Part shown: positions 1-64,000 of the stretch, one piece after another
Layout of the letters: every line of letters begins with the position of its first letter
Position numbering within the stretch: the stretch's first letter is position 1
Notes under the pieces: generated by a model
What the model was told of the DNA's origin: nothing
What the model saw: the letters and a program-made list of their open reading frames with translations, nothing else
Database searches by the model: none
IMG/VR virus record: IMGVR_UViG_3300009709_000002
Span: 232,228 to 296,227 of that record
DNA: 64,000 bases
Reading direction: 5' to 3' (one strand)
Origin: a virus
Lineage: Duplodnaviria > Heunggongvirae > Uroviricota > Caudoviricetes
Translations under genes and position numbers: made by a program

Positions 1-1
1 T

Positions 2-274
2 CGAACAAATGCTGATGGCACGATTGAAGTTTGGGGTCTAACTGTGATTGGTGTAGGAGTAACTTCAGTTGAAGTTACCTTACCTGTAACGTTTCCAAAC
101 GGATTTGTAGGTTGGGCTACTTCTGACACCGGTGTTTCTTGCTTCTCCTTCGGTATCACAGTTGTTGATAACTCACACATTAACGTACTGGCTCCACAAT
201 ATTGGTTCACCGGTACAGGAACTGTCGCGGCTAGAGCAAGTGCAACATGCGCTTGGCACGTCGTTGGCTACTAA
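2..274 (+). CDS. Tail fibre protein, C-terminal part (gp53-like C-terminal domain); 5' end lies outside the window
   Basis: Frame is open from base 2: RTNADGTIEVWG...VTLPVTFPNG, the xxQ/VWG...TFPxxFPN pattern of phage tail-fibre C-terminal domains. Confidence 0.7.
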   Translation, partial: RTNADGTIEVWGLTVIGVGVTSVEVTLPVTFPNGFVGWATSDTGVSCFSFGITVVDNSHINVLAPQYWFTGTGTVAARASATCAWHVVGY

Positions 275-299
275 TTGATTTTCACATTTTGAGAGACTT

Positions 300-1952
300 A
301 TGTCAAATTTAACTCCAAGCACAACCCCAGGTTGGGATCCAGTTCCAGAGCTTGAAACATCCACCTTGGCGCTAGGTGGACCTGGCGGTCCAATGAATAG
401 TCAAGCCCAAGCGCTTCTTGATAGAACAGAATCTATTGCTCAAGGAACTATTCCGCCTGGCGCAACAATCACTGGCGCAGAAGTAGCATCTGTAAGTCAA
501 GGTGGTGGTCTGGTATCACTGACGCTGACAAAAGTTGCACAGTGGATCTCACAGGTATTTCAAGGATTTACTCAGGTTGGTTCAGCTTCTGTTGCTAGAA
601 CTATTCAAAATAAATTGCAAGAAGTAGTTAGCGTCAAAGATTTTGGTGCTAAGGGTGATGGTGTTACGGATGATACTGCTGCCATTCAAGCAGCTATCAA
701 TACATTAACTCCAGGCGGCGTATTGTATTTTCCATATGCTACATATCTGATCAAGCATTCTCTGACATTAAACATCAATAATGTTTCATTTGATATGAAC
801 TATTCAACAATCCTGCTAAATGATTCTACGGGATTATTAGATCATATTGTTATCGGAAATGGTTCTGCACAACTATATGGCATTGAGCTTGAAAATGGAA
901 TATTTGCCAGATCGCAGGTGGCCACTGGTGGTTATGCATTACACTTTAATTTTGTAGGAACATCTAAAGTTAGAAATTGTAGAGTGTATGGCAATAACTT
1001 CATCTACGGTGGCATCTTGATGTTTCAGTGCATCATGGTCGACATCGTTGATTCCTATATACAGAATTGTGTAGAATATGGTATCAACATGTATGGCACA
1101 AATGGCACAAACCTTCAAACAAATTCATGTAGGGTAGATCGTTCATATATTGAATACTGCCCATATGGATTGAATGCTGGCAACTATGTTCAAGGGCTGT
1201 ATATCCGAAATAGCGTATTCTATGAATGCACAAACACCGCATTTGCTTATAGTCCTAGCTCAGTGTTGCCTAACAGTATCAGCGTAAAGCTTCAGCATAA
1301 TGACTTCGACACATGTGGAACTGGCGTGTACATGCAATATTGCTCCGGTATAACTATTGATGAAAACTGGTTTTCAAATAATAGCGCTAACAATATTACG
1401 TTGCAAACCGGGACAACTGAGGCGACTATCAATGGAAATCAGATGTATAGTGAAGCATCATCTGCTCATCAGATTGAAATATGGGGAACTGATATTCAGA
1501 TAACTGGAAATATACTATCTGGTGGTGAAAGTTGTGCATATTTGAAATCGGTGTCTTCAAATGTAAGTATTGTTGGTAATACAATTTCTAATAGTACATG
1601 GGGTATCGATCTCAATGAAGCTCCATCAAATTTCAACATTCTAAATAATCGTATGTATGGATGTGTCTCTGGTGTATTGAATGGTACAGGTGGAGCAAAT
1701 GGTTATATAGCCAGCAATCCAGGATACAATCCTGTCGGGCCATCATACATAACGGTTGGTTCATCTCCGTATACTTATACAGCTGGTGCATCACCAGAAA
1801 CTATTAGCATAGCTGGAGGTACTGTTACGCAAGTGAGTGTAGGTGGAGTTAACTTATTCTTCAATTCCAATGTAACTGTTAAATTAGGCCCACACGCAGC
1901 AGTTGTAGTTACTTATTCATCTGCACCAATTATGGCAAAGTATGTAGAATAA
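300..1952 (+). CDS. Tailspike/tail fibre with pectate-lyase-like right-handed beta-helix
   Basis: VSVKDFGAKGDGVTDDTAAIQAAIN motif followed by Asn/Gly/Ile-rich beta-helix repeats; N-terminal anchor GWDxxPELETxTxALGGPGGP shared with the next gene. Confidence 0.85.
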   Translation: MSNLTPSTTPGWDPVPELETSTLALGGPGGPMNSQAQALLDRTESIAQGTIPPGATITGAEVASVSQGGGLVSLTLTKVAQWISQVFQGFTQVGSASVARTIQNKLQEVVSVKDFGAKGDGVTDDTAAIQAAINTLTPGGVLYFPYATYLIKHSLTLNINNVSFDMNYSTILLNDSTGLLDHIVIGNGSAQLYGIELENGIFARSQVATGGYALHFNFVGTSKVRNCRVYGNNFIYGGILMFQCIMVDIVDSYIQNCVEYGINMYGTNGTNLQTNSCRVDRSYIEYCPYGLNAGNYVQGLYIRNSVFYECTNTAFAYSPSSVLPNSISVKLQHNDFDTCGTGVYMQYCSGITIDENWFSNNSANNITLQTGTTEATINGNQMYSEASSAHQIEIWGTDIQITGNILSGGESCAYLKSVSSNVSIVGNTISNSTWGIDLNEAPSNFNILNNRMYGCVSGVLNGTGGANGYIASNPGYNPVGPSYITVGSSPYTYTAGASPETISIAGGTVTQVSVGGVNLFFNSNVTVKLGPHAAVVVTYSSAPIMAKYVE

Positions 1953-1970
1953 GTTTGTTGAATCAAATTC

Positions 1971-1998
1971 AAAAGGAGAGAATTCTCTCCTTTTGTTG
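1971..1998 (+). terminator. Rho-independent terminator
   Basis: aaaaggagag-aatt-ctctcctttt followed by gttg. Confidence 0.8.
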
Positions 1999-2033
1999 TT
2001 TATGCATCTAGATAACCACGCTGTGGCCACTTT

Positions 2034-2041
2034 CATAAATA
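2034..2041 (+). promoter_or_regulatory. T4-late-like promoter (CATAAATA)
   Basis: NATAAATA box about 40 nt upstream of the tailspike gene; the same box recurs before many structural genes. Confidence 0.6.
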
Positions 2042-2080
2042 GATTGTTCAGGGTAGCAGCATTACACAATTGAGAGATCT

Positions 2081-4318
2081 ATGCCAAATTTAACTCCAAC
2101 AGCAGGTTGGGATGATATTCCAGAGCTTGAAACAACTACAAGAGCTCTAGGTGGACCTGGCGGTCCAATCAATGCACCAGCACAGTCATTGTTTAATCGC
2201 ACTGAACTGTTGAGAACAAGACAAGAAATTCCAGATTATGCAACACTAAGAACATTCACTTTGGATGTTCCCTTGGTGTATGTGACCGGTTATCTTGGAA
2301 CGACTGCACCTAGCGGTATCGCAGGGACTTTCATTCTCGATTCTAGCGATAACACCACCGCAGATAATGGTGCGACAGTAATTGTTGATGCTTCATTGCG
2401 CCGCTGGAAACGACAATACTCTGGTCCAGTTGATGTAAACTGGTACAATCCGCTGGTGACAGTTACGAGTGGCATTGAAGATTGGACAGCTGCATTGCAA
2501 GCGGCTCTCACGAATCACCTATCACTGACGCTTCCATATCGTCCGCTTGGCTATCGTATCACATCACCAGTAAATCTGCAATCAGGTCAACGCATAACTG
2601 GAACTGGCGGTTTAGTGCAACGTGATGATCAAAACAATCATCTGTTCTCAATCGTTAACCAAACAAATATTGTCATTGATGGTGTGTCATTCACCCATAA
2701 TTACTTCATGGCTGGTAATCGTGGAACATGTTCGGCGATCTATTCATCTGGCAGCTCGCAGATTAAGGTCACCAATTGCGAATTCAACAATGTAGGATTG
2801 TTCGCTGTTTCTACTGATCTTAGCGGTGATGGTTGGGTTGTTCATAACAACCGCTTCTACAATATCGCTGGAACCGCATATGACGCACGTGGTGGGAAAG
2901 GCCACATCGTCTCAGATAACTACATCTTGAACACTGGTGATGACGCGATTGACGTTGCAAATGCTCCTGGCGCTGGTTCATCTAGAACTGTCATTTGCAA
3001 CAACATCATTATCAATCCTGGTCAAATTCAAGTTGGCGGTGGCGGTATCAGAACAAACTCAGCTGGTGCAACGATCAGCGGAAATCAAATTGAAAATGCC
3101 AACATGTACTTCATTGTAGTCGCTGCATTGTCTACAGATGGTACAATCCGCCCTGATAGAGTTGTGATATCTGACAATGTTGGCTATGGTATCAAGCCAA
3201 CAACCAATAACACGACAGGCTGTGTGATGGTTAAAAATTCTGGTTCTGTCAAGATGCATGACAACAATTTTGACCCGGTTGGAGCTGGTGTGATTACGGT
3301 GACGAACGTAGTCAACAATGGATCTGGTTTCTGTCGCTACACTGCTGCAAATCACGGCTACACGACTGGTAACGTCGTTCGAGTTGGGGGAGTGGTTGGT
3401 GTAGCTCTTGCAAATGGCTCTAATCCAGTCACGGTGATCGACGCTAACACGTTCGACATTCCGACATTTGCATTTACAACTGGAACTGACTTGTATGTAA
3501 GCGGTGGTACAGCGTGGAACGCAACGGTTGGTATTCGTGCCTACTCTGGTGATGACACACCAACACAAAACTCTGTAGTAGATGCTCACGACAATACGTT
3601 CTTGAACGTTGAGTCGCCATATCGTATCATGCTGCTTGGCCTGAACAAACTGTTCTTCAACAATAACACGATCGATACCTACTATGATCCGTCACAGTTC
3701 GCTAATACATCTACGATGACGCTGTTGCAGTGCAATCGTAATAGATGGTTCAACTGTAACAGTACTACAGGCGGAATTTTTGATGGTTCAGGCGCAGGCC
3801 TAGTGACTATCACTAGACTCGAGTTGAATGATAATGAGTACTATCCAGTTACAGCAAACCTGGCCACTGTGCCTATCAACTTCAACCTGGCTACAGTTAC
3901 CTGGGCAGAAGCTTTGCGTAACAAGTTGAATGGTGCTGGCAATCGTATCACCGCGCCTACTAACATCCAACAGTTCATCTTTGGCAACAACGTACCATCA
4001 TTCTTCTTTGACGGTGACTTCAGCGGAACACGTTGGAATCAAGGAAATGGAACGATCGCTGCAGGGCAAACAGCATCGGCTGCTCTTTCTCACGCTTGCG
4101 CTTTGGTTGATGGTCAGGCTCAACAACCAAAAAGCTTAGAGCTGCAAGTTAGCTCACAGCTTGGATCGACCACACCAGTGTTCGTTCAGATTGAAGAGCA
4201 GTTCTCTACGTCATTCGTTGTTATGACCAACACAGCGGCTCCAACTGGAGGTGTAGCCTTCTCGTGGCGCATGTCTCCAGTAGTTCAACGTTACGTCAAC
4301 GGTGCTCTTTCGGCTTAA
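2081..4318 (+). CDS. Second tailspike/tail fibre with beta-helix
   Basis: Same N-terminal anchor as 300..1952; DDAID and NN/NQI beta-helix repeats; an inserted beta-rich module (NHGYTTGNVVRV...VTVIDANTFDI). Confidence 0.8.
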   Translation: MPNLTPTAGWDDIPELETTTRALGGPGGPINAPAQSLFNRTELLRTRQEIPDYATLRTFTLDVPLVYVTGYLGTTAPSGIAGTFILDSSDNTTADNGATVIVDASLRRWKRQYSGPVDVNWYNPLVTVTSGIEDWTAALQAALTNHLSLTLPYRPLGYRITSPVNLQSGQRITGTGGLVQRDDQNNHLFSIVNQTNIVIDGVSFTHNYFMAGNRGTCSAIYSSGSSQIKVTNCEFNNVGLFAVSTDLSGDGWVVHNNRFYNIAGTAYDARGGKGHIVSDNYILNTGDDAIDVANAPGAGSSRTVICNNIIINPGQIQVGGGGIRTNSAGATISGNQIENANMYFIVVAALSTDGTIRPDRVVISDNVGYGIKPTTNNTTGCVMVKNSGSVKMHDNNFDPVGAGVITVTNVVNNGSGFCRYTAANHGYTTGNVVRVGGVVGVALANGSNPVTVIDANTFDIPTFAFTTGTDLYVSGGTAWNATVGIRAYSGDDTPTQNSVVDAHDNTFLNVESPYRIMLLGLNKLFFNNNTIDTYYDPSQFANTSTMTLLQCNRNRWFNCNSTTGGIFDGSGAGLVTITRLELNDNEYYPVTANLATVPINFNLATVTWAEALRNKLNGAGNRITAPTNIQQFIFGNNVPSFFFDGDFSGTRWNQGNGTIAAGQTASAALSHACALVDGQAQQPKSLELQVSSQLGSTTPVFVQIEEQFSTSFVVMTNTAAPTGGVAFSWRMSPVVQRYVNGALSA

Positions 4319-4340
4319 AAGAATAAAGCTGGTTTAAAAC

Positions 4341-4370
4341 AAAAGGAGGAAGATATTTCCTCCTTTTGTT
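4341..4370 (+). terminator. Rho-independent terminator
   Basis: aaaaggagga-agatatt-tcctcctttt followed by gtt. Confidence 0.8.
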
Positions 4371-4469
4371 GCATTTGATTGAAAAAGCTCAAATTCCTGC
4401 CTGGCTGGGGTTCATTTCATAAATAGAATTGTTCAAAGTAGTTGAATTACACAATTATAGGAGTATGAA

Positions 4470-4685
4470 ATGACTTTTGAAACTACCGACATCGTGTTGG
4501 CTGCTTGCCTTAGAATCAAGGGTTTTAAGATGACCAACATTGTAAAGCAGGGCAATAAGGGCACTTTCGTGTTTGATGGTGTTCAAGAGGCCGTTGTAGA
4601 CCAATATGACTTGGGCCAACTTTTAGTTGAACCACGCGCACTAAACAACGAAATCAAGGCTCTGACTACAGCTGCTAGACGCTAA
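4470..4685 (+). CDS. Small hypothetical protein (DUF5659-like)
   Basis: FETTDIVLAACL...GF...KGTFVF pattern; RBS aggag; late box CATAAATA at 4418-4425. Confidence 0.5.
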   Translation: MTFETTDIVLAACLRIKGFKMTNIVKQGNKGTFVFDGVQEAVVDQYDLGQLLVEPRALNNEIKALTTAARR

Positions 4686-4723
4686 TCATTTCCATAAATA
4701 CACATCCATATAGGAGACTTTGA

Positions 4724-5812
4724 ATGGCAAATAATGATTACGCAATGGTATGGTCTGATTCAACGCTGAAATCAGGCTTTACTTTGGAAGGTGGTACGAT
4801 TGACACAACGACCACCTCACTTTCTTTAACTGGTAAGGGCGTTTATCTCTGGGGTCAGAGAGTTCAAGAAAACTTCATTTCTTTGCTTGAAAATTTCGCC
4901 TCTAACAACCACCCACCAGCTAACCCAACAATTGGTCAGCTTTGGTACAATGCTTCAAACTCCAACGGTCCAGCATTTTACAACACTAGCTCGCAGTGGG
5001 AATACCTAGCAGCGATCAACCCTTCAACAGGTATGTTGCCGCCTGGCATCGTTCCAGCTCAGCCTTACATGATTTACAAAGGCACGTGGAACGCGACTAC
5101 GAACTCTCCAGCTCTCGTCTCTGGAACCGGAACGCAAGGTTATCTCTACAAGGTTGCAACGGCTGGTACAGTTACGGTTGATGGATGCTCACAGTGGTCT
5201 GTTGGTGATTTTATCTGCTTCAATGGAACTACGTGGGACAAGTTTGAAGGTCAAAACAGTGGAATTCCAATCGGCGCTATCATGCTGTGGAGCGGCTCGA
5301 TCGCTTCGATTCCAGCTCACTGGGCACTGTGCAATGGTGCAAATGGAACTCCTAATCTCACCGACCAGTTCGTCGTAGGTGCAGGTAATTCATACGCTCC
5401 AAGAAATACTGGTGGTGTAGCTTCTATTACGCTATCTCAGAGTCAAATGCCGTCACACACCCACGGCGTATCTGCTTCATCTGACGGTCAAGGTTCACAC
5501 GCTCACGGTGGCTCAACATCTGCTATCGGTGATCACCAACACCAACCACAGAATCTTGGATCAAACCAGGCGGGTCAGGATAATGGACAATCTGGTTGCT
5601 CGGTTGCCAACGGCTATGCTCTTACCAACGTACCATCACGTGATCAACAGCCTGATCTTCCGGCTGGTGGACACAGCCACACGATCGGTACCGATGTTCA
5701 AGGTTACCACGCTCACAACATCTTCGTGACGATCGCTAATGCTGGTAGCGGCGCTCCAATCGAAAACCGCCCTCCGTACTACGCTCTCGCGTACATCATG
5801 TACACCGGCTAA
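4724..5812 (+). CDS. Baseplate/short tail fibre protein with collar domain and HxH repeats
   Basis: ENFISLLENFA...PTIGQLWY N-terminus, collar motif PIGAIMLWSG...WALCNG...PNLTDQFVVGAG, several HxH motifs; late box at 4693-4700. Confidence 0.8.
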   Translation: MANNDYAMVWSDSTLKSGFTLEGGTIDTTTTSLSLTGKGVYLWGQRVQENFISLLENFASNNHPPANPTIGQLWYNASNSNGPAFYNTSSQWEYLAAINPSTGMLPPGIVPAQPYMIYKGTWNATTNSPALVSGTGTQGYLYKVATAGTVTVDGCSQWSVGDFICFNGTTWDKFEGQNSGIPIGAIMLWSGSIASIPAHWALCNGANGTPNLTDQFVVGAGNSYAPRNTGGVASITLSQSQMPSHTHGVSASSDGQGSHAHGGSTSAIGDHQHQPQNLGSNQAGQDNGQSGCSVANGYALTNVPSRDQQPDLPAGGHSHTIGTDVQGYHAHNIFVTIANAGSGAPIENRPPYYALAYIMYTG

Positions 5813-5832
5813 AATTAAGCTGCATAAACAAC

Positions 5833-5858
5833 AAAAGGTGCTGAAAAGCACCTTTTGT
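5833..5858. terminator. Bidirectional terminator between convergent genes
   Basis: aaaaggtgc-tgaaaa-gcacctttt, with a T-run on each strand. Confidence 0.75.
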
Positions 5859-5872
5859 ATTTTCTACTTCGT

Positions 5873-6934
5873 TTAAACTTTCAGGAAAGCATCCCAGTCA
5901 GAAACCGAGCGAGCTGAGTACGATACAAGACCGTCAAGGCTTTCACGGCAGTACTTACGAGCGTTAACCCAAACGTCCTTCAGCTTTTCAACCATGTCAT
6001 CAGTAGACGTTGGATCAGCGAAGGTAGCTGGAGCAGCCCACGAGATCTCAGACGAGCAAACAACCGGAACACCAACTACAACCGTGTCAGCTGTTACGAT
6101 GTTGAACGTTTCGGTGAATGACACTTGCATGCAGACATCCATCGCTTTGATAACGTTCAAGAATTCATCATGGTTAGTCCATTGTACCTCGACCAGCTCA
6201 GCGTTAGCCACGCTAGCGAACAAGCTACGAAGATTCTTCAATACATTTTCACCCATCATCTCATTGCGGCCGAGATTGATGTGGAACTTGAGCGGCAGTT
6301 CCAAGAAGTTAGCGAACTCAATAGCTGCGATCGCTTGCGCCAGGTGATTCTTCATCGGACGAACTGCACCGAAACATCCGATGTTCAACTCAATGCGACG
6401 ACGCCATGGCGAGTGGTGAACCCAAGTCTGCTCAGTAATTGGGTAGTAGTTTGGCAAGTAGGGCGTGCACTTTGATACGCTCATTGCACGGCTTGGGAAG
6501 TTGTGAGCTAGCACAGCAAGTTCCTTGTGGATACGAGGAGCATTGCCTGCTACAGCTACGCCACGACGCCAGTATTCAAAAGTCCAGCCCATCGCGATAC
6601 CTTCTTGCGCAAGGAATGGAACTTCACTGTGGCAACGTACAATCCATTGTACTTTCGGGTGCAGCGGCTTAAGTACGTCAAACTTTTCTGGCACAACCCA
6701 GTATCCTTCAATGAAGACGTGAGTTGGCTTGAATGCGGTTACTTCTCTATCAATGCTGTTGTTATCAATGACTACAACTACTTTTGCTTCAATACCTTGC
6801 TGTTGTAACATGTTGGCTACGAAGGTAGCCGAATTGAACATACCAGAGGCGACGCTTGGCTTGTAATGACTGACGTCTTGACCGTAGTCTTCACGCAGTT
6901 TGAGGATAAAGAGGGCACGAGGTGCGGTGTTCAT
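5873..6934 (-). CDS. Glycosyltransferase (GT-B fold, GT4-like)
   Basis: FGAVRPMKN and DVCMQVSFTETFNIVTAD, the GT4 R...K and E-x7-E-like motifs. Confidence 0.75.
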   Translation of the reverse strand: MNTAPRALFILKLREDYGQDVSHYKPSVASGMFNSATFVANMLQQQGIEAKVVVVIDNNSIDREVTAFKPTHVFIEGYWVVPEKFDVLKPLHPKVQWIVRCHSEVPFLAQEGIAMGWTFEYWRRGVAVAGNAPRIHKELAVLAHNFPSRAMSVSKCTPYLPNYYPITEQTWVHHSPWRRRIELNIGCFGAVRPMKNHLAQAIAAIEFANFLELPLKFHINLGRNEMMGENVLKNLRSLFASVANAELVEVQWTNHDEFLNVIKAMDVCMQVSFTETFNIVTADTVVVGVPVVCSSEISWAAPATFADPTSTDDMVEKLKDVWVNARKYCRESLDGLVSYSARSVSDWDAFLKV

Positions 6935-6962
6935 TAGGAGGCTCCGGAGGAATTGGCACAGA

Positions 6963-6970
6963 TATTTATA
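6963..6970 (-). promoter_or_regulatory. T4-late-like promoter TATAAATA for the glycosyltransferase
   Basis: Exact TATAAATA on the minus strand 29 nt upstream of the ATG. Confidence 0.65.
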
Positions 6971-7059
6971 GGTTGATTTTGCTCAAGTGATTGAAAAGAT
7001 TGACCTTGTAACGTCCTCGTAACGGCCGGATAACATCTTGTATCAATTTTCACAAAGAT

Positions 7060-7089
7060 GTTTACATGGGCCATTTTTGATGATATAAT
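7060..7089 (+). promoter_or_regulatory. Early sigma70-type promoter
   Basis: GTTTACA-N17-TATAAT, resembling the T4 early GTTTAC -35 element. Confidence 0.8.
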
Positions 7090-7124
7090 TTCTCCATTGG
7101 TAAATATTCTCTTTGGAGAATGAA

Positions 7125-7241
7125 ATGAAAAATCCGGTAGCAAAGGATCTTCACTCGCCAAAGTACAAGATGCGCGTTGTCAAAAAGAAGAAAGGCAAGG
7201 GCTCTTACAAGCGAGAAAAGAAGGTTAACAGCGACGACTGA
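7125..7241 (+). CDS. arfA: ArfA-like alternative ribosome-rescue factor (38 aa; absent from the ORF track)
   Basis: MKNPVAKDLHSPKYKMRVVKKKKGKGSYKREKKVNSDD matches the ArfA core (LxxPxFRQRVEKNKKGKGSYxRK); RBS ggag; directly after the early promoter. Confidence 0.75.
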   Translation: MKNPVAKDLHSPKYKMRVVKKKKGKGSYKREKKVNSDD

Positions 7242-7251
7242 CGGAGGTTGT

Positions 7252-7674
7252 ATGAAACCAACGTATGAGGAATTGGCAAAGTCCCTGCAAGAAGCGCTGA
7301 ATTTTATCGAGCATGACAAAGCGAATGAAGGAAAACTGACAAACGCTGATCAATGGCAGCGAAATGTAGTAGAGTTTCGCAAGCACACATCAATGATTGG
7401 TGTGGGCCGCACGGCGCTCGATGAAGCATCAGTGAACCTGGCAAAGATTCGCGATCAGCTTTCTCGGATCAATGATCCCGATGAAGTTGAAGAAGCTGTC
7501 GCAGCAGAAGCAAGCCCAGAGTTGGTCGAAGTGCTGAAGCAAAATCTTCGGATTGAAGTGGTGGAAGGCAATTTCACCGATCCGAACAAGCGCACGATCA
7601 AGCTGATGATCGGCATGGAAAAGATCAGTGAAGCTGATTTTGACGTTGTCCAGAAGCGAGAATACGAAGGTTAA
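7252..7674 (+). CDS. Hypothetical protein
   Basis: Start reassigned to ATG 7252 (RBS ggagg) because the track start at 7177 overlaps the ArfA-like ORF. Confidence 0.65.
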   Translation: MKPTYEELAKSLQEALNFIEHDKANEGKLTNADQWQRNVVEFRKHTSMIGVGRTALDEASVNLAKIRDQLSRINDPDEVEEAVAAEASPELVEVLKQNLRIEVVEGNFTDPNKRTIKLMIGMEKISEADFDVVQKREYEG

Positions 7675-7676
7675 TC

Positions 7677-7937
7677 ATGTCGTACCAGAACTTTTTCACA
7701 GCTGTGCATCTTCGTGATGAGTATGCATCAGTGCATAAAGGATATGCACAGCTGTTTGACATGATCAAACGTGGTTGGGGTAAGCTCTATCTTGACTTTG
7801 ATTGTCAAGTTGAAGCAACGATGGGTAACATTCAGAATCACATCCTCAATGGCGATCCTACGAGAGGCGTGCTGCTTTACTCGTCTCAGTATGAGCCCGC
7901 TCTGAAAGTTCAATATCAGACCTTAGAATTGTTCTGA
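7677..7937 (+). CDS. Hypothetical protein
   Basis: 86-aa ORF tightly packed in the early operon. Confidence 0.55.
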   Translation: MSYQNFFTAVHLRDEYASVHKGYAQLFDMIKRGWGKLYLDFDCQVEATMGNIQNHILNGDPTRGVLLYSSQYEPALKVQYQTLELF

Positions 7938-7945
7938 TCCTCGCG

Positions 7946-7953
7946 TATAAATA
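7946..7953 (+). promoter_or_regulatory. T4-late-like promoter upstream of the tRNA pair
   Basis: Exact TATAAATA 12 nt before tRNA-Thr. Confidence 0.65.
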
Positions 7954-7965
7954 GAAATTCTATCT

Positions 7966-8042
7966 GCTCCTGTAGTTCTAATTGGTCAGAATAGCTGATT
8001 GGTATTCAGCAGCTTTGGGTTCGAATCCCAATGGGAGCACCA
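7966..8042 (+). tRNA. tRNA-Thr(GGT)
   Basis: Cloverleaf: acceptor GCTCCTG/TGGGAGC, anticodon stem GCTGA/TCAGC with loop TT-GGT-AT, T-loop TTCGAAT, encoded CCA. Confidence 0.9.
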
Positions 8043-8052
8043 GCAGTACAAT

Positions 8053-8128
8053 CGAGATATGGTGAAATTGGTGATCGCGCGGGTTTCATACGCCTGAGTT
8101 TCCGGTTCGATCCCGGGTGTCTCGACCA
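8053..8128 (+). tRNA. tRNA with CAT anticodon (elongator Met or Ile2)
   Basis: Acceptor CGAGATA/TGTCTCG, loop TT-CAT-AC, T-arm TCCGG-TTCGATC-CCGGG, encoded CCA; C1-G72 is paired, so it is not a typical initiator. Confidence 0.85.
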
Positions 8129-8160
8129 AGCCTGAAGATGAAAGTCTTCAGGCTTTTGTT
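8129..8160 (+). terminator. Terminator after the tRNAs
   Basis: agcctgaagat-gaaa-gtcttcaggct followed by tttgtt. Confidence 0.8.
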
Positions 8161-8208
8161 GTTTCTACGGCCAATAAATACACGATGACAACCAATTGTG
8201 AGCCATAC

Positions 8209-9087
8209 ATGCGATTCAAACAGCTATACGAAGCTGGTAAAGCTTCCTCAAAAATTCAGACCAAAAATGATGTGCTCAATTGGCTAGCACAGAACAACTC
8301 AAATGAGCATCTTCCGGCTAACAAGAACAAGTATGCAGATAAAGCATATGACATCTACAGCGATTTAAGCGTAGATATTCTAAGCGGACATTCTTTTCAT
8401 CTTGACACAAGATTTAGCGGTGAGCTAACAGAGCTACCAATTCACTTCAGCAAGATGGAAGGCGCAGACTTTAGTGTTGTTGGATCTTCAATTAGCTCCT
8501 GGAAGAACTTTCCAACTGATTGGCATGGTGGGCAAACTCAACGACTTATTATCAGTGAGTCGAACATCACCTCATTTCACGGCATGCCAGAATTTGACGG
8601 AACTGCACTTCTTGCTAATATGCTAGACATTACTTCATTGGAAGGATTGAAGCTTGGTAGTAGAGTAAGAGCGGTACAGCTGAGTGACAATGATAAACTT
8701 AGTTCACTGAAGGGTCTGCCGCCACATGCTGGCAATGGGTACTTGTCTATCGGTGGTGAAGCGCTTGAATCACTTGAAGGTCTGCCGCCAGAGATTGATA
8801 GCTTCAGGTTGAAAGCTCCAAAAATGAAGTCACTGTCAAAGATTCATCGACACTTGAAGAAATGTCATCAGATGGTACTCATTGGAATGGATAGCCTGGA
8901 AGCTGGACTGCTTGGCCTATTGAAGATTGAAGATCTATCAGAGCTTACGTGGAATGAGATGCCGCTTGAAGTTACGAAAGCTCTAATCATTGTCAAAAAG
9001 CACCTGAAATCTGACAAAGAAGATAAAGTTCTAGCTTGTCAATCTGATCTCATTGATGCTGGTCTTGATGAATTTGCAACACTCTAA
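8209..9087 (+). CDS. LRR-like paralogue family member (dispersed copy, longer repeat region)
   Basis: Start reassigned to MRFKQLYEAG; LxSLxGL repeats; GLLGLLKI motif; C-terminus ACQSDLIDAGLDEFATL; late box AATAAATA at 8173-8180. Confidence 0.8.
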   Translation: MRFKQLYEAGKASSKIQTKNDVLNWLAQNNSNEHLPANKNKYADKAYDIYSDLSVDILSGHSFHLDTRFSGELTELPIHFSKMEGADFSVVGSSISSWKNFPTDWHGGQTQRLIISESNITSFHGMPEFDGTALLANMLDITSLEGLKLGSRVRAVQLSDNDKLSSLKGLPPHAGNGYLSIGGEALESLEGLPPEIDSFRLKAPKMKSLSKIHRHLKKCHQMVLIGMDSLEAGLLGLLKIEDLSELTWNEMPLEVTKALIIVKKHLKSDKEDKVLACQSDLIDAGLDEFATL

Positions 9088-9121
9088 CATAAATATGTAA
9101 CTAGATGTACCGGAGATTTAT

Positions 9122-9511
9122 ATGCACAACTTTTTGACACATAACGTCAATGAAATTAGCTTCATCATTTGTGGACTAATCGGCGGTATCGCCCACTGGT
9201 TGAAGAAGAGCCTTAGAGGCGAGACCCAAGCAAAGATTTGGGAATGGTTCGGACCAGCAAATGCCGAGCTTACGATTTACACTCTTATTGTCTTCGTCTT
9301 CGTGATGATCGGTGCGCTTGGTTCAGGCATCATCAACAATTCGATGACTATCTGGTCGGTTTTTTACACTGGCTTCATTACTGGTTTTGCCGTGGATTCT
9401 GGCGTGAATGCTAACGCTATGGACCTAACGACGGATATTAGTACGGTGAAGGGGCAGACCACGGATTTGTTCAACGTAACACCAACTCCGCCAGCACCTC
9501 CAAAGGACTAA
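9122..9511 (+). CDS. Putative holin
   Basis: About three hydrophobic segments, directly upstream of the spanin pair; late box at 9088-9095. Confidence 0.5.
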   Translation: MHNFLTHNVNEISFIICGLIGGIAHWLKKSLRGETQAKIWEWFGPANAELTIYTLIVFVFVMIGALGSGIINNSMTIWSVFYTGFITGFAVDSGVNANAMDLTTDISTVKGQTTDLFNVTPTPPAPPKD

Positions 9512-9513
9512 CC

Positions 9514-9951
9514 ATGCCAGTATTTCTTACCAGCCTACTCACCAACGCTAAGTTGTGGATCGGCATTCTGATTCTAGCTGCAGTTGGAGCTGGATTCATT
9601 TACGTGAAGCACGTACAAGATGAGCTTGCTCTTTCTCAGGCAAACCTGAAGACTGAACAGGCAAATGAAGTAACGTTGAAGGGTACGATCTCACAGCTTA
9701 CTGCAGCTCAAGCCCAAGATCAATTAGTCATTCAACAAGTTACTTCGGACAAGCAAGCAGCTCTTGATGCAGTTTCTGCTTTGAATACTTCTCTGAATAC
9801 GTCTGCTCAGCAGATTGGTACATTGAAGTCACAGCTAAACAACATCACAGCTAAGCCAACAAACCTTACACCATTCTTGGTGCAAGCAATTCAAGGCGTG
9901 CAAGCTCAACAAGCATCACGCGCAGCTGCGCCTGTAGGAGCATCACAATGA
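9514..9951 (+). CDS. Inner-membrane spanin (Rz-like)
   Basis: N-terminal TM helix plus Gln/Ala-rich coiled coil; overlaps the lipoprotein gene. Confidence 0.75.
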   Translation: MPVFLTSLLTNAKLWIGILILAAVGAGFIYVKHVQDELALSQANLKTEQANEVTLKGTISQLTAAQAQDQLVIQQVTSDKQAALDAVSALNTSLNTSAQQIGTLKSQLNNITAKPTNLTPFLVQAIQGVQAQQASRAAAPVGASQ

Positions 9952-10277
9952 AGAAAATTCTAGCAGCACTGCTTATTGTCGGTTCATTAGCTCTGCTTGC
10001 TGGTTGTGGAACTGCCCCAACCGATCCAGTTGTTCCTCCAGCTGTCATTCACTACAAGTATATCGTGACAACTGTTCCAGCTTCAATGCTCACATTGCCA
10101 GCTCCAGTGCCTCCGCTTAACACTCAGACGGCTACTGACAAGGATGCAAGCATTTGGATTTTGGACAACGAGCAGCGCACTGAAGCACTCGAAGATCAGC
10201 TAAAAGCGATCCAGACTTACCTCAGTAATAAGATCAAAAACCTGAATCTGCCACCAGCTGATGTAACAATCGATTAA
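9948..10277 (+). CDS. Outer-membrane spanin lipoprotein (Rz1-like)
   Basis: Lipobox LLAG-C, Pro-rich linker, ATGA overlap with the i-spanin. Confidence 0.8.
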   Translation: MKKILAALLIVGSLALLAGCGTAPTDPVVPPAVIHYKYIVTTVPASMLTLPAPVPPLNTQTATDKDASIWILDNEQRTEALEDQLKAIQTYLSNKIKNLNLPPADVTID

Positions 10278-10280
10278 AAG

Positions 10281-10346
10281 AAAGGCTCTAGTATCAAAAC
10301 TAGAGCCTTTATTCTTTAGTAACAGGGACTATCAACTAGTCCCTTT
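10281..10346. terminator. Two hairpin terminators between convergent operons
   Basis: aaaggctctagt...actagagccttt and agggacta...tagtccct. Confidence 0.7.
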
Positions 10347-10349
10347 GTC

Positions 10350-10985
10350 TTAAATCACGTGGTTAAACCATGAACGATAATCACCTGGGAAATCTGCAGG
10401 ATTGTAGATCCAGATGCCTTCAGCTGCCACATGGAAGCGAACACACTGTAGTTCGCCTACCAAAATTGGAGCTGTTAGGGAGATGAATCGTTCACAAGCT
10501 GGATAAACTACGAGCGTGCCCTTCTGTGGTTGGAAGCCAAACTGATAGACCGGGAATTCTAGCTTACCACCTAGAACCTCACGTTCAATGTTGAACGGTG
10601 GTTTGTCTTGAAAGTTCTTCAACCACAAGATCCCAGTGAGATCTCTGTCTCTTACCTTTACCCACTTCTTACGTTTGAACACTGCATTTTCACAGTGAGG
10701 TGCTTCTGCTGGCTTGTTCGTCACTGGGAATTGCTGGAACACTAGGTGTTCGGTCCCCTTGTACTTCACGCCAAAATAACTTTCAAGCTGAGGAACGATC
10801 GTCTTAAACTTCTCAAACAGCTCTTTTTCAGCTTGCTCATGGTGACGATGCATGGGTTGAGGAACGCCGTCCTGGTCAAAAGTCGGCGCTACACGAACCT
10901 CATCAGCAATTCTGTCACAGTCAGCATCGGGTAAGAAGTCCTGATAAACTAAAAACGGGGACTTTGATGGTTTCACTGTACTCAT
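10350..10985 (-). CDS. 2OG-Fe(II) oxygenase-like protein, possibly degenerate
   Basis: PHCE...RDLTGILWL...GGKLEFP...PQKGTLVVYP, the P4H-like DSBH pattern. Confidence 0.65.
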   Translation of the reverse strand: MSTVKPSKSPFLVYQDFLPDADCDRIADEVRVAPTFDQDGVPQPMHRHHEQAEKELFEKFKTIVPQLESYFGVKYKGTEHLVFQQFPVTNKPAEAPHCENAVFKRKKWVKVRDRDLTGILWLKNFQDKPPFNIEREVLGGKLEFPVYQFGFQPQKGTLVVYPACERFISLTAPILVGELQCVRFHVAAEGIWIYNPADFPGDYRSWFNHVI

Positions 10986-11034
10986 TGGGTTAAGCTCTTT
11001 GATGGTTATGTTTCTAGATGAAGATATTTATTGC

Positions 11035-12543
11035 TTATTCTTCTTCACTAGTTTTGGCAACTGGCGGAGTAGAGGCAGCAACTAGTACTGGGAGACCAAT
11101 CTCGCCAAGCAGATTTCGTCCCATCAGCACATCATACTTCATGTTAGTTCTATCATTCAGCGTGAACTCAATGCCATTGTAACGTTGACCACGAACTGTG
11201 ACGTCAAGCTTAACGATAGGGCGACGAGTTGTATACTTCTCACGATCCGTATCGCTGGTGTGAGCATTCTTGATCAAAATAGTGCGTGACAGTGGAACAT
11301 TGTAACGAACATCACCGTGTGTGAACTTGACCCAGTTATCATCCATTTCAATGTTTTCAGCATGGAGTGATGATAGCGTCGCGCCTGTGTCTACACGAGC
11401 TGCGAACGGCTGGTTGTCATTGATGCGGTGAAGGATAATATCTTCTACATCAGTCAGCGGATCCTTTGGAAGCTCTGCAACCACTTCTTCAGGAGCTGGA
11501 AGCTCAGGTGGTGCAACAGCAGCTGCAACCGAATCAGCTTCAGGAGCAACTGGAGTAACGTTGGTCACTTGCGTTTCTGGTCTGAGTTCCGTTTTAGCTG
11601 GAAGACATGCTTGTTCAATCATGTGTGCAGCAAAGGTAACTACGTCACTTGGAAGGCTACGATCTGGCCAATTCTTTTGCATTGCTTCAAGACCTGGCGA
11701 ACCATTCACTTCAAGAACGATAAACTCTTTCTTGCCATCTTTATCGAGAATGATGTAATCGATAGCGCAGAATTTGCAACCAAACAACTCGACGATGCGA
11801 GCGCCTAGAGCAAGCTCAGCTTCAGATGGTTCATACTTGACGGTTTCAGAACCGAGGTGTGAGTTCGTGCGGAATTCATCCTTGCCCTTTGGTTGACCAC
11901 GAAGGTTTGCTGCGAGCATCTTATCGCCGATCATGATGATACGAGCGGATTGTTCATGCTCAATGAATTCTTGCAGCATGAAGTGCATCTCTTCCTTAAG
12001 CAGCGTTTGAGCAACTGATGTAAGTGAAGACTTGCTATCGACCTTCATAACACCAATGCCGTGCGTACCACGAAGAGTCTTGATGATCATAGGGAACTTG
12101 AGCTTACCATCTTTTTCAGCTTGTTCCAGCACAACATCGAGATATTCTCCATCGGTCATCATCAAACTGTAAGGTGTCTTGATGTTAGCGCTATTGAGAA
12201 CTACTTGTGAACGAAGCTTATCATTACATAGCATCATTGAGTCTGGAGAGTTCAGCATCTGAACGCCGCAATCTTGCAGACGGTGAAGCATGCCGATCTT
12301 GTACTCGAGACAGTATTCATTCAAACGTGGAATGCAGACGTCACCAATGATCTCGGAGACCTTCATGTCTTTATCAACCTGAAGAGCCTTGGTAATACGT
12401 TCACCCTTGTCATTGAAGCCCTCAACCAAAAACGTCTTGTCAACGTTGATAATCTCGGCTTGGTTGCCTTGGGCTTCTGCTTGCTTCTTGAGCTCGACCG
12501 GTACGAAGTTTTCCGGTTCTGCTGTGATGATGAGTAGTTTCAC
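11035..12543 (-). CDS. rimK: RimK-family ATP-grasp ligase fused to a RimK-associated (RimB-like) aspartic protease
   Basis: NDK...PMIIK..GTHGIGV...QEFI...RTNSHLG...AID...EVNGSPG; after a Pro/Ala linker, ARVDTGATLSSLH...FTLNDR...VLMGRNLL. Confidence 0.85.
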   Translation of the reverse strand: MKLLIITAEPENFVPVELKKQAEAQGNQAEIINVDKTFLVEGFNDKGERITKALQVDKDMKVSEIIGDVCIPRLNEYCLEYKIGMLHRLQDCGVQMLNSPDSMMLCNDKLRSQVVLNSANIKTPYSLMMTDGEYLDVVLEQAEKDGKLKFPMIIKTLRGTHGIGVMKVDSKSSLTSVAQTLLKEEMHFMLQEFIEHEQSARIIMIGDKMLAANLRGQPKGKDEFRTNSHLGSETVKYEPSEAELALGARIVELFGCKFCAIDYIILDKDGKKEFIVLEVNGSPGLEAMQKNWPDRSLPSDVVTFAAHMIEQACLPAKTELRPETQVTNVTPVAPEADSVAAAVAPPELPAPEEVVAELPKDPLTDVEDIILHRINDNQPFAARVDTGATLSSLHAENIEMDDNWVKFTHGDVRYNVPLSRTILIKNAHTSDTDREKYTTRRPIVKLDVTVRGQRYNGIEFTLNDRTNMKYDVLMGRNLLGEIGLPVLVAASTPPVAKTSEEE

Positions 12544-13391
12544 TTAATGTCGCCTCTTTCGTAGAGCTCAATGTATTTTTCTTGTTTGATTGCCAGGCAT
12601 GTTCCAGAGACCCAAATCTCTGATGAACCACCAGGCGCAAACGATGTTGATGTAGTAAGCGTAAAGTCGTTACTATCTGGATCTAGCTTTCTGAGCAGGT
12701 AACCTTCAACAGTGCCATGGTAGTTATTTAGCAAGTCATTAAGAGCGTGCTTTGATTCATCATCAATCTCTGTTTTCTTCAGCTCAGATTGAAGCCTAAG
12801 CTTGTCAGAGCCGATTGCCTTATCGATTTTTCCGATGAGATTAAAGAAGCCGTCGATTGAGTCTGTGAATTCACCACGAACTTCAGCCTTAACTGCATTC
12901 AGCGCTTCAACAATACGTTCTGCCCACTCACGTAAGCTCTTATTTGACAAATCATCTAAGCGCATCGAGTTGGCAGCTTTCTTGAAGCTTTCATCAAATT
13001 CACTATGCGGCGCTACACCGATCTTTACGTTGTCGAATGGAAGGATAACGAAGACGCTACCTTCATTCATCTTTTCAGCCTCATGGTGAGCGTGCTTAAA
13101 GTTCGTTGTAGCCTTGATGCTGTATTCACGATCTGGGAATGATACCCAGCTCTTGGCTTTAGCGACCAGGTGATCAAGCCATGTTTCAGCCTTATCACGC
13201 TTTACATCTGGGTGAAGGAGTAGAAAGTCACTATCCCAATTCTCACCAATGAAAATTGGGTGCTTCTTAGCTTGCTCGTGCGAATTTTTAGCTTTCTCAC
13301 TAAGCAGCTCTTTGAATTTAAGCTCACTTACAGATTTCTTGAAGGTCTTACCTTCGGCTTTGCTAGCTTCTAGGAGGTCTCGTAATTTCAT
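12540..13391 (-). CDS. Hypothetical protein, probable virion component (MKLRDLLE leader)
   Basis: 283-aa ORF coupled in the late operon. Confidence 0.6.
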   Translation of the reverse strand: MKLRDLLEASKAEGKTFKKSVSELKFKELLSEKAKNSHEQAKKHPIFIGENWDSDFLLLHPDVKRDKAETWLDHLVAKAKSWVSFPDREYSIKATTNFKHAHHEAEKMNEGSVFVILPFDNVKIGVAPHSEFDESFKKAANSMRLDDLSNKSLREWAERIVEALNAVKAEVRGEFTDSIDGFFNLIGKIDKAIGSDKLRLQSELKKTEIDDESKHALNDLLNNYHGTVEGYLLRKLDPDSNDFTLTTSTSFAPGGSSEIWVSGTCLAIKQEKYIELYERGDIK

Positions 13392-13403
13392 GTCAGTTTT
13401 TCA

Positions 13404-14057
13404 TTAAAGCTTGTTATAGAACTCACTAGTTCTCTCAGCCAACCCGACGACAAGCGCTTCTTCTATAGTCTTCTTGAAAACAAGCGGTAGATGATTCTCT
13501 ACGCCCATAAGAATAACCAGCTTCTTGATGTCGGTTCCGAACATCTCATTGTGGGCCATCGCGTAAAATGCTGTCTGAAGCCAGTAATCGCCGATCTCAT
13601 CCTTGGACTTTACTCTTGAGGATGTCTTGTAGTCAACGATGGCGAGCTCTCCCTGATATTCAGCCACGAGGTCGCAACGACCAGCGATGCCGAACACATC
13701 AGAAAACAGAACCACTTCTTGCCCGTACACTTTATTTATTTTCTTGAGCTCTAGTCGCAGGCTGTTGAAAATCTTGACATGGTCACTCGGGAACTCAGCA
13801 AGCTTTGGATCTTCGCCTTTGAGAAAGCGTTCCAACATCAAGTGAGTATTTGTTCCACGTTGGGCAGCGTCATTGGATTTCTTCTGAGCAGCTGCATTAC
13901 CCACGCGCGCTCTCCAGGCATTGAGAACGGACGTGGTTTCGGCGTCTTGAGTATTGCCGAGGACCGTGGTGATAGACGGGTAGTACTTTTCACCACCAAG
14001 CGCGTAAAAGCGCTTGCCCTCGAGCGTTACTGTGTCATAGTCTTTGTATTCGAACAC
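13404..14057 (-). CDS. PD-(D/E)XK exonuclease
   Basis: YPSITTVL...RGTNTH...IAGRCDLV...AIVDYKTS. Confidence 0.85.
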   Translation of the reverse strand: MFEYKDYDTVTLEGKRFYALGGEKYYPSITTVLGNTQDAETTSVLNAWRARVGNAAAQKKSNDAAQRGTNTHLMLERFLKGEDPKLAEFPSDHVKIFNSLRLELKKINKVYGQEVVLFSDVFGIAGRCDLVAEYQGELAIVDYKTSSRVKSKDEIGDYWLQTAFYAMAHNEMFGTDIKKLVILMGVENHLPLVFKKTIEEALVVGLAERTSEFYNKL

Positions 14058-15689
14058 TTATGCTTCATCAGTTAGACCGAGCAACTTTTCAACATCGCTC
14101 TCTTTCATTACACCTTGAAGATTGCCGAAACCGACCTTCTTCACTAGCACGGTCTTACCACGAGGAGAGAAAATGTACTTATCCTTCTCGTTCATGTCTT
14201 TCACGGTAAGCACGGTGCGATTCTTGATAGCCTTATTTAGGGCTTCAATAGCTTCATCATTTAGCGTTGCCTTGAGAGTTCCATAAGTCAAGACCGTGTT
14301 ATCTTCATCATCTTTCGTGATTTCCCACTTTGCGCCGGCATTCGGATCATTATCTTCAACTACTACAGCTTCAGTCGTTGGAGTTGGTCCTTGCGATGAT
14401 TGCATAGACGGAGCAGACGATTGAGGATTCTGATTTTGTTGGCTCTTCGACTTGTAAACTTGATCAAGCACCGCTTGAAGATCAGTAAGCTTTTGCCCAA
14501 TCATGCCACCAGTTTTTGAGCTAAGGCTAGATTGAATTCCGGTGATGTACTGCTTGTACGGAGTGCACTTCTGAAGATTTTCAACCAGCTGTTTGTTATC
14601 TGACGGATCAATGTAGGCCATGAATGAACCAAAGAAATCAGTGAACTGCTTTGCGTTCATTGACTCTTCAAGCGGAGTAGAATTACCTTGGTGCATGTTA
14701 GTTTGCAGCACCTTGTTCAAGGCGTTCAACTTTGTCTGGATGTTCGAGTTGATAACTTGCGTCAGCTCAGACTTTGCACGTTGCATCAGCGCCTTGTACT
14801 GCTGCGAATTGAGCAGCTGTTCAGCGTAGCGTTTGTTACCAGAAGCATCAAGCCAGTTGATCAGGTTAGTGACCGTGTCCATGAACGCGTCAGCTGGCGA
14901 ATTTTCATTCAGCGGAATGAGATTTTCACCAGACTCAATGCTTTCATCTACCGACTTCTTAACGAACGTGCGCACGCTCGTGCGAAGGTGATGTGAACGA
15001 CCAAGTTCTCTAGCCTTCTTGCGAATGCCATCAAGGATCGCTGTCTTGAACGGGCTCTTATTCAGCGCGTGTTCAGGAACACCAAGCTCAAGTATGGCAT
15101 GATAGACCAGCTCTTCATTGGAGTCTTTCAGACGATCAGCGATCGAAGCGCTTGGATCATCGCTACCTTCTTCCTTCGACTTCTTTTCATTAGCTTCGAT
15201 AAGCGAGTAAGTGAAACGTTCACCAAGTGACAAACCTTCCATCTTTGGCTTCAGAGCGCTCTTACCCTTGTCTTTGCTACCACCTTCAGGATCCTTCGGG
15301 TTGTCATAGACCTGGCTGTTCATTGACTCCGAACCATCTGTGTTTGGTTTGTCGGTGTCATCGTCTTCTTCATCATCCTCATCATCATCTTCAGGCCATT
15401 CAACGTCGATGATGTCGAAATTCTTAGACATGTCATTGAGAGCAGCTTCGATGCTGTCTTCCGAACCAAGCTTCTTGCTCAGAGCTTTTTCGAAGTCATC
15501 AGCTTCATCTGCTTTTACATAGACCTTGACGATCTTTCCATCATCTGTCTCAAGGCCAAATGTGACGGATTCAACTTCATCCATCTTCATAGCCTTGTCT
15601 AGCTGATTTGCTACATCCGCTTCAGCGTTCTTGACTTCTTCACCGAGGAAGCCAAATTCGCCTGCAAGCTCCTTAAACGATTTTGACAT
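14058..15689 (-). CDS. Acidic hypothetical protein, probable head/core protein
   Basis: 543-aa ORF with a D/E tract and Q/S-rich linker; leader MSKSFKELAGE. Confidence 0.65.
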   Translation of the reverse strand: MSKSFKELAGEFGFLGEEVKNAEADVANQLDKAMKMDEVESVTFGLETDDGKIVKVYVKADEADDFEKALSKKLGSEDSIEAALNDMSKNFDIIDVEWPEDDDEDDEEDDDTDKPNTDGSESMNSQVYDNPKDPEGGSKDKGKSALKPKMEGLSLGERFTYSLIEANEKKSKEEGSDDPSASIADRLKDSNEELVYHAILELGVPEHALNKSPFKTAILDGIRKKARELGRSHHLRTSVRTFVKKSVDESIESGENLIPLNENSPADAFMDTVTNLINWLDASGNKRYAEQLLNSQQYKALMQRAKSELTQVINSNIQTKLNALNKVLQTNMHQGNSTPLEESMNAKQFTDFFGSFMAYIDPSDNKQLVENLQKCTPYKQYITGIQSSLSSKTGGMIGQKLTDLQAVLDQVYKSKSQQNQNPQSSAPSMQSSQGPTPTTEAVVVEDNDPNAGAKWEITKDDEDNTVLTYGTLKATLNDEAIEALNKAIKNRTVLTVKDMNEKDKYIFSPRGKTVLVKKVGFGNLQGVMKESDVEKLLGLTDEA

Positions 15690-16608
15690 TAGAGTAATCT
15701 CCGAGTTCTTTTGAAATTTTTGGGTCTTTGAAGCGACGAACCTTGAATTGCTTGACCTTGGTCTTCACAATCTTTCCACCTTTAGTTTTGAAGTCAGACT
15801 TCTTAGGCTTCTTGAATTTATCAATCTGGCCGAAGTCTGTTGGTTTGTCGCCTTGCGGACGAGTAATCATATTGCCAGAACCGATTCTGCCTTGGTTAGT
15901 TGCGATATTAGCGGCTGAAGTTCCGGTAGCAACTACACCTTCGCCGCCTCCGCCTCCGCCGCCATCATCTTCTTTGAGACGGTGATGATTGACCAACTTC
16001 ATAGCGACAGATCCGATGCCTTTCAGAAGAGCACTGCTGCTCAATTCTCTAAAGCGTGACAGTAGCTCCGACTTTGGATCGGCTTGCATAAGATATGTGA
16101 AAGCATCATTTACAGCTTTCTTCTTTTGGCTAGTACCGAGATCATCCCAGCGAGCGATCGCTAGCAGCAGGCGGTTGAACATCGATGACTGCATGTCATA
16201 GCGATCTTTCATAAGGTGCAGCGAGTGAATCGTCTCTTCCCAATCTACCGACTCTGGGTTCGTGAGAGGGACCATCATGATCTTGTGAATTCGGGCATCA
16301 TTAATCATACCGCTTTCATGTGTGAGTATCCTGACGGCCGCTTGAGAGATACGAGCTTGAACATCCTTTTGCTGAGGATAGAACATAGCCATGCCCCAGA
16401 AGTTGAGCTCGCTCATGTTCGGATCGAAACCTGTCAGCTTCGAGTGCTCGCGGTCATTGATCATCATCAGACCCTTCAGGTCTTGCAGCTTCAGCATGAT
16501 CAGTGAGGCTAAGTAGTTTGAGAAGAAAGCGTTCTTCACTTCACGATCTGACATGTGGTTCAGCCGAATCAAGTGGATCGATTCCTCAAGTGTTGCTAAA
16601 AAGTTCAT
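15673..16608 (-). CDS. Hypothetical protein, probable virion component
   Basis: 311-aa ORF, leader MNFLATLEE, poly-Gly linker, basic C-terminus. Confidence 0.6.
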   Translation of the reverse strand: MNFLATLEESIHLIRLNHMSDREVKNAFFSNYLASLIMLKLQDLKGLMMINDREHSKLTGFDPNMSELNFWGMAMFYPQQKDVQARISQAAVRILTHESGMINDARIHKIMMVPLTNPESVDWEETIHSLHLMKDRYDMQSSMFNRLLLAIARWDDLGTSQKKKAVNDAFTYLMQADPKSELLSRFRELSSSALLKGIGSVAMKLVNHHRLKEDDGGGGGGGEGVVATGTSAANIATNQGRIGSGNMITRPQGDKPTDFGQIDKFKKPKKSDFKTKGGKIVKTKVKQFKVRRFKDPKISKELGDYSNVKIV

Positions 16609-18119
16609 TCGTCACTTTCCTCTTCCACGTCACTGGCGTGGAGCTTGTTGAGCTCAGAGCCAAAGCACAGGCTGGCGAGCTGCTTAATGTTGTTGACGTT
16701 CTTCACCTGCTCGACCTGCTTGATAAGGTTCTTACGAGCCTCGGCGAAGGTGAGTAACGTACGACGTTTAATTTCCTTGGAGTACTTTACCTTCTTGCCG
16801 TTCTTCAAAGTCAGCGAGTAGTCTGCAGCATTTTCTTTGAATTCATCTAGCATGTCTTCGAGCTCACTGAGAGTCGAGACCATGATGGCGAGAACCTTCT
16901 TCTTGATAGCTTGGAAGTTAAGCTGTTTCAAGCTGTCTGCAAAGTTGTTAAGCGTCTGTTGCGGATCATCACCGCGGAAGTTAGCCAAGGCCTTCTTCGC
17001 TTGGTGAGGAATCTCAAGACCTTCTACACCAAACAGTCGAGCGATACGAATCTTTGCTTCACCAAGCAGACCACCACGAGCAGCCAATGAAGCCATCGGA
17101 TCGGACGTATTGATTTTACCGACGATGTTCATGCGAATGCTGTAGTTGAACTTATTGATGGCCGAGAACACATCGCGATCAACGACCTTAAATTGCTCAT
17201 ATGTTTCTGGGTCGGTGAAGATGACACCTTCAATACCCTTGTAGCCGTCACCGTTAGAGCCAGCAAGCTTTGGTTTCTGGCCGCGAACAAGCTCCATCAT
17301 CTTGTCTTTGATCGGCATGCGATACTCGTCATAGATGATCTTTTCAAGACGCTTACGTTCATCAGATAGCTTACGTGTGCGAGTCTTCAGCACATCATAG
17401 TTCGTGACCGTTTCGCCTTTGCTCGCTTCCTCATTTTCTTCTTCGAGGAATTCCTTCAGCTTTTTCAGGTCTGGCTTCAGCTTGATCTTCTTCAGTTCAT
17501 CTTCATGAACACGATCAGATGTAGTGAATTTCCAGTCAGTTGGCATCGGGCTCTTCACCAGGTTGATACCATCGAACGTGTCGGTGATTTCAGTTTCAAC
17601 CGTGATCTTCGTGTTCTTCAGAGCCTTATAGAGCTGTTCAACTTTTGATTGATCTGGCTTGATAGTTGGGTTGTCACCTGGCAGCATCTCCAAGAAGGCG
17701 ATGTAGTTGTAACCATCCTTGCCGTAGTAGACGGTGTTCGGTTGCGCGCCGAACAGAATTTCCAGATTGACAAGCTCGCCTTCTTTGATGATCTCTTTCA
17801 GTTCATTCTGAACCTTGATCAGCACCGCAGTTGCGGTCTTGAAGCCATCGAAAGCTGATGAATCTGGAAAATCATCAAGCGCGTAAAAGCGCTTGCCACC
17901 CTTCTGCTCACGAGAAGTGTAGAACTTGCCTTGATCATCAAAACCAGCACGCAAGTTCGCTCCGTCCAGCTTTTGGACAGCTGTCAACTTATCGAGATTT
18001 CCAAGAAGACGCATGAACGCTTCTAGGCTGAGATCCTCAATGTGAGCGATACCAGGTGAGCGGCCTTCCCGAAGGATTACGCGATTTTCTTTGAGGTATG
18101 TTCGAAATGTGTTAGGCAT
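16605..18119 (-). CDS. ATP-dependent ligase-fold nucleotidyltransferase (RNA-ligase-like)
   Basis: Motif I QKLDGAN, motif IV EGVIF, motif V FKVV; start reassigned to MPNTFRTYLKE downstream of the late promoter. Confidence 0.6.
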   Translation of the reverse strand: MPNTFRTYLKENRVILREGRSPGIAHIEDLSLEAFMRLLGNLDKLTAVQKLDGANLRAGFDDQGKFYTSREQKGGKRFYALDDFPDSSAFDGFKTATAVLIKVQNELKEIIKEGELVNLEILFGAQPNTVYYGKDGYNYIAFLEMLPGDNPTIKPDQSKVEQLYKALKNTKITVETEITDTFDGINLVKSPMPTDWKFTTSDRVHEDELKKIKLKPDLKKLKEFLEEENEEASKGETVTNYDVLKTRTRKLSDERKRLEKIIYDEYRMPIKDKMMELVRGQKPKLAGSNGDGYKGIEGVIFTDPETYEQFKVVDRDVFSAINKFNYSIRMNIVGKINTSDPMASLAARGGLLGEAKIRIARLFGVEGLEIPHQAKKALANFRGDDPQQTLNNFADSLKQLNFQAIKKKVLAIMVSTLSELEDMLDEFKENAADYSLTLKNGKKVKYSKEIKRRTLLTFAEARKNLIKQVEQVKNVNNIKQLASLCFGSELNKLHASDVEEESDE

Positions 18120-18145
18120 CGTTGATTTATGCAAGATTATGAGAG

Positions 18146-18153
18146 TATTTATA
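18146..18153 (-). promoter_or_regulatory. T4-late-like promoter TATAAATA
   Basis: Exact box 27 nt upstream of ATG 18119; heads the 11-18 kb operon. Confidence 0.7.
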
Positions 18154-18218
18154 GCTAAGGCGAGTGAACACTTTTGTACAAGCATTCACTCGCCTTTCAT
18201 TTTGATGCGAAACTACAC

Positions 18219-18491
18219 TTAGCTGGTGACTAATCCACCGGCAGGAGCGCCAGCCGTAAGCTGTTCAAGAGCTGCTTTTTGCTCGGTGGCGTGTTGGCGA
18301 ATTCGCGCTTCGATCTCAGCTGATACAGCGCGGATAGCTGATTCAAGCTTGAACACTTCCTTGCGAGCACCAGTCAAGTCTTGATCCCACTCTTGGTAGA
18401 TGTAGAAAATCTGCTGAATGTCAGCCGGCAGGTTTGCTACCGGGTACTGCACACCATCAACGGTGATGCGAAGATCATTCGGTTGGCTCAT
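18219..18491 (-). CDS. Small coiled-coil hypothetical protein (DUF6447-like)
   Basis: ITVDGVQYPVANLP followed by a coiled coil. Confidence 0.55.
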   Translation of the reverse strand: MSQPNDLRITVDGVQYPVANLPADIQQIFYIYQEWDQDLTGARKEVFKLESAIRAVSAEIEARIRQHATEQKAALEQLTAGAPAGGLVTS

Positions 18492-18849
18492 TTAAATCCT
18501 CTTCAGTTATATTATAGAGTTGTTTGATTTTTTCCAGGAACTTATTGCCAAATTCAGAGAAGATGGTGGCTGCATCATGCCATGGTCGAAGGATCATGGT
18601 TTTGCCAAGTTCCGGAAGTTCATTGTACGTCGGGTGATAATTTTCCGGTTGAGACAGAACCGTCAGCGCGATTCTATTGCCATCTGCCACGCCGTTCCTG
18701 TACATAAGCAGCAGGAATTCACGGGCCTCTTCCGGCATATCTTTCGTTGTTTCATTGAATCTATTTATGAATGACGCTTCAAGCATAGCTTGCATTACTT
18801 CTGGCGGCATTACATTTTCAGCAGTTACGGGGAGTGGAAGATCTTGCAT
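18475..18849 (-). CDS. Hypothetical protein
   Basis: 124-aa ORF packed after the helicase. Confidence 0.55.
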   Translation of the reverse strand: MQDLPLPVTAENVMPPEVMQAMLEASFINRFNETTKDMPEEAREFLLLMYRNGVADGNRIALTVLSQPENYHPTYNELPELGKTMILRPWHDAATIFSEFGNKFLEKIKQLYNITEEDLNEPTE

Positions 18850-18852
18850 AGT

Positions 18853-20352
18853 TTATTGGAAAGGTAAGTCATCAACGTCTAAAGCTTTGGCCGATGAAGG
18901 CGTTTCACCCTTTGACGCATTGTGAGATGGAATTTCAGCTGCTTCCATCCACGGTGGGATATCACTCGAAAGACCGCTTGCAGCTTTCGGTTTTGGTACT
19001 GGCATTGGAGCTGGAGTTGGCGCCGTTGCATTCATATTTAACAACTTCTTAGCCTTGTCACGAGCCGCGAGAGCTGCTAGACCGGTGGCCATCTTTGTAC
19101 TTGCACCCCCGCCTTCATCATCACGATTGTTGATGAGCAGAGAGATAGGATCAAAATCCATGTAGAAGTGTGAACCTACACCACCTGAAGAACGAGTCTT
19201 CAACATCTTGAACATGTACTCGCGTTTCGCTCTCATTTGATCTGTCTGAATGATGGCGATCAAGTTATCGGTGGTGTTGATCTTTGAGATACCACCAGCG
19301 ATGTTACCTTGATTGAGCTGGTCAGCAGTTTCAACTTGCTGAGCGCTACGACCAAGCTGTGAAGCCGTGATCATTATCAGGTTGTAGTCATTGGCGATCG
19401 CACGAAGTTCTTCAGCTACTGCTTTGTCCTTGATGAACTGATTTTCAACAGAGACCTTTTGGATCGAGCCCATGATGTCGAGATAATCGACTACCAAGAA
19501 ATCTGGCAAGAAGCCATGCAGCATCTCGAATTCTTTGAGATACGCACGAATGTGAGCCGCTGTAGTACTACCTTCCGGCATACGTTTGATGAACAAACGG
19601 CCGTGACCTTCACGTTGGCTGATAATCTCGATGGACGTCTTGGTGATGTCTTTGAGAATGTCTAACTGACCAATCCCAGTGAACATCGAGTCGAAACGTT
19701 TTGCTACGACTTCTTCAGCAAGTTCCAGCGAGATGTAAACACCGTTGAGCTTTCTCTTGGTGAGATTGCGAGCAATGTTCGACATGGTAATGGACTTACC
19801 AACACCAGACGGTGCGGCGAAGATCGTCATTTCCTTGCGGTTCAAACCACCACCGAGCAGCTCATCCAAACGCCACCAGCCAGTCGGAATCAATGCGCCT
19901 GTGGCTTGCAGTCGTTTCAATCGAGCTTCAGGGTCTTCAAAGTAATCCAAACCAAGATTTCGCTGCAGGCCAACTGAGATTGCGTCCTTGATCAGCTTTT
20001 CAACATCACCAAACTTCCCTTCAGCGATCAAAGCTGGTGAGGCCATGATCGCGTTTTCCATCGCTTTGTTCTTACAGAACGTCTCAAACTCATTCTCAGC
20101 GTAGGTCAGCTCAGCCTTGGTGATTGTAGGCTTGTGACCGACAGCTTGACCAGTTTCCACCATGATCTGCTCTGGTGTAGGGACGGCCTTGTACTCATCA
20201 TAGTACGTGCTGAGAAATGTGGCTACTCCTTTGAGCCGTGGATCAAAATAGCTTGCCACCAAGATCGGTTGGACCTTGGCAAAAAGATCAGGCGAGGAAA
20301 TGAGATACGATAAAAGCAGTCTTTGTTTTTCTGGATTGTCAAAATTGTCCAA
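18853..20352 (-). CDS. Replicative DNA helicase (T4 gp41/DnaB-like)
   Basis: Walker A APSGVGKS, YISLELAE, VVDYLD, TASQLGR, KTRS. Confidence 0.93.
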   Translation of the reverse strand: MDNFDNPEKQRLLLSYLISSPDLFAKVQPILVASYFDPRLKGVATFLSTYYDEYKAVPTPEQIMVETGQAVGHKPTITKAELTYAENEFETFCKNKAMENAIMASPALIAEGKFGDVEKLIKDAISVGLQRNLGLDYFEDPEARLKRLQATGALIPTGWWRLDELLGGGLNRKEMTIFAAPSGVGKSITMSNIARNLTKRKLNGVYISLELAEEVVAKRFDSMFTGIGQLDILKDITKTSIEIISQREGHGRLFIKRMPEGSTTAAHIRAYLKEFEMLHGFLPDFLVVDYLDIMGSIQKVSVENQFIKDKAVAEELRAIANDYNLIMITASQLGRSAQQVETADQLNQGNIAGGISKINTTDNLIAIIQTDQMRAKREYMFKMLKTRSSGGVGSHFYMDFDPISLLINNRDDEGGGASTKMATGLAALAARDKAKKLLNMNATAPTPAPMPVPKPKAASGLSSDIPPWMEAAEIPSHNASKGETPSSAKALDVDDLPFQ

Positions 20353-20355
20353 CTA

Positions 20356-21357
20356 TTACCTCTTACACATCGTTTCTACCAACAACTTTCCGGCGAAGCC
20401 GGATACAGCTGTGGTGATTAAATGATTTGCTAACCACAAACGGCCAAGCTTCATGAGTGCATCATTTGCATCATCGATGTCTCCTGGGAGACAAGTCACA
20501 TACCATCCATTTGATAAGGCGGATTGTGCTAGCTTGAAGCCATTTTTGTTCTTGTCGATAACGAAGATGATTCTTCGATTTTGAACTTTTTGTAACGCTT
20601 GCAGTTGGAACTCGGTCAGAGTACTACCAAGAAGCGCCACGCCGTTCTTACCGATTGAAAGTGCATCGATAGGACCTTCAGATACGAAGAGAGGTTCATC
20701 GGTGTAGCGGTAAACTTCATCCATGTTAAAGAACACGTTTGCCTTCTCGACAGACGGATTCTTATAGCGAGGTTGGATTGCCTCGTCCATCGCGCGGGCT
20801 TGCCAGTAGATGACCTTGCCGCGAAAGAAATAAGGAATGATTACCCGACCTTGATATGTCGGGTGTGTCGAAACGTAGTATGGATAGTCCCAATAATCCA
20901 AACCACGAACGATTCTGAGGTATTCCTTGGCTGCCAAAGCCCACGCCGTCCGCTCTTCTGAGACTGGTGTGCTGTCTTTGGGTAGCTCTACCTCTTTGGG
21001 AAAACCTAACGACTTAGGTTTGTTGGGTACTTCCTCGCCTTTTACTTTTGCTTCAAGCTCAGCCTTGCGCTGAAAGAAGCTCTTTGCGGCGATCTTATCT
21101 ACTTCATCTTCAGGAATACCAAATGAGACCAACACCTTTCGCATGTTCTTTGAAAGGAGATAGTCACCTTTTGTGACATCATGAAGAGCTTTACACCCAC
21201 AATTGAAGCAAGAGTAAAAGCTGATTCCACTATCAAATCGCCAGCCCCCACGTTCCTGATAATCATTGCAAACAGGACACTTGACAATATGGAATCCTTT
21301 CGGAGATTTCTTTCCGAGAATTACATGCTGTCTTACTAAGCTTTCAAGGTCGTCCAC
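20356..21357 (-). CDS. DNA primase (T4 gp61-like)
   Basis: Zn finger CPVC...CFNC; Toprim EGPIDAL; DDAND. Confidence 0.9.
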   Translation of the reverse strand: MDDLESLVRQHVILGKKSPKGFHIVKCPVCNDYQERGGWRFDSGISFYSCFNCGCKALHDVTKGDYLLSKNMRKVLVSFGIPEDEVDKIAAKSFFQRKAELEAKVKGEEVPNKPKSLGFPKEVELPKDSTPVSEERTAWALAAKEYLRIVRGLDYWDYPYYVSTHPTYQGRVIIPYFFRGKVIYWQARAMDEAIQPRYKNPSVEKANVFFNMDEVYRYTDEPLFVSEGPIDALSIGKNGVALLGSTLTEFQLQALQKVQNRRIIFVIDKNKNGFKLAQSALSNGWYVTCLPGDIDDANDALMKLGRLWLANHLITTAVSGFAGKLLVETMCKR

Positions 21358-21393
21358 GAAATATCCAACTTGCTGTGATGATATAGAAATGAC

Positions 21394-21426
21394 ATTCTAT
21401 ATCACTTACGCAAGCTTGGATATTTT
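21394..21426 (-). promoter_or_regulatory. Promoter upstream of the primase (TATAC-like class)
   Basis: AAAA-TATCCA-N17-TAGAAT. Confidence 0.45.
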
Positions 21427-21437
21427 ACAGGATTATG

Positions 21438-22115
21438 TTAACCTTTCGAGGTGTTGCTCGGAACGTTGACCGGAACGTGGTGAATGCTTTGTAGTTGATT
21501 AGCGTATGCTTTCACTTTGACCGTGTACGGGTGCGTATGTGGGTCAATCGACTGAGCTCCTAGAGCTCCTTGATTGTAGGCCGTGATGCCTTGGTCAGGG
21601 TTCTTGTTGACACCCATGAGAAGAACATATTTTGACGCGACGCGGATGTTGAACTTGTCGTCAAGGATCAACCTTGCCTGGAGCTCTTCATCGGTATGCG
21701 TATCAAGACCCTTCCACATGGCTGGATACTTTTGCATGACTTCCTTAGCGGCGTTCAACTTGATCTGAGCGATACCGAAGTAGCGATCTCCTACCTTGTT
21801 TTCAAGCCCTGCAACCCGGAAGCCTGGTAGATTACCAGCGTGTGATTCTTGCATGATCAAACCCTCGAGAAGCTGAGGATTCTTATGACCGTCATCTTTT
21901 GCCACCTGGTAGGCGTAATTGATGAGATCGTACTGCTTGGTCGTCATATTTGGCGGGAGTTTGATAGTGTAAGGCTTACCACCATCTTTTCCGTCGTTAG
22001 ACGCGGCGTATATTACTGAGGTCCCGTTTTGAACGGTGACTGGTTCTATGTAGCGGTACGCTGTCACAGCTAGTGCAGTCGTAGCGCCCAAGAAAATAGC
22101 AATGAAAAGCTTCAT
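21438..22115 (-). CDS. Lytic transglycosylase (SLT-like) with N-terminal hydrophobic signal
   Basis: IMQESHAG...GIAQI...FNIRVASKY...AYNQG. Confidence 0.85.
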   Translation of the reverse strand: MKLFIAIFLGATTALAVTAYRYIEPVTVQNGTSVIYAASNDGKDGGKPYTIKLPPNMTTKQYDLINYAYQVAKDDGHKNPQLLEGLIMQESHAGNLPGFRVAGLENKVGDRYFGIAQIKLNAAKEVMQKYPAMWKGLDTHTDEELQARLILDDKFNIRVASKYVLLMGVNKNPDQGITAYNQGALGAQSIDPHTHPYTVKVKAYANQLQSIHHVPVNVPSNTSKG

Positions 22116-22225
22116 CGGCTAGACTCTCCATGTGTATGTCATCAACTGTACCATGCTACGGTGTGAAGTTGAAGACGTAGGTTAACACGAGATCTGTCGT
22201 CTCGACAAGATATAGCTCTATAGAA

Positions 22226-22254
22226 ATTATATCACAAACTGAGCTTTAAGTATA
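22226..22254 (-). promoter_or_regulatory. Promoter of the TATAC class
   Basis: TATACT-N17-TATAAT. Confidence 0.65.
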
Positions 22255-22276
22255 TCCAAAAATAGTAATGCAAACA

Positions 22277-22305
22277 GCTAGAATCCGAACGAATCGGATT
22301 CTAGC
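22277..22305 (-). terminator. Terminator
   Basis: gctagaatccga...tcggattctagc perfect 12-bp stem, followed by T-rich sequence on the minus strand. Confidence 0.7.
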
Positions 22306-22336
22306 ATCGACTTATTGTGAAAAGCTGGATTGAAGC

Positions 22337-22753
22337 TTAGCCGTCAATGACGCCGGATTCTGGGTTCGAGAACTGCGAACCGATCATCGTGTCACTGGTT
22401 TCGCGGGCCGACAGAAGGCCGCCACCCATTGCAGTATTGACTGCACCAGGGGCTTTCTTAACGCGAACTAGGCGGTGGAAGTAGTCAAGAGCATTGATAC
22501 CGTTTGACAGACGCTTTTGCGACATAAGGTCCCAAAGTTCATACTTGTCTGCGTGCAAGTCGGTAACGATTTTCTTCAGACGACCCTTGTCAATGTTGTC
22601 CAGGAGTTGTACGTCGATGTAGTACACTGAACCATTGCCGTCCTTCTTTACAACCGCAACTTCACGGTACTGGCCATCATCATTCATGTCCAGGTAGTAC
22701 ACGTGGTTGAGGCTGGTTTTAATCAGCTTTTCTTTGTTCTTAGCTTCTGCCAT
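22337..22753 (-). CDS. Hypothetical protein, late-expressed
   Basis: 138-aa ORF with TATAAATA at 22822-22829 upstream. Confidence 0.65.
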   Translation of the reverse strand: MAEAKNKEKLIKTSLNHVYYLDMNDDGQYREVAVVKKDGNGSVYYIDVQLLDNIDKGRLKKIVTDLHADKYELWDLMSQKRLSNGINALDYFHRLVRVKKAPGAVNTAMGGGLLSARETSDTMIGSQFSNPESGVIDG

Positions 22754-22883
22754 GTTTATGCTCCAGAGTAATTGAGTCTGAGTTTACGCTATGTTTTATA
22801 GCAATGTTTGGTTAACGAGAATATTTATAGTCTTCGAAAATCAACATTCTCGTTTCCCAGATGAATAAATACAGACTTTTGAC

Positions 22884-23060
22884 TCAGTCAGAGCTTCTAG
22901 CGTCCAGTTCAGCTGCTTTGGCAAGATTCTCAAGGATACGCTTTGTTAAGTACTCCTCAAACTGAGCAGGAAAATCAACAACAGGTGCACAACTCCATTT
23001 ACCTTTGAGCTTTCGTTTGAAACGAATTGGTTTGCTCTTTGCTCGTACTCTAATTTTCAT
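22884..23060 (-). CDS. Small basic hypothetical protein (58 aa; absent from the ORF track)
   Basis: MKIRVRAKSKPIRFKRKLKGKWS... fills the intergenic gap. Confidence 0.5.
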   Translation of the reverse strand: MKIRVRAKSKPIRFKRKLKGKWSCAPVVDFPAQFEEYLTKRILENLAKAAELDARSSD

Positions 23061-23174
23061 AGCTTATTGCGAATGATCATCCATGGAATATTCTTGCTAG
23101 CTAGAACGTCATTGACCTGCTTGTCAATGACAGTAGTTGCCTCAGTAAGAAGTTCAATACCAAAATCGTCTAGA

Positions 23175-24287
23175 TCAGAAGCTGAGAAGAGACGTTCGTT
23201 GGACTGGCGATTCTTCCTGATCTTCGCGAGCAGCTCTCTTTTCAGACGCTGCGGCTCGCTCAAGAGTCGGTTGCGCTTCACCTTTACGGTAGCGCTGGTT
23301 GTGGGAAAACATGTCAGCAAATTTAGTGGCATTTTGAGCGACACTGCTAAGATTGAATGAGTTGAGGAACCGCAAGAAGTGGAAGTGTGAGTAGTGGCCA
23401 ACGTTGTCGGTTTGCTTCTGAACTTCCTCAAGGAGATACGCACGAAGTGGTTCAGGTTGAGCTCTCAGATCGACAAGCACTTTGTTCTCATCATACAAGT
23501 CACCAACACGATATTGAACCATCTTGGCAGAACCATCTTCATTCAGCACCGGCAACCCACGTTCATCACGCTCAGGTTCTGACCATGTTGAATTCATGAA
23601 GTTGATGCGATCATACTCATTGGTGTAAGCAGCCTTGATCTTCGTTTCACGAACTCGTGGGAAAGCTGATGGAACATAGTCGCCCATGTCACCGCGAATA
23701 CACTTCAAGAACAACCAGTACTCGATGTCTGGTTCATAGCCCTTATCACCAGGCTGATTGCGGAACTTCCCATTGTCAGGATTGATGAGCTTGACATTTT
23801 CATCACGAGTAAGCTGTGTGAAATCTCGGTCACCAGAGACGATGAAGACTTCATGATCTGGCGCGGCATTGATTTGTGCGTAAGCAGCGATCTCATCATC
23901 GGCTTCCATGCCTGGAACATTCAAGCAGATGATCGACGTATGAGCAGCGATCGTCTCCTTGAAGGAGTTCATTAGCTTGTAGAAGTGCTCCATGGCAGGA
24001 TCATACGCGCGGTTGCCCTTATAGGCGAGACGTGAACGATTCTTCTTGGTGTATTCTTTGCGCCAGTTATCACCGCCTTCAAAAGCAAAGACGATGATGT
24101 CTGGTCGAAACTTCTCATAGTACTTGAAGATCGATTGAAGCGAGATATGCATGCAGAGACCAACCAGATCTTGTGGATCTGTGTCAGCTGCACCATAAGG
24201 AGACTGTTTTTGAACAGCAGCAACTCGAAAAAGCAAGTTGCTGATGTCCATTACCAGACTGCGTTTCTTACCTGGTGTTCGTTTCAT
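23175..24287 (-). CDS. rnh: RNase H / 5'-3' exonuclease (T4 Rnh/FEN-like)
   Basis: MDISN, EADD, SGDRDFTQL, GDMGD motifs. Confidence 0.88.
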   Translation of the reverse strand: MKRTPGKKRSLVMDISNLLFRVAAVQKQSPYGAADTDPQDLVGLCMHISLQSIFKYYEKFRPDIIVFAFEGGDNWRKEYTKKNRSRLAYKGNRAYDPAMEHFYKLMNSFKETIAAHTSIICLNVPGMEADDEIAAYAQINAAPDHEVFIVSGDRDFTQLTRDENVKLINPDNGKFRNQPGDKGYEPDIEYWLFLKCIRGDMGDYVPSAFPRVRETKIKAAYTNEYDRINFMNSTWSEPERDERGLPVLNEDGSAKMVQYRVGDLYDENKVLVDLRAQPEPLRAYLLEEVQKQTDNVGHYSHFHFLRFLNSFNLSSVAQNATKFADMFSHNQRYRKGEAQPTLERAAASEKRAAREDQEESPVQRTSLLSF

Positions 24288-24844
24288 TAGTTGTCCAAAC
24301 GACGGCGGCGATTTGTATGACGAACGTATCCGCCTTGATTGTCACCAACGGTGCTGTCAAACTGCTCACCTGCTCCGCCAGTTACTAATCCTTCCACCTC
24401 TTCGACGTCAGGGTAATCCTTGAACGTCTCGTCAATTTCTTGGTGGAACTCATCGAATTTTTTCGCGGTGAGCATTTGGAGATATAGCTGAACGGCCTCT
24501 TCTTCCGTTTCACCTTCGATGCCGTTCTTTTGTAGGTGTAGGATGAAGGCGCTGTTCCAATCCAGCTTGACTTTTGCTACACCATCTCGTTCGAGTCCCA
24601 TGTGGACAACGTCGAGACGCGGTTCTTCTTCATATACCTTTTCGGGATAGAGAACAAACTGTTCTACCAGCTTCTTCTCATCCCAGTCAACGCGAGCGTG
24701 TGCTGGAACTTTAGATTCAGCCAGGCTAACAAAAGCCTGGTTGTATCCATTAACTGCAAAACGTCCAACAGCAAACGTTGCATCGACCCAAGGTGTTGAT
24801 TTTCCTCCAAGTTTATTAAACCAGAGGTTCTTGAGCCAAAGCAT
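24287..24844 (-). CDS. Hypothetical protein
   Basis: 185-aa ORF coupled between the clamp and RNase H genes. Confidence 0.6.
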   Translation of the reverse strand: MLWLKNLWFNKLGGKSTPWVDATFAVGRFAVNGYNQAFVSLAESKVPAHARVDWDEKKLVEQFVLYPEKVYEEEPRLDVVHMGLERDGVAKVKLDWNSAFILHLQKNGIEGETEEEAVQLYLQMLTAKKFDEFHQEIDETFKDYPDVEEVEGLVTGGAGEQFDSTVGDNQGGYVRHTNRRRRLDN

Positions 24845-24853
24845 GCTTAATCC

Positions 24854-25603
24854 TTAGTTTGACGACGGAATGACGAAGAAGTCAAAGCCGTTAACCTGGA
24901 GCGACAGAATGCCGTTTGCTCCAAGAGTGAGTACTACGTGGTCAATGCCAGCGGATGCTTCCTTGATCAACGGCAGGAGAGTCTTGGCCGGATACTTCTG
25001 GCAGAAAGTGGTAGATGTTGCATCGCCATCGCCGATCCATTCCGGAGCGGTGTCAGTTTCGGTGGTGAAGACGTCCTTGTTGGAGTCCATTGCTTCGAAG
25101 GTGACGTTCTTGGCGTCCTTCGTGGCGATGGTGATCGTTTCCGATTGCATCGCCGATGCGCCTTGCGTGATCAGCGGAATTTGCTTTGTCGGAAGCTTGA
25201 TCGACCAGACGATCGAGTCAGCGATGTTCTTCGGAACACCCTTGACAGTTTCGATAGCAGCCGAACGGAATTGAGTTTTCGTCTTGCCCGACGACAGATC
25301 CAAACGAGCGATTTCTGCATCGCTACGACCATCAACCGCATCGATGGCGACGTCGCCTTGGGTCTTGATGAGGTTCAGACGAGCGGCGAGTTGCGACGGA
25401 CGAGTGATCGTCAGCGTCTTGCCTTCCAAGTCAGGAACATTGGCCTTCGAGATCAGAGCAACCGTTTGCTTTTCATCGATACCGCGGATGACAGCGTTGC
25501 CGTTGCTATCCTTGTCGATGATAATCTTTTCAATGCCTGCCTTCAGAGCAGTGGTGAGCAGAGTATCGAGTTGCTTGATGGAGTCGTTGGACAGCTTTGT
25601 CAT
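24854..25603 (-). CDS. Sliding clamp (T4 gp45-like)
   Basis: Size of 249 aa, MTKLS start, alternating beta/alpha pattern, position among replication genes. Confidence 0.65.
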   Translation of the reverse strand: MTKLSNDSIKQLDTLLTTALKAGIEKIIIDKDSNGNAVIRGIDEKQTVALISKANVPDLEGKTLTITRPSQLAARLNLIKTQGDVAIDAVDGRSDAEIARLDLSSGKTKTQFRSAAIETVKGVPKNIADSIVWSIKLPTKQIPLITQGASAMQSETITIATKDAKNVTFEAMDSNKDVFTTETDTAPEWIGDGDATSTTFCQKYPAKTLLPLIKEASAGIDHVVLTLGANGILSLQVNGFDFFVIPSSN

Positions 25604-25671
25604 ATTGATTTTACCGGTTTGAATTTGATATGAGTTTTAGCACCGTCGATTAGTGCTTAGAGTGAATTTTG

Positions 25672-25705
25672 ATTATATCACCGCCTTTCAAAGCGGTATA
25701 TTTTT
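25672..25705 (-). promoter_or_regulatory. TATAC-class promoter with an inverted repeat in the spacer
   Basis: AAAAA-TATACC-N17-TATAAT; the spacer contains accgctttgaaaggcggt. Confidence 0.65.
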
Positions 25706-25728
25706 CATCAAAATTCACGGTGACGTAT

Positions 25729-26199
25729 TTATTTGTGGTTTGTAAAAAGCATCTTTCGGTGGTGTGCTAGCGCAGCAGGAATGTAGTCATTCAGGACGTC
25801 GAATTCTACTTGAAATCCCAGTGAACCGCGCAGAATCCTGCCGTTCAATGACGTGATTTCAACTTCTTTCGTTTTATAGAGCTCTTCAACGTTGCAGATC
25901 AAGACCTGCTCATCAGTCATCGTCTTGATGCCTGACAAATCCCAGCGATTCGTCCAGACGTACATCTTACAGTCTTTGAAAACCTTCTCACCAAGAAGCT
26001 CCCAGTGAGGGATGATTCTCACGCCAGTTTCTTCCTTGAACTCACGCTCCATTGCTGAACGGTGAGACTCACCACCTTCAATGTGGCCACCAACACCATT
26101 CAGCTTACCGGCCAGAAAATCTGGCCGGTTCTTACGGAGGAGTACAACATTCTCAAGGTCTTCAGAGAAGACCAAACCTAACACCAGATCTTTTGCCAT
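25729..26199 (-). CDS. Nudix hydrolase
   Basis: Nudix box GGHIEGGESHRSAMEREFKEETGV. Confidence 0.9.
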   Translation of the reverse strand: MAKDLVLGLVFSEDLENVVLLRKNRPDFLAGKLNGVGGHIEGGESHRSAMEREFKEETGVRIIPHWELLGEKVFKDCKMYVWTNRWDLSGIKTMTDEQVLICNVEELYKTKEVEITSLNGRILRGSLGFQVEFDVLNDYIPAALAHHRKMLFTNHK

Positions 26200-28925
26200 T
26201 AGAAACTCAATAGAGATTGAACTTTCATTGTTTGCGGCGTAGGAACTTCCCAGCCGATCGCGTCAAAGATGTTACCGAGCTTACCGTCGATCATCTTATC
26301 TTCCGTTGCTTTCTTGTCAACCTCGAAACGATCCGTGAACCATTGTGGGAAAGACATTGTGTCTGACGAGAAAGCCATGCTCTTCAAACCATACTCATTT
26401 TCCTTCAACCACACGATGTAGATCTTGTTACCGGAGATGATCGGAAGAGTTTCCTTCACACCAAGCTCCTTGAGCATCTCATTGTGGTTGATCGTCGAGC
26501 GGACGTTGGACGGCAGATTCACCTTTCCAAGACCCGGCTTCTCAATGCGTTCCCACTTCATGTAATACTCTTCAAGATTCTTCACCGAGGTGATGGTCGC
26601 GAATTCAAGAATGTTGACATTCTCATTGTGAGTTAACTTCTTGCGGAAGTCGATAATGTACTCATCAACCTCACGCTTTGGTTCACCCTTCAGAACCATC
26701 ATCGTGACATCATACAAGAAGTCTTTGATGATTTGCGGAGTGGACGACAGCTTGATGTCCGACCCTTGAGTCTTCAGAGCCTTCGTCGAATCCGGATCAA
26801 TTTCCACGCCTTCCATATTGCGGACGTAGAGCAGATATTTTTTCTTGGCACGGAAGATACCAGATTCTGCCACCACTTCTCGGTTTGCCTTGATCAAAGA
26901 GTCATGCGCAGGTTGACACAAGAAAGCTTCCTGCATTAGCTTGACGAATGATTCATTGACCTGGTCGACGATCGCATCTGCAGCAGCGACTGCCTCATCC
27001 TTGTCCCTCACCAGCTTGTCCATAGTGAAGTAGCATGAGTCAGTATCCGAGTAGATCGGGCCAAGACCTTCAGGAATATCAACCGTATACTCATTCACGG
27101 TTTCTCCCTTATTGTCAACCCAAGTTCTCTTGACGACCTTTGGACAATCTTCACCCATCATCAACGCCGAGATGGTGTTGATCATGTGCGTGGTGATCTG
27201 ACGACCAGAACCAGTTGTCGAAGCACCAAGACGTGGATCATGGAAGCGACAGTACTCATTCAAGGTTGCGCCGTATGACGAGTTGAGCAGCACCTTGCGA
27301 ATGCCTTGAGCCATGTCAAAGTATTCTTCTTGAGTCGACGCTTCAATGTAAGCTGGGTCGGTCTTATCACCACCGTTGCTCTTCAGGATGTCACGAGCTT
27401 GCTTTGCGAATTCCTTCTTCTTGGCTTGCAGCTCCTTACGACCCTTAAACCAGTACGACAGGACGGCCGGAATCAGACCTTCGCCAGACGATTGGTCAAG
27501 TACCGTGCCGTATGCAGAAACGGCATACTTGCTAGACTTGAACAACTCGATGAATTCACCAACAGTGGCGGTAATTGCTTCACTACCGTCATCCAACACC
27601 AGAGTCAGAGTTTCATCATTGCGAGCAGCTTCTGGTCCAACGATCTGTGCGTTGTAGATCTTGCGCCAGTCGGATTCATAGCCAGTAAACTGACCAATGA
27701 TCTTTTCCGGAGACAGATTGAGTGAGCGATACACACTTGGGTAAAGTGAGTTAATGTCACATGAGGCGATCCAGCGGTGAAGGCCAATCTTCGGCGTCAT
27801 TACCAACGCGCCTTCAACCTTCTCACCCGGCTTGTGCTTCCGATCAAAAACGATCCGATGAAGGATGTTGTGACAGAAGTTGATAATGGCAGTGTCGATC
27901 AACTGCACCGAACCGAAAATCGCGTTAAAGTTCACGGTAGCTTCATGGACCATGTTATTGGCCAGCTGAATGTACTTGAACTTCTTCTCCAACTGCTCGA
28001 GAATTTCAGTGTCTCGGCGGTTGTACTTCAGGAAGGTAACAAAGTCATCATTGTAGAGGTCAGCCAAAGTTCCATCATAGTGGAGCTTCGGAATATCCAG
28101 CTCATCGGCAGCGATTGCAGCGAGAGCGAATGAGGCACGACCACCAAGATTGAACTTCTTGAAGAGACGCATGTAGTCCATGTGAACTCGGCTTCCGAGC
28201 TCCAGGCACAGATCCTTCGTCTTGGCACCTTTGAAACGTTCAACTTCAGACCAATATGGCTTCGGACCTTCTTCAAAGGCAAGCTTTGCGAACGCAGCCG
28301 GGCCAAGGACCTTTTCAATTCGCTTGCCGATGTACGGCAAGTCAAAGAACTCAGAGTTCCAACCTGAGAGGACATCGCATTGCTCGATGTCGATGATCAT
28401 TCTCTGGAGGAGTTCCTTCTCCGTCCGAAAGAGGACCATGTCACTGATCTCATCAGGAAGCTTGTCATTGTCCCAATCCCAGCTACGTGGAGGGACTGCA
28501 TATGTCAAGAACTTTGCCAAGTCGCTGCGATAGATCGTAACAGCATTGATCGGCGCATATGGATTCGTCGGGCTCGAGAATCCAATCAGCTTGTCATAGT
28601 CTACTTCGATGTCCAGGAGTCCATACACGAGGTTTGGAGCTGGTTTGCCCGAGTATTGATCCATGAGGATCTTTTCCATCGGGGAGATGTCACTTTCGAA
28701 TCGTGGATTGAAACGGCGACATGCTTCTTCGAATTCAGCCTTGTTGTCGAATTCGAGACGTTTGAGAGGTTCACCTGTTAGTGAAACGTGTTCACCGAGC
28801 TTATGCGGGACATAGAAGTAGTAGGGGCACTTATATGCTTTTACCCGACGATTCCCTTCGGCACTGCGTTCCCATACGACCACTCGGTCGCGGTACTTAT
28901 CGTGGTATGCGGCAATGAAAGACAA
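26199..28925 (-). CDS. Family B DNA polymerase (T4 gp43-like), uninterrupted
   Basis: DIEVD exonuclease motif, DINSLYPS, KVLLNSSYG, YSDTDS, KKKY. Confidence 0.95.
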   Translation of the reverse strand: MSFIAAYHDKYRDRVVVWERSAEGNRRVKAYKCPYYFYVPHKLGEHVSLTGEPLKRLEFDNKAEFEEACRRFNPRFESDISPMEKILMDQYSGKPAPNLVYGLLDIEVDYDKLIGFSSPTNPYAPINAVTIYRSDLAKFLTYAVPPRSWDWDNDKLPDEISDMVLFRTEKELLQRMIIDIEQCDVLSGWNSEFFDLPYIGKRIEKVLGPAAFAKLAFEEGPKPYWSEVERFKGAKTKDLCLELGSRVHMDYMRLFKKFNLGGRASFALAAIAADELDIPKLHYDGTLADLYNDDFVTFLKYNRRDTEILEQLEKKFKYIQLANNMVHEATVNFNAIFGSVQLIDTAIINFCHNILHRIVFDRKHKPGEKVEGALVMTPKIGLHRWIASCDINSLYPSVYRSLNLSPEKIIGQFTGYESDWRKIYNAQIVGPEAARNDETLTLVLDDGSEAITATVGEFIELFKSSKYAVSAYGTVLDQSSGEGLIPAVLSYWFKGRKELQAKKKEFAKQARDILKSNGGDKTDPAYIEASTQEEYFDMAQGIRKVLLNSSYGATLNEYCRFHDPRLGASTTGSGRQITTHMINTISALMMGEDCPKVVKRTWVDNKGETVNEYTVDIPEGLGPIYSDTDSCYFTMDKLVRDKDEAVAAADAIVDQVNESFVKLMQEAFLCQPAHDSLIKANREVVAESGIFRAKKKYLLYVRNMEGVEIDPDSTKALKTQGSDIKLSSTPQIIKDFLYDVTMMVLKGEPKREVDEYIIDFRKKLTHNENVNILEFATITSVKNLEEYYMKWERIEKPGLGKVNLPSNVRSTINHNEMLKELGVKETLPIISGNKIYIVWLKENEYGLKSMAFSSDTMSFPQWFTDRFEVDKKATEDKMIDGKLGNIFDAIGWEVPTPQTMKVQSLLSF

Positions 28926-29095
28926 TTACGAAAATCCTGAAAAGATGTGATGTACTGCTATTGTAAAACTTACTGCCAGAAGTGGTATTATTCGTCACCA
29001 TCTGGCTGTGGAACCTTGCTGTTCCACAAAATGTTCGCTATCATCTGCTGAACGAAGATAGCAGCTAAAATGCAAAGTGCAATTTTCATCAGCGA

Positions 29096-29446
29096 TTATT
29101 CATCACCAGCGTCTTCATCATCCTTCGTGAAGTTTGCCGTGGTGACGGTATTGCCATTCAACGCATCCGAGATATCTTTCATCTCGTTGATTTCCTTCGC
29201 TTCGCCGTCGATCGTGCCAGGCTTCATGTGTTCCTTGACCAGCTTGTTCAACACTTTGGCCGGAATGCCGAGTTGATCATTAGCGTTGGTGCGAATGTCA
29301 GCGATCGCAGTCTTGTGATTCTTGATCTCACCGTGCTCATGAGCCAGCTCAGCGATGAAACCTTCGAGCTGCTTGCGCTTCGTCAGATTGTTGAAAACTG
29401 CTTCGAGGGAGAATACGGGCGTCTTGGTCTTTTCTACTTCTGCCAT
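29096..29446 (-). CDS. dsDNA-binding protein (T4 DsbA-like)
   Basis: FIAE...IADIRTNANDQLGIPAKVLNKLV parallels T4 DsbA IKDIRIRAKDELGVDGKMFNRLL. Confidence 0.65.
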   Translation of the reverse strand: MAEVEKTKTPVFSLEAVFNNLTKRKQLEGFIAELAHEHGEIKNHKTAIADIRTNANDQLGIPAKVLNKLVKEHMKPGTIDGEAKEINEMKDISDALNGNTVTTANFTKDDEDAGDE

Positions 29447-29539
29447 GTTTGATCCAGTTGGTTAAATGAAAATCCTTCCTACATCCAATTGAATGGACGG
29501 TAGGAAGGATTGTATTACAAACCTAACTGGCGATAAATT

Positions 29540-30031
29540 TTAATGCACGGTCGACGAGAGGTTTTGTTGGATGAAAAATGATGTTGGATCGCCGATCAAT
29601 CTTTCGCTGATTGGATCATCAAAGTATTGGAGAATGTAGCGCATTGCAAAGCCGTAGTTGGCCGGATCTGTGAAGGTGTAGCTAGTCAGCATGTTGTCTT
29701 GCCAAAACTCCAGCTCATCCTCACCCATCTCAAGTGACTCTACGGTGGGTCCTTCTTCACCAGCATCATACAGCATTTCTTCAGCAAAATGAAGTGGATT
29801 CAAGGTCTTTACCTGCTCTAGAGTGACGTCTTCATTCTTTTCGCGGATAGTCGTGACCCTTTCTAGTGCTTCCTGCTGAAGTGACTCGAGAGCGTCATTT
29901 ATCGTCATGAATGGACGTGAGCGAGTCTGCAGAAATGTTGTGTTACCAAGCTGCTTTGCGATCGGTTCGAAGGCAGCTTTGATAGTTGGGTGAACGAGGT
30001 TGAGCTCGAGAGTGTAGTAAAAGTTCTTCAT
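29540..30031 (-). CDS. Hypothetical protein
   Basis: 163-aa ORF coupled to the upstream gene. Confidence 0.55.
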   Translation of the reverse strand: MKNFYYTLELNLVHPTIKAAFEPIAKQLGNTTFLQTRSRPFMTINDALESLQQEALERVTTIREKNEDVTLEQVKTLNPLHFAEEMLYDAGEEGPTVESLEMGEDELEFWQDNMLTSYTFTDPANYGFAMRYILQYFDDPISERLIGDPTSFFIQQNLSSTVH

Positions 30032-31251
30032 TAGCTTGGTCCCAGAATGAAGGTGTTTGAGATCGGTGTGATCGCCAGTGATGTTCCGGCTGTCTCTTGT
30101 GAGGTAACTCCTGCAACTGGAACTTCAACAGTGAGTTGTGAGAACGTATTTGTTACATAATCCTGGGCGCATGTGATTTGCAATAGACCAGTTTGCGCGC
30201 CCTGGCTAAGCGTCAGTACACCATCTTGCGTGGCTAGAACGCTTATTGGAACGAAGTGATTGAGATCCTTATCGGCAAAGCCGTACGGTGGGTAGCTAAT
30301 GAGCAGGTTGAGCTTGCTCAGATCGAGAGTGATCGGAACACCTGTTTCGCTAGTTGTGGTGGCGGTTGAAATTCCATAGCTTGCCGAAAGATCGAGATTG
30401 CTCAAGTCGGTGCAGTAGAGAAGATATTTTACTCCGCCTTGAATACTGATCGCACCGGTGTCACCCCAGCCATTTTCATCTCTGAAGGCAAGATCTTCTG
30501 CAGTACCAACATTGAGCTGTCTAAACGTCAGTGGAATCAGCGTAGCGTCTGAGATGAGGGTGGTAATGTCTTGGTAGACGTAAACTTCGATGATGTTACT
30601 CGTGCCTGTAAGCATCGGAGTAAAGGTGATCTGGTTAGCGACTCCGGTATTGAACTGTGAAGATGACATCTCAACACCGTTCAAGAAGACTCGAACCTCA
30701 TCGCCTGTGGTGAAGAACAGATTTTGGCTTTGAGCGCTATCATCGGCGCCTTGGACAAACTGCACGTTGCTACCACGATTGTAGACATATTGACTATACT
30801 GTAGAATGTCTGCCGTGAGCTCATACAGGTTGAGCGTGATCTCGGTTGTCACTGGAAGCTGCAGCGGGTTGAGAACAGTCGTCTCAGTATAGATCTGCCC
30901 GCCTTGAATTTCTGTCACCCAAAAGTGATTTGTGTTAGCAGAAGTATCTACATTAACCGCTGACATAACTAGCGAACCAGCGCTGCTGTTCATCAGGTCA
31001 GCCTGAGCGACGGTCACTGCAGGAGTAGGCGTGGCTAGCGTAGTTCCACGTTGAATATAGTCTTGCAGCCCGAAAACAATTGGAGGAAAGAGCTCGGTTC
31101 GAACACTTTTCGTATTGACGAGCGACAACAGCCCAGGACACTTATACGTGATGTTGCAACGTGTAGGGCCGGGGCTTGTTGGATCCTGTTGGACCTCAAT
31201 TTGTCTAGCGCAACTAGAGCACTGGTAAACTGCGAATTGTTTATACTGCAT
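30031..31251 (-). CDS. Probable structural protein with N-terminal Cys4 motif
   Basis: CSSC...C...C; Thr/Ser-rich, beta-prone; late box AATAAATA at 31281-31288. Confidence 0.55.
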   Translation of the reverse strand: MQYKQFAVYQCSSCARQIEVQQDPTSPGPTRCNITYKCPGLLSLVNTKSVRTELFPPIVFGLQDYIQRGTTLATPTPAVTVAQADLMNSSAGSLVMSAVNVDTSANTNHFWVTEIQGGQIYTETTVLNPLQLPVTTEITLNLYELTADILQYSQYVYNRGSNVQFVQGADDSAQSQNLFFTTGDEVRVFLNGVEMSSSQFNTGVANQITFTPMLTGTSNIIEVYVYQDITTLISDATLIPLTFRQLNVGTAEDLAFRDENGWGDTGAISIQGGVKYLLYCTDLSNLDLSASYGISTATTTSETGVPITLDLSKLNLLISYPPYGFADKDLNHFVPISVLATQDGVLTLSQGAQTGLLQITCAQDYVTNTFSQLTVEVPVAGVTSQETAGTSLAITPISNTFILGPS

Positions 31252-31297
31252 TCAGGTCTCTTATATTTAGTGTGACCTGGTATTTATTCGCTAAGGC

Positions 31298-31552
31298 TTA
31301 TGTCCAGTGACGAGTAAAAAGTCCGATGATGTTAATCACGGAGTAGACGGTGTTGAGAAGGAGAAATGACATTCTTCGTTCAATGATGAAAACTAGAACA
31401 AAGATGAGAGAGCACCAGGTGAAAACCCAGTAGGCATATGGCGAGCTTGGAATGTTGAGAGCCATCCACAGAGCTGCGATGATTGAAGGAATAACTCCGC
31501 AACCCCATTCGACGTAGCGGAGATTCTTCCTCAAGAAGGTGATGAAGCTCAC
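31298..31552 (-). CDS. Small membrane protein (about 3 TM)
   Basis: GTG start overlapping the upstream stop codon; hydrophobic helices. Confidence 0.55.
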   Translation of the reverse strand: MSFITFLRKNLRYVEWGCGVIPSIIAALWMALNIPSSPYAYWVFTWCSLIFVLVFIIERRMSFLLLNTVYSVINIIGLFTRHWT

Positions 31553-31791
31553 TCTTTCACGATCACAGTCTTGTAACGGCGAAGTACTACATCCTTGTCT
31601 TGACATTGATAACCATCACCGTTCTTGAAATTGACGACCCTGACGCAGGTGCCATCACCTTTTTCTTGCACTACCGGCAGATCTTGCTGAGCCAAATAGA
31701 AATTGACAGCCTGGGTTGCTACCGTGATAAATGCACCGGTAACAACCGCCGCCAAAATGATTTGCTTAGTAGATACCACTTGATAGGCCAT
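31549..31791 (-). CDS. Hypothetical protein with N-terminal TM helix
   Basis: First gene after the early promoter at 31819-31847. Confidence 0.55.
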   Translation of the reverse strand: MAYQVVSTKQIILAAVVTGAFITVATQAVNFYLAQQDLPVVQEKGDGTCVRVVNFKNGDGYQCQDKDVVLRRYKTVIVKE

Positions 31792-31818
31792 AATTCACTC
31801 CATAGTTTGCATAGAGTC

Positions 31819-31847
31819 ATTATATCATCTAGCACATAAAAAGTAAA
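31819..31847 (-). promoter_or_regulatory. Early sigma70-type promoter
   Basis: TTTACT-N17-TATAAT. Confidence 0.8.
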
Positions 31848-31919
31848 TCACTTTGTTCTTGAGAAGATAACACAACAAAGCTCCAAGTGATGCAGTACAC
31901 CAAATGGAGCTTTGTGAGC

Positions 31920-32285
31920 TTAGACTTCTTCAGACTCGAAAGTCTGGTTGTCGATGCGCTTCTTTAGCTGTTGCTGACGCTTTGGATTTGCAGGTTGGCC
32001 TGTGCCAGACTCATCATGAGTGCCGACATAGTAGATGAACAGCGTTGTTGGATTTTTGCCCTTAAGCTCATATATGATACGAATATCACTAGAAAGAGCA
32101 GCGTGGAGTAAACCATGCAGCGGGCCGTTACCAGCAAACGGCGTATCTTTCGACCCGAACTTTTCCATCGGGTTCTTGGCCTTCAACTTCAGGAATTCGC
32201 CGTACGCTTCTTTTACTTTTGCGTTTTTGAAATGCTTTTCTTTCGTTTCATCGAACAGTTTGCAGGTCTTGAAAATTACGCTCAC
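31920..32285 (-). CDS. RelE/YafQ-family mRNA interferase-like protein
   Basis: KDTPFAG...HAALSSDIRIIY...YVGTHD aligns with YafQ KDHPLQG...DAHVEPDWILIY...RTGTHA. Confidence 0.72.
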   Translation of the reverse strand: MSVIFKTCKLFDETKEKHFKNAKVKEAYGEFLKLKAKNPMEKFGSKDTPFAGNGPLHGLLHAALSSDIRIIYELKGKNPTTLFIYYVGTHDESGTGQPANPKRQQQLKKRIDNQTFESEEV

Positions 32286-32461
32286 TTCAGACCCTCACGT
32301 TCCAGCATTTCTTCCAGCGTCATGCCTTTCGACCATTGACCATGCGCCTTCTCATCGAGAACCTTTTCGACTACTTCGTTGCTGTAGCCGGTCTGGTTAT
32401 TCAATGCAAATTCATCCAACCGTTGTTGTTGCTTTTCACTGATGATTTCATGAACTTTCAT
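32282..32461 (-). CDS. Small acidic protein upstream of the YafQ-like gene (candidate antitoxin)
   Basis: Start reassigned to MKVHEIISE (RBS aaggag); GTGA overlap with the toxin gene; C-terminus WSKGMTLEEMLE; late box at 32487-32494. Confidence 0.55.
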   Translation of the reverse strand: MKVHEIISEKQQQRLDEFALNNQTGYSNEVVEKVLDEKAHGQWSKGMTLEEMLEREGLK

Positions 32462-32536
32462 GGTATCAACTCCTTTAACAGTTGGATATTTATGTAGATT
32501 ATTGTATACCCAACTGCTCAAAAAGTAAACCAGAGT

Positions 32537-32791
32537 TCAATCTTGGAAGACCTCTGGCTGAGGATCACGACGAAGCGCGGATTCAATGTGATGCGGCAAC
32601 TTTCCGTTGCGAGGAGAAAGTCGCTCGAAGATGAGATCGGCTGTTGTCGGATGAATCTTTCGGAACTTCTCAAGCTCATCAAGTAAAGCAATCAGAGCTT
32701 TCCCTGCGGTGCTGCAAACAGCCTCATCTTTGCAACGTTGGGCGAAAATGAGTGCATCATCCAGATTCATCATGTCAAACTCCATAGTCAT
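32537..32791 (-). CDS. Hypothetical protein
   Basis: 84-aa ORF in the operon. Confidence 0.5.
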   Translation of the reverse strand: MTMEFDMMNLDDALIFAQRCKDEAVCSTAGKALIALLDELEKFRKIHPTTADLIFERLSPRNGKLPHHIESALRRDPQPEVFQD

Positions 32792-32949
32792 CGAGCCGCC
32801 GACAGAATCAACATAGAAAAGACACCAGCGGCGAAAAAGTCAAAAGCTAAGAAGAACTTCTTAAAATTGCTCATGTCTTCATTTATCACAAGTGTGACGC
32901 CTAGCACCAAATTCAACGCAAAGACGAACAGGTAGATGAACACTTGCAT
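32788..32949 (-). CDS. Small 2-TM membrane protein (53 aa; absent from the ORF track)
   Basis: MQVFIYLFVFALNLVLG...; fills the gap, ATGA overlap with the next gene. Confidence 0.45.
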   Translation of the reverse strand: MQVFIYLFVFALNLVLGVTLVINEDMSNFKKFFLAFDFFAAGVFSMLILSAAR

Positions 32950-32950
32950 G

Positions 32951-33538
32951 TTAGGCGTTGATCGCTTGGATAAGGTTGAAGCCAGCCTTCATCTTACGAA
33001 CAGACTCAATCGTACAGAGAATGTCTTCGAGTGAGTTATGCAATCCTCGAGGTGGAAGGCCAAGAGTTGAAAATACATCATCAGACTTTGTTTTTTCAAG
33101 GAAGACCGTACCGAATGACAGAGTGTCGATCACCGTTGGGTGATAGCCAAATTCCATGTCTACCGATGACATCAGCTGGTTTGTAAAATCCCGATCAAAA
33201 TAGACACGGTGGCCAAGCAGAATAATATCAGTAGAGCCGATAAATTTATGCACAAGACTAGCGAGCAGAATAGCTGCATCCTCTTGATCGATCCCATGTT
33301 CAGCAAGGTGTTGTTTAGAGAGGCCATGTACGTTTTCAGCGCCTGAATTCCACTCATACTTGTCTGCCTTGAATTTGATCTCACAATACAGCGACTCTGC
33401 GACGTCAAACGTCTTCAGGTCAAAGATGCAAGCGCCGAATGAGATGCCTTGGTGCTTTGAAGCAAAGTTCGGATAGCTGTAGCCTGAGGTCTCCCAGTCA
33501 ATACCTAGACCGAATCTAGGAATTTGTGTCGTTCCCAT
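32951..33538 (-). CDS. DEDDh 3'-5' exonuclease
   Basis: IDWETSG, GHRVYFD, IDT, HNSLED. Confidence 0.85.
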   Translation of the reverse strand: MGTTQIPRFGLGIDWETSGYSYPNFASKHQGISFGACIFDLKTFDVAESLYCEIKFKADKYEWNSGAENVHGLSKQHLAEHGIDQEDAAILLASLVHKFIGSTDIILLGHRVYFDRDFTNQLMSSVDMEFGYHPTVIDTLSFGTVFLEKTKSDDVFSTLGLPPRGLHNSLEDILCTIESVRKMKAGFNLIQAINA

Positions 33539-33725
33539 TTTCTGGGCTCCTTTGTTTTAGTGCTGCTATTTCTTTTGTAAGCTTTTCAAATACTTGACCC
33601 TTTGCGTCCACCATCACCGCTTGCTCAATCGTAAGCTTGTCAATATTCACCAAGCTTTGGAGTATGAGCATTCTCAACTCAAAGAGCTTTAACTCGGCGA
33701 TCGAGATGATGACACTGTTATTCAT
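33516..33725 (-). CDS. Hypothetical protein
   Basis: Packed 69-aa ORF. Confidence 0.45.
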   Translation of the reverse strand: MNNSVIISIAELKLFELRMLILQSLVNIDKLTIEQAVMVDAKGQVFEKLTKEIAALKQRSPENGNDTNS

Positions 33726-34099
33726 CAGTAGCCAATGCGGTCAAGGTCTTTTTCTGTCAGCTCAACGGTTGAGACCGCAGAATCAACTAGAGCTTTCAGG
33801 ATTTGACCAAGTTCACGAAGTCGCATCTTCAAGAACTGCTTGTCATAATGATCATACTCGAGCACATACTCGACATCACTGACTTTAACAGATGAATCTC
33901 GTGATGGTGAAAACGTAATCATTCGATACCAAAGCGGTCGAAGTGCATAGCGAGCTTTTGCTGCTTTGTACTTGTTTTCTACAGTAGCTTCACGAGCGCT
34001 GATCTCACTGATCTGGTCTTGCACTGATGTCATCTTAGCATTGACGCGATCGGTCCAAATTTTTACAGATGCTTGGTCATCTCTGGTATGAATGATCAT
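33725..34099 (-). CDS. Hypothetical protein
   Basis: 124-aa ORF, coiled-coil-like. Confidence 0.55.
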   Translation of the reverse strand: MIIHTRDDQASVKIWTDRVNAKMTSVQDQISEISAREATVENKYKAAKARYALRPLWYRMITFSPSRDSSVKVSDVEYVLEYDHYDKQFLKMRLRELGQILKALVDSAVSTVELTEKDLDRIGY

Positions 34100-34150
34100 T
34101 GCTATCTCACAAAAGGACTAGGACTTTTGATCCTAGCCCTTCGACATCGA

Positions 34151-34447
34151 TTAGGCTACTTCAGCTTCAGCTTCCGGCTTAGCCGTTTGCTTCAGGTGAG
34201 TAATGAGGTTGGCGATGATGTTGGACACCTTGTCCAGCATCTTAGCGCGGAGGTAGTTCGGGCAATCAGACACTTCACGAACTGCGTAGGCGAAGTCGAC
34301 TTCGAACTGATGACGAACCGTACCCTTCGAGTTATTGAAGCCGAGGTTACGGACCAAGCGAGCGAACTTAGCACACAGTTCCTTCAGATGTGCTTCGTGG
34401 TCGATTTGAGTTGCGATCGGGGCTGCTTGATTCTTGATGGTGCTCAT
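34151..34447 (-). CDS. Hypothetical protein
   Basis: 98-aa ORF with RBS, own promoter and terminator. Confidence 0.6.
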   Translation of the reverse strand: MSTIKNQAAPIATQIDHEAHLKELCAKFARLVRNLGFNNSKGTVRHQFEVDFAYAVREVSDCPNYLRAKMLDKVSNIIANLITHLKQTAKPEAEAEVA

Positions 34448-34519
34448 CGTATTTCCTGTTTGAAACGTTTATCGGAATTTTGTACCGGCTAAACACTTGG
34501 AAGTTGTTGGTGTTTAGCC

Positions 34520-34561
34520 GATATGAAGATTTTATCTTAGACCGAACGATGAGTATATTTT
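34520..34561 (-). promoter_or_regulatory. TATAC-class promoter
   Basis: AAAA-TATACT-N17-TAAAAT-CTTCATATC; near-identical flanks at 53518-53559. Confidence 0.65.
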
Positions 34562-34572
34562 AAGTTGCAAAT

Positions 34573-35439
34573 TTAGTCGCAGCCCTTTTCATCAGGAAGT
34601 GCGGCAAATTCAAACTCTTTGCGTTCACGAAGAAGAGCTGCACCACCAGCTTTTGCACGGCCGCTGCCAGGAACGCCAAGGCGATCAAGAGTACCAACAT
34701 CCATCGTGTGCGAGCTATCCAGGCTATCACGTTGGCTAACTTGAGCAACCGGACCTTCCAAGTGCTTCAGCATCGTGGCGATAAGTGGGTTACGCACGAT
34801 GTTCTTGTGTGCAAATTCGATCGCAGCGATTGACGGATCTTTACCAAGCAGACGGCCAGCAGCCCAAGCAAGGCCGTTGTCCTTCGGGTTAGGAATGTCT
34901 GATTGTGATGCGTCACCAGTAATGATGAATTGTGAGTCATAACCAAGGCGAGTCAAGAACATCTTCATCTGTTCACGAGTCGTGTTCTGTGCTTCATCGA
35001 GAATAACAACGCTACGGTTCAGTGAACGGCCGCGCATGTAAGCGAGTGGGTTGACTTCAATAGCACCTTTTTCGATCAGCTCACGCGTCTTAACTGCGCC
35101 GATGTGAATTTCAAGAGCGTCAAGCAGCGGAAGAACATACGGGTGAATCTTCTCATCCATTGTGCCTGGAAGATAGCCAATATCTTCAACGGCGACGATT
35201 GGGCGAGTCAGAACGATCTTATCGATCTCACGGTTGAGAAGTTTTTCAAGAGCTACGTAAACTGCCAGGAAGGTCTTACCTGTACCAGCCGGTCCAAGAC
35301 CAAATGTAATGGTCGAGTCGCGCATCGTGTCAAGGTAGTATTTCTGAACGTCATTTTTGGCTTGAAGAGGACGTAAGAAGATACCGTTAGAGTTGGTTTG
35401 TTGTGCTTCGCCTTCGGAGTAGCGCTTATTGCGTTTCAT
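34573..35439 (-). CDS. phoH: PhoH-family ATPase
   Basis: GPAGTGKT, LTRP, GYLPG, AYMRGRS, DEAQN, TRLG, GDASQSD. Confidence 0.93.
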   Translation of the reverse strand: MKRNKRYSEGEAQQTNSNGIFLRPLQAKNDVQKYYLDTMRDSTITFGLGPAGTGKTFLAVYVALEKLLNREIDKIVLTRPIVAVEDIGYLPGTMDEKIHPYVLPLLDALEIHIGAVKTRELIEKGAIEVNPLAYMRGRSLNRSVVILDEAQNTTREQMKMFLTRLGYDSQFIITGDASQSDIPNPKDNGLAWAAGRLLGKDPSIAAIEFAHKNIVRNPLIATMLKHLEGPVAQVSQRDSLDSSHTMDVGTLDRLGVPGSGRAKAGGAALLRERKEFEFAALPDEKGCD

Positions 35440-35652
35440 CTTTGATTCGCCTTACGGTGTGCCTCACTCAACTTAGGATAGAGTTAAAGTTGGATGTGAA
35501 GCGGTTGAGACTGTTTTACTATGGCTTGGGGATCGTGTTACGATCTCTTTGTTATAAAACAAAAGGTGTAAGCTACATCGCTTACACCTTTCGGTTACTG
35601 GAGGAGGGTTGCCTTTTCAGCCGGAGACAGGTGGTGCACCAATTTCTTATCC

Positions 35653-36036
35653 TTAGTCGTTTGCTTCGCGAGCAGTGTAGTTGTGAATCCAGTCATTCAC
35701 AGCTTGGGTTTGATTGACGTACTTGTACAGCAGGTCTTCATCTTTGACGATCAACATATGAAGGAATTTCTCAGCAAGCTTGACTTGAGTTGCAGGTTCG
35801 AGGTTGCGGATTTCATCCAGCAGTTCTTTCTGAGTCGGCATAGTGACTTCCCAGAAGTTTTGCTGATCGTAAAAGTTACCATACTTCAGCATTTCTAAGA
35901 TGCGAACCATCATCACCGCTTGAAAGGTGTCGCTGATCTTACCGTCTTTAATGATGTTCTGAATCGACATCAAAACGTTCGGGTCTACTCGACCTTCCGT
36001 TATAATTGAGGTGTTTTTGATTTCTTTAAGCTTCAT
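35653..36036 (-). CDS. Hypothetical protein (MKLKEI...IITE leader)
   Basis: 127-aa ORF. Confidence 0.55.
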   Translation of the reverse strand: MKLKEIKNTSIITEGRVDPNVLMSIQNIIKDGKISDTFQAVMMVRILEMLKYGNFYDQQNFWEVTMPTQKELLDEIRNLEPATQVKLAEKFLHMLIVKDEDLLYKYVNQTQAVNDWIHNYTAREAND

Positions 36037-36065
36037 AGTGATGCCTCTAAGGGTTTACAATGAAG

Positions 36066-36461
36066 TTATTTATAGCCCTTCAACTCGCGATACATCAAAC
36101 CCGGTTCCATTAACAAGTACTGGCAAGTCGGATCTTCACGCACCAGACCTTTCTCATTAGTAGCGATCAGCCCTTCATACTCAAAAAGCCGATCATCTTG
36201 AATGCGAATGTACCTTGAAATTTCAATGCCATCAATTTTGCCTACCAGCTCTTCTGAACGAGTTTTGATTCTCATGTAGATGACGCTGCCATCAAGATTA
36301 ACTCCGATGAAATCTTCAGGATCAATCTCTTTCTTCGGTTGAGCTGAAATAGCGATCGATGAAACAACTGATTTGACGGAGCTTTTGAGGAGCTCCCAAC
36401 CAGCAACTACCATTGCAAGATTCGAAATTGTTGCCAAGAAATTCACTTTTCCTCTTCCCAC
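36066..36461 (-). CDS. Hypothetical protein
   Basis: 131-aa ORF. Confidence 0.5.
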   Translation of the reverse strand: MGRGKVNFLATISNLAMVVAGWELLKSSVKSVVSSIAISAQPKKEIDPEDFIGVNLDGSVIYMRIKTRSEELVGKIDGIEISRYIRIQDDRLFEYEGLIATNEKGLVREDPTCQYLLMEPGLMYRELKGYK

Positions 36462-37072
36462 GGGTCTTGAATTTTGTCACAGAGCCCGTACTCCAACGCC
36501 TTTTCAGCATTGATGTAGGTGTCAGAGCTCTTCAACAGAATCTCATTGATCTGCTGTTCAGTCATCGTGGAGTGCTTTTTGTAAAATGAAACAAAGCGAG
36601 CGTGCAGCTCATCTTCGTGCGTGCGAGCTGCCACCAAATCGTGATACTTACCTTCAAGATACTCGCTAAACTGGTGGGTCATGATGTAAGCATTGCGGCT
36701 CATAACACGAAGACCAGGCGTACCACAGACGAAGATTAGTGATGCCATCGAGGCGACACAGCCGATAGCGACTGTTTGAATTTTGACTTTACTACATTCC
36801 ATCAAGTCGATGATGCCGAAACCGTCATAGACGGAGCCACCAGGCGAATTGATAAGAACTGTTGCAACGTGGTCCTTGCCGTAAAGGTAGTTGGACTTGA
36901 TGATGAATTCAGCGAAGTAACGCGATGATTCACTATCAATCGGCTCGAAAATCAAGTGCGAGCCAAACGATTCCAACGTCATAGCATCTTGGGCCAGGAT
37001 CGTTTGAAGGTCTTCGTGCGCTTGGTTACGGGCTGGCTGTGCGATACGACCGTTGCGTTTAAAATTCTGCAT
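36443..37072 (-). CDS. clpP: ClpP-like protease
   Basis: INSPGGSV, ASMAS (catalytic Ser), MTHQ (catalytic His), D-x-Y...A..YGL.D. Confidence 0.9.
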   Translation of the reverse strand: MQNFKRNGRIAQPARNQAHEDLQTILAQDAMTLESFGSHLIFEPIDSESSRYFAEFIIKSNYLYGKDHVATVLINSPGGSVYDGFGIIDLMECSKVKIQTVAIGCVASMASLIFVCGTPGLRVMSRNAYIMTHQFSEYLEGKYHDLVAARTHEDELHARFVSFYKKHSTMTEQQINEILLKSSDTYINAEKALEYGLCDKIQDPWEEEK

Positions 37073-37110
37073 GTGTGTCTCTTACTATAATATGATGCTG
37101 GGTGATGCTG

Positions 37111-37743
37111 TTATAAGAGATCAATCAGGAAAACTGCATCATGATCTCTGAGTTTAGTTCCTTCTTTGCCAAACTCGGTAGACACTACAAACACGGCTCG
37201 ATGAGTGCTCGAACTACCATGCTCGGAGGCGAAGGTAAGACGAACTTCATCGTCATGATGAATGATCTTGAACAGCGTTGTGATCTTTCCGTTTGGCGCT
37301 TCACTCTTAAAAGCGACGGTCCAATCATCGATTAAACGCTTCATCACCTCGGCCGACTTTTCAATCAGGTCTGAACGAATCACTTTGCGCTGAGCTTCGG
37401 TGTAGGCGAGAGAAATATTCACTGAGGGTGAAACTTCTTTTACCTTGTGAAACCTAGCTGAGTGAATCTTTCTAGGTGAATCTACAAGATCAATACCAAC
37501 GCAAGCTTTACCAGGATTCCGGAAGTTAAGTGACTGAACGGCACCAGCGAAAGGCTTGTACTTCTTTGAGAGCTCGGCGATTTGAGCTTTCCAAGCCTTG
37601 GTAAGTCTCTCACTAAGCTCTACTGAAGCTTCTTTGTGAAACTTATCTTGATAGTCAAGAAGACGCTTTGCATGCTGTTCGTCAATGGCTTCTTGAACGA
37701 TAAAGTTTTTGAGGTTTGTCATCTTGAATGTATTGTATTCCAA
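37111..37743 (-). CDS. Hypothetical protein, late-expressed (MTNLKNFIVQE leader)
   Basis: TATAAATA at 37759-37766 upstream. Confidence 0.6.
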   Translation of the reverse strand: MEYNTFKMTNLKNFIVQEAIDEQHAKRLLDYQDKFHKEASVELSERLTKAWKAQIAELSKKYKPFAGAVQSLNFRNPGKACVGIDLVDSPRKIHSARFHKVKEVSPSVNISLAYTEAQRKVIRSDLIEKSAEVMKRLIDDWTVAFKSEAPNGKITTLFKIIHHDDEVRLTFASEHGSSSTHRAVFVVSTEFGKEGTKLRDHDAVFLIDLL

Positions 37744-37824
37744 TGTTGTGCACAGTGATATTTATATGTCATTCAAGAGACACAACAAAGGCGACCGAAG
37801 CCGCCTTTCATGAAAGTGAGCTGA

Positions 37825-38022
37825 TTAAGCTAGTTCTTTCTTTTCAAATTCCTTCAAACAGTCGTTACAGCAAAAGCACTCATCATGTTTGAGCTTCCAG
37901 CCGGCCGCTTTTGCATCAGTTGCGAGCTTTCTGGTAGAGACTTTGCCATTGAAGGTCCAACGGCCGAGACCAGATCGTGCACAAGTTCTGCAAACAATTT
38001 CACACCATATTGGAACTTTCAT
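37825..38022 (-). CDS. Small Cys-rich (Zn-finger-like) protein
   Basis: CxxC...CCNDC; start reassigned to MKVPIWC. Confidence 0.5.
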   Translation of the reverse strand: MKVPIWCEIVCRTCARSGLGRWTFNGKVSTRKLATDAKAAGWKLKHDECFCCNDCLKEFEKKELA

Positions 38023-38024
38023 GA

Positions 38025-38255
38025 TTAGTTCACCGGAACGCACCAAACATGCTTGGCGATAATTGGATCGCTAGACAAGTTATCGGTCTGGACTTTGTCA
38101 ATCTGGTGCATGCACGCAGCTTGATTCTGGTAGTGTTTTACTACCACAACATCTTCTACTCGAGCTGTGATCTTTGCCTGAGATTCACTCGGCTTGGTCG
38201 CAATTAACGACGTGGTGATGATCAGCATGAGCCACATGATCAAACACGCCCACAA
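38025..38255 (-). CDS. Hypothetical protein with signal/TM segment
   Basis: Hydrophobic N-terminus. Confidence 0.45.
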   Translation of the reverse strand: MWACLIMWLMLIITTSLIATKPSESQAKITARVEDVVVVKHYQNQAACMHQIDKVQTDNLSSDPIIAKHVWCVPVN

Positions 38256-38512
38256 AATTCGCGAAGAATGCGACCGCCAGGAGCAATCTCGATCGTGCAG
38301 GGTACACCATCGGTCGACGTGATCGACCAGATAGCGATGCCGTTCTTCAGAATGATGGCAGGAGGAGCGTGCATCTCAGTGGTTTGACACTTACCACCGT
38401 GGCATTCTACGGAAGTCGATGCGCGATCACCAGAAGGTGATACCATCTCGCTATCAGCGAGAGCGATGGAAGATGCGAAGAATGCCAGCAGTGCCAGTTT
38501 GTGCAGTCGCAT
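38240..38512 (-). CDS. Hypothetical exported protein
   Basis: Signal peptide ending ALA-D; paired Cys residues. Confidence 0.5.
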   Translation of the reverse strand: MRLHKLALLAFFASSIALADSEMVSPSGDRASTSVECHGGKCQTTEMHAPPAIILKNGIAIWSITSTDGVPCTIEIAPGGRILREFCGRV

Positions 38513-38521
38513 GGTGATTCC

Positions 38522-38851
38522 TTAGTCGAGGTATTGAATCTGTTCGGGACGAAGCATAGCGTAGCAATCCTTGCCTTTGCCGTTCTTCACCTTGATGACA
38601 ACCTTACGAAAATCTTTGATGTTGCGTTTTGCCCACATCGGGATGTCGGTGCGACCGTTCATCACGGCGACATAATCCCAGACTTCTTCTTTGTCATAGA
38701 TTTTGTCTTCCTTGGTAGTGTAAGCTTTCCAAGGACCGTGATCGATGTAGATAGTCTGTGATGCTTCAGCATAGCTCTGGGAGTTTGCAGCTCCGATACG
38801 ACCGAACGGAGCAAAGACTTCCATTTTCGTACCAGCTTTCACCAGCCACAT
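38522..38851 (-). CDS. Hypothetical protein
   Basis: First gene after the early promoter at 38886-38915. Confidence 0.55.
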   Translation of the reverse strand: MWLVKAGTKMEVFAPFGRIGAANSQSYAEASQTIYIDHGPWKAYTTKEDKIYDKEEVWDYVAVMNGRTDIPMWAKRNIKDFRKVVIKVKNGKGKDCYAMLRPEQIQYLD

Positions 38852-38885
38852 TTTGTAACTCCACCGTTTTGTTTACGATAGATTC

Positions 38886-38915
38886 ATTATAATCAATACT
38901 TCATCTAAAGTAAAC
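38886..38915 (-). promoter_or_regulatory. Early sigma70-type promoter
   Basis: GTTTACT-N17-TATAAT. Confidence 0.8.
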
Positions 38916-38923
38916 ACATTTCA

Positions 38924-39268
38924 TCACAAAATGGCTCGGTAATCCTCAGATTTGATGGTGACTGTGAAGTCATCGGTGTTACCATCCATCTTGTCACCAC
39001 GGCGCTCGATCTCATCCATGATTGGTTGCCAGGCACGAGACACAAGCATCATGCCTTCAGGAACTTCAGCGGTGGTTGTAATTTTAGTGAGCTTCATATT
39101 ATATGAAGCTCCAGGTTCCGCGCGTGTGAGATTGCCTTGACCATCACACTTCCAGCCATTGACAACACCGCCTGGCTCATCATTGCACATGCAGCCGTGA
39201 TAGAAACCAGGTGATTGCTCTTCATTCGAACCAGGTGCGCAGAGCGTACACATCGTCTTTTCAGTCAT
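38924..39268 (-). CDS. Hypothetical protein
   Basis: 114-aa ORF with an N-terminal Cys cluster. Confidence 0.5.
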   Translation of the reverse strand: MTEKTMCTLCAPGSNEEQSPGFYHGCMCNDEPGGVVNGWKCDGQGNLTRAEPGASYNMKLTKITTTAEVPEGMMLVSRAWQPIMDEIERRGDKMDGNTDDFTVTIKSEDYRAIL

Positions 39269-39638
39269 CTTGCAATCCCTCTAACATCCAGTCAATCCAG
39301 CGTAGTCGAGTTTCACGCATCTGCTGTGATGATGGCCAGGTTTGCCGAAACTTGATGGCTTCTAGTGACCATTCGCCGTACTTACGATTGATACGTGCTT
39401 TCTGCCACCCTTCGAGGTAAGGAAAATCGCCAAGCTTCTTATGGATGTACTGACGAAGATACGCCGACGCATTTCTCAGATGAGGGCGCCGCGCAGCGGC
39501 CGAACCGAGCGCATGGCACAAGTACGTGTTGCGACGAGCTTTGATGTTTGCTCTTGCTTTGATCAACGCTTCGCGTAGAAGAGCATTGGAAGGACGTGTA
39601 ATCATCAGACAAGCTCCTTCAACATCCAATTGATCCAC
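39261..39638 (-). CDS. Hypothetical protein, paralogue of 39605..39931
   Basis: Shared LREA...YLCxAL...YLRxY...KLG...LEGWQ...RxxWIxWML. Confidence 0.6.
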   Translation of the reverse strand: MDQLDVEGACLMITRPSNALLREALIKARANIKARRNTYLCHALGSAAARRPHLRNASAYLRQYIHKKLGDFPYLEGWQKARINRKYGEWSLEAIKFRQTWPSSQQMRETRLRWIDWMLEGLQDD

Positions 39639-39931
39639 TTGATGCGATCAGCTTTACCATCACGGGTGATGGTTTCAAGCCCTTTGGCCGCTTGCCAGCC
39701 TTCAAGAACCGAATGCGTGCCAAGTTTTTCCCTGACGTAAGAGCGAAGATAGTCAGTTGCGTTTTTAATTCTCACGTCTGAATTACGTGATCTAACTTCA
39801 TTGAGTGCCAAACACACATAGCTCTCGCGTCCATCACGAATCAACTGTTTAGCTTCTCTCAGCGCTTTGACAAGAAATTTATTAGCTGGTCGTGAATATG
39901 GAAATGAACATACAGACAATTGCTGCATCAA
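39605..39931 (-). CDS. Hypothetical protein, paralogue of 39261..39638
   Basis: Same motif set as its neighbour. Confidence 0.6.
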   Translation of the reverse strand: MMQQLSVCSFPYSRPANKFLVKALREAKQLIRDGRESYVCLALNEVRSRNSDVRIKNATDYLRSYVREKLGTHSVLEGWQAAKGLETITRDGKADRIKWINWMLKELV

Positions 39932-39957
39932 TTACCTCTAGGTTGTTTGTAAGTCTC

Positions 39958-39986
39958 ATTATAATACAAACAACCTGAGAAGTAAA
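39958..39986 (-). promoter_or_regulatory. Early sigma70-type promoter
   Basis: TTTACT-N17-TATAAT. Confidence 0.8.
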
Positions 39987-39988
39987 AC

Positions 39989-40495
39989 TTAATCCTTCGA
40001 TTTCGCGTATGCTGGCATGTAATCGAAATAGTAGTGTTGGAATTTTTCTTTGTTGAATTCTTCACTACCGATTTCACGGTAGATGTCGAGAATATCAGCG
40101 ATAGAATAATGGTCGTCATTGTGAAGAACTAGCAAACCACGACCAACACCCCACTTCTTACTTTGAAGTAGAAGTTTGGTCACTTCAACTTTAACGGCTT
40201 TTCCATCAGACTGAAAGTCGGCGGAACGAACCGTGATCTTGTCACCTTCTTGAGGGAGATTGAACTTACGACGAAGAGGACCAAGCGCTTCAAGTAGACG
40301 GCTGTTCGGTTCGTACTCAACCTTTACACGATTGATCTCAATGATGTCAGAGAAATACACCACGCGATCATCACCAGGTGGAACGTCAAGATAGACGGCT
40401 GGTGCGCTTTTGAAGCTGGTGTAGGAGGTAACACGACGCGGCTTGTTATTGTCCGACGTTTTGATTAAGTCGCCTTTTACGGGCACGATTAGCAT
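39989..40495 (-). CDS. Hypothetical protein
   Basis: 168-aa ORF; AATAAATA box near 40526. Confidence 0.55.
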   Translation of the reverse strand: MLIVPVKGDLIKTSDNNKPRRVTSYTSFKSAPAVYLDVPPGDDRVVYFSDIIEINRVKVEYEPNSRLLEALGPLRRKFNLPQEGDKITVRSADFQSDGKAVKVEVTKLLLQSKKWGVGRGLLVLHNDDHYSIADILDIYREIGSEEFNKEKFQHYYFDYMPAYAKSKD

Positions 40496-40553
40496 AATAG
40501 CTCCACCTAATGATTTAGATGGAGCTATTTATTGCTACGAGAGGGACGATCTT

Positions 40554-40811
40554 TTAAGCTGTGGCTGCGGCGGCCGCTTGTTCAGCTGCAAGGCGTGCTG
40601 CTTCAACTTCAGCAGCACGGAGAGCTTCTTCTTGTTCTTCTGGGGTCGGTTCAGCTGCCGGCGCTGCGGTACCTTGTGGGTTCACACGAGCCTGCATCTT
40701 CGCTTGGAGCACATCATGAAAAATCTTGATGGCTGCTTCTTGGTCGTCTTTTGCGAGAGCCGTAACTGCTTGCTTAAGTTGGTCACGAACTTCTTGTGAT
40801 GTTTCTGGCAT
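40554..40811 (-). CDS. Small Ala/Glu-rich late protein
   Basis: TATAAATA at 40847-40854 upstream. Confidence 0.55.
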   Translation of the reverse strand: MPETSQEVRDQLKQAVTALAKDDQEAAIKIFHDVLQAKMQARVNPQGTAAPAAEPTPEEQEEALRAAEVEAARLAAEQAAAAATA

Positions 40812-40904
40812 GATATGTCCTTTGGATATAGGATGGTTGATGTGATTATTTATAGCCTACAAAAGATTGACAAATCACGGTCAAACTAGATAAATAGTGG
40901 CCTT

Positions 40905-41348
40905 TTAGTAGCCTCTGTAAAGCTCTGGGTAGAGCTTGCCCACAGGCACGGCTTGTGTGTTGATGTCATTGTTGATGAGCACAACGGTAGCAAGCAATAG
41001 ACCATTCGGCTGCTTGCTGATAGTCAGCTTGACACTATCTGATGCGAGCCCATCTGCATCAGCTACCATACAGTGAGTTCGATCAGATTGAAAGCTTCGT
41101 TGACCACCAGTCCCATTCAAGTCAACTCCGTTGACTCCTGCATACGCTACGCAAAATTGCAGCCCTGGAACTGCTGATTTCCACGTTAGCTTTACTCCAG
41201 GTGAATTTTGATACAAGAGGCCGCCGCTTACGCTGGTGGACTCTGTGTGGTCCAAAGTGATCGGAAATGATTTGCTTGCATCTTGAGCGTAAGCATGCAC
41301 AGATAGCCATAGCGCAAGAGCTGCGAATAAAGCTCTTTTATTCTTCAT
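40905..41348 (-). CDS. Hypothetical exported protein
   Basis: Start reassigned to MKNKRALFAALALWLSVHAYA (signal peptide). Confidence 0.55.
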   Translation of the reverse strand: MKNKRALFAALALWLSVHAYAQDASKSFPITLDHTESTSVSGGLLYQNSPGVKLTWKSAVPGLQFCVAYAGVNGVDLNGTGGQRSFQSDRTHCMVADADGLASDSVKLTISKQPNGLLLATVVLINNDINTQAVPVGKLYPELYRGY

Positions 41349-41640
41349 TTGTATCTTCCGCTGGTCTGCTTGGTTTGCTAAAACCCTTTGAAAATTGATA
41401 GTATTCTTCTTCAGTAGAGTTGTCGCGAACATCGGTAAGCACTCGACGGCAAATGCTGTATGCTTCTAACAAACGTGGTGATCCATGTTTGTATGACTCT
41501 TCTATTTTACCTTCAAAGCATCGAAGAATCCAGCTGAGCGTAACTAGAGCTTCTGCTCTGATTTCAGGTCTTTTCACACCAGGAATGACAAATGTTACAC
41601 CGCCTGGAATGGCCACTACAATTTTCTTGGGTTTGTTCAT
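41338..41640 (-). CDS. Hypothetical protein
   Basis: 100-aa ORF. Confidence 0.45.
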   Translation of the reverse strand: MNKPKKIVVAIPGGVTFVIPGVKRPEIRAEALVTLSWILRCFEGKIEESYKHGSPRLLEAYSICRRVLTDVRDNSTEEEYYQFSKGFSKPSRPAEDTNEE

Positions 41641-41642
41641 GA

Positions 41643-41975
41643 CTAGAATGGGAGACGTTTATCTTTCGGATCTTCTATGCCAGCTGCATCTAGCAAAGCA
41701 TACAAGCGCTCAATTGTTTCATCTGCACGGTCAAGCTCATCATGCAAACGAACTGCATAATCCTTAGCAGAATTACCACCTTTGAACAAGTCGATCCAAT
41801 GCTTCTGCTTGCGGATCAACATCTGGACGAGCATGTCATCGTGATTGTCGATCAAATCGATCGCATGCCCTAAGTCATAAGCGCAGCGTCGAGCACACCT
41901 GATCATGATGTCATGAGCTTCCATCAGGTGCGCATCAACTGTTCCACCGAGAATTCTACGAATTGTCTTGATCAT
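41643..41975 (-). CDS. Hypothetical protein (ends in TAG)
   Basis: 110-aa ORF, ATGA-coupled. Confidence 0.5.
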   Translation of the reverse strand: MIKTIRRILGGTVDAHLMEAHDIMIRCARRCAYDLGHAIDLIDNHDDMLVQMLIRKQKHWIDLFKGGNSAKDYAVRLHDELDRADETIERLYALLDAAGIEDPKDKRLPF

Positions 41976-42214
41976 TCATCGGGCCCAGGTGGTGTACCAC
42001 GAGCACGACCAGAAAGGTCGAACTTGATACAAGCTTGAATGTATTCAACTGCTTGCTTCTTCGTTCTGAAAGCACCGAATCCGATGTCAATCCAGAAAAA
42101 GAAAAGACATCTCTCTTGGCATTGCCAATCTGTTTCGAGCTTGACAATGCGGTATTTCTTCGTATACCACGGGCCTGGTCGTATTTCCACGATCAAATCC
42201 TTGGAAGCTGCCAA
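41972..42214 (-). CDS. Hypothetical protein
   Basis: 80-aa ORF. Confidence 0.4.
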   Translation of the reverse strand: MAASKDLIVEIRPGPWYTKKYRIVKLETDWQCQERCLFFFWIDIGFGAFRTKKQAVEYIQACIKFDLSGRARGTPPGPDE

Positions 42215-42314
42215 GTGCGAGCTTTGTAGTGATTGTAAAACGAGATGTAATCACCAGGATACTTGCTCTTGGCTTTGTGCTCGATGTACATCAGGAAAAT
42301 GATCGTGTTAATGT

Positions 42315-42806
42315 TCATGGGAAGAGGTGTAGTTCCAGCTGAATTCTTGGATTCAGCTCAGTTTCAATGATCGCTTGAATGATCTCCCACTTACCACCAC
42401 CAAGCCCAGCCCCAATCAATGGGAAGCGAACTGGAAGTAGCTTTTCATGAGCAACTTCATAGTCAAGCACAACGGTGTTAACCTTTGCAAAGCACTCAGC
42501 TAGACCGTCATAGCTGGTCCAGCGAGTTTGGCCGCCAGCGCCAAAGAAGTCCTGGCCCATCGCATTGATGATGAACTTGTCTTCATCAATGTTCACCACT
42601 TGAATTTGGCCGAGGTTCCAGCCGCGTTCATCATAGCGATCTTTGTAAGCCTTGAAAACAGCAGGGAATCGTTCACGAATCTCACGAGCAATACCGCTGC
42701 CCATGACGCCTTGACAGTTGCATTGGTGAACGATAAAACCAGGTCCGGTGTTCAGGACGTTTGAGTGATCAAATACGTTAAGTCTTGGTCGATGAATTAC
42801 TGCCAT
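42315..42806 (-). CDS. Macrodomain (ADP-ribose processing) protein
   Basis: IVHQCNCQGVMGSGIA...IINAMGQ...PLIGAGLGGGKW. Confidence 0.88.
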   Translation of the reverse strand: MAVIHRPRLNVFDHSNVLNTGPGFIVHQCNCQGVMGSGIAREIRERFPAVFKAYKDRYDERGWNLGQIQVVNIDEDKFIINAMGQDFFGAGGQTRWTSYDGLAECFAKVNTVVLDYEVAHEKLLPVRFPLIGAGLGGGKWEIIQAIIETELNPRIQLELHLFP

Positions 42807-43332
42807 TGAGGATATTTCTACGAATGAAGCTGATGAGCGGACGATGGCAGTGCGAAGGCATGTTGCTCCACGCCATGATCAGCGACTCAGTCGCCGTCAT
42901 CACATCATCTTTCACCAACTTCGGGTCATTCAGGGTGTTACACATCCAGTCAAGGATTTCATCCCGGACGGATTCAGACGGATTTGTATCGATTGAAGCG
43001 GTAGCAATGCGGAGAGAACCATTGCAGATTTCTCCGTTGCCGTGATGCCAGCGGCCTAACAGCGGCGTATCGGCGATGACTCGTTCAGCTTGAGTTTCTC
43101 GCAGATCGTTGATCATAGCATCCATGAAACGGTCAATGAAGTCAGCGTGCTTTTCAGCATCGGCTTCATTGTCAAACATCTGCATGCCGACGGAGATGCC
43201 ATGGCTTGCGCCAGCAGCTTCCATGCACATGAAGTCGGGCGTCAGGCGAACATAAGCCTTCAAACCGGGATTCAAAGGATCAGTGGACGCATCCCAATAG
43301 ATAGAAGTCCAGCGGCTTTTGCGTTTGCTCAT
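42778..43332 (-). CDS. Hypothetical protein
   Basis: 184-aa ORF. Confidence 0.5.
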   Translation of the reverse strand: MSKRKSRWTSIYWDASTDPLNPGLKAYVRLTPDFMCMEAAGASHGISVGMQMFDNEADAEKHADFIDRFMDAMINDLRETQAERVIADTPLLGRWHHGNGEICNGSLRIATASIDTNPSESVRDEILDWMCNTLNDPKLVKDDVMTATESLIMAWSNMPSHCHRPLISFIRRNILNGSNSSTKT

Positions 43333-43574
43333 TTTGACACCTCGACTTGAGATTTGTGGGCTGCGATCCCTTCAGGTGTGATCGCATAGCCGTTGTAGAT
43401 GTAGCCATCTTGGCCACATTGCACCCACTTGATGAGACCTTTGTTAGCCAAGGCTTTGGCCGTACGTGCCTCACTTTGATAAGGCATGTAGGTCCCGTCT
43501 CTCTCAACACCGATGTGACCGAGAGACACAAATCGGTCAAGAAAATGCAGCTGTGTTTCAGAAAGACGTGCCAT
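43329..43574 (-). CDS. Small winged-helix-like hypothetical protein
   Basis: TAKALANKGLI...YAITPEG pattern. Confidence 0.45.
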   Translation of the reverse strand: MARLSETQLHFLDRFVSLGHIGVERDGTYMPYQSEARTAKALANKGLIKWVQCGQDGYIYNGYAITPEGIAAHKSQVEVSK

Positions 43575-43584
43575 GATTTACTCC

Positions 43585-43953
43585 TTAGTCCCACCCTTGA
43601 TACCAAGATTCATTGATAAATTCGAGCATGTTCGGCTCATATTCTTCATCTTTGAACAACTTGATGAGTTCTTGCTTGTTATGTGCGCGAGCCGATTCTT
43701 TCGACCCGTACTTTCCACGATAACCTGTGTAACTTTTGCAACCATAAAATCCATCAACCTTGTAGCAATCGCTGTGATACCAGCAGAGAGCTTTGATGTA
43801 TTCCTTCTCTTCTTTTGGAACGCTAGGGAAAGCGCCAACTGTTCCATTCATCGGACGAACACCGTTCCATTCATCCGGAATAGTGTGCGTGTACTTAGTT
43901 GAAAAATTGGTCCAGTGCTTGCGAGCACGCGTGCGACGAATTGTACGTGACAT
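43585..43953 (-). CDS. Basic hypothetical protein
   Basis: 122-aa ORF beginning MSRTIRR. Confidence 0.5.
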   Translation of the reverse strand: MSRTIRRTRARKHWTNFSTKYTHTIPDEWNGVRPMNGTVGAFPSVPKEEKEYIKALCWYHSDCYKVDGFYGCKSYTGYRGKYGSKESARAHNKQELIKLFKDEEYEPNMLEFINESWYQGWD

Positions 43954-44010
43954 GAGGTTCTCCGAGTAGTGTACTACTCATGTCGGTCTTTTGCTTGTAG
44001 CTGTAAGTCT

Positions 44011-44253
44011 TCATGCGATTACGTTCTTCCCTTCTTTAACTGCGATGGCTAGCGGTGTGTCTTTGCCGTGCGGAATGTATGAAATTTCCTGCACGGTCGG
44101 AACATCAACCCACTTCTGGGTAGCTTCATCAAGATATTGAAGCACCGGTTGGTGAATATTCCGGCGATTGAAGTAGCTACCATCTTCATACCGAAAATGC
44201 GGCGGCTGATAAACTTCTTCAATTTCCACTCGCTGAAACAATCGGAATTGCAT
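44011..44253 (-). CDS. Hypothetical protein
   Basis: 80-aa ORF with RBS. Confidence 0.5.
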   Translation of the reverse strand: MQFRLFQRVEIEEVYQPPHFRYEDGSYFNRRNIHQPVLQYLDEATQKWVDVPTVQEISYIPHGKDTPLAIAVKEGKNVIA

Positions 44254-44264
44254 ACAATCTCCTA

Positions 44265-44603
44265 TTAGAGATTCACCGTGTAGTTCATGATGATGAACAG
44301 TGCCATCTCACCTGTGTAATAGCGAGTTTTGGCGTTGATCGGCTTTGGCAAATTGATGAACTGAGAATCAAGCTTCACTAGATCTTCACCATCAACCTCA
44401 ATACGAATTGCATCTGGATTCCACATCGGCATGACCAAATACATGCCATCATCCTGCATATCTTGCTGCAGCTTCAAGAAGCGCTCGCTATCAAGCGAAT
44501 CGATCAAGTAAGCTTCAGGCCGATGAATGTATGCCACATTGTTTGTAGCAGATTCACGATACATCGGCCTGACGAACACCACTTTAATCATACAATCGTC
44601 CAA
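44265..44603 (-). CDS. Hypothetical protein
   Basis: 112-aa ORF. Confidence 0.5.
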   Translation of the reverse strand: MDDCMIKVVFVRPMYRESATNNVAYIHRPEAYLIDSLDSERFLKLQQDMQDDGMYLVMPMWNPDAIRIEVDGEDLVKLDSQFINLPKPINAKTRYYTGEMALFIIMNYTVNL

Positions 44604-45009
44604 TTGTGATGTGGAACGGAAAGTCAGACTTCAGTCCAAGCTCCGCTCGCATGTCTTTCAGCTTTGCACCACGCACTGGAAGCACCCAGAATTGCCAACG
44701 CTTCTCAAGCTCAGGTGAGTATTCAAATTCGATGAAGCGACCTTCATGCTTCTTCCAAGCTTCTGCATTCGTGAAACGTTCATCACCTTTGACAATCGTA
44801 ACGTGAGTGCGCCAAACTGGTCGCTGCAGCATCAAACCATAGCGCTTCTTCAAGAACCACTGATAGTACAGGTCCATGTCATCATAGCGAGGCTGGATGA
44901 TGAGCGTGCGCTGTTTGTGTGTCTTTTTAAGGTCAGGGCGAACAGGCTCATAAATGAGCTTCCCGGTAGCTTTGATCCATTGCGTCATGTCAGTCGTTCC
45001 TGGAATCAC
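44584..45009 (-). CDS. 2H phosphoesterase-family protein
   Basis: Two H-x-T motifs (RTHVTIV and FHITIG) about 60 aa apart in a protein of about 140 aa. Confidence 0.7.
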   Translation of the reverse strand: MIPGTTDMTQWIKATGKLIYEPVRPDLKKTHKQRTLIIQPRYDDMDLYYQWFLKKRYGLMLQRPVWRTHVTIVKGDERFTNAEAWKKHEGRFIEFEYSPELEKRWQFWVLPVRGAKLKDMRAELGLKSDFPFHITIGRLYD

Positions 45010-45190
45010 TGTAGTCCAGCTCAGAGTTGCGGTTGATGATCCGGATGAGCTCGATCAAGTCAGGCGCAAGTCCAAGCGCCGCAATCTTATCCCAGTGTGC
45101 ACGAAGCTTCAGAATTTCATCTTCCTTCGCACGCCAGTTCAGATAGCAGTCTGTTGCGTGAGGTTCCAAGTTCCATGCGTTCTTCGACAT
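44990..45190 (-). CDS. Hypothetical protein
   Basis: Start reassigned to MSKNAW, downstream of the tRNA. Confidence 0.45.
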   Translation of the reverse strand: MSKNAWNLEPHATDCYLNWRAKEDEILKLRAHWDKIAALGLAPDLIELIRIINRNSELDYSDSRND

Positions 45191-45204
45191 GATGCATCCT
45201 TGTT

Positions 45205-45279
45205 TGGCCGCCTCTCCGGGGATCGAACCCGGGACCATGGCTTTTAGAGGGCCCTGCTCTACCGCTGAGCTAAGAGGCG
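45205..45279 (-). tRNA. tRNA with CUA anticodon (amber-suppressor type)
   Basis: CGCCTCT-TA-GCTC-AGCGGTA-GAGC-A-GGGCC-CTCTAAA-AGCCA-TGGTC-CCGGG-TTCGATC-CCCGG-AGAGGCG-G-CCA: perfect acceptor, D and T arms; U33-CUA-A37; two mismatches in the anticodon stem. Confidence 0.8.
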
Positions 45280-45286
45280 TTATATT

Positions 45287-45709
45287 TTACAGCTTCTTGT
45301 AAAAGAGAGTCACCGTCTTGTGACCATAGAATCCATCACGATCGATGATCTGCGTAATTTCATCACTGAAGAGCAATTCGAAGTAATCTACTTCACCGCG
45401 AACTTCAGCCGGAATCTGTGCCAACACTTCAGAAATAGTGGGCTTGAAAATCCCGTGATATGCACATGTGTGGTAGGTTGTCCAGCAGCTCAACAACTGA
45501 AGTTTGTTAGCATCAACTGGCTCTTTGAACTTAGGATCCCACTTGAATGCAATGTTAAACAAATTCGGAGTTTCAATCTCATGAAGAAGATTTGTGTCAT
45601 GGTTACGAACGAGAGGCTTGACGAGCTTTACAGCTTCGAGCGCTTCTTCCTCCGTAATTTCCATCCGAGCCCGAATTTCATTGCCGCTAAGAAGCCGTTC
45701 CCAAGTCAT
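45287..45709 (-). CDS. Hypothetical protein
   Basis: First gene after the early promoter at 45739-45768. Confidence 0.55.
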   Translation of the reverse strand: MTWERLLSGNEIRARMEITEEEALEAVKLVKPLVRNHDTNLLHEIETPNLFNIAFKWDPKFKEPVDANKLQLLSCWTTYHTCAYHGIFKPTISEVLAQIPAEVRGEVDYFELLFSDEITQIIDRDGFYGHKTVTLFYKKL

Positions 45710-45738
45710 TTTTGATCTCGGTTTGTTTCAGTAAGAAT

Positions 45739-45768
45739 ATTATAACATCACAAAAGCTGGAAGTAAAC
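45739..45768 (-). promoter_or_regulatory. Early sigma70-type promoter (would drive the CUA tRNA and the 2H gene)
   Basis: GTTTACT-N17-TATAAT. Confidence 0.8.
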
Positions 45769-45773
45769 AACTT

Positions 45774-45968
45774 CTACCACTTTATCAACCCAGTGTAGAG
45801 GCCAATAATTGCGATAAAACCAACAATGAGCTTAATGATGAACCAAACCACCAACCAAACAGTTTGAACTATTGCACTCACAACCTTGAAGATGAACACA
45901 CCAACAAAGATGAAGAACACAAGCAGCAAAGCTGGTAGTACTAGCAAGCCCTTAATCACGTTCTTCAT
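45774..45968 (-). CDS. Small membrane protein (ends in TAG)
   Basis: Almost entirely hydrophobic, 64 aa. Confidence 0.5.
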   Translation of the reverse strand: MKNVIKGLLVLPALLLVFFIFVGVFIFKVVSAIVQTVWLVVWFIIKLIVGFIAIIGLYTGLIKW

Positions 45969-46157
45969 TGCGCTTGTCCGGAAAGAATAGACCTTTGAGG
46001 ATCGTCGCTACGCACAGTGCTATCACCGTGAGCATCAAGAAGAAGATCGTGAGGTGGTTGAACATTGTTATCTCCTTGAAGATGTGGAGCATCCATCTCG
46101 TCATAGAGCCGACGGTGATGGTTTTGGTGAATGATTCGGTTGAGCTTCTTAAGCATT

Positions 46158-46430
46158 TCAGCTAGGTTGAAACTTAGTGGTGTTGAAATCAGGCAGCGTA
46201 GGATATAGCCGAGTTGGAATGTGACCGCTTGCCGAGATAGCTTGGAAAGCAAACTCAGCATCATCATAGTGATCAAATTCAACGATGAAGACATTCACAG
46301 TTGTCATCGTATGCGGATATACTGAATGTCCAAATGATGGCATCGGATTAACATTGTGCTGCATCGTTGGCAAAGCTGTGTCATAAGACTTCACCGTGAC
46401 TAAAATCTTAAATTGGCTCATTTGATCCAA
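46158..46430 (-). CDS. Hypothetical protein
   Basis: 90-aa ORF. Confidence 0.45.
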   Translation of the reverse strand: MDQMSQFKILVTVKSYDTALPTMQHNVNPMPSFGHSVYPHTMTTVNVFIVEFDHYDDAEFAFQAISASGHIPTRLYPTLPDFNTTKFQPS

Positions 46431-46957
46431 CCTTCACTTTTGAGCATCTGGATTAAGTATGCTGCGTTGCGCTCATAGTCAAACACGAGCTCCAGGTAGT
46501 CGATGTCTTCTTCAAGCAGCATGTCAAAGATTTCACGATCTTTAACTACTGCTTCTTCCTTCGTCTGAGTGCGACCCTTGGGATTGTACGGCTTAGCGCC
46601 ACGCTTCATGTAGATGTTCATGCTCACGTAGGAATCATGAGCTTCACGGATGACTCGCTTCAGCGTAGGCAGCTTGAAGTTATCCGGGATGTAGCACATC
46701 GACATGAGAATTGGCGAGTCGGTGACCACGATATCAACTTCTTGAGCGACGATGTCCACGTCCCAGTGCTGCTTCGCGAAGATCAAGTCTTGCGCCTTGA
46801 AGTACTTCTCGGAGCGTTTTTCCCAAGCTTTGTTCTTGACGTTTTCTTGAACATACTCGGCGTTGTAACCAGCCGCTTTCAAGTCAGCAGCGAGACGCAT
46901 GGCGGTGGTAGACTTGCCAGCACCAGGACCGCCGAAGAAATTGATGATCTTTGCCAT
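46418..46957 (-). CDS. P-loop kinase (NadR/AAA_28-like)
   Basis: INFFGGPGAGKST, VVTDSPI. Confidence 0.75.
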   Translation of the reverse strand: MAKIINFFGGPGAGKSTTAMRLAADLKAAGYNAEYVQENVKNKAWEKRSEKYFKAQDLIFAKQHWDVDIVAQEVDIVVTDSPILMSMCYIPDNFKLPTLKRVIREAHDSYVSMNIYMKRGAKPYNPKGRTQTKEEAVVKDREIFDMLLEEDIDYLELVFDYERNAAYLIQMLKSEGWIK

Positions 46958-47667
46958 TATGCAGGAACCCGGTTGCTGTTGACTACTTCATAGATTCGAT
47001 TGGGAATTTCGGTGTAGACCGCGCCGGCCGAAGCCCAACGATTTTTCACCGTAGTGAATTTACCGTCGCCGATCTCATAGGCAACGTGAGCGTGTTCGAG
47101 AGTTGATCGTGAGCTGGTGCCTGCCCAATGTTGTTCGATCGTCAAAATCGCCCGAAGAACATTTCGATCGCGGTTTGAATCAAGGATATTACGAAGGCCA
47201 CGAGCAAGCTCGGCGCGCTTTCGCCAATCGAATGACGTAATGTCGATGACCACCATCGACGGTTTTTCACGTTGGATTGCTTCAAGTTGATCTACCCAGC
47301 CGAGATTCTTGATGGTTGCACGACAGCCAAAGTTCTCAGCCATGGTGCTAATCCAACCTTCTGGTTCTTCACCAGCCCAGGCAATCACATCATCAGGATA
47401 CATGTTGAAGGCGTTGGAAACCATCCACAGTGCGAGCTGCGATTTACCACAGCCAGCTTTGCCGTACAGGTGTACCAGCGGTGGGTGATTGTAGGAGGGA
47501 GTCAGCTCGTGCTTGAGATTGCGCAGTTCATGATCGAACAGCAATGGACGAGTCTTTTCGACGTACTTTCGATAAAGCTTGATCAGCGCTTGCGCGCTAG
47601 CTAGATCATTGATGGGATACTGCTCATCATCAAGAAAAGTGATATCTTGAAGGAGACCTGGTTTCAT
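46957..47667 (-). CDS. RecA-superfamily-like P-loop NTPase
   Basis: LYGKAGCGKSQL, AGEE, MVVID. Confidence 0.6.
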   Translation of the reverse strand: MKPGLLQDITFLDDEQYPINDLASAQALIKLYRKYVEKTRPLLFDHELRNLKHELTPSYNHPPLVHLYGKAGCGKSQLALWMVSNAFNMYPDDVIAWAGEEPEGWISTMAENFGCRATIKNLGWVDQLEAIQREKPSMVVIDITSFDWRKRAELARGLRNILDSNRDRNVLRAILTIEQHWAGTSSRSTLEHAHVAYEIGDGKFTTVKNRWASAGAVYTEIPNRIYEVVNSNRVPA

Positions 47668-47741
47668 TGCTGCTCCAAACTACAAAAGGTTGGTAGGAAC
47701 CTTGATTATAATTTAGGAGCAAACAAAGTTACATTTATTTG

Positions 47742-48329
47742 TTAGAGAGTTGCGAGGTCTTCAAGACCATAGTCAATCAGTTCATTTTGGCAATCGAGAA
47801 TAGACTTGCCGTCATCAAGCATCTCCTGAACAATCTCAAAAGCATCTACGTAGCCTGGAATCTGACCAGGATTGCTAAATTCTACAATCTTCAACTTAGG
47901 CATCTTCATAAGATAAAGCACACCGCACTCTGGTGTCGTGCCATAAATGTGTAGTTCCTCAACTCTGTCAAGCTTCGCGCCTTTAAGAGATTTCAAGGTG
48001 CAGCGCTGAATTGTCAAAACTCGAGTGTTGATTAGATCTTCTGCATTGAGAATGTAGCGCTCCATGGTGACCTTATTGAGCTTCATGTTGCTCCAATCCT
48101 CTACCGTCATTTCAGCAGATGAGAAGTTGGAAAGCTTTTTACCGTCGATCCAGACACCAGCAGCAGATTTCTTGTGAATCTTGCCTTGTTCATCGATGTA
48201 GAATGCCTCATCCAGTCGCAATCCATGATGGCTAGCGTCATAGAACTTGGCATGATTTCTACGCCATTTTGCTGTTGATTGATATGCTGCAGAATGTTCT
48301 TCAGTTTCAAATAGTTCTTGTAATTTCAT
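47742..48329 (-). CDS. LRR-like paralogue family member
   Basis: MKLQELFE leader; LKSLKGA; CGVLYLMKMPKL; DCQNELIDYGLEDLATL. Confidence 0.8.
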   Translation of the reverse strand: MKLQELFETEEHSAAYQSTAKWRRNHAKFYDASHHGLRLDEAFYIDEQGKIHKKSAAGVWIDGKKLSNFSSAEMTVEDWSNMKLNKVTMERYILNAEDLINTRVLTIQRCTLKSLKGAKLDRVEELHIYGTTPECGVLYLMKMPKLKIVEFSNPGQIPGYVDAFEIVQEMLDDGKSILDCQNELIDYGLEDLATL

Positions 48330-48979
48330 AGCTTTGCAAAATCATCTAGGCCAGCATCAATCAGCTCATCTTGGCACTCAATGATGTCCTTATTTTCTAG
48401 GTGGTTATTGAGAATCTTCAGTGCTTTAGCAAATTTGGTGTTGAACGTAACACCTGAGTTAAATGTCGTACCTTTGAAATTTTGTAGCTTCAATAACGGC
48501 AAGACACCAACAACGCATTGGCTAAAGATATCTTCATCTAGATAAATTTCTTTGAGCTTCGGAGCATATCGTTGAATGTTCTTAAATGACTTGATCTGAA
48601 TTGAAAATTCATCTTCAAATACAATGCTTGTGGTTTCTACTGGAAGACATAAAAAGTCAGGAATGATGATGTCTGAGAAGGCAACATCGATGCCGTGATC
48701 ATGTGGCACCTGATCACTGTTAAATTCCCACATATCACCACGCATTGGTGGCACTACTCCTTCAAATGCAATAGTAAAGAGTTTTTCTACTTTAGGATCA
48801 AACCAGACGTGGTGCCCATTTGTCTTGAAGTATTCTTCAACAAACCATTCACGTGAGCTCTTAGTCCAATCCTTGTAATGGTGAACTTCACCATCAGAAA
48901 ACTGAAACCTCAGGTGTTCTTTAGCCCACTTTCTGATTTGCTCAGATGTGGTTTCAGTGAGATATTGCTTGAATTTCAT
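48326..48979 (-). CDS. LRR-like paralogue family member
   Basis: MKFKQYLTE leader; ECQDELIDAGLDDFAKL; late box CATAAATA at 49001-49008. Confidence 0.8.
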   Translation of the reverse strand: MKFKQYLTETTSEQIRKWAKEHLRFQFSDGEVHHYKDWTKSSREWFVEEYFKTNGHHVWFDPKVEKLFTIAFEGVVPPMRGDMWEFNSDQVPHDHGIDVAFSDIIIPDFLCLPVETTSIVFEDEFSIQIKSFKNIQRYAPKLKEIYLDEDIFSQCVVGVLPLLKLQNFKGTTFNSGVTFNTKFAKALKILNNHLENKDIIECQDELIDAGLDDFAKL

Positions 48980-49058
48980 AAGGCACCTTGTTAAAGAGGC
49001 TATTTATGAAAGCAACAAAACGGTCCCGAAGAACCGTTTTGTTTGTGAATGAGGAGGA

Positions 49059-49349
49059 TTACTCCTGCGAGATCGGGTGAATCGTGATGCGGTGGCCCTC
49101 ATCTTCGAGGACGCGCTTCATGTGCAGCGCCATCACGCCGGCCTTCGCCTGATTGAAGACGGCGCCGCGCAACTTGAACTGGAGATCGTTGTGCGGAAAG
49201 TGAATTTCAGTGCTGCAGTTGAATCCCCACTTCTGCTCGATCGGACCACCAATCGGTTTACGAAGTTCGATCGGCAGACGCTCAACGACGGTTTTGAGCA
49301 GCTCCGGGCTGACGCGTTTGTTCGAGTTGATGAGAATGCTCCAAGCCAT
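49059..49349 (-). CDS. Hypothetical protein
   Basis: 96-aa ORF with RBS ggagg; followed by a terminator at about 49017-49040. Confidence 0.55.
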   Translation of the reverse strand: MAWSILINSNKRVSPELLKTVVERLPIELRKPIGGPIEQKWGFNCSTEIHFPHNDLQFKLRGAVFNQAKAGVMALHMKRVLEDEGHRITIHPISQE

Positions 49350-49361
49350 GAATACCTCCGG

Positions 49362-49730
49362 TCAGGTTGATGATTTATCTTTCATTCGTTGATACTCGAG
49401 ATGTTCGATTTGCTCACGCAGTTCGAAATACTCGGCGTTCCACTTGTTGCCAGGATCATTGCGCTTGTGGCCGATACCATTCACGTCACACGTATGCATC
49501 GTGCACATCGGACGAACGTGTGGCGGTGCTATGCAGCCTGTCGGACCCATCATCGGAAGCTTGGGATGCCCCGTCGGTTCGAGCTTGAGGTTCCATTCTT
49601 CCGCGGCTGTTTCGATAGCAGCTTCGCAGTATTCAGGAGAGCAGCACGTTTGCGGCATACGGCAGCTGAGACGACATTCCGGCTCAGTCAAGTCATACAT
49701 CGACTTGTACAGCTTGATCAGTTGTTCCAC
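49362..49730 (-). CDS. Cys-rich protein (YkgJ-like metal-binding)
   Basis: CxxxC...CC...C...GC...RPMC...C. Confidence 0.6.
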   Translation of the reverse strand: MEQLIKLYKSMYDLTEPECRLSCRMPQTCCSPEYCEAAIETAAEEWNLKLEPTGHPKLPMMGPTGCIAPPHVRPMCTMHTCDVNGIGHKRNDPGNKWNAEYFELREQIEHLEYQRMKDKSST

Positions 49731-49745
49731 GTGCTGCTCCTTGAC

Positions 49746-49940
49746 TTACTCGTGAACGATGTCGACACCGGCGTTACCGAGGATGTTGCGGATGATGTTG
49801 TACGTGCCTTCTTGCTGATCAGCACGCGGACGATCTTCATCGACGAGGCTGACGTGGTTGTTCTCGAAACGATCATCTTCGATCGAATAATTCGAGATGG
49901 TGACACCACGATCACTTTTGGACAGGTAGATGGTTGCCAT
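49746..49940 (-). CDS. Hypothetical protein
   Basis: 64-aa ORF with RBS. Confidence 0.5.
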   Translation of the reverse strand: MATIYLSKSDRGVTISNYSIEDDRFENNHVSLVDEDRPRADQQEGTYNIIRNILGNAGVDIVHE

Positions 49941-49954
49941 ATGCTAAACTCCAG

Positions 49955-50425
49955 TTACGGGTTGTGACGAAGGGCACGCAGAACTGCGGCCTCGAGCGCT
50001 TCCATACCGCCGAAGTCATGCACACGACGATAGTTAGCGTAGAGCTTGCGGAGCGGCAAGAGAGTTTCCTCAATCATGTCGATCCGGCGAGAATCATTCT
50101 CCATCTTCTTCTTGCGGACATCCAGCTCGACGGCCTCATCGCGAATCTTCCAATCCACGATATCTTCTTCATTGCCCCAGCGCTTTTTCCACATAGCGTT
50201 CTCGAGACCAGAAGCTTGCGTCTCGCTGAACTTGGCTCCGGTGTAGACCTGGCCGATATTGCGGTCCAGCTTCTTGGTGAGAAGGAAAATTCGCTTCTTA
50301 TCGGAGAGAGTTCCATCGGGATTGATGGTCAGCATCAGAACCCCAACCTTGCCACCTTCGAGGTGCCGCTTGCCGCAGTACACGAAGTCCAATGGGACGA
50401 GGTCTTCTGTTGTTTCAGCGTCCAT
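49955..50425 (-). CDS. Hypothetical protein
   Basis: 156-aa ORF after the promoter TTTACT-N16-TATAAT at 50458-50485. Confidence 0.55.
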   Translation of the reverse strand: MDAETTEDLVPLDFVYCGKRHLEGGKVGVLMLTINPDGTLSDKKRIFLLTKKLDRNIGQVYTGAKFSETQASGLENAMWKKRWGNEEDIVDWKIRDEAVELDVRKKKMENDSRRIDMIEETLLPLRKLYANYRRVHDFGGMEALEAAVLRALRHNP

Positions 50426-50532
50426 GGTAGGATTCCTGTTTGTTTGACGATAGGATTATTATATCATCTTCTAACTGGAAGTAAACAACAAAAGCCGCGA
50501 GACCTGAAATCTCGCGGCTTTTACCACTTTTC

Positions 50533-51486
50533 TTATACTAACTGGCCCTGAATCCACTCATGAATGGAAATTTCTCGTCTTTTGGCAGCTTCACTTAGGA
50601 GCTCCAAGAGCCGAGCATCATCGATAGCCCGACCAGTAGCAATACTGATCTTCTTCGCAATCATCTTGCTGCGATCTTCAGCCGAGGTGAGCGGTTCTTC
50701 ACCAAAGAACAAAGCTTGCACCGGGTTGATGACGGTTGACAGCGGTGGCATGTCAAGCTCCACCATCATCGAACGAAGAACCGGTTCCTTAGGACGAAAC
50801 TGCATCGGAATCTTCGCGAGCGTTTCTTCATCAAGGCGTCTCAGCACCTTGCGCTTAGCGACGTAAGTGCCACGCTTGAAGAAGGCGGGATAGTCATTGA
50901 AGTTGACTCCCTTCTGGAAGAGCATCTCCTGCTTTTCAGCGCCGCTAACACCTTGAAGATCTCTGTGATCGAAGTATGAGTGCGCTGCCATCGTGATGGC
51001 GTTCTTCGTAGCATCATGCTCACGCCACAAGAAGTTCAGGTAAGCTTCATGTAGGTCGAGCGGCTGCCAAACTCGGCAGTCAAACTCAGGTGATTCATGC
51101 TGCTTTTCAGGAATGTTCTTCGCGAGATGTTTGTTGAAGTACACCGATGCTGAAGCGGCTAACAGCGAGCAATACTTCTGAAAACGACCATTGAAGTCAT
51201 AGTCGCTCATCTCATCGACTGATCGATACCAGCACAGCGTGATCTCATCGCTTTGGCAATAACCGACCATAGCCTGATACTTGTCGACCAGGTGCTTTGT
51301 CGTGTTGATCATCAGCCGTGAAAGGCCAGGGTGATACGGACGCGTCAGACCTTGGGTGAAGTTGTGAAAACCTCGACCATCAAGACGAGCGATTAGCGGC
51401 ATTCCCTTTCTTGCTTTTCTATTTGCTTCGAGACCCTCAATCTCCTTGAGACGGTCTCCAAGTGAGTCTGCTCTATCCTTTGACAT
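50533..51486 (-). CDS. tRNA(His) guanylyltransferase Thg1-like protein (3'-5' polymerase)
   Basis: IARLDGRGFH, YCQSDEITL, FDCRV, R..DATKNAI motifs. Confidence 0.9.
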   Translation of the reverse strand: MSKDRADSLGDRLKEIEGLEANRKARKGMPLIARLDGRGFHNFTQGLTRPYHPGLSRLMINTTKHLVDKYQAMVGYCQSDEITLCWYRSVDEMSDYDFNGRFQKYCSLLAASASVYFNKHLAKNIPEKQHESPEFDCRVWQPLDLHEAYLNFLWREHDATKNAITMAAHSYFDHRDLQGVSGAEKQEMLFQKGVNFNDYPAFFKRGTYVAKRKVLRRLDEETLAKIPMQFRPKEPVLRSMMVELDMPPLSTVINPVQALFFGEEPLTSAEDRSKMIAKKISIATGRAIDDARLLELLSEAAKRREISIHEWIQGQLV

Positions 51487-51720
51487 TTATCCACTCATAG
51501 TACAGGCACCTACAACGAGGGCCAAGATGACGATCGGAGCTTCTTGCAATGCAAGTCCGACCAGCGCTACAACTACACATAGCGTAAGCATTATTTCATT
51601 CCTGAAAAGATATGAATTGTAAAGAGCACCATGAAGATGATCCCTACTACAACAGCAAGTTTTGCAAAACCAGACATCTCATCGCCAAAGAAGATTTCTT
51701 CCAGCGCACCGATGATCGTA

Positions 51721-51978
51721 TCAAGCAGCATTAGCATCGGCATAATCAAGTCCTTGACACAAAAGAATCAAACCACGAACATTCTTGGGCAGAGCTTCAA
51801 CGTCATACTTGATGTCTTTCTCGATCTTTGCCTCTACCCGCTCAATGATATTCTCAATGTCGAGAGAGCTCAAGAAAAGATCAAAATCAAGTTCCTCATC
51901 CAACAGGATGGTGTCTTCTTCAACGTTGGCCAGATCGGCAATTTCGGACAGAACGATGTCCTTGATGTAGCTGCTCAT
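51721..51978 (-). CDS. Acyl carrier protein-like
   Basis: Acidic, 85 aa; DLFLSSLDIENII corresponds to the ACP DLGxDSLDxVELV motif. Confidence 0.6.
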   Translation of the reverse strand: MSSYIKDIVLSEIADLANVEEDTILLDEELDFDLFLSSLDIENIIERVEAKIEKDIKYDVEALPKNVRGLILLCQGLDYADANAA

Positions 51979-51982
51979 TACT

Positions 51983-52942
51983 TCAATAGTTTTCATGGGG
52001 TTTTGTACCGGCCTCAAGGTGCCAGTTTAGCTTCGTCCTGAGCGTATCGTAGTACGAGTAGCCCGGTGACTTCAGCATGGTAACTCGGTCTGATGAATAG
52101 TAGATGTTGATTTCATCACCAACATCGAGACGACCCATTTCTCGGCCGTCTGCTTCAACTTTCGCCAAACCTTGCTTTACTGCTACTTTGATCACACGAT
52201 CACGACCAGGAACGATCAGCGGTCGGTGAGCCAAAGTTTGTGGCATCATGGGCACAATCTGCAGAAGATCTTCTCCGGGTGCCATAATTGATCCGCCGGC
52301 TGCCAATGAGTAAGCCGTAGATCCAGTGGGTGTAGATACAAGCAGCCCGTCGGCTCTGACGTGGAAGGCGTGAGCATGATTGATGAAGACTTCGAGTTCC
52401 AGAAGTTTCGAAGTTGCTCGAGTGATAGAGAACTCATTTAAAATCCTGTCAACGATGAACTCAAAATCTTCATTCTCTTTGTAGCCCGCCTTGTAAGCGA
52501 TGCCTTCAAGGAGACCGAACTGACGAACCTTGCCAAACTCAGGGTGGCGAATGAGATCACGAACTACTGCACCAGCATGCTTCGACGGAATGTCTGTGAT
52601 GAAACCAACCCGGCCTAGATTAACGCCGATAAGAGCCGGGTGATCGAGAGTATGAACTGCGTGCAGCATCGTTCCATCACCACCAACTACAACCACTACG
52701 TCACACGCATTCAGCTGATCAGTTCTTGCACGAATGATCTTCGATGGATCACTGCACCAATTACCAGCATCATTGAAGCGCTCTTTAAAATCATTGATCG
52801 TGTCATTGTGAACTCTCACGTCATAGCCCGACTCTGTAAGCCAGACGATGATTGACGAGATGGTTCGGAAGAGCTCCGGGTTTGATGCACCCGAAGCTCC
52901 ACCAAAACGACCGATCAGGCCGACCGTTTGGATTTCACTCAT
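51983..52942 (-). CDS. nadK: NAD+ kinase
   Basis: GGDGTML, GVNLGRVGF, NE, DGLLVSTPTGSTAYSLAAGG; start reassigned to MSEIQTV. Confidence 0.92.
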   Translation of the reverse strand: MSEIQTVGLIGRFGGASGASNPELFRTISSIIVWLTESGYDVRVHNDTINDFKERFNDAGNWCSDPSKIIRARTDQLNACDVVVVVGGDGTMLHAVHTLDHPALIGVNLGRVGFITDIPSKHAGAVVRDLIRHPEFGKVRQFGLLEGIAYKAGYKENEDFEFIVDRILNEFSITRATSKLLELEVFINHAHAFHVRADGLLVSTPTGSTAYSLAAGGSIMAPGEDLLQIVPMMPQTLAHRPLIVPGRDRVIKVAVKQGLAKVEADGREMGRLDVGDEINIYYSSDRVTMLKSPGYSYYDTLRTKLNWHLEAGTKPHENY

Positions 52943-53451
52943 TACGTGCCAGTAACCTTGACGTTGAGGATGAGGCACAGATCGTACAAGCTTTGGTGAA
53001 CCAGCTGGCTACCAGGCAGGTTATACGGCTGAGCGCGAGCATACTTGCGAGTCAGATCACGCAGAACGTCACGGCTAATCGAAGTTCCAGATTGCGGCTG
53101 AAGCGGCGGCACCGGACGAGAGAATGGAAGTGAAGCTTGTGCAGGAGCCAAACCCTTGGGGATCAACTTCAGCCGCTTGCGAGCCAGCTGTGCACGTGAT
53201 TGATCACGATAAAACTTTGCAACAGCTTGTGCATCGTATGGTGCAGTTACGTAATACTTGCCGTCACGGCGTTTGCCACCTTCATAGACGACTTTGAGTA
53301 GACCAACAGCTTTCAGCGCATTGATCAGGCCAGAGATCGAGTTGGTGCTATAGTGATGCGATTGAGCATACGGCGTTAAAGCTACCGTAACTTGACGAAG
53401 GGTCTTGCCAGGAAATTTCTTGAAGTGATCGTAAACGACTTTGATGTACAT
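52942..53451 (-). CDS. Hypothetical basic protein, possibly winged-helix DNA-binding
   Basis: ISGLINALKAVGLL...GKYYV pattern; first gene after a TATAC promoter. Confidence 0.5.
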   Translation of the reverse strand: MYIKVVYDHFKKFPGKTLRQVTVALTPYAQSHHYSTNSISGLINALKAVGLLKVVYEGGKRRDGKYYVTAPYDAQAVAKFYRDQSRAQLARKRLKLIPKGLAPAQASLPFSRPVPPLQPQSGTSISRDVLRDLTRKYARAQPYNLPGSQLVHQSLYDLCLILNVKVTGT

Positions 53452-53517
53452 TGCTCTATACTCTCCGAAAGAGCTATTAAATTACCACCGGAGAAAACTT
53501 CAGTCCGGGCAGGTTGT

Positions 53518-53559
53518 GATATGAAGATTATATCCAACGTTCCAGACTGAGTATATTTT
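53518..53559 (-). promoter_or_regulatory. TATAC-class promoter
   Basis: AAAA-TATACT-N17-TATAAT-CTTCATATC. Confidence 0.7.
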
Positions 53560-53572
53560 AGAGCAATATGTT

Positions 53573-54163
53573 TTACAGCTTTGCAAACTTATCTAGATCA
53601 TTGTCGATGAGCTCTGTTTGGCAAGCTAGCACGTCCTTGTCAGCCAGATGGTTCTTGGCGATCGTGAGAGCGTCGAACATTTCATCTGAAATTTCAGAGT
53701 GTGATGGTCGTTTGAGGCTCAATCGTTTGAGGTTTGGGAACTTCAACAAACCAAGCACTCCGTTGAACTCCGCATCTGACAGTTCAATCGATGTGACCTT
53801 GTCGAGACGGTTGACACCCTTAAGATCACCAACAGAAAGATGGCTTAATGACAGAAGCTTAACGTTTGGTAGATCTTTGCCACTCAAGTTTAAGCCGATA
53901 AAAGCTACGCTGTCCATGCCTTCAACCGACTTAAGGTAATCGAAGGGGCAGGTAGAGATGTCTTGAGCTTCACCTTGATCAATACAAAATTCAACATTCT
54001 TGACATTTGGAGCGAATGTAACCTTCCCATCGGCGTCAATAGTTGTATACGAATCAGTGTCAAGCTGCACATAGTTAGAGGCATACAATATGCACCAGTG
54101 CATCACCCACTTCTCAACTTTCTTCTGAATTTCTGTTTCTTCAAAAATCTGCTTAATTTTCAT
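53573..54163 (-). CDS. LRR-like paralogue family member
   Basis: MKIKQIFEE; GVLGLLKFPNLKRL; ACQTELIDNDLDKFAKL. Confidence 0.82.
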   Translation of the reverse strand: MKIKQIFEETEIQKKVEKWVMHWCILYASNYVQLDTDSYTTIDADGKVTFAPNVKNVEFCIDQGEAQDISTCPFDYLKSVEGMDSVAFIGLNLSGKDLPNVKLLSLSHLSVGDLKGVNRLDKVTSIELSDAEFNGVLGLLKFPNLKRLSLKRPSHSEISDEMFDALTIAKNHLADKDVLACQTELIDNDLDKFAKL

Positions 54164-54792
54164 AGCTTTGCGTACTCATCACAGCCTGCATCAATCAACG
54201 CGGTTTGACACTCAACGATGTCGCCATCAGCCAGGTGATCATTGACGATCTTAAGAGCTTCTGCTAGCTTGTCATCTACAGTGTGCTTTCGTGCCTGAAG
54301 ATTTTCAAGCTTTGGAAAGTCTTTCTTCTTTAAGAAACGAAGGAGCCCGCAATGAACTTTTGTGAAGTTAGCAATTTCGATATCTTCCACATCATTCAAC
54401 GGATCACCAACAGTTTCGAACGTTTCTATCTCACAGTTATTGAAGACTAGGTAGCTAACGTTAGGTATGTTCTTTAGTTTGGTGCCATGCTCAAACTTTG
54501 CATGATACAGTACCATGCCATATTGGTCTGGGTCCCAGTCATTGGATTCAAATGGACAGTACCATGGGCGACCGTGCATGTCAATCTTCACGTCAGCTAT
54601 TCCCCATGCCTCTATCCTACCAGATTTTTCACTAACTTGAAAACCAATATCATCTGGGTCTGCTTCATCCCAAATCTTTTCAATCGGCCAACTATCATAG
54701 TGGGGATCCATCGGCGATAATTCAACGTGTTCTTTAATCCAAAATTGAGCATTTGGATTTGCTGATTCTTTCAGGAAATCTTTGAATTTCAT
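54160..54792 (-). CDS. LRR-like paralogue family member
   Basis: MKFKDFLKE; CGLLRFLK; ECQTALIDAGCDEYAKL. Confidence 0.82.
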   Translation of the reverse strand: MKFKDFLKESANPNAQFWIKEHVELSPMDPHYDSWPIEKIWDEADPDDIGFQVSEKSGRIEAWGIADVKIDMHGRPWYCPFESNDWDPDQYGMVLYHAKFEHGTKLKNIPNVSYLVFNNCEIETFETVGDPLNDVEDIEIANFTKVHCGLLRFLKKKDFPKLENLQARKHTVDDKLAEALKIVNDHLADGDIVECQTALIDAGCDEYAKL

Positions 54793-55379
54793 AACTTTGC
54801 GTACTCTTCAAAACCAGCATCAATAAGTTGAGATTGAGCTTCTACCGTATCTTTGTCCTTAAGATTGTCACTGATGATATGGCAAAGCTTTGACATTTCA
54901 GTTTGGTTGTTGATGCCCATGCAAACTTGAGCTTGCGACTTGATAATGCGAAGAACTCCACACTCAAGCACATCTTTTGGATCATGTCCACCAAAAGAAA
55001 TATTGACGAGCTGACGTTTCTTCTCAATACCTTTGAAAGACTTGAAGACGCAATCCTTGAACAGCACAACCTGCACGTCTGGCACATCTTCATAGTCTTC
55101 GAACTCATAGTTCTCAAACACCATCCGAGACACGCTCCAGGCAGTTGGTGGTATTCCCTGCGGCCCTTCAAACTTACGTTTTGGACCAGACAAGTGTTCG
55201 GCCTTTGTAAAGCCATTCAACTTGTATGAAGATCCGGAGCTTTTCAAGATGTCATACTTGACGATACGACCATTTTGATACTTCAACTGAGCAGGCATAC
55301 CTTCAAAGCGATTATCGGCATACCATTTGTCAAATGTTTCTTTGTGTCCTGCACTTTCTACTAGGTCTTTTAATTTCAT
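54789..55379 (-). CDS. LRR-like paralogue family member
   Basis: MKLKDLVE; CGVLRIIK; EAQSQLIDAGFEEYAKL. Confidence 0.82.
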   Translation of the reverse strand: MKLKDLVESAGHKETFDKWYADNRFEGMPAQLKYQNGRIVKYDILKSSGSSYKLNGFTKAEHLSGPKRKFEGPQGIPPTAWSVSRMVFENYEFEDYEDVPDVQVVLFKDCVFKSFKGIEKKRQLVNISFGGHDPKDVLECGVLRIIKSQAQVCMGINNQTEMSKLCHIISDNLKDKDTVEAQSQLIDAGFEEYAKL

Positions 55380-56014
55380 GGTTGTGCCCAATCATCTAGG
55401 TCTGCATCGATTAACTCATTCTGAAAATCGATGAGTGATTTGCTGTGATTCATTGCATCTTGCATCTTACCAGTAAGCTTTGATAGTTCATCTGTATTGT
55501 TGCTGCTATCCATGTGAATTCTATCCAGGTAAGGCATTTTGTAGATGTAAATGATGTTCTTCTTTATCTGCTCACAGTCACGCAATTCAAGTCGATGAAC
55601 AACTGGTAGAGCCTTATCAATTCCTTTCCAAGTATCAATGATGCAGCCTCTGAGTATCACACCGCTAATATCAGCTGGCGGCATCAAGTTCCAGTCATTT
55701 ATACGCGCACCTTTGATTCTTAACATGATGCCATCATCAATATCAATTTGCCATTCAGGCTCACCAGGCGGTTGTCTAAATGGTTCATTTTTGAAATTTA
55801 AATTGACTTGTAAAATAGCTCCATCAAATATAATCTTTTTGCCGTCATCAACTATTTGAAGATAGCCGTCTTGATCTTTTGTCTTATCAGCGCCAAATTT
55901 GACACTGTATTGAGCACGATATCCATCGTCATCAATGCTATACTCCATATGCTTCTCAAGCCACTGGACAAGCGTAGTGGTTGGATCTTCTTTCAAGAAC
56001 TCTTTGAATTTCAT
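55376..56014 (-). CDS. LRR-like paralogue family member
   Basis: MKFKEFLKE; DFQNELIDADLDDWAQP. Confidence 0.8.
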   Translation of the reverse strand: MKFKEFLKEDPTTTLVQWLEKHMEYSIDDDGYRAQYSVKFGADKTKDQDGYLQIVDDGKKIIFDGAILQVNLNFKNEPFRQPPGEPEWQIDIDDGIMLRIKGARINDWNLMPPADISGVILRGCIIDTWKGIDKALPVVHRLELRDCEQIKKNIIYIYKMPYLDRIHMDSSNNTDELSKLTGKMQDAMNHSKSLIDFQNELIDADLDDWAQP

Positions 56015-56586
56015 AGCTTAGCAATCTCTTCAAATCCTGCATCAATTAAGTCTGCTTGGCATTCAACAATGTTCTTGCCACTCGATAGATGCTTATTTAT
56101 GATGTCTACCGCCTTGTCGTCTAGCACGTGCTCAGCTGTATGAATTTCATTTAGATTATACATCTTAAGAAGTCTTAACCATCCACCTTCAACAGTCGTG
56201 CTCCCGGTAAAATACATACGTCTTATTTTACCAAGCTTTTCGATATTTCTAAAAGACTTGATGATGCAGCCATGAAAGCCTAGTGAGTTTGTAACATTAG
56301 GTGCTCTACCAATGTCATCAATCGTATAGTCCCACAGTGCAACCGAATAGAATTCACCCCAATCAGTTGGCTTAATAAAAGCTGGTGGGTTCCACCTGTC
56401 TTTAACGCTTTCACGACCCATAAAATCGACAGTCTTGGTGTGAGCAATTAAGCACTCAAGCTCGCCGTCTTTTGAATAGTAAGCAACAGGCTGATCTTCT
56501 GGCTCACGCTGATCTGCTTCCCATTTTGAAAATTCAATCTGCTCTTTTGTTTTCGTGCTAGCTTCTAGGAACGTTTTGAATTTCAT
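56011..56586 (-). CDS. LRR-like paralogue family member
   Basis: MKFKTFLE; GGWLRLLKM; ECQADLIDAGFEEIAKL. Confidence 0.82.
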   Translation of the reverse strand: MKFKTFLEASTKTKEQIEFSKWEADQREPEDQPVAYYSKDGELECLIAHTKTVDFMGRESVKDRWNPPAFIKPTDWGEFYSVALWDYTIDDIGRAPNVTNSLGFHGCIIKSFRNIEKLGKIRRMYFTGSTTVEGGWLRLLKMYNLNEIHTAEHVLDDKAVDIINKHLSSGKNIVECQADLIDAGFEEIAKL

Positions 56587-57215
56587 AGCTTTGCCCAATC
56601 ATCAAAATCCGCATCAATCAATTTATCTTGAAATTCAAGTGTAGATAATTTTGCTTTTAGGCTGTCTTTAAAAATTTTGATAGGTTGGTTATCAAATCCA
56701 TTGCCTTTTATCTTGAAGCTATTCCAATCTAACTCTAAAACATCTTCATGTTTTAGAGCATATTTGTACAAAGACAATAAACCACATGGCTTATTTGTAT
56801 CTACCGAGTTAATATCACCAAGCTCTAAATGCTTTAAATTCGTGAGTTTATCTATACCTTTAAATGACTCAAAATTACACAGCTTCAAATAAATTGATTT
56901 GATATTTGGAAGCAACGTTGCGTCTTTGAAATTCATTCTAAGCACTTTCATGTGACTAAATTTTTCAAAGGCTTTAGGTGCATCAAATGGAGGATCAAAA
57001 TCAGCATATCCATACAAGCTAATGTCATTATACTCTAGATCGCCAGCCTGCGCAGAGTGAGGTCCAGTTTTCAAGAGCTTAATGTCGACATGGCCGTCCT
57101 TGAACGTAAGTTTTTTAGTTGCCGAGTAGCCATTCACGCTCATACCATCAACATACTTATGCAACCACTTGCTAGCAGCTTTGTCTTCTGTGGACATTAT
57201 TTCAACTAACTTCAT
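56583..57215 (-). CDS. LRR-like paralogue family member
   Basis: MKLVEIMSTE; FESFKGIDKLTNLKHLEL; EFQDKLIDADFDDWAKL. Confidence 0.82.
   Translation of the reverse strand: MKLVEIMSTEDKAASKWLHKYVDGMSVNGYSATKKLTFKDGHVDIKLLKTGPHSAQAGDLEYNDISLYGYADFDPPFDAPKAFEKFSHMKVLRMNFKDATLLPNIKSIYLKLCNFESFKGIDKLTNLKHLELGDINSVDTNKPCGLLSLYKYALKHEDVLELDWNSFKIKGNGFDNQPIKIFKDSLKAKLSTLEFQDKLIDADFDDWAKL

Positions 57216-64000: not shown

Follow-up and report, generated by a model that had tools for sequence, protein, structure and literature searches.

ArfA of E. coli (YhdL; structures 5MGP, 5MDV, 5U4I and 5H5U) is viewed in reviews as a back-up factor that is made only when trans-translation fails and activates RF2 via its N-terminal minidomain (PMC8012679, PMC5378476). 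A hairpin gives rise to a non-stop mRNA, and the protein made from it escapes tmRNA tagging only when trans-translation is saturated (PMC8012679). Pro23 touches A1492 and A1493, Phe25 packs on β-4/β-5 of RF2, and the Q27–E30 strand augments the RF2 domain 2/4 sheet; residues 46–48 are the last ordered in cryo-EM, and a 1–40 truncation is inactive (PMC8012679, PMC5378476). Folding of the minidomain opens RF2 (PMC5378476), with Ala18 packing against Ile11 and C1914, and Leu19, Leu24 and Phe25 binding RF2 Trp319, Val198 and Phe217 (PMC5378476, PMC8012679). When Ala18 is changed to threonine (A18T), RF2 is bound and recruited, yet not activated (PMC5378476, PMC8012679). Where the mRNA extends more than 3 nt beyond the P site, ArfA loses much of its activity (PMC8012679). 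BrfA of Bacillus subtilis, to which the phage protein reported below is likened by description, is likewise small and basic, occupies the mRNA channel and supplies RF2 with an additional β-strand (PMC8012679), but it belongs to a different family with unrelated sequence and is made from non-stop mRNA as ArfA is.

Phage ArfA as such is already known from two papers and a JGI name. Pfam domains identified it in Pelagibacter phage HTVC027P (gp30, PMC12753301), where it is transcribed during infection (PMC12753301), and in Citromicrobium phage RXM (g10, PMC8953757), known here from the annotation in that paper alone. The hosts of both phages are Alphaproteobacteria, and both reports are annotation only, without analysis of architecture or mechanism. 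The JGI name, ‘alternative ribosome-rescue factor’, belongs to a relative 84% identical to our protein. In the searched literature, we found no description of a mini architecture with coordinated loss of the RF2-activating residues, of its stop-codon-based expression, of its abundance in phages and SAR11, or of its place as the first gene of tRNA units in jumbo phages, and no experiment on any mini-ArfA. The undescribed part is apparently the loss of the N-terminal minidomain in this subfamily.

The DNA analysed here (the window, 64,000 nt) covers positions 232228–296227 of a 360,227-bp IMG/VR record with direct terminal repeats, a genome of 46.9% GC with 51 tRNA genes and a tmRNA. The initial annotation had pointed to a 38-aa ArfA-like ORF with the tunnel motif, a ribosome-binding site and a promoter, and each of these elements is in place. 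The mini-ArfA gene (7125–7241, plus strand) runs from ATG 7125 to its own TGA at 7239–7241, and its 38-aa product, P0001, contains RVVKKKKGKGSYKR. A Shine-Dalgarno GGAGA, read from the sequence at 7115–7119, lies 5 nt ahead of the ATG. Upstream, a σ70-like promoter, probably of the early class (7061–7089, plus strand; TTTACA-17 nt-TG-n-TATAAT), has 11 of 12 matches with an extended −10 TG, and is the sole 11/12 site among 10 promoter-like matches in 5500–12000. The ORF had also been called unannotated, which holds for the first ORF track but not for the public protein collection, where P0001 carries a precomputed PF03889 match, nor for its JGI-named relative.

Mini-ArfA is the first gene behind this promoter, and the unit extends through both of its tRNA genes. 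A 140-aa ORF (7252–7674, with GGAGG ahead of its ATG) and an 86-aa ORF (7677–7937), both on the plus strand, have no assigned function and no Pfam or PHROG match. They are followed on the same strand by tRNA-Thr (GGU; 7966–8042; Rfam tRNA 54.5 bits) and tRNA-Met (CAU; 8053–8128; Rfam tRNA 49.6 bits), both detected by ARAGORN, and Rfam over 6800–8300 found these two tRNAs and nothing else. The unit ends at an intrinsic-terminator-like hairpin at 8128–8155 (plus strand), a 12-bp stem followed by a T-run, which is the only plus-strand terminator-like site from 7089 to 8155. On the other side, a leftward glycosyltransferase-like gene (5873–6934, weak GT4 matches) precedes the intergenic region. 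Blocks at 6985–7052, upstream of the mini-ArfA promoter, are kept in a related locus (L011, below): TTGAC-n-TTGTAAC, CGTAAC and CGGATAACATCT-n-GTATCAATTTT. These blocks may serve the divergent glycosyltransferase-like gene as its promoter/operator, or may be where a regulator binds.

The promoter belongs to a class, TTTAC[AT]-N16–18-TA[TC]A[AC]T, that has 47 copies in the 360-kb genome, mostly with 17-nt spacing, 43 of them on the minus strand, which is the main coding strand. T4-type late boxes (TATAAATA) number 21 in the genome. The proposed first place in an operon thus stands, and early timing of mini-ArfA may reasonably be read from the promoter type alone. In the window, class promoters lie at 7061, 31847, 32529, 38914, 39986, 45767, 50485 and 59714, and over half of the class have a G ahead of the −35 box.

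A 38-aa protein that is 84% identical to P0001 (P0002) is found on two JGI contigs sharing the same upstream gene. When the DNA of the window was aligned with that of the related locus L011, which encodes the 84% relative, conservation extended over both promoter boxes (−35 and −10), the leader and the start codon, and the DNA past the mini-ArfA stop codon was unrelated; promoter 7061–7089 and leader GTAAATATTCTCTTTGGAGAA are conserved in both L011 and a second locus, L012. Between the window and L011, the ORF has 12 synonymous and 6 non-synonymous codon differences (dN/dS 0.05), and 4 of the 6 amino-acid replacements fall within the last five residues. The start conserved between the two is ATG 7125, since a TTG at 7113 that is in frame in the window is out of frame in L011. 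In L011, mini-ArfA is directly followed by the same tRNA-Thr(GGU) and tRNA-Met(CAU), and the 140-aa and 86-aa ORFs are absent. These two ORFs are therefore specific to the window, and the ArfA–tRNA module is the conserved unit.

ArfA-like identity, as the initial annotation had it, was confirmed by profile searches. Against the Pfam ArfA family (PF03889, gathering cut-off 25.5 bits), P0001 scores 35.6 bits (E 6e-9) over profile positions 18–42 of 44. With P0001 as a phmmer query against PDB, E. coli ArfA chains alone fall below E 1e-3. An exhaustive search of 1.84 billion representatives gave 96 clusters at E ≤ 1e-3, mostly of 36–90 aa. PF03889 is matched individually by 29 of 30 short relatives, and a profile built from the 30 has E. 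coli ArfA as its sole PDB match (E 8.5e-11). NCBIfam has no model matching P0001, and its PHROG matches are weak and unnamed. P0001 has no GGQ and Pfam gives ArfA alone, so that it does not belong with ArfB and the class-I release factor domain (PF00472). By these sequence matches, we regard P0001 as a confirmed ArfA-family homologue.

A small ORF arising by chance in a leader region could be suspected, as the frame is very short and in L011 lies directly upstream of tRNA genes. This is hardly credible, because dN/dS is 0.05 with 12 synonymous codon changes, the Pfam match exceeds its cut-off, relatives make up the 96 representative clusters and occur on at least 219 viral contigs, and a good Shine-Dalgarno sequence precedes a conserved start. 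The conservation pattern effectively refutes it and confirms a genuine phage gene under purifying selection.

Comparison with E. coli ArfA divides the protein into a kept part and a lost part. Phage residues 3–33 align without gaps to E. coli 14–44 (phage n = E. coli n + 11; functional roles from PMC8012679 and PMC5378476). The basic tail is kept, as phage K20–K33 corresponds to E. coli K31–K44 with the KGKGS tunnel motif, and the last residue of P0001 matches E. coli position 49, past the ordered residues and past the end of the inactive truncation. The charged tail has the length expected for the mRNA channel, where its binding is predicted. Pro12 is the counterpart of Pro23, Tyr14 takes the place of Phe25, and strand 27–30 is kept as M16-R17-V18-V19, so that the A-site mid-region (Pro23, aromatic 25 and β-strand 27–30) is complete. 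The likeness to E. coli ArfA thus covers the KKGKGSY tail, Pro23, the aromatic residue 25 and the R-V strand.

On the other hand, P0001 lacks E. coli residues 1–11, leaving Pfam profile positions 1–17 unmatched, and carries Lys7 for Ala18, Asp8 for Leu19 and Lys13 for Leu24; the KH motif of E. coli ArfA is KV. The hydrophobic N-terminal minidomain (residues 1–19 with Ile11, Ala18 and Leu19, plus Leu24) is thus not present in P0001. As judged from the alignment, mini-ArfA retains the sensor together with the strand for recruitment, but not the element that activates RF2 in E. coli. The initial annotation had overlooked the loss of this minidomain; RF2-dependent release cannot be assumed for mini-ArfA because the activating minidomain is lacking (PMC5378476). 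By homology, we infer that mini-ArfA would bind the ribosome and, with less confidence for the same reason, that it would activate RF2.

The substitutions are general in the subfamily. A position table anchored on the KGKG motif was made from 10 canonical ArfAs (8 from Alteromonadales and 2 from a Burkholderiales-order sample), 79 viral mini copies and 100 mini copies from genomes. E. coli position 11, I in 10/10 canonical proteins, is conserved in neither mini set. Position 18 is A in 10/10 canonical proteins and K in 65/79 viral and 76/100 genome copies; position 19 is L in 10/10 and D/E in 70/79 and 84/100; position 24 is L/V/I in 10/10 and K in 69/79 and 92/100. The asparagine at position 14 (10/10 canonical) remains in 77/79 viral and 96/100 genome copies, and the aromatic F/Y at position 25 (10/10) in 79/79 and 98/100. 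Most mini forms have hydrophobic residues at positions 16 and 20, and R/K/Q then V/I at 28–29. Charged residues at 18 and 19 would be expected if the helix face became solvent-exposed after loss of the N-terminal hairpin.

It is possible, though we doubt it, that mini-ArfA binds the tunnel without activating RF2. It may recruit closed RF2 as ArfA(A18T) does and serve as a competitor or a gate, for example by blocking host tmRNA–SmpB tagging of phage products, or alternatively by holding ribosomes for the phage SmpB–tmRNA or a phage RF1-type factor. The missing minidomain and the change of Ala18, Leu19 and Leu24 to Lys, Asp and Lys speak for it, as does A18T itself, which binds and recruits RF2 without activation (PMC8012679, PMC5378476) and, like the mini form, has no functional packed Ala18–Ile11 core (PMC5378476). 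The mini form differs from A18T, a loss-of-function allele, in being a design found in nature, conserved widely and kept by purifying selection. Against the non-activating alternative, the 18/19 substitutions fit an alternative active design as well as they fit inactivity.

This non-activating alternative also draws on the phage having its own tmRNA, SmpB and RF1-type factor, all encoded outside the window on the minus strand. The tmRNA (genome 86729–87083, Rfam 95 bits) has the tag AASNDSSYALAA, and SmpB (genome 132710–133138) scores 169.8 bits. The RF1-type release factor of 223 codons (genome 344783–345454; L004:1093–1764) is without domain 1, has a P-P-T tripeptide and GGQ, and scores 174 bits as RF1 vs 114 bits as RF2. 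At its codon 36, where canonical release factors have Trp, there is an in-frame TGA followed by C. When a complex was predicted between mini-ArfA and the post-UGA part of this factor, the score was 0.09 against a mark of 0.32, which speaks neither for nor against such a complex. The factor has many relatives of 173–226 aa.

We prefer, with moderate confidence, the reading that mini-ArfA is made early and constitutively, senses the empty mRNA tunnel of non-stop ribosomes, and frees these ribosomes by recruiting host RF2. As read from the sequence, host RNA polymerase would transcribe mini-ArfA early, together with the two small ORFs and tRNA-Thr/tRNA-Met. Host mRNA decay, phage or host endonucleases and mRNA-cleaving defence systems would be sources of non-stop ribosomes. 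At the 3′ end of a cut or truncated mRNA, the lysine-rich tail (KKKKGKGSYKREKK) would enter the vacant mRNA channel, the mid-region (His10, Pro12, Tyr14 and Met16–Val19) would lie in the A site, and the β-strand would pair with domain 2/4 of host RF2. RF2 would then hydrolyse peptidyl-tRNA, and the freed ribosome would go to phage translation. The tmRNA, SmpB, 51 tRNAs and downstream same-strand tRNAs of the genome favour rescue. Direct relief of anticodon-nuclease stalls, which had been suggested for the phage copy, is unlikely unless A-site mRNA is also cut, because ArfA needs an emptied mRNA channel.

The expression of mini-ArfA differs from that of E. coli ArfA in the way that the initial annotation had foreseen. 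The E. coli ORF has 72 aa and the active form about 55 aa; mini-ArfA, of 38 aa, is phage-borne and co-transcribed with tRNAs. It ends soon after KGKGS with the in-frame TGA at 7239–7241, and the next gene begins 11 nt on. The RNA fold of 7096–7300 is no more stable than shuffles (z = −0.87), without a significant hairpin, so that none of the features by which a non-stop mRNA would be made (internal hairpin, RNase III or terminator) was found there. Because of its own stop codon and the lack of a significant hairpin, the non-stop/tmRNA control of E. coli ArfA is absent, and mini-ArfA should be made irrespective of trans-translation. The own stop codon also means that the trans-translation and ArfA routes could run simultaneously. 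Between the Ser38 equivalent and the stop there are 11 residues in the window and a median of 12 in viral relatives, compared with a median of 6 in Pelagibacteraceae and 17–34 in canonical ArfAs.

A mini-ArfA subfamily on hundreds of phage contigs and on SAR11 chromosomes, with its own stop, the minidomain lost and the tunnel sensor kept, runs against expectation. If it still triggers release, it is a minimal ArfA with a second way of opening a release factor; otherwise it is a natural modulator of ribosome rescue used by phages. Either way, it bears on how large phages keep ribosomes available amid host mRNA breakdown or RNase-based defence.

The viral relatives are numerous. With a 7-sequence alignment as the query, at least 219 viral contigs in IMG/VR were found to encode mini-ArfA relatives (for the public protein collection, the query was a 42-aa frame). 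Under a stricter motif filter, 55 of the 80 examined loci give 33–71-aa ORFs with their own stop, and one 104-aa outlier occurs in two loci. Some marine phage mini-ArfAs carry an N-terminal extension, MPGKWDG[KR]SRISND-x-YR (L024, L028, L030–L033, L036–L038, L041 and L047), or a conserved C-terminal tail ending WSGIV (L034, L037, L053, L059, L064 and L065).

With a longer family member as the query, relatives were also found in the cultured phages HTVC027P (gp30), CRP-212 of Roseobacter and Cr30 of Caulobacter, whose copies are ‘hypothetical’ or unannotated in GenBank. Neither tblastn of the 38-aa protein nor megablast of 6000–9000 gave anything among cultured phages, likely owing to query length and the low-complexity filter. 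HTVC027P gp30 matches a viral family member at 68.6% identity; unlike P0001, it is 58 aa long with an extra N-terminal extension, and adjoins a small terminase gene and no tRNAs. The Cr30 ORF (50 aa, 26.9 bits on PF03889; L296:2501–2611, record 11151–11261) is absent from the GenBank annotation, and its cluster is flanked by two RNA ligase genes.

By DNA polymerase, the closest cultured relative of our phage is Ralstonia phage RsoM2USA (47.6% identity), in which a tRNA-Pro-Cys-Glu-Glu array lies 10 nt downstream of the end of a similar ORF (21.3 bits, below the cut-off). In six large-phage loci (the window, L011, L013, L014, L045 and RsoM2USA), all 18 nearby tRNA genes are downstream on the same strand, and among 77 other viral loci, mostly on small contigs, none has a tRNA within the flanks. 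The linkage could be inherited synteny rather than repeated selection, the large phages being possibly related.

This repeated link to downstream same-strand tRNA genes lends something to another reading, namely that mini-ArfA is an ArfA-derived basic peptide with a different target, such as the tRNA precursors of its own operon, rRNA in assembly or a host nuclease. The best-scoring part of the Pfam match is indeed a lysine-rich low-complexity stretch. We nevertheless consider this quite unlikely. Conservation goes beyond the basic stretch to positions that in E. coli ArfA touch the decoding centre and RF2, namely N14, the hydrophobic positions 16/20, P23, Y/F25 and R-V at 28–29; moreover, the family profile matches ArfA alone in PDB.

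Other features of these phages were recorded alongside. A tRNA with a CUA (amber-reading) anticodon lies at window 45205–45279 (minus strand), and another jumbo phage, of 345 kb, carries a CUA tRNA (L045:3585–3660) 0.5 kb downstream of mini-ArfA on the same strand. Among the genome's stop-to-stop frames of at least 200 codons, TAG is the rarest stop (15, against 144 TAA and 79 TGA). At window 54160–63661 (minus strand), about 15 tandem ORFs of 195–218 aa form an apparent paralogous gene array. A link of mini-ArfA to a candidate YafQ/RelE-like toxin pair at 31920–32494 (minus strand) was rejected, as neither ORF of the pair matches Pfam at E ≤ 0.1.

The phage SmpB is closest to those of Burkholderiales, Steroidobacterales and Nevskiales (52–61% identity). 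No ArfA was found in five genomes from these lineages, and 2 of 151 sampled Burkholderiales-order genomes have one, full-length and canonical in both. With ArfA rare and canonical there, there is no evidence for recent capture of the gene from these lineages. The tmRNA is no general companion of mini-ArfA: none scored above the cut-off in five further viral records that carry mini-ArfA, two of which are complete phage genomes (210 and 345 kb).

Nor is the mini form a phage invention. About 100 genomes, nearly all Pelagibacteraceae (SAR11), have a 35–45-aa chromosomal mini-ArfA with its own stop (loci L093–L212), found with a degenerate DNA pattern for KKGKGS[YF]KR; a narrow KYKMRV pattern over genome contigs gave no relatives. 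Some of the Pelagibacteraceae copies are on contigs of up to 1 Mb, and examples are L150:5420–5545 (minus strand) and L164:3291–3419 (plus strand). In two genomes examined, mini-ArfA adjoins a Trans_reg_C regulator and a YkuD transpeptidase, a neighbourhood from which the gene is taken to be chromosomal rather than a prophage gene. Like P0001, these proteins end at their own stop and have lost the same minidomain, and the two share the consensus N-x-[IF]-A-K-D-L-x-x-K-K-Y-K-x-R-[IV]-[VI]-K-P-K-K-G-K-G-S-F-K-R; unlike P0001, they are cellular, with a shorter tail past KGKGS (median 6 vs 11). The conserved housekeeping neighbourhood argues for a constructive cellular role, and a pure rescue inhibitor, as in the non-activating alternative, is hard to justify for a form that is chromosomal and conserved in streamlined Pelagibacteraceae.

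A bolder proposal, unlikely in our estimate, goes beyond the preferred reading. Mini-ArfA could be a distinct class of empty-tunnel sensor that triggers release without the minidomain, perhaps untied to the Trp319 switch loop of RF2, as the early arm of a phage rescue kit and as an overlooked rescue pathway in SAR11. If so, the kit would consist of mini-ArfA, tmRNA, SmpB and the domain-1-less RF1-type factor gated by an in-frame UGA, and would release ribosomes from degraded host mRNA for use on phage messages. The SAR11 pathway would then lie outside Gamma- and Betaproteobacteria, to which ArfA is currently assigned.

The canonical-length ArfAs of Alteromonadales (Pseudoalteromonas, Colwellia, Litorilituus and relatives) end in ...ESYLIAA or ...EPYLIAA. 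The ...YLIAA ending is found at L105, L115, L136, L160, L171, L177, L183, L196 and L210, and L174 ends in ...YLKAA. These ends resemble the C-terminus of the ssrA degradation tag; they may be a degron encoded in the gene, by which the level of full-length ArfA is held down.
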